This document shows positions 1 through 37,688 of a stretch of 37,688 nucleotides of DNA, in pieces. This DNA comes from a virus (Duplodnaviria > Caudoviricetes), in the IMG/VR virus record IMGVR_UViG_3300033407_000066, positions 1-37,688 of that record; one strand, given 5' to 3'. The first letter of the stretch is position 1. Every line of letters begins with the position of its first letter. The notes below the pieces were generated by a model, which made no database searches, was not told the origin of the DNA, and worked only from the letters and a program-made list of their open reading frames with translations. The position numbers and the translations under genes were made by a program.

Positions 1-452
1 GAAATAACTTGAGGGAAAGGAGCGTTCTTAACTCGGACACGTCCGATTGCTTCTTTATAACGTTCATGACTAATGAGTGTGACCTCATTAATTCCACAGT
101 ATCCCCAGTTTGGGCCTCTGATTTTCTTCTCAGCAGAAGCAATATACAACTTCCCTTTTGACCATGGGAATAGAAACCATTTATCTGTTTTATGATATCT
201 ATATCTGACTCTGTTATCGTCTAGTATTTGTTCAAATGTTGGAAGAACATCTTTTTTGAAATCAGCAATGGACGGGTTAACACATCCCCCGTCAACATTT
301 TTATTAAGGGCTGAAAGTTTTAACAACTTCATTACAAGTGAATATGTTTTTCCCCCACCGAAACCTGTAGACAAGTGTAGAAATTTAGAATGATCATCAA
401 TCTGAAATATGTGTTGGTGCTTATTTTTTTTATACCTAATTAATGCCTTCAT
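1..452 (-). CDS. terL: Terminase large subunit, 5' part (partial copy in terminal repeat)
   Basis: Copy of 36057..36508, running off the window edge. Confidence 0.9.
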   Translation of the reverse strand, partial: MKALIRYKKNKHQHIFQIDDHSKFLHLSTGFGGGKTYSLVMKLLKLSALNKNVDGGCVNPSIADFKKDVLPTFEQILDDNRVRYRYHKTDKWFLFPWSKGKLYIASAEKKIRGPNWGYCGINEVTLISHERYKEAIGRVRVKNAPFPQVI

Positions 453-467
453 TTATTTTTAAGATCG

Positions 468-492
468 AGTTATTCGGAATTTCCGAATAACT
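468..492. promoter_or_regulatory. Perfect 12-bp inverted repeat just upstream of the terL start
   Basis: AGTTATTCGGAA-T-TTCCGAATAACT; second copy at 36524..36548. Confidence 0.6.
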
Positions 493-610
493 GCCTGTCT
501 ACGCAGCATCCTCCGACGCCGTCACAATTCAATGGCATATCGTTAGAAGATCCGAAACGAAACCAAGCGCACCCATTTTCTGGGGAGCATTTTTTTTGAT
601 CACTCTTCAT
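470..610 (-). CDS. Possible 46-aa Cys-rich small protein between terS and terL
   Basis: Hand-translated MKSDQKKCSPENGCAWFRFGSSNDMPLNCDGVGGCCVDRQLFGNSE; fills the terS-terL gap; no clear RBS. Confidence 0.3.
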   Translation of the reverse strand: MKSDQKKCSPENGCAWFRFGSSNDMPLNCDGVGGCCVDRQLFGNSE

Positions 611-938
611 AGTCAAATTCTAACCCATCACATTCATCAGCATCGACAGGATTTTCAGTCATCCCTAAATATTGTTTTGATAACCAGATCTGCATTGTGG
701 TATTATTTCGAGCGATAGCATTATTCATCATAGCCCGTTTCAAACTTATATTTCCGTATTGCATCATCCTTTTAGAATATTCGGAATAATTCATCCCAGT
801 TTGTTCAAGAATTATTTTAACAAGTGTCTTTTGATCGATATTAAGGAAAGCTGCACATTCGGCTTGTGTGCAATGTAGTTTTAACAACTTGTCGAGGTCT
901 TTAAGATCTATTTTCTTTCTCGGTCTACCGGCTCCCAT
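600..938 (-). CDS. terS: Terminase small subunit
   Basis: GRP N-terminus, HTH (CTQAECAAFLNID), TMQIWLSKQYLG motif, directly upstream of terL. Confidence 0.85.
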   Translation of the reverse strand: MGAGRPRKKIDLKDLDKLLKLHCTQAECAAFLNIDQKTLVKIILEQTGMNYSEYSKRMMQYGNISLKRAMMNNAIARNNTTMQIWLSKQYLGMTENPVDADECDGLEFDYEE

Positions 939-957
939 AGTGTTTACCCCTAAAAAA

Positions 958-1554
958 CTAGTTTGTTTTTATAATATATCCGTCTGAGGTCAGTTTATCA
1001 AAAGTCTCGCTTTGATGATCGTGATCCATGCAGATGACACTAATAATATATTCTTTTGATTTTTCTTTCTTTTCTGTTGGAGTATCACCTACGTCGAGGT
1101 CGAATTTTTTTAGACCCAACCAATCCATGTCAAAGTCTGGTCCGAGATCTCCCATGATATCGTCAACGAGTGAAAAATCTAAATCAGACCATTCAGCGAT
1201 GCCGTTATCACTGACTAAAAACGCATTTTCCTGGTCAGTATCTTTGAATTCCTGGTAGACAACTGGCACTTCATTGACACCAAGTTTTTTATAAGCACGC
1301 AGTCGGCCATGCCCAGCTAGAACTAAACCAGATAAGCTTGATACGATGCACGGTACTCTAATTCCCTGATATTTTATTAACTCACACAATCGTTCAATTT
1401 GTGCTTGAGAATGTTTATTAGGATTTTTAGGATGAGGCTTTAGTTGTGAAATCGGTACCAGCTTAGTGTACTCGCATTTGATTTCAATTTTGTCGGATGA
1501 TTTCGTCTTGGAGGTCTGTGAATTCTCTTTTTCCGTCTGCCCATTCATGTGCAA
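958..1554 (-). CDS. ParB/Srx-like nuclease domain protein
   Basis: VPISQLKPHPKNPNKH, VLAGHGRLRA and SDN motifs typical of phage ParB-N proteins next to terS; start may be ATG 1548. Confidence 0.85.
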   Translation of the reverse strand: MHMNGQTEKENSQTSKTKSSDKIEIKCEYTKLVPISQLKPHPKNPNKHSQAQIERLCELIKYQGIRVPCIVSSLSGLVLAGHGRLRAYKKLGVNEVPVVYQEFKDTDQENAFLVSDNGIAEWSDLDFSLVDDIMGDLGPDFDMDWLGLKKFDLDVGDTPTEKKEKSKEYIISVICMDHDHQSETFDKLTSDGYIIKTN

Positions 1555-1861
1555 TGTTCTCCAAATTGACTTGATCGTCTATTTTTTTTTGTTTTAGGAT
1601 TCGCTCGGCGTCACTCATGTGTTTTTCATTGGCCATGCGTTCTATTTGAGAGATAAAAATTTTAGTCATGTCATAGGTGACTATTTTTATAGACTCTCTA
1701 TTCAGTTTTTTTACGTCACTTAACTGTTTAACGAGATTATTAATAAAAGTTGGGACACGTTCAGTTTTTAGTAGTGCTTCTTTTAAGTCAGAGTGCATCG
1801 GTGTAATTGTGATGTACTCTTTATAATCGTATTGAATTAAGCGACCCAGGTCGCCGAGCAT
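1484..1861 (-). CDS. Hypothetical protein
   Basis: ORF co-oriented with neighbours; true start may be internal. Confidence 0.6.
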   Translation of the reverse strand: MLGDLGRLIQYDYKEYITITPMHSDLKEALLKTERVPTFINNLVKQLSDVKKLNRESIKIVTYDMTKIFISQIERMANEKHMSDAERILKQKKIDDQVNLENIAHEWADGKREFTDLQDEIIRQN

Positions 1862-2395
1862 TTACAGTACGCCTTCGACTTTTGCGGGGGTCGTGATTTT
1901 AGATTGAAATTTTACAAACTCTTCACTGACTTTGCGTGGTTTTAATTTATCAGAGCGCACGTATGAAACTTCATGAGTATGTGAGTCATGTTCGAGCGGC
2001 ACGACTGTTTTTGTCACGTGTTTTGTGCGTCGATTTCTGACCTGAACGTATTTACAAGGGGGTCCGATTTTAATCTCAGGAGGATTTTGATCGTCTCCCT
2101 CTTTTACAATTTCAACTATATGAAAATGTCCGCCGACATGTGTTGATTTGTCCTGTTTTTTGCCAGTCGAATCGTACGAATGATAAACGTGAACATGTTC
2201 GAGCGCTTCGAGCAGCGGTTGTTGCCCGTCAATCGCCACATTTTTGATCATTTTTGAAACGTCTAATTTGAATAGGTCGTGTATGAAAAAAAAGTCGTTT
2301 CCGAAAACTCGGCCTGTCGATTTCGAGCGATCAATTTTTAAATTTTCTGTTTTGATTTCAGTTTGTGAATCGTGTGAATTTTTTGTCTTATTCAT
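1862..2395 (-). CDS. Hypothetical protein with three HxH clusters (possible metal binding)
   Basis: HVHVYH, HVGGHFH, HDSHTH; GGAG RBS upstream. Confidence 0.75.
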   Translation of the reverse strand: MNKTKNSHDSQTEIKTENLKIDRSKSTGRVFGNDFFFIHDLFKLDVSKMIKNVAIDGQQPLLEALEHVHVYHSYDSTGKKQDKSTHVGGHFHIVEIVKEGDDQNPPEIKIGPPCKYVQVRNRRTKHVTKTVVPLEHDSHTHEVSYVRSDKLKPRKVSEEFVKFQSKITTPAKVEGVL

Positions 2396-2544
2396 CGGTT
2401 TTTCTCCCCGAGTCGGTTGAAATTAATTTTGTTTAAGCAATGATGACATTCACAGTCAAGTTTATTCATTTAATATCATTAAGTAAAGTTAATCGGTTTA
2501 TATTGTGGCGCTACCTTTATATATGACAATTTTGTTTTTTTTAA

Positions 2545-2573
2545 TTGACAGGAATACTTCAATGCTGTACTGC
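2545..2573 (+). promoter_or_regulatory. Putative sigma70-type promoter (leaderless)
   Basis: TTGACA-17 bp-TACTGC, 6 nt before ATG 2580, no SD. Confidence 0.4.
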
Positions 2574-2579
2574 TTTAGT

Positions 2580-2744
2580 ATGACATTAACAAAAAAACAG
2601 ATCACCGAAATTTACATGCAAATAGCAGATTTGCAGGATGAAGTTTGGGCGGCGAAATACGCGGATTTTGACCAAATTAAAGTAAATGAGTTTAATTGTA
2701 AACAAAAAGAGTTGATACGACAAATTAAGGAGTTAAAAAAATGA
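2580..2744 (+). CDS. Small hypothetical protein (MTLTKKQITE..., 54 aa)
   Basis: Within ORF 2505..2744; ATGA overlap with the pentapeptide gene, whose AAGGAG RBS lies inside it. Confidence 0.6.
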   Translation: MTLTKKQITEIYMQIADLQDEVWAAKYADFDQIKVNEFNCKQKELIRQIKELKK

Positions 2745-3634
2745 CTAAAAAAATAACTACAGAAGAGCTGGGTGAAATTCTAGAATTACACAAAAAATGG
2801 TTAAACAACGAAGATAATGGACAACGCGCGAATTTGAGCGGTGCTGATTTGAGAGATGCTGATTTGAGAGACGCGGTTTTGTGCAACGCTGACTTGTCCA
2901 ACGCTGATTTGTCCAACGCTGATTTGAGCGTTACTAATTTGAGAAGTGCTGATTTGAGAGACGCGAATTTGAAAAATGCGAATTTGAAAAACGCTGAGTT
3001 GTGCGATGCGAATTTGAGTAGCGCGAATTTGAGCGAATCTGATTTGTCTAACGCTGATTTGAGCAGAGCTGATTTGAAAGATGCGAATTTGAGTAGCGCG
3101 AATTTGAACTGTGCTGATTTGAGTCAAGCCGATTTGAAAGATGCGAATTTTTCAGATGCGAATTTTTCAGATGCGAATTTGAGCGAAGCTGATTTGATTA
3201 ACACTGATTTGAAAAACGCTGATTTTAGTAGTGCGAATTTGAGCAGTGCTGATTTGAGTGACGCGAATTTGAGAGATGCGAATTTGAGAGATGCGAATTT
3301 GAGTAGCGCGAATTTGAACTGTGCTGATTTGAGTGACGCGAATTTGAGAGATGCGAATTTGAAAAATGCGAATTTGATCGATGCGAATTTGATCGATGCG
3401 AATTTGAACTGTGCTGATTTGAGTGACGCGAATTTGAGAGATGCGAATTTGAAAAATGCGAATTTGAGAGATGCGAATTTGAGCGATGCTGATTTGAGCA
3501 GAGCTGATTTGAAAGATGCGAATTTGAGTGACGCGAATTTGAGCAGAGCTGATTTGAGCTATGCGAATTTGAAAAATGCGAATTTGAGCGATGCTGATTT
3601 GAGCAGAGCTATACTAGATGAAACAGATGACTAA
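2741..3634 (+). CDS. Pentapeptide repeat protein
   Basis: About 50 tandem A(N/D)L(S/R/K)x repeats after the phage-type leader LELHKKWL...GQRANL; AAGGAG RBS. Confidence 0.97.
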   Translation: MTKKITTEELGEILELHKKWLNNEDNGQRANLSGADLRDADLRDAVLCNADLSNADLSNADLSVTNLRSADLRDANLKNANLKNAELCDANLSSANLSESDLSNADLSRADLKDANLSSANLNCADLSQADLKDANFSDANFSDANLSEADLINTDLKNADFSSANLSSADLSDANLRDANLRDANLSSANLNCADLSDANLRDANLKNANLIDANLIDANLNCADLSDANLRDANLKNANLRDANLSDADLSRADLKDANLSDANLSRADLSYANLKNANLSDADLSRAILDETDD

Positions 3635-3714
3635 AAAACTAAAACAAACTCAAATATTCTAGTAGAAAAATGAAATAATTTCTCAATTCCGCGCTCACCA
3701 TGTATTAAAAATAC

Positions 3715-6345
3715 ATGGCGATTCACCCAAGACTTATCAACCAATTATTCGAAAATCCAGAATTTCTGGTCGCACCGGACAGCATAGGATACGTAGTGCG
3801 CGATGTCATTAATATGAATTGGTGGAATACGTGCGGCGTACTCCTCGGCTATAAAAAAAACAAACGCGTAAACGGTGATTTTTCAGAAGTGCAAAAACGT
3901 ATCGCGGTTCAGCTCAAAGAATATTATTACGTGCGGCGTATCGCGATCAAAAATGAATCAAAATTTAGGCAGGAAATTCGTGGATATTTGATCGGAAATG
4001 TTAAAAAAATCGAGCAATTAAACGCATTTTCATACACGACTCGCATGAATCCGAGTCAATATTTCCATAAAAAAGACGGCACGACAACTTGGGTAGATTG
4101 CACGTCACGCGCAACGTATGCAGCAAAATATGTATTTCAAAATGGATATCAGGATTTCGATGGTCGCGCTCGATTTTTAGGTGCATCCGCTATTCTAAAT
4201 GCGATTGAGACCGGACGTTGCGAAGATCTTGGAATATCTGAATATTTTGATGACGGACATAACACTGTGAAAGCCGAAATTTTTAGTCAGAAAAATAGTC
4301 AATTGAGTGTGGGTGAGTGGATCGATAGACTGGGCGTTAAGATTTTGCCGAAACGTGAATGGCTTTTAGACGCGATCGGTCACGTAAAATCAGATCCGTA
4401 TAAAATAAACGAGGCACGAATTGTGGCGCAGGGACTGGCCCCCGGAGTCAACGAATTGTTGTATGGTTTTTCCACATCGTCGTCTGTTAAATTAGCGATG
4501 GCGGTGAGTGCTGCGAGTCGTGCGAGTGCTGCGAGTCGTGCGAGTGCTGCGAGTGATGCGAGTCGTGCGAGAGCTGCGAGTCGTGCGAGTTATGCGAGTC
4601 GGGCTTCGAATGCTTCGAGGGCTTCGCATGCTTCGGGGGCTTCGAAGGCTTCGACAGCTTCGGGGGCTTCGAATGCGGCGAATTCGAGTGACGCGGGATG
4701 CACCCACACCGCAGCAACTGTTTGGTCAAAATGTAACAAGGCGATTAAAAAACCCGACCACCTCGACTACCCTCCTGTTTTTAGGAAAAACATTTTTGGG
4801 CTTGCGGGAAATTGGAAAATCAATGCAGACATAGTGAAACGTTGCAACGTTGGTTATTTCGATCCGTTCTGTGTAGATGGGGAAACTGAATATCTATCCC
4901 CTTCCGGATGGGAAAAGATAAAAAATTATACCAGCGGACCTATAGCTCAGTATCTCCCATCGGGTGAAATCACATTTATAGATCCAATCCGATATATATC
5001 CGAACCTACAGAAGAGGACTTTTTAGAGTTTAATAATAGATCTTTGTCTATATGCGCTACATTAGACCATAGCATTGTTTACAACAATATTAACAAAGCT
5101 GGTCGGCCACTAGAAAAATTGCCATTTATTAAATTTTACGAAAATAGACACATGCGTGGAGTGAATCAAACCAAACGCATTCCAATTACATTCCAATACA
5201 CCCCCAATGGTTCTAATGTTTCAATATCAGAAGAACGTTTGAGGCTGGAAATAGCAATACAAGCTGATGCTCATATCCGAAAAAAATCAAGTACAGGGGA
5301 ATGGGAAGTTATATTTGGATTAAGGAGAGAGAGAAAAATAAAACGTTTGAAAGATTTACTCAACCTCAATGGAATATTACCGAGGGAATATAATTATATC
5401 AGACCAAATGGGAAACGCGACACTGTTGTTTCATTTAAAATGAAATCTATATTTGAAACACCAAAAAAGGAATTTCCCACGTGGTTACTCCACTTGCCGC
5501 AATCGCTTCGTGAAATCTTTGTCGAAGAGGTGATGCATTGGGACGGTTGTCAAGCATCTAAATTATACGCCACCAACAGTAAACACAATGCTGATATTGT
5601 CCAGTTTATGTTTGCATCATGCGGGTTTTCTAGCCAAATTGCATTGTCTGATAAAAACTATCGTGTTCAAAAAAGTTTGTTGACTACGTCTTCTATGACT
5701 ACACACGATCGCTGTGTGTTCATTGAAAAATTCAGGTTTGTAAAACATGCTATTAAATATTGTTTTACCGTCCCGAGCGGATCGTGGTTAATGCGTAGAA
5801 ATGATAAAATATGTGCTACAGGAAATTGTGGACACGGCACCACACCTCTTTACGCCAAAAAACATGGAATTAATTATCTCGGGTTTGACACAAACAAAAA
5901 AGCGTTTGATGAATATCTAAACATCATCAATGAAGAGTGTTCAGGTCATGGAAGCAACGTGAAAGTTCAGCTCCAAGATTCAACTGAATTTTTACCGAAA
6001 CTCGTTGGGCAGTTTGATTTATGTTATACAAGCCCGCCATATTTTAATTTTGAGGAATACGGGGGAAACACCGCGCACTACGATGATTGTAAATCATACG
6101 CTGATTTCCATAAAAAAATAACAATTCCCGTGTTTACAAATGTGTATGAATATTTAGTGCCCGGCGGGACGCTTGCATTGCAAACTGAGAAAAACGCAAC
6201 CGCAAAAAAAGAGTGGATTGATGTCATTAAACCGATCGGGTTTGTTTTAGAATCAGAGTTACTGACGGGAATTGAAAAACAAAAATATTCCACGCAGTCG
6301 AAACGCGATCAAAATTTATTGGTATTTAGAAAACCGAGTGTCTGA
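3715..6345 (+). CDS. Intein-containing amino (N4-C/N6-A) DNA methyltransferase with large N-terminal extension
   Basis: Removing the intein restores motif I YFDPF|CGHGTT; motif IV TSPPYF (SPPY at 6031-6042); LVPGGTL downstream. Confidence 0.88.
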   Translation: MAIHPRLINQLFENPEFLVAPDSIGYVVRDVINMNWWNTCGVLLGYKKNKRVNGDFSEVQKRIAVQLKEYYYVRRIAIKNESKFRQEIRGYLIGNVKKIEQLNAFSYTTRMNPSQYFHKKDGTTTWVDCTSRATYAAKYVFQNGYQDFDGRARFLGASAILNAIETGRCEDLGISEYFDDGHNTVKAEIFSQKNSQLSVGEWIDRLGVKILPKREWLLDAIGHVKSDPYKINEARIVAQGLAPGVNELLYGFSTSSSVKLAMAVSAASRASAASRASAASDASRARAASRASYASRASNASRASHASGASKASTASGASNAANSSDAGCTHTAATVWSKCNKAIKKPDHLDYPPVFRKNIFGLAGNWKINADIVKRCNVGYFDPFCVDGETEYLSPSGWEKIKNYTSGPIAQYLPSGEITFIDPIRYISEPTEEDFLEFNNRSLSICATLDHSIVYNNINKAGRPLEKLPFIKFYENRHMRGVNQTKRIPITFQYTPNGSNVSISEERLRLEIAIQADAHIRKKSSTGEWEVIFGLRRERKIKRLKDLLNLNGILPREYNYIRPNGKRDTVVSFKMKSIFETPKKEFPTWLLHLPQSLREIFVEEVMHWDGCQASKLYATNSKHNADIVQFMFASCGFSSQIALSDKNYRVQKSLLTTSSMTTHDRCVFIEKFRFVKHAIKYCFTVPSGSWLMRRNDKICATGNCGHGTTPLYAKKHGINYLGFDTNKKAFDEYLNIINEECSGHGSNVKVQLQDSTEFLPKLVGQFDLCYTSPPYFNFEEYGGNTAHYDDCKSYADFHKKITIPVFTNVYEYLVPGGTLALQTEKNATAKKEWIDVIKPIGFVLESELLTGIEKQKYSTQSKRDQNLLVFRKPSV
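4501..4695 (+). repeat. 9-bp tandem repeat encoding an (Ala-Ser-X)n tract
   Basis: GCGAGTNNT units followed by GCTTCGNNN units; protein ASRASAASRASAASDAS... Confidence 0.9.
4870..5826 (+). mobile_element. Intein (319 aa) with LAGLIDADG-like homing endonuclease region
   Basis: N-terminal CVDGETEYLSPSGW (block A), TLDH (block B), KYCFTVPSGSWLMRRN (block F), C-terminal ATGN followed by Cys+1; internal LEIAIQADA and VMHWDG motifs. Confidence 0.92.
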
Positions 6346-6371
6346 CTTATTAGGGGTTTGCCCTAACAAGT
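6345..6371. terminator. Hairpin between convergent genes, probable terminator
   Basis: ACTTATTAGGG-GTTTG-CCCTAACAAGT immediately after the MTase stop. Confidence 0.5.
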
Positions 6372-6474
6372 TCTAATATTAGGCTTTATTTCTCATAAAC
6401 CATATCCCCAATTGACTGAAGGGCAGTTTTCTGACACTTTTATACGTATATTTTATTTTTCTATATGCTTATAA

Positions 6475-6861
6475 CTATATGAAAATATGCGAGTAATCAA
6501 AATATGTATGCATTTGAGGCTTCTGTGCCTGGGAGAATATTCTTTGCCCGTGTTTTTTGTCGTTGTACATTTTAAGATAAATAGATTTATGCGTTGAAAT
6601 ATTCTTAGCCAAACAAATAACAGAATCGAATAGTGACCATTTGCACGTAGTCGCAAATTTTCGTTCCACTTCGATCAAAAACTGCATCTGTATTTCGGGA
6701 TCTCTGGATGACCATCCGTCCAAATCTTCCGCCAGTCTCCGAGCTGCATAGCGCATGAGATCGTCGTGCTTAAAAACTAACTCACTCAATAACTCGTCAA
6801 GGTTGTGCCCCGACAACTGGTCAGCTAATTGAGATGCATCGAGCGTGATTTTAACGTCCAT
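6475..6861 (-). CDS. Hypothetical protein
   Basis: 128-aa ORF with GGAG RBS. Confidence 0.65.
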   Translation of the reverse strand: MDVKITLDASQLADQLSGHNLDELLSELVFKHDDLMRYAARRLAEDLDGWSSRDPEIQMQFLIEVERKFATTCKWSLFDSVICLAKNISTHKSIYLKMYNDKKHGQRIFSQAQKPQMHTYFDYSHIFI

Positions 6862-6968
6862 TTGTTATTCTCCCACCGGAGACATTTGTTAGCGAATTTA
6901 ATTGCGTCTTCGAGTTTTTCAAACGCATCTGTAATAAATCCGGTTGGGTCATGCACGATATAAGTCAT
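6825..6968 (-). CDS. 47-aa hypothetical protein (not in ORF track)
   Basis: MTYIVHDPTGFITDAFEKLEDAIKFANKCLRWENNKWTLKSRSMHLN; GGAG RBS and ATGA overlap with the last Gly-X peptide. Confidence 0.55.
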   Translation of the reverse strand: MTYIVHDPTGFITDAFEKLEDAIKFANKCLRWENNKWTLKSRSMHLN

Positions 6969-7141
6969 TGTAAAACTCCGCTACCGTATCCGCTGCCGCT
7001 TCCGTATCCGCTACCGTCTCCGCCTCCGCTTCCGTATCCGTATCCGTATCCGCTGCCGCTTCCGTAGCCGATGCCGTCTCCGCCTCCGCATCCGCTGCCG
7101 TCTCCGTATCCGCCTCCGCGTCCGTCAATTTCGCCGCTCAT
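6965..7141 (-). CDS. (Gly-X)n peptide 5, 58 aa (not in ORF track)
   Basis: MSGEIDGRGGGYGDGSGCG...GYGSGVLQ; GGAG-7 nt-ATG; ATGA overlap. Confidence 0.75.
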   Translation of the reverse strand: MSGEIDGRGGGYGDGSGCGGGDGIGYGSGSGYGYGYGSGGGDGSGYGSGSGYGSGVLQ

Positions 7142-7404
7142 TTCAAAACTCCACGCCCGTTGCCGCTGCCGCTGCCGCTGCCGCTGCCGTTGCCGCTGCC
7201 GCTGCCGCTGCCGTATCCGCTGCCGTATCCGTTGCCGTCTCCGTATCCGCTGCCGTCTCCGTATCCGCTGCCGTCTCCGCTGCCGTATCCGCGTCCGTAT
7301 CCGTCTCCGTCTCCGTATCCGTTGCCGTTTCCGCTACCGATGCCGTATCCGCTGCCGTATCCGTATCCGCTGCCGTATCCGCGTCCGTCAATCTCGCCGC
7401 TCAT
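7138..7404 (-). CDS. (Gly-X)n peptide 4, 88 aa
   Basis: MSGEIDGRGYGSGYG...GNGRGVLK; start reassigned to ATG 7404 after GGAG. Confidence 0.75.
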   Translation of the reverse strand: MSGEIDGRGYGSGYGYGSGYGIGSGNGNGYGDGDGYGRGYGSGDGSGYGDGSGYGDGNGYGSGYGSGSGSGNGSGSGSGSGNGRGVLK

Positions 7405-7529
7405 TTCAAAACTCCACGCCCGTTGCCGCTGCCGCTGCCGTAGCCGCTGCCCCAACCCCAACCTGAACTATAGCCGATGCCCGACCCTGCACAATAGCCG
7501 CTTCCCCAACCATCAATTTCGCCGCTCAT
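7401..7529 (-). CDS. (Gly-X)n peptide 3, 42 aa
   Basis: MSGEIDGWGSGYCAG...GNGRGVLK; start reassigned to ATG 7529 after GGAG. Confidence 0.7.
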   Translation of the reverse strand: MSGEIDGWGSGYCAGSGIGYSSGWGWGSGYGSGSGNGRGVLK

Positions 7530-7723
7530 TTCAAAACTCCACGCCCGTTGCCGCTGCCGCTGCCACTGCCGCTGCCGATGCCGCCGCTGTCTCCTTCTCC
7601 GCTGCCGCTGCCGTAGCCGATGCCGTATCTGTAGCCGTAGCCGTAGCCGTAGCCCCAACCCCTGCCCGCGCCCGAACCATACCCGCCGAGTAACAAGCCA
7701 CCACTCTCAATTTCGCCGCTCAT
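7526..7723 (-). CDS. (Gly-X)n peptide 2, 65 aa
   Basis: MSGEIESGGLLLGGYGSG...GNGRGVLK; ATGA overlap with upstream gene. Confidence 0.7.
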   Translation of the reverse strand: MSGEIESGGLLLGGYGSGAGRGWGYGYGYGYRYGIGYGSGSGEGDSGGIGSGSGSGSGNGRGVLK

Positions 7724-8157
7724 TGCAACCGTTTTTCTAACTCGTCGGCCCAGACCCCGCCGCCAGCATCACGAAACTCTGCGAGTGTCATTGTCACATC
7801 ACGTTTTAACCCGCGCTGTTCCAACCATTGTTTAGTTCCACTGCGACACGCTCGGGTTATTCTGCGGAATAATGCTACAGAAAAACGGTAATTCTCAGCG
7901 CGATATTCTAATCGTTCAGCGTCAGTCAGCGGTTCTATTTCACCACGTTTTTCTCGCGCGTCATCAATCGCATCTATTAATGTATCGCCATGAGCACACG
8001 CTGTAATGCCGGATAGTTCCACGAAAAATGTTTTTTTTCCGCTACCGTCATCATTCTCATAAAAAACTTCGACGACCTCACCGCCGGGAGCCGTGAATGT
8101 TTCACCTGCGCTCCACAGTGTAATTCCGTCTCGATATTCTGATTTTAATTTATTCAT
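7720..8157 (-). CDS. Conserved phage hypothetical protein (AHGxT...ITxACxxG motif)
   Basis: CAHGDTLIDAIDDAREK and FRRITRACRSGTKQW resemble a domain I recall C-terminal to repeat tracts in phage proteins; GGAG RBS. Confidence 0.8.
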   Translation of the reverse strand: MNKLKSEYRDGITLWSAGETFTAPGGEVVEVFYENDDGSGKKTFFVELSGITACAHGDTLIDAIDDAREKRGEIEPLTDAERLEYRAENYRFSVALFRRITRACRSGTKQWLEQRGLKRDVTMTLAEFRDAGGGVWADELEKRLQ

Positions 8158-8408
8158 TTCAAAACTCCCTCGCCCCCGACCCAGCCGGTTCCGTTGCCGT
8201 TTCCGATGCCGTCTCCGCTTCCGTATCCGATGCCGTTTCCGCTACCGATGCCGTAGCCCCAACCGTTGCCGCTGCCGTATCCGTCTCCGTCTCCGCTACC
8301 GATGCCGTATCCGCTGCCGTCTCCGTCTCCGCTGCCGTATCCGTCTCCGTCTCCGTATCCGCTACCGTAGCCGCTGCCGTAGCCGTAGCCGTAGCCGCAG
8401 TTATTCAT
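8154..8408 (-). CDS. (Gly-X)n peptide 1, 84 aa
   Basis: MNNCGYGYGYGSG...GEGVLK; ATG 8408 overlaps the upstream stop (ATGA). Confidence 0.75.
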   Translation of the reverse strand: MNNCGYGYGYGSGYGSGYGDGDGYGSGDGDGSGYGIGSGDGDGYGSGNGWGYGIGSGNGIGYGSGDGIGNGNGTGWVGGEGVLK

Positions 8409-8809
8409 TTTGAATATTCTAAAACAGATTTCCACGCTTCCTCAGTCATTTCAGCAATCTCAAGTCCCGGGGGGTTTGGGATAGTAACCGATTTCATAAT
8501 CGCACCAATATGATGATCCGCATCGGGTTTCAATCCGTTCGCTGCAACGTCTGATATCGATCCCGTGGTGTCGCGTGTATAAATTTTCCACAATCGACGA
8601 GTCGTGCTGAGCTGGATCACATTATGTTTGAAATCGACTGCTACTACGATACCGGCATGAACGCCTGCGACATTAGCGCGGACAATTACTGGTTTTCCGA
8701 TTAGATTTTCTGCTATTTTATTTTCCATTTCATTTTCCTTTTTATTTTCGTTTAACACCGCCGTCATTGACGCTGTTGATTCGTTCATATACTCGCTGAA
8801 TGTTTCCAT
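8405..8809 (-). CDS. DUF6948-like phage protein
   Basis: IGKPVIVRANVAGVHAG, RRLW, SISDVAANG motifs; true start probably internal (MENKIAE, AAGGA upstream). Confidence 0.7.
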   Translation of the reverse strand: METFSEYMNESTASMTAVLNENKKENEMENKIAENLIGKPVIVRANVAGVHAGIVVAVDFKHNVIQLSTTRRLWKIYTRDTTGSISDVAANGLKPDADHHIGAIMKSVTIPNPPGLEIAEMTEEAWKSVLEYSK

Positions 8810-8967
8810 TTAACTCCACCTTCCATACATATATTTACTCATCCTTCTTCTCCTTCGGTTCAATCACTTCAACCAGCCTCGGGTTTCTCCACGCGCCTTT
8901 CCAAATTTATGAATGCCATCCACCACCGTCGCCCTTGCGCCAAACTTGTGGGGTTTGCGGAGGGGGG

Positions 8968-9798
8968 TCACGAAACCTCCCGGCTCTGAATAATCTTTGC
9001 GATTGCTCGCTTGGGTTGATCACTCTGAAAAAGCCATCTTTGAAATTGTGCCATTGTGACGATAGCTGTTCTGACAAATTCAGGGCAGTCGGCCCGTAAA
9101 TATTTTTCCACGTCAACCCAAAGATAGAGCATCCTTACTTTATCGGCTGAATGTTTAAGATTTCTCTGAGACCAAAACGAGGTCTGAATATATGGGCATC
9201 GTTTTTTAACGAAGTACTTTGCTTGGCGATGACTCATGCCGTGAAGACATCCGCTTCCCATATGGAACCGTTTCGTCCAAACTGATCTGATGGAGCCCTC
9301 ATTTGCGCCCGGACGGTTGAAGTACCTCGCTTGATCTTTCGGGGAAATGATCCCGGCCATCTTAGTGAGTTCAACAATTTGTTCATCGGTCCAGCGAATT
9401 TGTCTGCAACTTTTTGAGAAACCATAATACTCAGGTCGATCAGTAATGGATCTGACATTTTCTTTTGGAAAGGCTTCGATAGTAGCCGACTGGCCGTGTT
9501 CCCGATAGTACTCCAAAACCTCTCTTACAAGTTCGGGTCTATTTCGATACTTCCCGTTTTGGAACCATATAATTGTGCCACGGAACGCGCGTTTCAAATT
9601 TGAAACAGAAACTCCAAGCCTCTGAGCTATTTCATCCCGAGGAGCTTTACCGATCATTGCTTTAGCTTTTCGTATCTGCTCTTTTGTCATAGTTGACTTT
9701 GGCCGCTTTCGAAGGGAATTTGCGCACACCCAACACCATTTCGCATTCCCGTGCTTCTTTTTGGGTCTGAGTTTACAATTGGGACACAACTTAACCAT
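8968..9798 (-). CDS. Zn-finger plus HTH DNA-binding protein
   Basis: CPNC...CWVC followed by RDEIAQRLGVSVSNLKRAF. Confidence 0.75.
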   Translation of the reverse strand: MVKLCPNCKLRPKKKHGNAKWCWVCANSLRKRPKSTMTKEQIRKAKAMIGKAPRDEIAQRLGVSVSNLKRAFRGTIIWFQNGKYRNRPELVREVLEYYREHGQSATIEAFPKENVRSITDRPEYYGFSKSCRQIRWTDEQIVELTKMAGIISPKDQARYFNRPGANEGSIRSVWTKRFHMGSGCLHGMSHRQAKYFVKKRCPYIQTSFWSQRNLKHSADKVRMLYLWVDVEKYLRADCPEFVRTAIVTMAQFQRWLFQSDQPKRAIAKIIQSREVS

Positions 9799-9979
9799 TT
9801 AGAATCCTCTTCAAAAGCCATGAGATTTCATGATTGACCTTTTCGATAATTCTAAACATTTTGATGAGTTCTAAGTCGCTTAAATTTTTTTCTTTTCCGC
9901 GATCCAACGTGTCTCTCATAGAGACTATTTTTTGAACCCTACGCTTTTCTTTCTGATTAAGATCCAATGTTAAATTCAT
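9791..9979 (-). CDS. Hypothetical protein
   Basis: Tightly packed in the operon. Confidence 0.65.
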   Translation of the reverse strand: MNLTLDLNQKEKRRVQKIVSMRDTLDRGKEKNLSDLELIKMFRIIEKVNHEISWLLKRILNG

Positions 9980-10279
9980 TTACTGCCCTTTGTTCAAATA
10001 CTTGGAAGCTGCGATTGCAGTTTTTATTGTAAGATTGAGGTTTTGAACGCAGTTACATGCGGCATTAACGGTCTCGGGTGAGATCTCTTCCTTTGTCACA
10101 TTTTTCATCAAATACTGGAGATGCTCCACGGTTTCAGTGACCTTAAACTGAGAATCGATAAATAATACAGCGTCCTTCCTTCTTTCGGTGTCCTCTTCTT
10201 CTAGCGTCAAAGCCCTTTTTTTCGTTGCAATAATGTCTCGATCACCCATTGTTTTGTTTCCTCCTTGGCTCTTAGCCAT
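9980..10279 (-). CDS. Hypothetical protein
   Basis: ORF; AAGGAGG RBS favours internal start MGDRDII (10249). Confidence 0.7.
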   Translation of the reverse strand: MAKSQGGNKTMGDRDIIATKKRALTLEEEDTERRKDAVLFIDSQFKVTETVEHLQYLMKNVTKEEISPETVNAACNCVQNLNLTIKTAIAASKYLNKGQ

Positions 10280-10647
10280 CCGATAAACTCAGTAAATTCA
10301 ATATTTAGTTTTTCTTGAAGTTTTTCGTCTCCAATATCTCGATTGCTGTCGTCGTAAGCATGTCGATTGACTGCTCCACTTCCCGCACACACAAAATCAA
10401 AATACGAAGATTCGATTTCACTTGATTCTGAAACCGGATTTTTTCCAAATTCCCTAACATAGTAGCGCTCCATCCAGTGGTCTCGGTATTGAGACCTCTT
10501 AGCGTTTCTAATAAGTTGCTCAATACCCTCCTGTGATCCGGAGACAAGCTCAAGCAAAACCTCTTGAACGACATCATCGATATCCCGTTCGAGCCCCATT
10601 CCGGATAGCGTTGCTCTAATTCGTTTTTCTGTTTCATTCCAATCCAT
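10207..10647 (-). CDS. Sigma70/ECF region-2-like protein lacking obvious region 4
   Basis: DIDDVVQEVLLEL...LIRNAKRSQYR resembles the ECF region 2 pattern (EDxxQE...xRN...R). Confidence 0.55.
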   Translation of the reverse strand: MDWNETEKRIRATLSGMGLERDIDDVVQEVLLELVSGSQEGIEQLIRNAKRSQYRDHWMERYYVREFGKNPVSESSEIESSYFDFVCAGSGAVNRHAYDDSNRDIGDEKLQEKLNIEFTEFIGWLRAKEETKQWVIETLLQRKKGL

Positions 10648-10897
10648 CGCCTTCTCTTGCTGGTATTCTTATTTTTGACAACCCTTTAATTTTCATCACC
10701 AATGTCGTTCGTTTTATTTTCAGTAATCGTGCTGCGTAAGTTTTTTGGTATTCTGATTTTGTTAATGCATCTTCCAATGCTAAGAATTCAATTGTTTGAA
10801 GCAATTTATTCAACCCATGTTTTTGACTCATCTCCACGATGGTTTTCTTTGTCCCTGTATCCAACTCAATTGGCGGTGCGAGCGGGTCATGACGCAT
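10634..10897 (-). CDS. Stand-alone Fis-type HTH protein
   Basis: LEDALTKSEYQKTYAARLLKIKRTTLVMKIK; GAAGGAG RBS. Confidence 0.85.
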   Translation of the reverse strand: MRHDPLAPPIELDTGTKKTIVEMSQKHGLNKLLQTIEFLALEDALTKSEYQKTYAARLLKIKRTTLVMKIKGLSKIRIPAREGDGLE

Positions 10898-11205
10898 TCT
10901 CCTTCTGTGGAATTGTCAGGGCCCTCGTGACCGTATGCGTGTCGTTCACCCGGTACTCGAAATAACAACCCAGGGTTGTCAGGATCTTCTAATGTTAAAA
11001 TAGAATTGTAGGCCCACTGAGGAGGGATGACATGATACGATTCACAGCATGCGATGAAATCAGCGTGATACAATGCACCGTTGCCGGATGTTCGTCCGGG
11101 AGCATCTTGAACTAATTGATACCGATCCGTCCATTTATGAAAATCTAAAAACATCGGGGTGGGGTCGGTCATAAAACCACTAACACCAAAACAGCAGTTG
11201 CACAC
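10828..11205 (-). CDS. Hypothetical protein, possibly truncated
   Basis: ORF whose 3' end runs 70 nt into the Fis-HTH gene. Confidence 0.45.
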   Translation of the reverse strand: MCNCCFGVSGFMTDPTPMFLDFHKWTDRYQLVQDAPGRTSGNGALYHADFIACCESYHVIPPQWAYNSILTLEDPDNPGLLFRVPGERHAYGHEGPDNSTEGECVMTRSHRQLSWIQGQRKPSWR

Positions 11206-11242
11206 AGACTAGCTAAACACATTAATTCAATCGATGTTAGAT

Positions 11243-11491
11243 TCAATGCTCGATACTCCCTTTTCTTTCAACACATGCTTTTTCTAATTCGTTTTTCTCT
11301 TGTATCCAATTTAATAAATTTTTCAACTCTAAAACAGTCCATCGAAGCGTTGCAACTAGCCCTTCGGTGTATGCAATTTCATCGTTTGGAATATTCAACT
11401 TTTTCTGTTGTGTCAGTTCGTAGGTTTCTAAATCTAATTCGTTGTTTACTTTATCAATGAGTTTCTGAGTTTTGTTATAAAATGTTTCCAT
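11243..11491 (-). CDS. Hypothetical helical protein
   Basis: 82-aa ORF in the operon. Confidence 0.65.
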   Translation of the reverse strand: METFYNKTQKLIDKVNNELDLETYELTQQKKLNIPNDEIAYTEGLVATLRWTVLELKNLLNWIQEKNELEKACVERKGSIEH

Positions 11492-11496
11492 ATCAG

Positions 11497-11697
11497 TTAA
11501 ACCGCCTGGGACTGAATGGCATGTTTCGCTCGATACAAAATCCTGATCTCATCGCTCCACGGGTGTAGATTAATTTCACGATGGCCATAAGTGCATTGAG
11601 TACATCTAAAAAAAAACAATCTTTCACAATCACTCAATAACAATCCGTTGTTTCGTCTAGCAATCACTACACCTGTATTTTTACAATGTTCACACAT
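11497..11697 (-). CDS. Small Zn-finger protein
   Basis: CEHCKNTG...FRCTQC; GGGGGA RBS. Confidence 0.7.
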   Translation of the reverse strand: MCEHCKNTGVVIARRNNGLLLSDCERLFFFRCTQCTYGHREINLHPWSDEIRILYRAKHAIQSQAV

Positions 11698-12313
11698 TAT
11701 CCATTCCCCCTTATTTTTTTTGATTTATTCTAAAGTTAATTATAAAAAAATTTCTCTAAGATTAGTTTTATTTTTTTTTGTTTTAGAATCCAGTTTTCTC
11801 TGACTCTTTTTTTTTGTTTCTAAAAAAAATCCTAAACAAATACTTTTTATCTAGGGGAATAAGAATCATCGAGGGAGGAAAAAAACAATCCCCCCTCTTC
11901 ATGCATTCGGTGGTGAACGCAGGAACCCTAAGAGAAGACTTGTTTTTTTTAAAGAAAACAACTCAAAACGCGGCTTTATTCGGTGGAAGGTCACTCCTGT
12001 AAAAACAAAAACAAATCTCTTAGAGGCGAACCCGTGCCTAGTGTCCCGATGCTATTACATCAAGCGAGAGCCCAGTTGTTAGGTGGGCATCCTATTACCC
12101 CGGATTGAACCGGACGCGTCCTCCAGTGCGCAACATGCTTCCGTATGGAGCCACGCTGTCACCCCTCTGTGTGTCGTTGCGAGCAGTACTCCAACAACTA
12201 TGCTACCTGTCTTAAAAAAAAACAGGGAGACCCCAAGGGTCCACACTATTACTCTCGCCAGAGGCAGGTCTAATTAGCCGCCGTGCTTTAGGGTTCACAA
12301 AGAAACCCCCGTG

Positions 12314-12335
12314 CGTAAATGATTCGTAAATGATT
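12314..12335. repeat. Tandem 11-bp direct repeat
   Basis: CGTAAATGATT x2 in the divergent intergenic region. Confidence 0.7.
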
Positions 12336-12399
12336 TTTTTATAGACATCAATCACATTCTCATGGCATTTATAATCAACACATAAACACTCGATCTTCC

Positions 12400-12442
12400 A
12401 ACCCCGACTCGTATCCTATTGCAAGTCGGGGTTTTTTATTTT
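12400..12442 (+). terminator. Intrinsic terminator-like hairpin upstream of ssb
   Basis: AACCCCGACT-14 nt-AGTCGGGGTT followed by TTTTATTTT. Confidence 0.7.
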
Positions 12443-12484
12443 ACAGCCACTATTCAAATGTTTTTAAACGAGGAGTGTTAAACC

Positions 12485-12817
12485 ATGTTCATTTACATAG
12501 CTTATGGTGAGTGTGTCGACTTTCAACTACATGAAACCAAAGCCGGGAAATCATTTCATAAAGTTTTAATAAAAGACCTGTATGAAAAACGTTTAGAATT
12601 TTCTCTATGGCCCGACGAATCAGGTAAACGGGTAGTGGGAGACATCACCGTGGGTTGTAAATTGTGTGTTCATGGCGTCATCAACTCTAGAGAATACAAC
12701 GGCAAACACTACACAGACGTGGCTGCAACACGCGTTGAAGTTCTCACCGCTCCGATCCAAATTCAACCTCAACATCAAAGTACTCCGGAATTTGATTTAG
12801 ACGACATCCCGTTCTGA
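12485..12817 (+). CDS. ssb: Single-stranded DNA-binding protein
   Basis: OB-fold pattern VHGVINSREYNGKHYTDV and acidic tail DLDDIPF; GAGGAG RBS. Confidence 0.88.
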   Translation: MFIYIAYGECVDFQLHETKAGKSFHKVLIKDLYEKRLEFSLWPDESGKRVVGDITVGCKLCVHGVINSREYNGKHYTDVAATRVEVLTAPIQIQPQHQSTPEFDLDDIPF

Positions 12818-12864
12818 CACCATGCATAGTTTTTTTTTTACAATTCACAATTATCATTCTCTAC

Positions 12865-13101
12865 ATGAATACCAGTGCACTATTGATGATTATCATTTCT
12901 CTCGGCTGTCAAACCAAACCATTTTTAGAACTGCGACCCAACCGACTCGCTGACGAACAATTCACGTGTATCGTTCAAAAATACGAGTGCCTTGGCATTG
13001 ACCCTGATTCTATAAATCCATCGCTTAAAATCGACGCTAGCCGCGTTTCCGAGTGTCTCAAAACTCCTTCCCCTTGCCCGAGACCAGCATGGATGTGTTA
13101 A
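12865..13101 (+). CDS. Putative lipoprotein
   Basis: Hydrophobic N-terminus ending SLGC. Confidence 0.55.
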   Translation: MNTSALLMIIISLGCQTKPFLELRPNRLADEQFTCIVQKYECLGIDPDSINPSLKIDASRVSECLKTPSPCPRPAWMC

Positions 13102-13307
13102 TACAAGATCTATATTATCAAGAGATGTTTACCGAGTTATCACTCATGCGTGACAAAATGAGTCATGAATATTGGAAAATACTATTGCTACGAGATGGGT
13201 TTTTATACGACTGGAATGATATCGCATTCTATTTTGATACCACTCCTCACCACGCGCTCAACATCTATCGTGACGCATCGAATACATTGAACATGCTGAA
13301 AAAATGA
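13089..13307 (+). CDS. Sigma70 region-4-like HTH protein
   Basis: KMSHEYWKILLLRDGFLYDWNDIAFYFDTTPHHALNIYRDASNTL fits the region 4 spacing; ATG 13089 within ORF 13053..13307. Confidence 0.55.
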   Translation: MDVLIQDLYYQEMFTELSLMRDKMSHEYWKILLLRDGFLYDWNDIAFYFDTTPHHALNIYRDASNTLNMLKK

Positions 13308-13526
13308 TATTCTGTCACTGGCCTCGTAACTCAGTGGCAGCAGTGACCCCCGTCGTTCCATGGACGGACTCCTTACACGGTTTCACGGACGGAAATGGGT
13401 AGTCGTTGGTTCGATCCCAACCGAGGCCACCAAAAAAAACCCCAAGGAAAAATATTATTTCTCCCTCGGGGTCAGCATAAGTCAAAAAAATGATCGGAGT
13501 TATCAATCATCTTCATGGGTTCATTA

Positions 13527-13919
13527 TTATATGTGCTCATTAATTTCAACCGTAATAAAACCACTGCCTCTCGGAGCTTTCACCCACTCAAAATCAGGCA
13601 TTCCAATGTTTTCCATTTTATCGTTTTCTATAATTCTATGGTACGTCAATGCATCGCACACCCACTTGAAACTCGACACTAAACCATCATAATCTGGACA
13701 CGTGCTTGAATGCCGAATGAATTTTAACTTCGCTTTTTTTAGGGGTTTCGTTGGCCTTTTATGTTTTGGAATTGTTAGACCCACAGACGTAAACCAAATA
13801 TTTTTCTCTTTTGTAGCTAAACTCCAATGACGCCTCAAAAGCTGATTCGTTGATTTAGGTAAACCGGAAATGTTTATTTTAACGTGATAGGCGGCCTTCG
13901 ATATTACTGAGTCGTTCAT
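13527..13919 (-). CDS. RusA-like Holliday junction resolvase/endonuclease
   Basis: LPKSTN, PDYDGL...KWVCDAL...IIEND motifs. Confidence 0.8.
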   Translation of the reverse strand: MNDSVISKAAYHVKINISGLPKSTNQLLRRHWSLATKEKNIWFTSVGLTIPKHKRPTKPLKKAKLKFIRHSSTCPDYDGLVSSFKWVCDALTYHRIIENDKMENIGMPDFEWVKAPRGSGFITVEINEHI

Positions 13920-14127
13920 TTGTTTTTTTTAATTCATCGTAAATTTTTGTTTTTAACAATTTAGTTTCTGAATCATTAGTTTCCACTCTTTTAGTTAAAC
14001 TCTCTCCCTCTGTTCGAGTAAAAATGTACCCGTGCGTGTACGACACAAAACCCAACGTTAACGTCACTGCCATTGTTATCGCAGACACTACCGTTGCTGA
14101 AATCCAGGCTTGTAGATTCATAGTCAT
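13879..14127 (-). CDS. Single-TM plus coiled-coil membrane protein (holin-like?)
   Basis: N-terminal hydrophobic helix and C-terminal NERLSNIEGRL coiled coil. Confidence 0.6.
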   Translation of the reverse strand: MTMNLQAWISATVVSAITMAVTLTLGFVSYTHGYIFTRTEGESLTKRVETNDSETKLLKTKIYDELKKTNERLSNIEGRLSR

Positions 14128-14159
14128 AATGTTAACCCCCAGCTCGATCGGAGTAAACT

Positions 14160-14429
14160 ATGTCAAATGAAATTTGTTGTCCACAATGTGGAGGGTACGG
14201 CGAAACTCTCGACCCACCTATCGACGGGACTTTCTGCGGGTATTTAAAATCCTGTTCAGCTTGTAGCGGGACTGGAATTAAAATTACATACTGCGATGAC
14301 GAAATAAAAAAAATACTCGTCTCAGATAAAGTCAGAATACAAAAAAAACATATTAATAATCAAACGAAGTTTAATAAAGCATTGCATGCTGCGATAGATG
14401 CTATAAAAGACGTTTATAAAAGGTCATGA
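14160..14429 (+). CDS. CxxCxGxG zinc-finger protein
   Basis: CPQCGGYG...CSACSGTG; GGAG RBS. Confidence 0.75.
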   Translation: MSNEICCPQCGGYGETLDPPIDGTFCGYLKSCSACSGTGIKITYCDDEIKKILVSDKVRIQKKHINNQTKFNKALHAAIDAIKDVYKRS

Positions 14430-15130
14430 AACAAACCATGAAAAATCGATCTGACAATTTAGACAAACTCGCTACGGCGTTATCAAAAGCTCAAGGTGAA
14501 ATGGAATTTGCCAAAAAAGATTCTGAAAACCCGTATTTCAAATCAAAATATGCCGACCTCGCATCGGTGTGGTCTGCTTGTCAGGAGCCACTAAAAAATA
14601 ATGGATTATCTGTGACGCAAACGTTTGATTCATCCGAGATCGGAGTCAAAATTGTTACTACTCTATTACATGCTAGTGGGCAGTGGTTGTCAGGAGAACT
14701 AGTCATTCGTCCGGTAAAACTGGACCCTCAAGGCATTGGATCAGCAATAACGTATGGTCGTCGGTACAGCCTGGCTGCAATCGTCGGAGTAATTCAGGAT
14801 GATGACGACGCGGAGGCCGCGCAGGGTCGTATTGATAATAATACAATGCCTGGTCAGCGCTCAAACCCCATTGCACTGAATAAATCTGTCGATGCCAGTG
14901 GGACAAATAAATCTGACTCAATATCAACCCCCCAATTGAAAAGACTGCACGCTATCGCATCGGTGAATAAATGGACCCCTGAACAGTTGAAACACACCTA
15001 CACCACATTACTAAAGGTTCAGTCAGCAAAGTCTTTGAGTCAAAAACAATATGCATGGCTTGTGGGAAAAGTTGAAAACACTGATTTTGATTCTCTTATA
15101 AAAACCTATAAAGAAAAAATGGGGATCTAA
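14426..15130 (+). CDS. erf: ERF family ssDNA-annealing recombinase
   Basis: NPYFKSKYADL, TTLLHASGQWL, PQGIGSAITYGRRYSLAAIVGV, DDDA. Confidence 0.95.
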   Translation: MKQTMKNRSDNLDKLATALSKAQGEMEFAKKDSENPYFKSKYADLASVWSACQEPLKNNGLSVTQTFDSSEIGVKIVTTLLHASGQWLSGELVIRPVKLDPQGIGSAITYGRRYSLAAIVGVIQDDDDAEAAQGRIDNNTMPGQRSNPIALNKSVDASGTNKSDSISTPQLKRLHAIASVNKWTPEQLKHTYTTLLKVQSAKSLSQKQYAWLVGKVENTDFDSLIKTYKEKMGI

Positions 15131-15570
15131 ATTGTTTGTGAAATTAAAACAGACGTATCCACTTCTAACCACCATGCCAGGAATAGGTTAATGGGGATAT
15201 TGGGACAACTTTTTCCTTGAGCTATGGCACTAGGGAATTGATTGTGCATATAGATGGCCCACCTTGGTACACCGTAGGTCATACATATCGTTTGTAGGTT
15301 AGTGCGCAGCGAGTTGAATTGATGTAACGTAAACTTGTCTGTGCCTATCAAACAGATCCCAATATTATTTTCATTGTCTCCCGAAACGTGAGCGCCTTGC
15401 CGGTTCAGCGATCGTCCGCGTTCCACTTCACCATCGGGTTGAATGATCATGTGATACCCAATGTCTGACCAACCGTTATCGTCTACATGCCATTTACGAA
15501 TGGTATCGGCTGGGCAACGAATACCGTTGGGAGTGGCTGAACAATGAATAGTAATGCGATCGGCATTCAT
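15127..15570 (-). CDS. Endolysin, N-acetylmuramoyl-L-alanine amidase (T7-lysozyme-like)
   Basis: IHCSAT, GWSDIGYH, GAHV, IGICLIG, H...KSCP. Confidence 0.95.
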   Translation of the reverse strand: MNADRITIHCSATPNGIRCPADTIRKWHVDDNGWSDIGYHMIIQPDGEVERGRSLNRQGAHVSGDNENNIGICLIGTDKFTLHQFNSLRTNLQTICMTYGVPRWAIYMHNQFPSAIAQGKSCPNIPINLFLAWWLEVDTSVLISQTI

Positions 15571-15839
15571 TCGTCACGTTCACACGATTCTAATTTGTCA
15601 GCTATTTTTCGCATGCTCTCTTCACTCATTGCAATCCAAGCATCAACCTGTCTCAATAGTTTTGTTGATTTTTTACCGTCTTCACTGCAATGAACCTGCA
15701 TCAATTTCCAATCTGTCTGTTGTGGGTGATCCCAATCAACGGATTCAAAATCTAATTGACACAGAGAAATAGTCCGTAATGTTTTACAGGACATTAAAGT
15801 AAATAAAAAAAATACTACTACAATCGTTTTCCAAGCCAT
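15567..15839 (-). CDS. Lipoprotein, possible outer spanin
   Basis: Lipobox LMSC; adjacent to endolysin. Confidence 0.6.
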   Translation of the reverse strand: MAWKTIVVVFFLFTLMSCKTLRTISLCQLDFESVDWDHPQQTDWKLMQVHCSEDGKKSTKLLRQVDAWIAMSEESMRKIADKLESCERDE

Positions 15840-16012
15840 TCAGATAGCTCCGTTAAATCTTTTTCCTGTTTCACTTTTTTAAATGCCTGGTCGAGCTGAC
15901 CCAGAGATTCTCTGCGCTGTTCTTTTGGAGTCTTTTTAAGACCCTCCACAATCATTAAAATGATTTTTAACAACATAGGCAACGCACTTAAAATTGCAGT
16001 AAATACGGCCAT
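15818..16012 (-). CDS. Small N-terminal TM protein, possible inner spanin/holin
   Basis: TM helix plus charged helix, overlapping the lipoprotein gene. Confidence 0.55.
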   Translation of the reverse strand: MAVFTAILSALPMLLKIILMIVEGLKKTPKEQRRESLGQLDQAFKKVKQEKDLTELSEWLGKRL

Positions 16013-16305
16013 TATTTCACGGCGTCCTGAATTTCGTCGGCCACCTCAGCCAAGTCAACTACTAGTTCCACAAGACGCTCACCGTCTTTATCGGTATCAA
16101 TAGCAAGTTTCAGTTTCGCACCCTCAAATCCTAACGATACAAGTTTAACACCCTCAACTGAAGCACCCCTAGCAAAAGCTTCTGACACTGCCTCGCTAAG
16201 ATTTAGTTTCAAGCTCACAACGTCTTGACCGTCTTTATTTGGATCTACAGCAAGAACCAATTCACCATTTTCAATTCCAAATTTGAATGCACTTGTTTCA
16301 GACAT
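16012..16305 (-). CDS. Hypothetical protein with internal duplication
   Basis: ENGELVLAVDPNKDGQDVVSL / EGAKLKLAIDTDKDGERLVEL. Confidence 0.75.
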   Translation of the reverse strand: MSETSAFKFGIENGELVLAVDPNKDGQDVVSLKLNLSEAVSEAFARGASVEGVKLVSLGFEGAKLKLAIDTDKDGERLVELVVDLAEVADEIQDAVK

Positions 16306-16317
16306 ATAAAAATCCCC

Positions 16318-17076
16318 TTATTCAAATGATATTACTATTAACTCACCCCGTCCGCCAGTGCCACCATTGGCACCAGTGGGATTTCCCCTCCCGCCGGACC
16401 CACCGCCCGCAGAAACTCCACCATCTCCCCCCGGTACACCGCCAGGTCCACCAGCGCCACCATTTCCTAATCCGGCACCCCCGCCGGACCCACCGACTGA
16501 AGTGCCTGCGTTGCTACCGCCGTCTCCCATTGGACTACGCTCAGCGTTAATAAAACTCGGCAGACCACCGGCAAACGCGCCGTTTGAACCTCGACCAATT
16601 CCGTGACTACCAATAGGGCCGCCACCGGCCCCTCTAAATGTTGCAAGCGTATCAAAAGTTGTGTCTCCCCCATCACCCCCGGCCGTCGGTCCCCCCGGAC
16701 CCCCGCCGCTTCCGCCCGTCCCACCCGCACCACCTAACCCAACAGTTACAGCATAGGCCGTTGACGGTGTTACAGTGATGAGTTTTTCACTAAAATATGC
16801 ACCACCACCGCCTCCGTATCCGCTTGCGTCGCCGATTGCACCCCCGCCACCACCACCCCCGCCACCACCTACTCCTATGACCAGTAGCAATGAAACATTA
16901 GGACCTGTTGTGTACGTTCCGTTTGATGTAAATGTTTGAACCGTCACCGTATTAGCGCGATCGATGAGAAAATTTAAGACCCCACCGACTTTAGTAAACA
17001 ACGCTTCATCAACAGGGAACCGTTCACTGATTTCGATGTCATGTAATTTTATTGATGTGTTAGCTAGGTTTGCCAT
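16318..17076 (-). CDS. Glycine-rich tail adhesin/fiber protein, paralog B
   Basis: QTFTSNGTYT...GGGGGG...YAVTVGLGGAGG glycine-rich domain. Confidence 0.85.
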   Translation of the reverse strand: MANLANTSIKLHDIEISERFPVDEALFTKVGGVLNFLIDRANTVTVQTFTSNGTYTTGPNVSLLLVIGVGGGGGGGGGGAIGDASGYGGGGGAYFSEKLITVTPSTAYAVTVGLGGAGGTGGSGGGPGGPTAGGDGGDTTFDTLATFRGAGGGPIGSHGIGRGSNGAFAGGLPSFINAERSPMGDGGSNAGTSVGGSGGGAGLGNGGAGGPGGVPGGDGGVSAGGGSGGRGNPTGANGGTGGRGELIVISFE

Positions 17077-17081
17077 AGTAA

Positions 17082-17897
17082 TTATACGTCAATTTTTTGT
17101 AGTTCGATAACAGTTAAAAATCCATCGCCGCCATTCCCACCCGCACCGCTCGAAACAAAACCCCGACCTCCGCCACCGCCACCGGCCGAAACTCCTCCAC
17201 TCACGCCGGGGTCCCCGCCATTGGGGGAATCCCTGCCTTGACCCCCATCCCCGCCATTACCAGTGCCCGCGCCACCACCCCCACCGTGAATAAATGTTTC
17301 CGCGAATGTTTCGCCTCTGTCTCCTGTCGGACTAGACTGCCCGCTCCTCCCGTTTGACCCGCCATCACAAAATCTGCCAAGACCTGGAAAACTAGTGTCG
17401 ATCAAATTAGTGGTTGCAACCCCTGGCTCACCCCCCAAACTTCCCTTGAATGTGATTAAACCGCCGAACGATGTATCAGTTCCATCACTACCAGGTGCCC
17501 CGTCCCCACTGCCCGGCGCACCTGCTCCCCCAGCTCCTCCCGTGCCGACAGTGATCGAATATAACGTGCTTGGTGAAACGGATAAACTCACTGTAGTGGG
17601 CCACGAACCACCTCCACCCGCACCCCCGGTGCCGTTCGCCGATCCAGTTCCATTAGTAAAAGCTCCGCCACCGCCACCTCCGCCACCACCCGCGCCGATT
17701 ACAATAACCGCAGTTACACCCGCACCCGTTGTATAGTTTCCACTAGTTGTAAATGTCTGTTGATCGATGACAAAACTACGATCAATCAAACCATTGAGCG
17801 ACTGCCCTATTTTAGTAAAAAGTGAAACGGTATTAGCTGCATCCGATTTCACTTCAGTGTCATTTATTTTAGTAATTGAATTTGTTAAATCTGCCAT
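17082..17897 (-). CDS. Glycine-rich tail adhesin/fiber protein, paralog A
   Basis: Same architecture; shares LFTK(I/V)G..LN.LIDR N-terminus with 16318..17076. Confidence 0.85.
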   Translation of the reverse strand: MADLTNSITKINDTEVKSDAANTVSLFTKIGQSLNGLIDRSFVIDQQTFTTSGNYTTGAGVTAVIVIGAGGGGGGGGGAFTNGTGSANGTGGAGGGGSWPTTVSLSVSPSTLYSITVGTGGAGGAGAPGSGDGAPGSDGTDTSFGGLITFKGSLGGEPGVATTNLIDTSFPGLGRFCDGGSNGRSGQSSPTGDRGETFAETFIHGGGGGAGTGNGGDGGQGRDSPNGGDPGVSGGVSAGGGGGGRGFVSSGAGGNGGDGFLTVIELQKIDV

Positions 17898-17906
17898 AAA
17901 AAAACC

Positions 17907-20138
17907 TCATAACATTTGATAGGGCACTGAACCGTCATCAAATGTCGCATTGTCAGTCATAAAACCATACCGTTGAGTCACCAGACTAGTCACGTCATTG
18001 TAGTCGCCAAACTGAATAATGTAGTCCTCTAGTGGAGTAAAACTCAACGCACTAGAAAATCTCAATATCGACCCATCAACAGCCGACAAAGTACGTCGAT
18101 TCAATGTTAAACCATCCGGCGATCGAATGATCAAAGTCTGACCTATAAAATCAATCCATTTATCACCTTCTAAAGTAAAAGTTGACGCAAATGACCGCTT
18201 CACTTGTAATTCAGTGGATGAGATAGATGAATCAACTAAAGAAGATCTTCCAATCAATGCAAATCTTTGAGATCCGTCAAAATTAGTATCCACTAATGTG
18301 AAAATAGTTTGACCGGTCTTTATGTTTGTTTTTTTATTTATGACTTCAAAATATTTAGCAGGTTTGTTTCTAGTACCGTCTTCTCTATTCAAAAGTTGTA
18401 AATCCGTACCGTCTACTATGACGTCATCACCAATTTCGACGTTAAAGCCAGACTTAAAAAATGTTTCAACATTTTCCATCATGTCAGAGGCAAACGCGTA
18501 TCTGAATAAAATTCTCGATGATATAGAAGCGGCTTGTGCTCCACCGGCTAGATCTCTGCGCATTCCAGTGGAGTCAACGCGATAAACTTTATTCCCAAAT
18601 GGTATTTGAGATTTTGATGTAGCGTTTACAGTGACCAAACCTTCATTAAATCTTTCATTATCTACGGGGTCCTGTTCAAACGCATACACCACAGTATTAT
18701 AGTAATTTCTATTCGTGGTCCGTCTTATCTTGAGTTTGTCTGGGTTTTTAATATTGTCATTGTTAAACGTCACTAAAACCTCACCCGGAATGGGAGGTGC
18801 AGTAAATCCAACCGATGACCGGCCTTTTCTTGGAACGCTATAACAACCCGCTGGCCGATAGATCTCCTGATTCAAAAATGTGTCCATTGTCAAGGTGTCT
18901 TGAAATTCAAATCTATAATTGAAACCTGATAAAAATATATCCCTAATTTCTAAGTGCTTTGCAACGTCAACCTCATCAGGTGTCATTGCTAAGCCTTCAC
19001 CCAATGAATCATATTGAGATCTAAATGACGCGGTTGCAGACGTTGCCTCGGTGACAAGTGAAGCGCCGTCGACTTGTATATATGAGCCAGAATCAACCTT
19101 AACGACCGATGTTATTTGTCTGCCAGTGAAATTGTTAGCCGCATCTGTTGCACCTGTAATTGAAACATAATCACCTATGGTCAATCCGTATTCTAATTCT
19201 ACATCAACACCAGCAAAGTAAACCGCATTTGATATTATTGTCCCTTCAACATTTTGAAAGGTGTTAACAGTAACTGCCGATGCAAAGTTTCCATTAACAC
19301 CAGACAACATCATTTTTAAGGCGAGTGTTAATGAATTTTCTTCGATAGACACAACACTAGATACAGAAGCATCATCCTCATGAGATGTTGCTATAGTCCC
19401 TAGTTGGGCTCTCACTACACCTGAAAAACCAGTCCCCGTTGTACCTGTATATTTGATGATCTCATCATCAATGCGAATATAATAATTGATCGCTGAGTCA
19501 GGAGAGCCGTTAGGTCCATTCACTGGAATTAAAAACTCAGAATTGTCATCCACTGGAATAGTGGTTGTAGTATTATCTATACCACCGTCCAGTTGTGTCG
19601 TTTGTTTTTGAAATAACTCTTGTCTTTTTTTTGTGTCTGGGTGCGCTATGTTAAGAGATACTAACCCAGCCCCAGCCACTGCTTCATCAACCGTACCGCG
19701 AAACAAAATAATAAAATCATCGGGGAATGCTGTCCCTGAAAAACCAATCCAAACTTTGCATTTTCTAGCTAGAATATCCGTGATTTCTACACCAGGAGAA
19801 ATCAATCTTGAAATTTCTAAAGACTTATCTAGTAACGCCACTGTAAAACTAGACACTGACGACACTGTCCCTTGATCTGGCCTTAACTGTTGATTGATCG
19901 TCGTTGATGTACCATCTAAGCTAATGGTTTTACTCTGCTCGTCAGACGCAAAGTCTGTTAGACCCCCGTACACTAAACCGGTATCACCGTACTGAATCGG
20001 GTCACCGTATTTGGCAACTTTTTGAATACCAATGACACCAAACTTTTTAGATACCCCGTCTATCTCCAAAACTATTTGAGGAGATATCGCCAATTCATTG
20101 GCTTTCCGTTGCGCTCGTGGGGTTAGTTGTAATGTCAT
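17907..20138 (-). CDS. Tail tip/hub protein
   Basis: 743 aa, position in tail module, YIRIDDEIIKY...VVRAQLGT..H motif common in tail proteins. Confidence 0.7.
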   Translation of the reverse strand: MTLQLTPRAQRKANELAISPQIVLEIDGVSKKFGVIGIQKVAKYGDPIQYGDTGLVYGGLTDFASDEQSKTISLDGTSTTINQQLRPDQGTVSSVSSFTVALLDKSLEISRLISPGVEITDILARKCKVWIGFSGTAFPDDFIILFRGTVDEAVAGAGLVSLNIAHPDTKKRQELFQKQTTQLDGGIDNTTTTIPVDDNSEFLIPVNGPNGSPDSAINYYIRIDDEIIKYTGTTGTGFSGVVRAQLGTIATSHEDDASVSSVVSIEENSLTLALKMMLSGVNGNFASAVTVNTFQNVEGTIISNAVYFAGVDVELEYGLTIGDYVSITGATDAANNFTGRQITSVVKVDSGSYIQVDGASLVTEATSATASFRSQYDSLGEGLAMTPDEVDVAKHLEIRDIFLSGFNYRFEFQDTLTMDTFLNQEIYRPAGCYSVPRKGRSSVGFTAPPIPGEVLVTFNNDNIKNPDKLKIRRTTNRNYYNTVVYAFEQDPVDNERFNEGLVTVNATSKSQIPFGNKVYRVDSTGMRRDLAGGAQAASISSRILFRYAFASDMMENVETFFKSGFNVEIGDDVIVDGTDLQLLNREDGTRNKPAKYFEVINKKTNIKTGQTIFTLVDTNFDGSQRFALIGRSSLVDSSISSTELQVKRSFASTFTLEGDKWIDFIGQTLIIRSPDGLTLNRRTLSAVDGSILRFSSALSFTPLEDYIIQFGDYNDVTSLVTQRYGFMTDNATFDDGSVPYQML

Positions 20139-22973
20139 CTAGTGAACCTTTGTTATCCTAAAACCATCTCCCCAAGTCGACCCCCCCGTAGTGACTGCAT
20201 CTCCGTGTGCTCGGATAACGTCCCCTCGACTGAGTTTTACCGTAGTGGATGCCACGCCGATAGCACCCGCACCCCCGGTGTTCACCCCTATCAGTCTGTT
20301 TGCAGCAGTGATACTCACTAAGTTTGTCGTCAATTGATTCGAATTCAAACTAATCCCAAAATTGGACGCCGCACTAAACTGGTCATGGTAGTGCATAGAA
20401 TACACCCCACTCTCATTGATCGTAAAACTATCTCCGTTTGTACCATCACTTGCATAGGTAATAGCATTACCCTCATTTTTACCTACAGTGCTAAATGTTC
20501 TAATTTTAGTGTTGGTTGACCCGTACCCGCTTGCTGAGTAAACCCAAACCTCTGAATGAGCTAGATCAACCCCGATGGCTTGGACATTTTCAGATACGAC
20601 TAAATCCATAAACCAGTCAGCTGATGTCACATCACCGTCGGATTGAAATCCTGTTCTGTTATTATTTGCTTGATACAAAACTGGCGTGATAACAAAAACA
20701 CCTGTAGCCGGGTCATAGTTTGTTACATAACCAATATTTTCTAAAGAGGCAGCTATGTGCGGGCTTGGATCATGGAACCCAGTTCTACCTGTGCTTAGGT
20801 ATGATTCCATTTTAATTTGTTTATTTTTACCTAAGAATATTTCATACCGACTAGGTTCATTGTTTGAATCGGCTGTCGCAAACGATGCAGAATGAAAAAC
20901 CTTGATCCCATCTGCAGCACTGGGCAACGACGATGGTTCACCGTTAGTATCAGTGAATGTTCTAGCACCCGCGTTCCGAAGTTGTGATCTCCACTCACCC
21001 AGTCTTGTAGGCGTAGACGTGACCCGCGTTCCGTTAGCAATGATATTAGAAATTCTAAACGTCTGACCGTTTCCAACCGCCACATTAGACGTCCAACCTG
21101 AAATAGGTACCTTGGCTGTAAACGTATATCTGACGGTAGCATTAGATAAGTCAACCCTTCCAGAGGCTACGTTTCCATATCCGTTTGTCTGATTAAAAAC
21201 GATTAAGTTTAACCCTGTTGCACTGATAAGTTTTACGTCACCGTGTTCTCTAGACGTTCCATCAAACGTGTTACAGTCTCCAACTTTACCTAGATCGTTA
21301 TTAACTAAATCTAAGAATACTTTTTGCGTATCAGCGGCGTACCCAGAGGGTAATCCAAAAATATACGACGACCCTGTACCAGCCGTACCACCAGCGGACT
21401 GTTGATAGTCATAACGGATCTCCATCGAATCACCGACACGTCTCCAAAAAGCTGAGTCCGTTACAATTGTTCCCTTTGTGGGGTTGGTTCCTGTTGTTGT
21501 AATAACCATTGGGAAATCTGTCCAGTCAGTCATGGCTGGTCCGACTATTGTGGATTGTGGACCCACGGAAACTTGATCAAATTTGAACGTCCACGCAAGT
21601 GTAGATGTTGTCGAAATATGCAGTATTAGCCTATAATTTCTACTCTCATCATCTTGTATATTCCAATGTGCTAAATATTTACCTGTTTGTGACGTTAAAA
21701 AAATTTGTTCAGGACGGATAAGAGTATCGGTATCGTCGTCGTAAATAAAAACATTTAAGTCCCCCCCATCCCCCACGACAAGATTTGATGACCCCTCATA
21801 CTCAAAAGAAACTTCCTGTCTTTGAGATATTAACGCGTCAGATCGACCAATGGAAAAATCGACAGATGCACCTTCTCCCTGACGATCGAAACCGTCTTTT
21901 GTTAATAAAAAAGAGCCCGCGCCACGGAGAGGATTTGTATCGGTTCTAGCAACAGTAACTGTCGGAGAATTTCCAAACCCGTCAACGGGTTCTTCTCCCG
22001 CAAGGTTTTGATAAGCTGCCCAATTTCCAACCGAATTTTCTGCGTCTACATCGTCGTGTGTTAGGTGATTTATGCCACCACTACCACCCGACCCTGAACC
22101 GATTTCTAATAAAGATGTCCCGTCATCGTATTTCAATACGTCCAGGGTTGTGTCGTATAAAATAGTCCCCTGTTTCCTGGTTAAACTACTCAGTGTCCCT
22201 GTAGCGGCTTTGGGTACAGTCATCCGACTCGCATTGGACGCAGTACCCCCGTCAAAATCTTTATTTGTTAATTGCTGTTGACCCGATACCGTTGCAACCT
22301 CAACTTCTGAACCCAAAGCACCTAACTTGAATTTTGATGTTAACGCATCCTCATAAACAAAAGACCCGTCGGTTGATGCACGCTCGACTGTGAGACCCGA
22401 ACCCTCAGAAGAGGCGTCATTCCCCCCACTATTAACAGTGATATTAGCGTCCTCAACATCTAATGTCGCCGTGTCGATCGTGGTCGTAGTACCATTCACT
22501 GTTAAATCACCTGACAAAACAAGACTTCCAGCATTCACAGTATCAAGGGTTGTCACCCCTACAACGTCTAATGTCCCATCAACAGTCAGGTTTTCATTGG
22601 ATGTTATGCGTACACCTGAATTCGATTCCATTACAGCCGTGGTACCCGTCGCAGCTATCACACCTCCTGTAGTTGAGGGACTCGTTGGCATTTTAGAATC
22701 AAGTTTACCTATGGCAACTTTCCTGTCATCCCCATCCGAAACAACTCTATTAGAACTATAAACTTTTCTATTAGCGTCACCTTCCCCGTCAGTACCATCC
22801 GAGTCAGACACCTCATTGATCAATCGTTGCGCGTTAATAACTTCATCACCACTATTCGCATCGGATGTATTATTTAGATTCACTACACCTGTCGTTGATG
22901 TGTTTGCCGTGCGTGACATAAATGCCGCATTAGTTACCGTCGCATTAACATCCTGACCATTTGATACCGTCAT
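20139..22973 (-). CDS. Tail fiber protein
   Basis: 944 aa, G/T/S-rich, LSGDLTVNGTTTT fiber motif, beta-rich C-terminal domains. Confidence 0.8.
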   Translation of the reverse strand: MTVSNGQDVNATVTNAAFMSRTANTSTTGVVNLNNTSDANSGDEVINAQRLINEVSDSDGTDGEGDANRKVYSSNRVVSDGDDRKVAIGKLDSKMPTSPSTTGGVIAATGTTAVMESNSGVRITSNENLTVDGTLDVVGVTTLDTVNAGSLVLSGDLTVNGTTTTIDTATLDVEDANITVNSGGNDASSEGSGLTVERASTDGSFVYEDALTSKFKLGALGSEVEVATVSGQQQLTNKDFDGGTASNASRMTVPKAATGTLSSLTRKQGTILYDTTLDVLKYDDGTSLLEIGSGSGGSGGINHLTHDDVDAENSVGNWAAYQNLAGEEPVDGFGNSPTVTVARTDTNPLRGAGSFLLTKDGFDRQGEGASVDFSIGRSDALISQRQEVSFEYEGSSNLVVGDGGDLNVFIYDDDTDTLIRPEQIFLTSQTGKYLAHWNIQDDESRNYRLILHISTTSTLAWTFKFDQVSVGPQSTIVGPAMTDWTDFPMVITTTGTNPTKGTIVTDSAFWRRVGDSMEIRYDYQQSAGGTAGTGSSYIFGLPSGYAADTQKVFLDLVNNDLGKVGDCNTFDGTSREHGDVKLISATGLNLIVFNQTNGYGNVASGRVDLSNATVRYTFTAKVPISGWTSNVAVGNGQTFRISNIIANGTRVTSTPTRLGEWRSQLRNAGARTFTDTNGEPSSLPSAADGIKVFHSASFATADSNNEPSRYEIFLGKNKQIKMESYLSTGRTGFHDPSPHIAASLENIGYVTNYDPATGVFVITPVLYQANNNRTGFQSDGDVTSADWFMDLVVSENVQAIGVDLAHSEVWVYSASGYGSTNTKIRTFSTVGKNEGNAITYASDGTNGDSFTINESGVYSMHYHDQFSAASNFGISLNSNQLTTNLVSITAANRLIGVNTGGAGAIGVASTTVKLSRGDVIRAHGDAVTTGGSTWGDGFRITKVH

Positions 22974-23746
22974 GAAACCACCCTTAAAATAATAACGCCT
23001 GAGTCATAAAAACCAGGCAAACTTTTACCCACTAGTTCAATGAGTTTATAAGATATGCCATCAGAATCACCCGAAGTTGATTCTAAAATCACTTTTTGAA
23101 AAGTATTCTCATCGTCCTCATTTGGCATAAACTCAAACCGAGCTTTTGTAATCATAAACTGAATGAATGTCCTAAAATCAGATACACCAGTCGGTCTATT
23201 TCTAATCACTGACGAATCACCCATAGAGTAGTCAGTGATAAATTTGAAATTCATTTGTATGTTCAACCGACTCCCAAAAGTAACGACCTCAACCTCTCCT
23301 GACGCCGACTCATTGACCGCTGCATTTTGAGCACCTTGAAAATCTTCAGAAGGAACGTAGTCTTGCAATTTTAATTGTGTCGTGTACTGAGATCCAGAAA
23401 CACTATTAGACGTGTAGCTATTTGTACCCGTCACGTCGGACCCAGTAAATCCTGCTAATGAAAAGACAGAGCTACCCGATCTAGAACCTGACGATATAAG
23501 TAAATCAAAATTTCCGGCCGCAGCGATTGTAAATGTTCTATCTGCTCGGTTAGTAGACACAGTATAAACCTGTCCCCCCACCTCATTCATCGCGTTTTGA
23601 ATGGCTTCGCCTAATTCTGTATACGAATACCCACCTTGAGCTACAGAAGCTTGTAATTCCCCCCCACCCTCATCAAAATCTAAGGCGATGTTTGTAGCGT
23701 CTACAGTGTACCCGAAATAAAATTTTGAATGTGTCTGTAATGCCAT
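22970..23746 (-). CDS. Distal-tail-like protein
   Basis: Immediately after the tape measure gene. Confidence 0.6.
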   Translation of the reverse strand: MALQTHSKFYFGYTVDATNIALDFDEGGGELQASVAQGGYSYTELGEAIQNAMNEVGGQVYTVSTNRADRTFTIAAAGNFDLLISSGSRSGSSVFSLAGFTGSDVTGTNSYTSNSVSGSQYTTQLKLQDYVPSEDFQGAQNAAVNESASGEVEVVTFGSRLNIQMNFKFITDYSMGDSSVIRNRPTGVSDFRTFIQFMITKARFEFMPNEDDENTFQKVILESTSGDSDGISYKLIELVGKSLPGFYDSGVIILRVVS

Positions 23747-23749
23747 TTG

Positions 23750-25486
23750 TTAAACCTGTACTATTCTCACTCCGTTAGTTCCAAATGTTTCATTGAGAAC
23801 CTCGGCTATTTCTAATCCTGTTTCACGTCGATCTAAAACATTTCCCTGAATATTTACAACGACACGTTGCTCTGATTGATTTGTGTCTGGCTGTTCTAAT
23901 GCTGACCCTTGACCCGTAACGTCTGCCTCAAATGAGCTTGGACTAGATCCACTGACAGCAGGTTTTGCAGGAGCACCTCCGCCACCACCCGCGATTGCTT
24001 TCAATGCCCCACCTAAAATAATCAAAGCAGCTCCCCCTGCTAATTGAGTAGCCGCTGCGGGAGGATTGAGAAATAGGTTAGCTAAACCCAAAGTAAAATA
24101 AAATGTCCCTAATTGTAGAGCGAGATCCCCAAACACACCTAAGATTGATTTTCCAAAAGCTTCAAATGCGTCATCTCCGTTTACAATTGCAGCGCCGATC
24201 GATGCGAAACTATTAGCAACACCCCCCGCAAATTGTTTAACTGCACCGGTCAATTTTCCCTTTAGAGAGTTAGCTAAATTTTGAGCGCCTTGTTCAGTTG
24301 TTGCAAATATCTCATTAAGTCCGTCGGTAACCTGACTACTGGCTGACACACCGTCAATAATGCCGTGTAGTGTTTGTTCAGTTGTTAGCTTTATTGCGTT
24401 ATTTAATGTAGGCCCTTGTTTTTTTAGGGCGTCACTAATTCTAGTGATAAATTCTTCAACTTTTGAAGTGATATTAAAGTTGAATAAGTTTTGGTCTAAT
24501 CTCTCTCTAAGATTGTCAAACTCTTTTCCTACTGCCTTTAGTTCACCTAATAAGATTAGGTCTTTTAATTTAGATATCCCAGCCAATAAAATAGCGATAT
24601 TTTGAAAAGAATTTACTACAAATTCCGCTGTAGCCAACGTACCAATTAATATTTTATCCAACCCTTCAAATTGTGCGTTGAATTCTGATATGTCTATATT
24701 ACCGATCCGTTCAGCGAACGACGCAAAAGCAAGTGCTGCCTGATTTATTGTTGCAATGATGACTGGGTTTTGAACTACAAACTTACCTATAGATTCTAAA
24801 AAACCAACAAAAGTATTAGACAAGTTGGTTACAGCACCGTCAAAAGTTTTCAGCTGTCCAGCCGCCGCACCTGCAACTGTTTCGCCTAACAGTCGGGTCG
24901 CCGCACCTGAAAGTAACTGTGTTTTTGTTAAACCTCTAATTCGAGAGTCATAGTTAGCGATATCCGCTGAACTACCCTGCGTCGCCCGTCCTAATCGTCT
25001 GACCGCCTCAGTCACATTGATGTCTGCAAACGCAGCGAAGTCAATTGCTACTCTCGTTAACTCCTTTGCCGCCTCCGCGTTTTTCGTAAAAGAATTAGCT
25101 AAAGCTATGTTATCTAAAATAACCTCGTCACCTAAACCAGAAACTAGTTGCAAAGCAGACGCATATTCTTGAATTCCCTTAGACGCTGTAACAGTAAAAT
25201 CACCCGATTGTTTTAATGATTGATTTAATTTAGCTACCGCTTTTTCTTGCCGAGCCGCTGCCGATAAAATAGCTCGGCCACCGAAGGCAGCGGCTAACCC
25301 AGCTGCCAATCCTAAAACACGTCTACCTAAACTAGAAAAACTTTTTGATATTCCGTTTTCAATGTTGGTTCCAATTTTGTTTCCAACATTAGTCGCGGCC
25401 TTTGCACCGTCTGTTTGGACTTTTTTAAGATCTTTACTAATCCCTCGAAGATCTAAAGCAATGTCTGTTAAAATTTCATTTGCCAT
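23750..25486 (-). CDS. Tail tape measure protein
   Basis: Ala/Leu/Gly-rich helical protein with hydrophobic segments and VVVNIQGNV C-terminus, after the chaperone genes. Confidence 0.9.
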   Translation of the reverse strand: MANEILTDIALDLRGISKDLKKVQTDGAKAATNVGNKIGTNIENGISKSFSSLGRRVLGLAAGLAAAFGGRAILSAAARQEKAVAKLNQSLKQSGDFTVTASKGIQEYASALQLVSGLGDEVILDNIALANSFTKNAEAAKELTRVAIDFAAFADINVTEAVRRLGRATQGSSADIANYDSRIRGLTKTQLLSGAATRLLGETVAGAAAGQLKTFDGAVTNLSNTFVGFLESIGKFVVQNPVIIATINQAALAFASFAERIGNIDISEFNAQFEGLDKILIGTLATAEFVVNSFQNIAILLAGISKLKDLILLGELKAVGKEFDNLRERLDQNLFNFNITSKVEEFITRISDALKKQGPTLNNAIKLTTEQTLHGIIDGVSASSQVTDGLNEIFATTEQGAQNLANSLKGKLTGAVKQFAGGVANSFASIGAAIVNGDDAFEAFGKSILGVFGDLALQLGTFYFTLGLANLFLNPPAAATQLAGGAALIILGGALKAIAGGGGGAPAKPAVSGSSPSSFEADVTGQGSALEQPDTNQSEQRVVVNIQGNVLDRRETGLEIAEVLNETFGTNGVRIVQV

Positions 25487-26047
25487 TGAGTGCCCGTCCT
25501 AATCGTTCAGCTAATTCACGGGTTGTCATGGGTTTCTGCTCATAACCCTCAATTTCAAATGGTTTTACTTTGCCCTGTTTAGTGAGATCTTTCCAAAACT
25601 TGCTTTGATTTGACTTCTTCATGTGAGGGTACGCACTGATTCTAGCTTGTCTCATTGATTCATGTGCTTCAATCACTGGTATGGCCCTCCAATATCCGTC
25701 AAGCGTATCTATATCAACGGCATCTATGTCATTGTCGGTCCAACCGTAGGTATAAGCAATCTTAGCTAACTTATACTCATATTCATCTACGCCTATTTTT
25801 TTTTAGGTGCAATCAAAGCCTCAGACAATGCTTCCATTGCATCGGTGTCTAATGACTCGGAAACTTCTTTAGGCATTCCAAGTTTTTCCAACATCTCAAC
25901 CATGATATCAATGCTAGCTGATTTATCCTCTTGTAGCTGTTTTTGCATTAACCGCGATTCGCCGACAGTCGGTTTACGCATGACATACTCCCCTGACTCC
26001 AAAATCACTTTGATGCCAGGGGCTTTTGTTAATTTCAGTTCTTCCAT
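25476..26047 (-). CDS. Tail assembly chaperone, long (-1 frameshift) form
   Basis: A9 run at 25796-25804; the -1 frame is open from there (KIGVDEYEYKLAKIAYTYGWT...) into ORF 25476..25676. Confidence 0.8.
25793..26047 (-). CDS. Tail assembly chaperone, short form
   Basis: MRKPTV motif, ends PKKK*, between major tail and tape measure genes. Confidence 0.85.
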   Translation of the reverse strand: MEELKLTKAPGIKVILESGEYVMRKPTVGESRLMQKQLQEDKSASIDIMVEMLEKLGMPKEVSESLDTDAMEALSEALIAPKKK

Positions 26048-26051
26048 AAGT

Positions 26052-26960
26052 TTATAAACCGCCGCCTAGTTGGAAAATGTTGATCTCACTGGGTCGTGTT
26101 GGATCAATCAAAATCCTGAATGTAATACCCACAGTTTGAGCATTTTCACCCGACTTTGTAATACTATCGAGCTTCGGATACGCACGCCAAAATGTAATAT
26201 CATTTGACGTGTCTGTGTCAGCGAGTCGAATGGGATGTAAAATCAAACGATCGGTTTGATTAGAGATGTTCGTGAATTGTTTAGAATCACCCCATCCACT
26301 CCCAACCGTCGCCCCTTGAGTAGTCACTGATAATGTAAACCCGGTTGCAGTAGCCGTTGCACTATCTGCTACGTCATCCGCTCCGCCTACAGCTGCGTTA
26401 GTAATTGTTACAACAGCACCCGATGCCGCCGCTCCGAAATCAGCAATAGCATCCACAGCCGATGCCACCGCCGTAGCTACAGTGGATGCAGTCGCATCTT
26501 CTGCGAACGTCACTTCAACCCCTGTGCGTCCTGAAATAGCTGGGTCAGTCCCAGCCGCTCCGACGTTCATCCAAACATAATATTTTGTCGCATTGTTAGC
26601 TGCGTTCAAATAAAAGTATTTATCATTCAGCGAACTAGTATCATCGGCAACACAAGTCACAGAAGAAACCTCGGCCAAACCCGTTGCTAAAGTACCACCA
26701 GAAAACTCTAATAGACGGTTCAATTCCGTTTTTGTAGTTTGAAGTGCTGAAACACTCAGTTCAACGTTTTTACCGTTTCTAATAGCGTCTTGTAACTGTT
26801 GACCCCCCTGGTGGGTGAATATATCAACCAACTGGTCATCAACTGTGACCTCAATGTCACCCTCTGTGTGACCTAAGTTGAATTGATTTTCCATTTGACC
26901 AAAAAATAATTCAACGGGTTCAATCCTAATATTGCCTTCGTTTAATGTTAAATCTGCCAT
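26052..26960 (-). CDS. Major tail (tube) protein with inserted domain
   Basis: LGHTEGDIEV and LILHP...ITFWRAY tube-like motifs flanking an Ala/Thr-rich insert. Confidence 0.8.
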   Translation of the reverse strand: MADLTLNEGNIRIEPVELFFGQMENQFNLGHTEGDIEVTVDDQLVDIFTHQGGQQLQDAIRNGKNVELSVSALQTTKTELNRLLEFSGGTLATGLAEVSSVTCVADDTSSLNDKYFYLNAANNATKYYVWMNVGAAGTDPAISGRTGVEVTFAEDATASTVATAVASAVDAIADFGAAASGAVVTITNAAVGGADDVADSATATATGFTLSVTTQGATVGSGWGDSKQFTNISNQTDRLILHPIRLADTDTSNDITFWRAYPKLDSITKSGENAQTVGITFRILIDPTRPSEINIFQLGGGL

Positions 26961-26969
26961 TTGGTTTCC

Positions 26970-27425
26970 TTATCCCCCAGTTCTTCCGGTTGATTTTACA
27001 ATGATTGCCGTAAATTCTAATATTAGTCTAACGGCATTATCATTGCTATCTGCTATTGTTTCAATATCCATTATATCAAACTCAATATTTTTAATTCCAG
27101 TCCCTAACCTATTCTCAGCCGCTATGAAGTCATTGACGACCAAATCCGCTGATTCTATAACATCATCCCGCTTAACACCTGTATCCCTGTTCAAATGAAA
27201 AGGAAGTCTCAACCTAAATGGACATGTTATTTCTATACTAGAATGATCCGATGTTCTAGGGACGGATGGTAAATATTCACAGTGGTACATGGTGTCAAAA
27301 TCAGTGGACGGGATATTATCAAAATTGAATGCGTCGGGATGTTCTTCGTATCCTAAGCTTTGCATTCTTTCTCTGACATATTGCAAGACACCTGAAAAAC
27401 TACTCATCGTCTGAGTACCACACAA
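26970..27425 (-). CDS. Tail terminator/completion-like protein
   Basis: Size and position just upstream of the major tail gene. Confidence 0.55.
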   Translation of the reverse strand: MCGTQTMSSFSGVLQYVRERMQSLGYEEHPDAFNFDNIPSTDFDTMYHCEYLPSVPRTSDHSSIEITCPFRLRLPFHLNRDTGVKRDDVIESADLVVNDFIAAENRLGTGIKNIEFDIMDIETIADSNDNAVRLILEFTAIIVKSTGRTGG

Positions 27426-28459
27426 CTGCTAATATCAACCTGCTCCTGTAGAGATACGTCCCCGTCACGGTCTATATCAAGTCTCAGTACAGCCCGTTCT
27501 TTAAAGAAGTATTCTTTCTTCTCATAAGATTTAGATTTTCTAAAAAACACGTCGTCAATTGCATTAGAAAGTCCCTCATAGATCAATCTCAATGTGACAA
27601 ATTTAGACCATTGTAGAAACTCATCGGGAACTACAGCCGCTGCCTTAGTAAACTTTTTATTATAGGCGTCTACTAAACCCTCTTTGTCCATATACGCAAA
27701 TATTTGTGTTTGGGCTAACCTATGTTGATCTTTGAAACTACTCCGACCAGTCCTGATATAATCTAATATCTGTGGCTCATGATCTTGCAACATAGCGTCG
27801 TCTGAAAATAAAGCGTCTGACAATTCAGAAATAATTTGAATGGTTTTTGTGACGGTTTGGGTTGTAGCCCCATCGTCAACTAATAGAGATACTTTTTTAT
27901 TCACAGTCTCAATGACAAGTCCTGTATACGTAGCCGCTCCTGTAAAGTCTGTGAAATCTGTTGGATCAATCGTCACATCCGCTAAATCTTCTGTATACCC
28001 ACTAAAACCAATCTCAGTGAGTAAAGACGCCGATGATGTTCCCGTCTTAGATAATATTGAAAAAGTACCCGTAGCAGAAATGGTTATCTTATTTTCGGTA
28101 CTCACAGAAACCGTGTACGTCAACGCACCCGCTGAATCTAAAGCGGTTTTAATAGCCGAGGCCAAACCAGATAACGTATGTTGACCATCGGCGACGGTCG
28201 CCGTTAACTCCCCCGCACCTTCACTAAAATTGATCTCATTATTAGTAGAATCTACATCGATCAAAAATCCATATTGGTAGTCAATGAACCAATTTTTAGA
28301 CAACGTAGCAGTGACCACTATAGGCGTGGCACCCTTGTATGGAGTCACTTGGATGGATGTAATCGGGTCACCGTTTGAAACGTAGCTCTTTACTCCTGAC
28401 AATCGCGTCTTGTCATTTTCTTGAACTAAGTTTTCAGTTTCTAATACTGGAAATAACAT
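27404..28459 (-). CDS. Head-tail adaptor-like protein with extra domains
   Basis: Helical C-terminal adaptor-like region ending DIDRDGDV; position. Confidence 0.55.
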   Translation of the reverse strand: MLFPVLETENLVQENDKTRLSGVKSYVSNGDPITSIQVTPYKGATPIVVTATLSKNWFIDYQYGFLIDVDSTNNEINFSEGAGELTATVADGQHTLSGLASAIKTALDSAGALTYTVSVSTENKITISATGTFSILSKTGTSSASLLTEIGFSGYTEDLADVTIDPTDFTDFTGAATYTGLVIETVNKKVSLLVDDGATTQTVTKTIQIISELSDALFSDDAMLQDHEPQILDYIRTGRSSFKDQHRLAQTQIFAYMDKEGLVDAYNKKFTKAAAVVPDEFLQWSKFVTLRLIYEGLSNAIDDVFFRKSKSYEKKEYFFKERAVLRLDIDRDGDVSLQEQVDISSCVVLRR

Positions 28460-28560
28460 TACTTAATCCTTTTCAATTCTCTTAAAATTGCAATGAGTAA
28501 AAGCTCCACTTTCGATTCAAAGCTGTCGTTTCGGTCAAAACTCCATTGATTCAATAACAT
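28459..28560 (-). CDS. 33-aa small protein (not in ORF track)
   Basis: MLLNQWSFDRNDSFESKVELLLIAILRELKRIK; GAGGTG RBS; TAATG overlap with next gene. Confidence 0.6.
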   Translation of the reverse strand: MLLNQWSFDRNDSFESKVELLLIAILRELKRIK

Positions 28561-28568
28561 TTATCACC

Positions 28569-29021
28569 TCAGACCCCTGAATTATTCAAATTATATCCCT
28601 TGAAATTAACCCAACCCGTCGCGTCCTCAGCTAAATCATCCGTCTCCAAATTTGTGTAAACGATTCTGAAATAAAGACCATCGACTAAGATTGACGTTGC
28701 AATATCAAGGTCCATAACATGGACAGTCTTATCTGCTATGTGGCGATTCACTGCAAACTGCCCCAATGGTATCGGTCCTTGTCCTAATATATTATCTACA
28801 TCAAATAAATAACCATTAAAGTAACTACTGTACTTGTGGTCTTGAACCCAAAACTCGGCTCCCGTTAAAGCAAACTTAACAGGGATTGGTATATCAATAA
28901 CGGTCGATGTATTCTTTGTCGCTGTGAAGCTTTGTCCAAAAATATAATTCGGTGCTCTCAACCGAATGAGATCCGGCTTTGAAATCGTATTGATAAAACT
29001 CATTCTGGGTTTGCCTCCCAA
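28569..29021 (-). CDS. Hypothetical virion-associated protein
   Basis: ORF in structural operon; likely start ATG 29003. Confidence 0.7.
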   Translation of the reverse strand: MGGKPRMSFINTISKPDLIRLRAPNYIFGQSFTATKNTSTVIDIPIPVKFALTGAEFWVQDHKYSSYFNGYLFDVDNILGQGPIPLGQFAVNRHIADKTVHVMDLDIATSILVDGLYFRIVYTNLETDDLAEDATGWVNFKGYNLNNSGV

Positions 29022-29251
29022 GTCGGTCCGGACACAACATTAAGGATTTCATCTTGATTATAAAGCTCATAGCTTTGAAGAGCCTCTGGGATGGGTAATT
29101 TCACCTTAATGATAACAAGAGACCCATCCAAAGATTTTCTTATTGAATCAGTCGTCACATTAAATCCAAACTTTGACCAGTTAATCAGTTCTTTTCGAAG
29201 CTGACGTGCGTTTTCTATGATGTAAACTGTTCCTGTTAGAAATCTAGTCAT
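29000..29251 (-). CDS. Hypothetical protein
   Basis: IRKSLDG motif; ATGA-coupled to the LamG gene. Confidence 0.7.
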   Translation of the reverse strand: MTRFLTGTVYIIENARQLRKELINWSKFGFNVTTDSIRKSLDGSLVIIKVKLPIPEALQSYELYNQDEILNVVSGPTWEANPE

Positions 29252-30252
29252 GGAACATCTCCTGTGTCATAGTCGCCGACTTCCATATTCACTAACGTAC
29301 CATCGACCAATCCTACTTGATCTACTTCAGTAGGAAAGTTTGAATCAAATGCGAATGGCCAATAAGATAAAAGATTAGCCGCAGCGGTATGATTTGCGGG
29401 ATCAATAGCCGATCCAAGATTATAAAGCTCTGTGACCTCAAGTTGTGTCAACGCCTTGTCCCAAACCGTCACTTGATTCAGGTTCCCAGAAAAATAAAAA
29501 GTAGTACCCCGAGACCCCACCACTAGATCATCCGGTACGGTCCATGCCGACACATTTCCGGCTGCAGTCGCATTTTCTGCTACTCCGTCAATATATGCGA
29601 CTAACCCACTCATATTTGATGACCCGTTATAAGTGAAACAGATATGATACCAAACACCCGCAGTCATAACAGTATTGTAGGTTCTATTATATAATGCTCC
29701 CGGAGCCCTAAATTGAACGAACAGTTTCCCGGCGCTTGTATGTTGAAACGAATACCCACTAACGCTCGCGTCGTTCGTTGTTTTAGATACCATACATCGA
29801 TTAGCAGAAAAGTTTTGAGCTTTCATCCAAAACGACCACGTGAATGCTGTCGCCGGGCCGAACGTATAATTGTCTCCAAATGTGACGTGTTCATCCACAC
29901 CGTCAAATAATAAACTAGCTGGATTATCAAAGTCTGCCGCTGGAAATAAACTCAACCGATCGTCCCAAACATGAACGAATCCAGAATGAGGACTTCCATC
30001 TTTTTGAGCGAACGTTTTATGAGTGTTCCCCCCAGTTTCTATGACTCTCCAAATCTGCCAAACTGGATCACTCGTAGCCGACCCTAAAATAATAGCTCGA
30101 CCATAAATTGTATTTTGTGAATTGATTCTATCTGTTCGTTCTTCTAAATTTTCAATTAATCTAGTTCTTAGAAGTGTCTCAGATTTTTGACCCGGAACCA
30201 TCTCCTCGGCTGATTTTCTGAGAGCTTCAAGCCCGTGGTCGTCTATAGACAA
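29248..30252 (-). CDS. LamG/concanavalin-A-like domain virion protein
   Basis: SLLFDGVDE, FTWSFWMK, WYHICFTY, FSGNLNQVTVWDKALT...LY. Confidence 0.9.
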   Translation of the reverse strand: MSIDDHGLEALRKSAEEMVPGQKSETLLRTRLIENLEERTDRINSQNTIYGRAIILGSATSDPVWQIWRVIETGGNTHKTFAQKDGSPHSGFVHVWDDRLSLFPAADFDNPASLLFDGVDEHVTFGDNYTFGPATAFTWSFWMKAQNFSANRCMVSKTTNDASVSGYSFQHTSAGKLFVQFRAPGALYNRTYNTVMTAGVWYHICFTYNGSSNMSGLVAYIDGVAENATAAGNVSAWTVPDDLVVGSRGTTFYFSGNLNQVTVWDKALTQLEVTELYNLGSAIDPANHTAAANLLSYWPFAFDSNFPTEVDQVGLVDGTLVNMEVGDYDTGDVP

Positions 30253-30280
30253 ATCTGAACCCCCCTAGGGTCACACAATA

Positions 30281-30526
30281 TTAAAGGCTATCTAAATCTA
30301 TATCAACAGGTGGGGGGGATGTCACTCTATCGTCAGGGACGTACATGATCTCCCAAACATCGTCGGTTTTATCAGCACCCCAAATGGTCACTCGGAAACC
30401 TAACGATTCAAACCAGGACGCGATTGCTTGTCTGTCTTTACCCCTCACCCACCTGACACGGGTAAACATCGGGCCTGATTTTTTTACTGTCATATTTTTT
30501 AATATGATGACGGCCCAGGTAGGCAC
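30281..30526 (-). CDS. Hypothetical protein
   Basis: ORF co-oriented in structural operon; start uncertain. Confidence 0.55.
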   Translation of the reverse strand: MPTWAVIILKNMTVKKSGPMFTRVRWVRGKDRQAIASWFESLGFRVTIWGADKTDDVWEIMYVPDDRVTSPPPVDIDLDSL

Positions 30527-30591
30527 ACCCAGACCGTCATCTTTACAGGAGTTTTAAGTATGGAAACTTAACACTCGTATTTTAGTACAGG

Positions 30592-30996
30592 TTACACCGC
30601 GTATACAACACGGAATTTAATTTTCCCTGCGGTTGCAGCCGCTACAGCAATACTGACTGAAAAAGCACCTGTGGCGGCAGTTAAAACCTTACTAGGTAGC
30701 AATGCTCCACTATCGGCTTTTCCATCAAAAACGGTATTGAGAGTCAGAGACGCAACAGCTATAGCGGTCCCACTATAACCATCAACGTCATTGCCCGTGC
30801 CATCACCCCATGACATAGTCAATGACCCAGCGGAAGTCACAGCCGTCACAACCTCGGCATAAACTTCCATGACAACCGCACCCACTGGAAGGGGGGCTTT
30901 ACCGGCCTTCGCTGCCAAATCGATGTCACCTGTGGCACCACCGTCTACAGCAAAGTCGTATTCGTATTCTTGATAAAGTAGTTCGTTTGAAAACAT
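30592..30996 (-). CDS. Head decoration/cement-like protein
   Basis: Follows the capsid gene; YDFAVDGG, LPVGAVV, AGKIKFRVVY beta-rich pattern. Confidence 0.65.
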   Translation of the reverse strand: MFSNELLYQEYEYDFAVDGGATGDIDLAAKAGKAPLPVGAVVMEVYAEVVTAVTSAGSLTMSWGDGTGNDVDGYSGTAIAVASLTLNTVFDGKADSGALLPSKVLTAATGAFSVSIAVAAATAGKIKFRVVYAV

Positions 30997-31015
30997 TTTA
31001 TAATGTCCTTTCTAA

Positions 31016-31849
31016 TTAGCTCAACGTTACAACGCGACTGTTGTCCAACTGTTTTAGTCCAAACAATGTATCAACGTTAACTCGCGTAGCGCGTTTCCCG
31101 TCTCCGCCTAGGTCGTATTGACGTACTCCCATTCCCTCTTGAACCGCTAAGGTCAAATAAGAGCTATGGAATAGATAAGACACCGCTGCCACTTCTGTTG
31201 TCATGCGGGGTTGGAAACCGAGCAGTGCCGATGGAATTTGTCCAGTTTGAATAGGTGCGCCACTCAGCAAGAAATCCGAAGACGTAAAGCCCGTGACATT
31301 AAAAACATCATTCATTTGCGGACTATCCAAGACAGCATAACGATCGGTCTCGGGAACGTTACCAGAATCTAGTAGCTCCTTAGCTTCCAAAAGATCGGCT
31401 AAAACCAGGGTGGTTCCAGAATCATAGGAAATGGCATTAGCACTAACAGGTACGGATGCCGCGATAATTTCACTCTGAATCTTTTTCATCAAAGCGAAAA
31501 TGGCCATGTCTTGGAGTTTATCCATCATAGGCAATGACTGAAGAATCGCTCGACGAGTCACAATGAAATCTTTTACTGCTCGCTTGTTAATCACCAATTG
31601 CTGACCAGTGATTGTCACTGCCTCAGAATCAGCCCGGCCGTCCTCTGCTAGAATTTCAGCATCGTCAAATTGTGGAATGCTAGAAATATTAACAGTATCA
31701 CCTAGATCTTGAATCTCACCCTCGTAGTCTTTAGAAATTAAAGATTCAAAAGGTAGTGACTCCAAAAGAACATCATAGAAGTTTGCAGACCACTTCTCAG
31801 GTACAATTGCAGATGTTTCAACACCTGCTCGCATTACTTGATCAGCCAT
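31016..31849 (-). CDS. Major capsid protein (P22 coat-like)
   Basis: IVPEKWS...KDYEGEI...GDTVNI, LDSGNVPETDRY, DTLFGLKQL. Confidence 0.92.
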   Translation of the reverse strand: MADQVMRAGVETSAIVPEKWSANFYDVLLESLPFESLISKDYEGEIQDLGDTVNISSIPQFDDAEILAEDGRADSEAVTITGQQLVINKRAVKDFIVTRRAILQSLPMMDKLQDMAIFALMKKIQSEIIAASVPVSANAISYDSGTTLVLADLLEAKELLDSGNVPETDRYAVLDSPQMNDVFNVTGFTSSDFLLSGAPIQTGQIPSALLGFQPRMTTEVAAVSYLFHSSYLTLAVQEGMGVRQYDLGGDGKRATRVNVDTLFGLKQLDNSRVVTLS

Positions 31850-31852
31850 GGG

Positions 31853-32500
31853 TTATCCCCCTCGTTGTTTGTTATAAATTGAAAATGCCTCGCGATATTT
31901 TAACATATCGCCCGACTTTTTTCCTTCTCGTTCCAATTTCTGCAACGTCTGCCAGGTAACAGGTCCTTCCTGTGCCCCGACGCCTACAGTGGTCGTATTC
32001 ACGTTGGGGGATCGTTGATCAGAAAACCAATATGGGCGGGTCCGCTTTAACTCTTGGACAGCCGTATCCGCACCTAAAACATTTATTCGACCCGTACTTG
32101 TAGTTTCAATTTGTAACTCATTGAGTGACAATAATGATAAATCATCAAGTGCTTCTGGTCGTAGTCCTAATTTTAGCGCAGATTCTTTCATCGCGCTGAA
32201 TTTCTTTTCACTTAAATAAGATTCTTGCGTCTTAATTGAAACACCTTCAGCTAATGTCCTAGCCTCTTTTTCACGCTCATACAGTGTTTTCCAATTTTCC
32301 TTTTCCTTCAATTCATTCTCTTGAGCGGCTGCAAGTTTGTCTTGAAGATCTTTTACTTGTGATTTATATTTATGCAAATCACCGATTGCATGGTCTAAAC
32401 GATCTTTTTCAACCATTTCATGCTTTTTTTCAGGAATTTCAGTCTCATTTACATTATTTTCTGTGTTTACAGTCGTTTCAACAGTTTCAACAGTCGTCAT
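31853..32500 (-). CDS. Capsid scaffolding protein
   Basis: Coiled-coil, LKRTRPYWF motif, upstream of capsid gene; start reassigned to ATG 32500 after GGGGG RBS. Confidence 0.85.
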   Translation of the reverse strand: MTTVETVETTVNTENNVNETEIPEKKHEMVEKDRLDHAIGDLHKYKSQVKDLQDKLAAAQENELKEKENWKTLYEREKEARTLAEGVSIKTQESYLSEKKFSAMKESALKLGLRPEALDDLSLLSLNELQIETTSTGRINVLGADTAVQELKRTRPYWFSDQRSPNVNTTTVGVGAQEGPVTWQTLQKLEREGKKSGDMLKYREAFSIYNKQRGG

Positions 32501-32513
32501 TTTTTTATCCCCC

Positions 32514-32549
32514 TTGAGCACCGCTCAATATGGTTTGGAGCACCGCTCC
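32514..32549 (-). promoter_or_regulatory. Twin hairpins abutting the scaffold RBS
   Basis: Sense strand GGAGC-GGT-GCTCC and TTGAGC-GGT-GCTCAA. Confidence 0.65.
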
Positions 32550-32573
32550 GATTTGTTAAAAAACTAAAATAGA

Positions 32574-33080
32574 TTATTTATTAGTTTTGTCAATTATAGA
32601 TTTCCATTGCTTATTATATAAACTTCTAATTCGACGCATGATCAAAACTAGGAATTCTTCTCCGGGTTCATTTGGAATGAATTTACGTTGGGGGATATCG
32701 GATCTCTCACCGCTGTTATGAACCCTAGCTCGCACTCTAATTTCAGTCGATGCGGTGTCATCAATTCCTACCTTAAGACTTCCTTGCCTTTTACCTACCG
32801 TGTGAACTAGTTCATTTAACATGTCACCTGATAAAAATAGATTCACGGGTCTATTTTTTTTACCCTCTATTCCTTCTGGGTATCCTTTGCCTAAACGTTG
32901 CTTGGCATATCCTTTGAAACGTCCAAACTTTCTAACCGGTGATTGACCACGAGAGATGGCTTTTTTAATCTCTTTTATAATCTCTTCACCTAGTCTGTTA
33001 GTAAACTGACGAGGGAATGCCTTTTTATTTTTCAAAGCATCCAAGATATCAAACTTGGTGGTAACTTTAACCTTCGCCAT
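32574..33080 (-). CDS. Phage virion morphogenesis family protein, paralog 2
   Basis: VNLFLSGDML, ARVHNSG...IPQRKFIP. Confidence 0.8.
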   Translation of the reverse strand: MAKVKVTTKFDILDALKNKKAFPRQFTNRLGEEIIKEIKKAISRGQSPVRKFGRFKGYAKQRLGKGYPEGIEGKKNRPVNLFLSGDMLNELVHTVGKRQGSLKVGIDDTASTEIRVRARVHNSGERSDIPQRKFIPNEPGEEFLVLIMRRIRSLYNKQWKSIIDKTNK

Positions 33081-33567
33081 TCAATCTCTCCGCGATGATC
33101 TTCTGTATCTCTGACTCAATATCTCGTTTGAAATTTTGACCATCCCCAGGCAAAAATCTACGTCTCGGAGTGAGATTTTCTGAACCACTAAATTTTAAAT
33201 GCCCATCGGCCTTCCATGCCTGCTTATTAAAAAATCCTATTTCTATCCCATCCACTGTATTTTTGAATTTCAACGCGTCGAGCATATCACCTTTTAATTC
33301 CATATCAGGGACACTAGAACCACCTTCAGATACTTTTTTATTTTTATACTTTTTTGATAAAGTTTTTTTGTATCCCTCTCCTGACACAGGAGTTTGTTGG
33401 TTTGATAACCGTTCCAATATTGTATCAATTAGAAAATCACCCACGTCCTCTTTTATTTGTCTCTTTACTGACCTAGACGCTTTGACTTCACTCATAAAAT
33501 CTAGTGTGGTTGTAGTCCTAGTTTTACTGCCAAACGAGGTAGCAATGATATCAACTTTCTTTGTCAT
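33067..33567 (-). CDS. Phage virion morphogenesis family protein, paralog 1
   Basis: PDMELKGDMLDAL, KADGH...PRRRFLP. Confidence 0.8.
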   Translation of the reverse strand: MTKKVDIIATSFGSKTRTTTTLDFMSEVKASRSVKRQIKEDVGDFLIDTILERLSNQQTPVSGEGYKKTLSKKYKNKKVSEGGSSVPDMELKGDMLDALKFKNTVDGIEIGFFNKQAWKADGHLKFSGSENLTPRRRFLPGDGQNFKRDIESEIQKIIAERLNGEG

Positions 33568-35203
33568 CCTCTAAATCCTCCGTATTCTCTTCGGATTCAA
33601 CCTCATCATCATTAATAACTTTGTTTGATTGAATGACAGTTTGCATTTTCATTAGCCGATTTATTTTTTCATCATTCAGTCTCATTAGCTTTTCGATTGC
33701 CTGCTTTTCTGTCATCGAAGGGTTGTCACGTTGCAATAGTTCCACTTCTGTATTGATACCCATCTCACGACGCATCTTGATAATATCAAGCTCTTCTTTT
33801 TCACTGACAATCGGTTTAGCGGACGGGTATGTCACTACTAGTTGGTCAAAACTTTTAGGCATCTTTATTCTAGCTTGATCATCAACCAGTAACTCTTTAG
33901 ATCGAAACAATTCATCCCAACGTCTACAACGTTCAAAAACCTCTGGTTCAGCTTCAGAAAATAATATTTCATCCTCTTCAATTTCACCCACTAATTCAGA
34001 CATATCCAATAGCATTCTAATGCCTGACTCAGCGGACCCGGCACCTGATAAATCAGTTTGAATTCCCTTAGTGGATAAATTATTAGTAGATAACAAAAGA
34101 CCGACTTGCATTGTTGCTAGGTTCATCAACTCGCTAATCGGCGGGTTAGCAGAAATAAATGAAGCCTCTGCGTTAGATGTTTCACCTTCAGGTTTTTCTA
34201 AATTGATAGCGTGGTTCGGACCCACCTTCACTGATTTAGGAATGTTAGGACCTGAAATGACTAACTGACCATATCCTTGAGTAATAGCTACATGGTTCAC
34301 ATGTGTAATGAGAGCGTTGATTTTAATCGATTGATCAGTAATATCATCGGCACCTAATGCCCAAAACTGACCGTCTTGTTCGTCCGCTATATTGACCATC
34401 GGCAACAGTTTGATCGGATTTTCTATTTCTGAACCAGAAACAATTTGACCCGTCCCGTCAGTAGTAAAATGAAAGTTTTTAGACCACCATATGAAACGTT
34501 TAGACTTCCCATCTAGATCTCGCCCAACATCCCTAGGGTCATCGGCAATCACAGAATGTTGACCATTCCCACCTCTCACAATACCCGATGTATTTGAAGT
34601 CCTGCCCTCAACAGCTGGGTTAGGTGAGTAATGAGTAACTTGAGTGGGGGAAAAATCAGAGAGAATAACGACCATAGGTTCCTCTCTGTTTTCTGGATTT
34701 TCTATGACGTCATAGTTGTAGGGGAAAAGAGGCATGACATCATATCTAAATTTTTCAACGGTTGAATCTAAACGAATCCTAACTGGTTTAACGTATAACA
34801 TCGTATTCATGGCCGACTTCAAATACGTATTCGCCTTTTTCATTTTAGAATTGAGTTTGATGCTTTTACTGATCTCTTCTACCGCTGAGGTTTCGGCTTT
34901 TTTAGGCATCATTCTTTTGACACCATTAGAATAAACTTTCGCCAATTTTTTAACTATTTTTCTGCCAATGGAATAGTTACAAATAGCGTATTCCATTTCA
35001 TCCACAGTGATCGGATCGAATTGTCTGAAAAGTAAAGATCTGACATGAATATCGGATTGATCTTTTAAGATCTCCCAACGCTTGAACATTTCATTTTTAC
35101 GTAGGACGTTATCCCCATCCTTGATAGCTTGCATGACCGATGCGCGGACACCTGGGTCCAAGATCTGTTCTTCTGTCTCGATGGTCATATTTTTATTTGG
35201 CAT
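33551..35203 (-). CDS. Portal protein
   Basis: 550 aa directly after terL; ESGIRM motif, acidic C-terminus. Confidence 0.88.
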   Translation of the reverse strand: MPNKNMTIETEEQILDPGVRASVMQAIKDGDNVLRKNEMFKRWEILKDQSDIHVRSLLFRQFDPITVDEMEYAICNYSIGRKIVKKLAKVYSNGVKRMMPKKAETSAVEEISKSIKLNSKMKKANTYLKSAMNTMLYVKPVRIRLDSTVEKFRYDVMPLFPYNYDVIENPENREEPMVVILSDFSPTQVTHYSPNPAVEGRTSNTSGIVRGGNGQHSVIADDPRDVGRDLDGKSKRFIWWSKNFHFTTDGTGQIVSGSEIENPIKLLPMVNIADEQDGQFWALGADDITDQSIKINALITHVNHVAITQGYGQLVISGPNIPKSVKVGPNHAINLEKPEGETSNAEASFISANPPISELMNLATMQVGLLLSTNNLSTKGIQTDLSGAGSAESGIRMLLDMSELVGEIEEDEILFSEAEPEVFERCRRWDELFRSKELLVDDQARIKMPKSFDQLVVTYPSAKPIVSEKEELDIIKMRREMGINTEVELLQRDNPSMTEKQAIEKLMRLNDEKINRLMKMQTVIQSNKVINDDEVESEENTEDLEDDKES

Positions 35204-35206
35204 TAT

Positions 35207-36508
35207 TCACCTAATCCTTGTCATTCCACTTTGCGGTTTTTTTCCAGATAGCGGGAACATTACATCAAACATATAGTCAGCGCCGTCAGAATAGTGCGTC
35301 AACTTCGGATTTTTCTTTATTTTACCTAAACTCACCGGATCTTGCTCAACTGATTCGTAATCTCGTTTTAGTCCTACGCATTTAGTCGGATGTAGTTTGA
35401 TGAGGCCTTTACTGAGTAGATTGTTATGTGAAAGTTGACGGCGTCTGAATGACGGTGCGCGTGAGTTATGTTTCACTTCCCACCCTTCTTTTCTCAATTG
35501 TACAATATCGGGTTGACCTTGAGTATTTCTAGCAACACCGGCGGGGTCAGGATAAATAATAACATTATCAGGGTGTAAACCCCGTGCTCGCATAGCATCG
35601 CTCATTTTTTGAGTATCATAGCCTTGAGGACCCGATAGATGAATTTGATCAAATGCCTCTGCCCGTTTTTCTGGCACGCCTTGTTTGTCGTATTGTACAA
35701 ATCCATAAGATCCTCTCACCTCATAGATATTCCATAGTGTTGCAGTCATCGGGTCCACGTTAAAATCCATACTCACATGTACAATTTGTGACTCGTCTTG
35801 GCATATTGAATCGTCGTCATTATTCATGGGATCATACGCATAGTAAAATCTATTCGTACTCATGTTGACCCAAAGTCCACGCAAGTACGCGTCTAACATC
35901 ACTGAGTCATAAGAACTCTCTAAAGATTTGATATAGTCGGGATTCAAATTTTCTAAATTATCTCTAGTGTCGCCATACAAAATACGAGAGTTTTCCAGTG
36001 GTTTTTCGACAAACGCATTATACAACCAATGCGACGTACCCTCGGGGGTGCCGGATGAAATAACTTGAGGGAAAGGAGCGTTCTTAACTCGGACACGTCC
36101 GATTGCTTCTTTGTAACGTTCATGACTAATGAGTGTGACCTCATTAATTCCACAGTATCCCCAGTTTGGGCCTCTGATTTTCTTCTCAGCAGAAGCAATA
36201 TACAACTTCCCTTTTGACCATGGGAATAGAAACCATTTATCTGTTTTATGATATCTATATCTGACTCTGTTATCGTCTAGTATTTGTTCAAATGTTGGAA
36301 GAACATCTTTTTTGAAATCAGCAATGGACGGGTTAACACATCCCCCGTCAACATTTTTATTAAGGGCTGAAAGTTTTAACAACTTCATTACAAGTGAATA
36401 TGTTTTTCCCCCACCGAAACCTGTAGACAAGTGTAGAAATTTAGAATGATCATCAATCTGAAATATGTGTTGGTGCTTATTTTTTTTATACCTAATTAAT
36501 GCCTTCAT
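35207..36508 (-). CDS. terL: Terminase large subunit
   Basis: Walker A GFGGGKT, GTPEG, YLRGLWV, nuclease SMDFNVDP, YPDPAG, HYSDGADY. Confidence 0.96.
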   Translation of the reverse strand: MKALIRYKKNKHQHIFQIDDHSKFLHLSTGFGGGKTYSLVMKLLKLSALNKNVDGGCVNPSIADFKKDVLPTFEQILDDNRVRYRYHKTDKWFLFPWSKGKLYIASAEKKIRGPNWGYCGINEVTLISHERYKEAIGRVRVKNAPFPQVISSGTPEGTSHWLYNAFVEKPLENSRILYGDTRDNLENLNPDYIKSLESSYDSVMLDAYLRGLWVNMSTNRFYYAYDPMNNDDDSICQDESQIVHVSMDFNVDPMTATLWNIYEVRGSYGFVQYDKQGVPEKRAEAFDQIHLSGPQGYDTQKMSDAMRARGLHPDNVIIYPDPAGVARNTQGQPDIVQLRKEGWEVKHNSRAPSFRRRQLSHNNLLSKGLIKLHPTKCVGLKRDYESVEQDPVSLGKIKKNPKLTHYSDGADYMFDVMFPLSGKKPQSGMTRIR

Positions 36509-36655
36509 TTATTTTTAAGATCGAGTTATTCGGAATTTCCGAATAACTGCCTGTCTACGCAGCATCCTCCGACGCCGTCACAATTCAATGGCATATCGTT
36601 AGAAGATCCGAAACGAAACCAAGCGCACCCATTTTCTGGGGAGCATTTTTTTTGA

Positions 36656-36994
36656 TCACTCTTCATAGTCAAATTCTAACCCATCACATTCATCAGCATC
36701 GACAGGATTTTCAGTCATCCCTAAATATTGTTTTGATAACCAGATCTGCATTGTGGTATTATTTCGAGCGATAGCATTATTCATCATAGCCCGTTTCAAA
36801 CTTATATTTCCGTATTGCATCATCCTTTTAGAATATTCGGAATAATTCATCCCAGTTTGTTCAAGAATTATTTTAACAAGTGTCTTTTGATCGATATTAA
36901 GGAAAGCTGCACATTCGGCTTGTGTGCAATGTAGTTTTAACAACTTGTCGAGGTCTTTAAGATCTATTTTCTTTCTCGGTCTACCGGCTCCCAT
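36656..36994 (-). CDS. terS: Terminase small subunit (repeat copy)
   Basis: Identical protein to 600..938. Confidence 0.85.
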   Translation of the reverse strand: MGAGRPRKKIDLKDLDKLLKLHCTQAECAAFLNIDQKTLVKIILEQTGMNYSEYSKRMMQYGNISLKRAMMNNAIARNNTTMQIWLSKQYLGMTENPVDADECDGLEFDYEE

Positions 36995-37013
36995 AGTGTT
37001 TACCCCTAAAAAA

Positions 37014-37610
37014 CTAGTTTGTTTTTATAATATATCCGTCTGAGGTCAGTTTATCAAAAGTCTCGCTTTGATGATCGTGATCCATGCAGATGACACTAAT
37101 AATATATTCTTTTGATTTTTCTTTCTTTTCTGTTGGAGTATCACCTACGTCGAGGTCGAATTTTTTTAGACCCAACCAATCCATGTCAAAGTCTGGTCCG
37201 AGATCTCCCATGATATCGTCAACGAGTGAAAAATCTAAATCAGACCATTCAGCGATGCCGTTATCACTGACTAAAAACGCATTTTCCTGGTCAGTATCTT
37301 TGAATTCCTGGTAGACAACTGGCACTTCATTGACACCAAGTTTTTTATAAGCACGCAGTCGGCCATGCCCAGCTAGAACTAAACCAGATAAGCTTGATAC
37401 GATGCACGGTACTCTAATTCCCTGATATTTTATTAACTCACACAATCGTTCAATTTGTGCTTGAGAATGTTTATTAGGATTTTTAGGATGAGGCTTTAGT
37501 TGTGAAATCGGTACCAGCTTAGTGTACTCGCATTTGATTTCAATTTTGTCGGATGATTTCGTCTTGGAGGTCTGTGAATTCTCTTTTTCCGTCTGCCCAT
37601 TCATGTGCAA
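37014..37610 (-). CDS. ParB/Srx-like protein (repeat copy)
   Basis: Identical protein to 958..1554. Confidence 0.85.
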   Translation of the reverse strand: MHMNGQTEKENSQTSKTKSSDKIEIKCEYTKLVPISQLKPHPKNPNKHSQAQIERLCELIKYQGIRVPCIVSSLSGLVLAGHGRLRAYKKLGVNEVPVVYQEFKDTDQENAFLVSDNGIAEWSDLDFSLVDDIMGDLGPDFDMDWLGLKKFDLDVGDTPTEKKEKSKEYIISVICMDHDHQSETFDKLTSDGYIIKTN

Positions 37611-37688
37611 TGTTCTCCAAATTGACTTGATCGTCTATTTTTTTTTGTTTTAGGATTCGCTCGGCGTCACTCATGTGTTTTTCAATGG

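Follow-up and report, generated by a model that had tools for sequence, protein, structure and literature searches.

A (Gly-X)n arm, very probably selected, split and amplified, beside a predicted Sm-fold protein and a His/Cys domain in uncultured phages

The window (the whole stretch of DNA analysed, 37,688 nucleotides) comes from a phage of about 36 kb and carries on its minus strand five (Gly-X)n ORFs, a DUF6948 gene and a gene termed here AHG. The features are as follows.

8405..8728, minus strand: DUF6948 gene, 107 aa; matches Pfam PF22253 (E 1.1e-9); predicted Sm/LSm fold
8154..8408, minus strand: GX1, 84 aa, (Gly-X)n peptide; net charge -7; tail GVLK; without the IDG-type leader
7720..8157, minus strand: AHG protein, 145 aa; modelled as a beta-sheet followed by helices; near-invariant His56 and Cys104
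7526..7723, minus strand: GX2, 65 aa; leader MSGEIES; tail GVLK; net charge 0
7401..7529, minus strand: GX3, 42 aa; leader MSGEIDG and tail GVLK; no net charge; of the cassettes, the one with the weakest support in run X1
7138..7404, minus strand: GX4, 88 aa; leader MSGEIDG; tail GVLK; net charge -3
6965..7141, minus strand: GX5, 58 aa; leader MSGEIDG; tail GVLQ; net charge -4
6825..6968, minus strand: 47-aa ORF; ATGA overlap with GX5
7127..7177, minus strand: one copy of the duplicated junction (cassette end, GGAG ribosome-binding site, ATGA overlap, next start)

The five (Gly-X)n ORFs, their gene order and an ATGA overlap at every junction had been described in the first-pass annotation, and all were found again: the overlap is present at 7/7 gene junctions, GX2 to GX5 begin with MSGEI(D/E), and the tails read GVLK or GVLQ. 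Glycine makes up 37-49% of each GX peptide. The string GGAGTTTTGAAATGA was found 4 times in the array and its GX5 variant once; further copies of the junction lie at about 7390-7440 and 7515-7565, and a 34-nt string across the junction is identical in 3 copies. The last 39-40 nt are common to GX2-4 and the first 11-17 nt to GX2-5; between the cassette cores the longest exact match is just 11-29 nt. The DUF6948 frame is open upstream to 8809, and relatives align from the MENK start at 8728. The module adjoins small non-structural genes. Scans for promoters and terminators stayed at chance level (11 vs 9.8; 8 vs 6.4), a tRNA search found none, and PADLOC gave no match for the module genes. The DUF6948 protein had no match among annotated phages and the major capsid protein had one weak match, so that no cultured close relative of this phage was found. 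Four cassette copies in the window lie beyond the last conserved gene, and only the 47-aa orphan is downstream of them. This ORF had been listed at the end of the gene order; tblastn found no relative of it in the fetched loci, which makes it look like a neighbour, and it is probably not a member of the module.

Relatives were collected from 118 loci, which fell into 74 clusters, the window's own record being one of them; gene context was counted in the 31 clusters whose sequence runs on for 1,500 nt or more beyond DUF6948. A GX gene stands beside DUF6948 in 31/31 of these and AHG is also present in 30/31, and this co-occurrence, observed directly, bears out by gene context the claim that DUF6948 and AHG are true partners of the peptides. 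Nine different gene orders were seen among 30 clusters, with GX only after AHG in 14/30; in L052, L060 and L069 the module genes do not overlap. One cassette was found in 14/31 clusters and two or more in 17/31, and since junction sequences differ between the multi-cassette phages, amplification recurs. Identical DUF6948 DNA was found with GX lengths of 66/46, 49/69/77 and 28/72 aa, and between phages whose DUF6948 is 92-98% identical, cassettes still vary in number and order. Cassette number, length and order were thus all observed to vary among relatives, and the array expands and contracts as had been proposed. GX length differences between near-identical phages could also be assembly collapse. 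Among the candidates scored, 1,388 DUF6948 proteins were found at E<=1e-3. Uncultured phages commonly carry DUF6948 together with a Gly-X partner; the system is a widespread module and not a one-off. A literature search (subscription papers and supplements lay outside its scope) found no paper on DUF6948, PF22253 or the module, which is undescribed as far as that search reaches, as first stated.

The X positions of the cassettes show 0 stops in 2,652 codons, with TAY used 626 times vs 0 for TAR. They are filled narrowly, S, Y, D, N and G accounting for 2,079/2,652 codons (78%) across 72 clusters. Of 39 phages, 22 encode serine chiefly by TCN and 13 chiefly by AGY, and net charge is below 0 in 74/77 cassettes and positive in 0/77. 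The frameshift-rich L021 and L053 do not enter the counts of codons, leaders, tails and charge, nor does L144 enter those of leaders, tails and charge; for Ser codons all 74 clusters were counted. Stop avoidance and codon use are real evidence of selection, and the GX peptides appear from their sequences to be under selection at the protein level, with a composition held acidic and aromatic. The peptide genes are thus real and selected, as claimed; the argument first offered, that each cassette stays in frame, is weak evidence by itself, since with a 6-nt repeat unit slippage leaves the frame intact. Stop avoidance could instead reflect keeping of downstream coupling and not peptide function. 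Frameshifted copies in relatives, which the first-pass annotation had named as counting against its reading, were seen in 2/74 clusters (L053 and L021); L021 is broken in DUF6948 and AHG too, which points to sequence error.

A leader of the form [ILV][DEN]G is present in 80/98 cassettes, and the pattern [IFLYV][NDE]G in 80/98 cassettes vs 6/318 in the background, so the N-terminal motif is conserved as proposed. Split tails ending [GD][IVL]x[EKQ] numbered 31/84 vs 3/123 background ORFs ending A/GTGA, an enrichment over other ORFs of that ending. A tail of another type, W.E[VI], unlike the linker of the fused proteins considered below, was found in 25/84, and 7/84 cassettes end in bare repeat with no constant tail. 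The tail doubles as the ribosome site of the next gene in 34/43 type-1 and 24/25 type-2 cases; because of this, and because it is missing in 7/84, it is not an essential docking strand. Two accounts of the tail were rejected: that it is a copy of the AHG 3' end held in 4/24 loci and is not a general rule (within- vs between-phage p = 0.15), and that it is a ribosome site only is partly true, 9/43 type-1 tails having no overlap with the next start. Precursor arrays of RiPPs likewise join a constant leader (here 80/98) to a variable core, but the leader here is only 3-7 residues. RiPP arrays have a dedicated modifying enzyme of known class beside them; the neighbour here is AHG, which had no family match and may yet be an enzyme of a new kind.

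The DUF6948 protein scored above the Pfam PF22253 cut-off (38.8 bits vs 27, E 1.1e-9; second score 38.2 bits) and had no sequence-level match to PDB. Its AF2 model (pLDDT 86.9) had archaeal SmAP1 as best structural match (1loj_A: Z 8.8, rmsd 2.1, 72 aligned), all 8 structural matches at Z>=8 were Sm/LSm chains, and a putative cyanophage pentameric Sm protein (3by7_A) and EDC3 (2vc8_A) each gave Z 6.0. The top Foldseek rows were Sm/LSm chains as well, with an E of only 2.9e-3 and a probability of 1.0, and LSM14-4E-T (6f9w) ranked 4. The model thus predicts an Sm fold, in common with Sm/LSm/Hfq proteins such as SmAP1, 3by7 and the peptide-binding LSm domains of LSM14 and EDC3; it differs from them in a long helical loop-4 insertion and a C-terminal helix, and the likeness is one of predicted fold alone. 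Residues R17, R45, W47, R52 and K67 are invariant. The canonical Sm RNA pocket, which we take to be a loop-3 Asn and a loop-5 Arg-Gly, was mapped by eye onto position 36 (Gln in 105/117, Asn in 2) and onto N85-P86, which is invariant; on this presumed mapping the pocket residues do not appear to be kept. Viruses of the T4-like family have small LSm-like (predicted) proteins with C-terminal domains of their own, whose wild-type function is, in the available parts of the paper describing them, also unassigned; DUF6948 is absent from that paper, and no Gly-X partner is mentioned in those parts.

In A. baumannii Hfq, according to the available portion of the source, a disordered, Gly-rich and acid-tipped C-terminal tail affects RNA binding (PMC11617691), and an Sm core is there, as here, accompanied by a long Gly-rich acidic repeat. 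That tail, from the same portion of the source, is covalent, fixed in length within the species and based on GGFGGQ, whereas here a very variable Gly-X repeat is supplied in trans or as part of a third protein (PMC11617691). A stop lies between DUF6948 and GX1, also in the relatives inspected, so that the cassette is not a covalent tail of the Hfq type; it shares with the Hfq tail its low complexity, its richness in Gly and its net acidic character (charge below 0 in 74/77 cassettes).

The AHG protein had no match in Pfam, PHROG, NCBIfam or PADLOC and no sequence match to PDB. A full HMM search found 345 relatives at E<=1e-3; a word-index search for longer relatives found 0 among 7,997 candidates and a single-protein scan of viral contigs found 0. 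Among proteins less than 50% identical, the His is conserved in 146/148 and the Cys in 147/147 aligned rows, mostly 46-48 residues apart; within the motifs, H and G are kept in 146 and 142 of 148, and A and C in 137 and 147 of 147. The AF2 model (pLDDT 89.3) places the His on a strand and the Cys just before a helix, with a helix also before the Cys, and the window's group has an extra Cys at 54. A fold search in PDB gave nothing at E<=1e-3; the best Z was 4.7 of 48,161 chains, with several weak dsRBD-like matches over residues 24-73, no peptidase family among the matches, and residues 74-145 barely covered by the fold searches. The 4 matches in BFVD all come from phages and none has a tested function (one bears the automatic name 'Lamprin'), and the look-alikes in Atlas are hypothetical proteins.

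Elsewhere AHG stands at the C-terminus of repeat proteins of many kinds (LRR-like and others), and 26 distant members have no Pfam or PHROG family in common. Phage repeat proteins of the LRR, BspA and other types, such as CRP6_000055 of a Riemerella phage, carry a C-terminal AHG...TGAC behind a variable repeat, as here; they differ in a regular unit of 8-23 residues and in being fused, and DUF6948 was not found in the CRP6_000055 record. CRP6_000055 is annotated 'ribonuclease inhibitor', a name that appears to follow the repeat and not the AHG domain. The neighbourhoods of LRR-type AHG genes are known from two records (L149 and L047). In two records with AHG behind LRR-like or other repeats no DUF6948 was found, which indicates that AHG has a role not needing the Sm protein.

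With the distant AHG alignment 14 loci were found; DUF6948 lies directly upstream in 12/14, the other 2 starting at a contig edge, and PF22253 was detected in 13/14 records. The Gly-X arm is fused to AHG in 13/14, arm and AHG being here observed as one polypeptide. The near and distant AHG profiles match (probability 98.5, E 2.3e-15), and the position of GX1 is the site of the fused arm in the distant phages; fusions occur within the split group too (L057, P0141). A linker [GD][IVL]xx[IFLYV][NDEC][GN] follows the repeat in 16/16 fused proteins, by a pattern written after seeing them, and it resembles a cassette tail plus leader. At the N-terminus the fused proteins start with an FL/FW stretch in 12/16, not IDG. 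The fused (Gly-X)n-AHG phages (L150-L163, P0190, P0266) have the same three parts in coupled genes; in the window, by contrast, the arm has a gene to itself and an IDG-type leader in place of the FL-type N-terminus, is present in five copies and stands on either side of AHG. The tree was quick and unrooted and gives no direction for the arm-AHG split.

Because the GX repeat and AHG form one chain in the distant phages, the peptides are likely detached, multiplied flexible arms, and we consider it very probable that the array represents a selected, split and amplified arm. More tentatively, the arms may dock by their short constant ends on the two globular partners, copy number setting valency or dose and not specificity. 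Fission of the arm from AHG would have given a self-contained cassette of ribosome site, ATGA start, hydrophobic-Asx-Gly leader, GX core and tail, which unequal recombination and 6-nt slippage would copy and homogenise, and stop-restart coupling would have all parts made together. The arms, presumably disordered, could bind a basic/aromatic surface of the Sm-fold protein, much as the acidic tail of Hfq binds to the Hfq core, and strand pairing may join them to AHG again. In infected cells the multivalent assembly would modulate the binding of RNA or protein and so benefit the phage. A complex prediction of DUF6948, AHG and GX5 (each entered as an alignment, GX5 scored, controls not folded) gave a median of 0.25 against a mark of 0.32, with runs of 0.01, 0.33 and 0.25, and weighs on neither side. 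Two features of the window go against the arm model: GX1 has no leader, and GX2 and GX3 carry no net charge where acidic arms would be expected. The W.E[VI] tails, the FL/FW start of the fused proteins, the pocket residues of DUF6948 and the AHG records in which DUF6948 was not found also count against it.

It could be instead that one arm is needed and that the extra cassettes are tolerated by-products of recombination, stop-free only through the coupled operon. We regard this as unlikely. Single cassettes in 14/31 clusters, a 6-nt unit that keeps frame on its own, long exact ends in common between copies within one phage, and differences in number and order even at 92-98% DUF6948 identity are what it would lead one to expect; however, 17/31 clusters have two or more cassettes with differing junctions, which argues for recurrent amplification, the later copies keep leader and non-positive charge, and the window's four copies stand past the last conserved gene, where coupling shields only the 47-aa orphan.

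The array was first read as a library of variable peptides, with decoys or anti-defence factors among the roles suggested. In the version weighed here every cassette would have such a role of its own, for instance as an acidic aromatic mimic of single-strand nucleic acid that sequesters host sensors, and the globular proteins would be carriers. That reading did not hold up well, and we judge it quite unlikely. The chemistry is narrow across 72 clusters (78% of X being S, Y, D, N or G) and the charge is never positive (0/77), length varies most rather than sequence, single-cassette (14/31) and fused forms are common, and the repeat is the arm of AHG in the distant group; on its side are the differing cores of the copies (longest match 11-29 nt), the rapid turnover among close relatives and the position among small non-structural genes. 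A sequence-specific decoy library fits less well than a detached arm.

AHG might also be a His/Cys peptidase or transpeptidase that cuts at Asx-Gly, releases or ligates its passenger and acts in trans on the free cassettes, whose processed products could be cyclic or chained. Clan CD cysteine peptidases have a His-Gly ... Ala-Cys motif, and AHG agrees with this pattern at the motif level only. The conservation of the pair at near-constant spacing below 50% identity, the modelled Cys just before a helix and His on a strand, an Asp-Gly/Asn-type motif upstream of the core in 86/150 relatives and the Asx-Gly of the cassette leader would suit such an enzyme. The caspase-type fold is an alpha/beta/alpha sandwich with a strand before each catalytic residue, whereas in the AHG model the Cys comes after a helix; moreover His and Cys could equally bind metal, and the extra Cys at 54 in the window's group is to be weighed with this. 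We find a peptidase very unlikely. The same low weight goes to its broader form, by which AHG would be a new self-processing or ligating domain behind interchangeable repeats (LRR, beta-helix types, Gly-X), its passenger here loose and multiplied, and would act in trans at Asx-Gly sites to form chains, rings or adducts that assemble within infected cells on the Sm-fold scaffold.

Programmed frameshifting at the ATGA junctions, giving GX-AHG or poly-GX fusions of variable length, is most improbable: true fusions exist and the frames would be brought together by shifting -1 at each junction, but no XXXYYYZ slippery site was found at the junctions, the genes of L052, L060 and L069 do not overlap, and GX stands only after AHG in 14/30 clusters.

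Finally, a single repeat could have been misassembled into the array. Among the contigs of run X1, one agrees with 7535-9400 throughout (0 differences) and others match 6631-7006, 6988-7149 and 7256-7423 exactly; the contig whose exact match ends at 7423 goes on into GX2-like sequence (9 differences, 12 gap letters), not GX3, depth over 7410-7510 is 3.95 vs 12-13 in the unique flanks, and none of the listed pieces spans the array. The exact cassette set is therefore less certain than the flanks. An artefact is nevertheless scarcely credible, since, against the missing array-spanning contig, the poor coverage of GX3 and the many relatives that break off at the repeat, the cores differ from one another, a single contig covers 7535-9400, and multi-cassette arrays with their own junctions occur in 17/31 clusters.

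A detached and multiplied arm is thus the reading we prefer. The locus adds a third part to DUF6948 and its Gly-X partner, namely AHG, a domain with a near-invariant His/Cys pair that has no family match and is a common C-terminal module of many unrelated phage repeat proteins; in one lineage the arm would have been split from AHG and multiplied. Small separate genes ease tests of arm binding, of copy number and of AHG as an enzyme. If true, an acidic tail supplied in trans to an Sm ring would be new phage biology, and so would a domain that processes its passengers.

The five (Gly-X)n peptide ORFs listed in the first-pass annotation (GX1–GX5; 84, 65, 42, 88 and 58 aa) are all present on the minus strand of the window, as are the gene for the 145-aa His/Cys protein AHG and the ATGA overlaps at 7 of 7 junctions; the DUF6948 (Pfam PF22253) start lies most likely at 8728. 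The last 39–40 nt are common to GX2–4 and the first 11–17 nt to GX2–5, and the longest exact match between the Gly-X cores is only 11–29 nt; such long common ends around differing cores mark a tandem duplication whose junctions have been homogenised. Sequencing run X1 may be the source of the window itself; its public contigs showed 0 differences over 7535–9400 and agreed exactly over most of the remainder. One X1 contig (depth 10.8) passed from GX4 into a GX2-like cassette in place of GX3 of the window, and that cassette shows 9 differences and 12 gap letters (the X1 deletions listed there are 3 and 9 nt). The array is therefore real; which cassettes it holds is less certain, and its content is probably variable or imperfectly assembled. 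In a related phage from run X3, the listed DUF6948 differences at 8597–8618 all fall at third codon positions, and 6 nt are deleted from GX1.

The window is nearly a whole phage genome, as its first 50 nt are found again at 36,057, the terminase large subunit and major head protein are both encoded, and the completeness estimate of the virus record is 96%. The sole host hint, a weak one, comes from two binned relatives, one on a 15-kb contig in an uncultured Pseudobdellovibrionaceae genome and another in an Acidobacteriota bin. Other features of the window are:
2741–3634, plus strand: pentapeptide-repeat protein.
3715–6345, plus strand: 876-aa ORF, in which an unassigned N-terminal region carrying an Ala/Ser/Arg repeat is followed by a DNA methylase (Pfam N6_N4_Mtase, E 2.9e-8), which is split by an intein-like stretch (weak LAGLIDADG match).
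11492–12484: about 1 kb between divergent gene blocks in which no ORF reaches 70 aa; it may be a control region or an origin.
Counting the pentapeptide-repeat protein and the Ala-rich ORF, three repeat-protein kinds occur in one 36-kb genome.

Scans for DUF6948 yielded 118 loci, which group into 74 clusters. Among the 31 clusters with enough flank, a GX gene was present in 31 and AHG in 30, and the number of cassettes was 1 in 14 clusters, 2 in 5, 3 in 6, 4 in 2, 5 in 2, 6 in 1 and 10 in 1, the counts of 6 and 10 being inflated by frame breaks; nine gene orders of the module (DUF6948, GX and AHG) were seen among 30 clusters. The 47-aa ORF had no relative in the fetched loci. Identical DUF6948 DNA accompanied GX genes of unequal length (66/46, 49/69/77 and 28/72 aa), and loci L100 and L014 (92% identical) differ in cassette number and order; assembly collapse may lie behind some of these differences between close phages. 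Contigs of many relatives (L001–L142) start or end within the GX array or beside it, so the number of cassettes may come out too low in assemblies from short reads. The longest arrays are L053 1068–2799, with at least 9 leaders (the short N-terminal motif), and L021 3754–5103; frame breaks fall in 2 of 8 intervals, and since DUF6948 and AHG of L021 are broken as well, its breaks suggest error-prone sequence. Homologues of the 276-aa and 99-aa ORFs upstream in the window lie downstream of the module in L059 (2652–3625), and long Ala-rich repeat proteins directly precede DUF6948 in L020 (2140–2946) and L143 (1630–2295). An extra gene is inserted between DUF6948 and AHG in L005 (3311–3781) and L006 (2559–3029), which we take, by eye from its motif, to resemble an HNH endonuclease.

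An alignment of distant AHG proteins, used as query, gave 14 viral loci, with DUF6948 directly upstream in 12 and a Gly-X repeat fused to the front of AHG in 13; the two AHG groups are homologous. All 16 fused proteins carry [GD][IVL]xx[IFLYV][NDEC][GN] after the repeat (e.g., GIKEING), the first half resembling the common tail (C-terminal end) of separate cassettes (GVLK/GVLE) and the second half their leader (IDG/ING), a resemblance noticed after the fact and taken as a lead. In a quick, unrooted tree, the 46 split AHG proteins share a branch (SH-aLRT 98) with two fused ones, L057 and P0141, and the 14 distant fused proteins sit on a separate branch; fission of the arm from AHG would be the simpler reading.

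The predicted DUF6948 model (pLDDT 86.9) matches Sm/LSm proteins: the best structural comparison was archaeal SmAP1 (Z 8.8), and the top Foldseek rows were Sm/LSm chains, none at E 1e-3 or better. The positions taken for the Sm RNA pocket are presumably not kept, whereas R17, R45, W47, R52 and K67 do not vary among 117 DUF6948 sequences; this would suit a basic/aromatic surface for an acidic partner, peptide or RNA. The model has two additional helices, one in loop 4 and one at the C-terminus; a C-terminal helix is also noted for a pentameric Sm protein of putative cyanophage origin (PMC3710371).

The [ILV][DEN]G leader occurs in 80 of 98 cassettes, and a slightly wider pattern in only 6 of 318 background ORFs. 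Tails (n=84) were G[VIL][LMCI]x in 43, W.E[VI] in 25 and other in 16; most double as the ribosome site of the next gene, although 9 of the 43 G[VIL][LMCI]x tails overlap no start, and the tail thus appears partly motif and partly coupling signal. Seven of the 84 end in bare repeat, six of them without a module gene following. Given these ends and the ribosome-site role, the leader would be the better binding-motif candidate.

Our preferred reading, held tentatively, is that the peptides are the acidic, aromatic, likely disordered arm of the module, which would have been freed from AHG and then multiplied by recombination at the junction; peptides and partners would be made together by stop-restart coupling, the peptides would dock by their short ends, and an assembly built on the Sm-fold protein may have its dose or valency adjusted by cassette number and length. 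The closest working parallel is the tail of Hfq, which is likewise Gly-rich and acidic but covalently attached (PMC11617691).

Frame-keeping, from which selection had been argued, proves little because the repeat unit is 6 nt; selection is better shown by stop, codon and charge tests in 72 of the 74 clusters (frameshift-rich L021 and L053 left out). In 152 GGN-NNN runs, picked without regard to stops and with repeat units not independent, 2,652 X codons (X being the residue after Gly) held 0 stops, with Tyr at 626 vs TAA/TAG at 0, whereas a purine stood third in 83 of 479 TCN codons. Among 39 phages, Ser was TCN-dominant in 22 and AGY-dominant in 13; disjoint codons thus lead to one residue. 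Of 77 complete cassettes, 74 had a net charge below zero and none above it.

That the extra cassettes are neutral copies is rather unlikely, although the shared ends and varying numbers sit readily with copying. A decoy library, as first proposed, looks improbable: the cores do vary, but the choice of X is narrow, 78% of these residues being S, Y, D, N or G.

The His (146/148 rows) and Cys (147/147) of AHG are conserved; AHG had no family match in four libraries, and its confident model (pLDDT 89.3) no clear match in fold searches. A profile search gave 345 relatives. Of the best 150, 46 lack an extension, 66 have one that is periodic and 38 have one of another kind; LRR and BspA types occur among the extensions, and Gly-X in 4. 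AHG is a C-terminal module common to many unrelated phage repeat proteins (P0151–P0283; periods of 8–23 residues, 20 most frequent), where it has no Pfam family. AHG as a His/Cys enzyme processing the peptides is slightly more doubtful than the decoy library, and frameshift fusion at the ATGA junctions and an artefactual array are both very improbable.

DUF6948 is a catalogued family on which no paper was found in the literature searched; T4 is known to have LSm-like proteins (PMC12152347). Among the forms of this widespread, undescribed three-part module, the one with a split-off and amplified arm is new; it is strange and readily testable, though recurrent, and the role suggested for it is a proposal.
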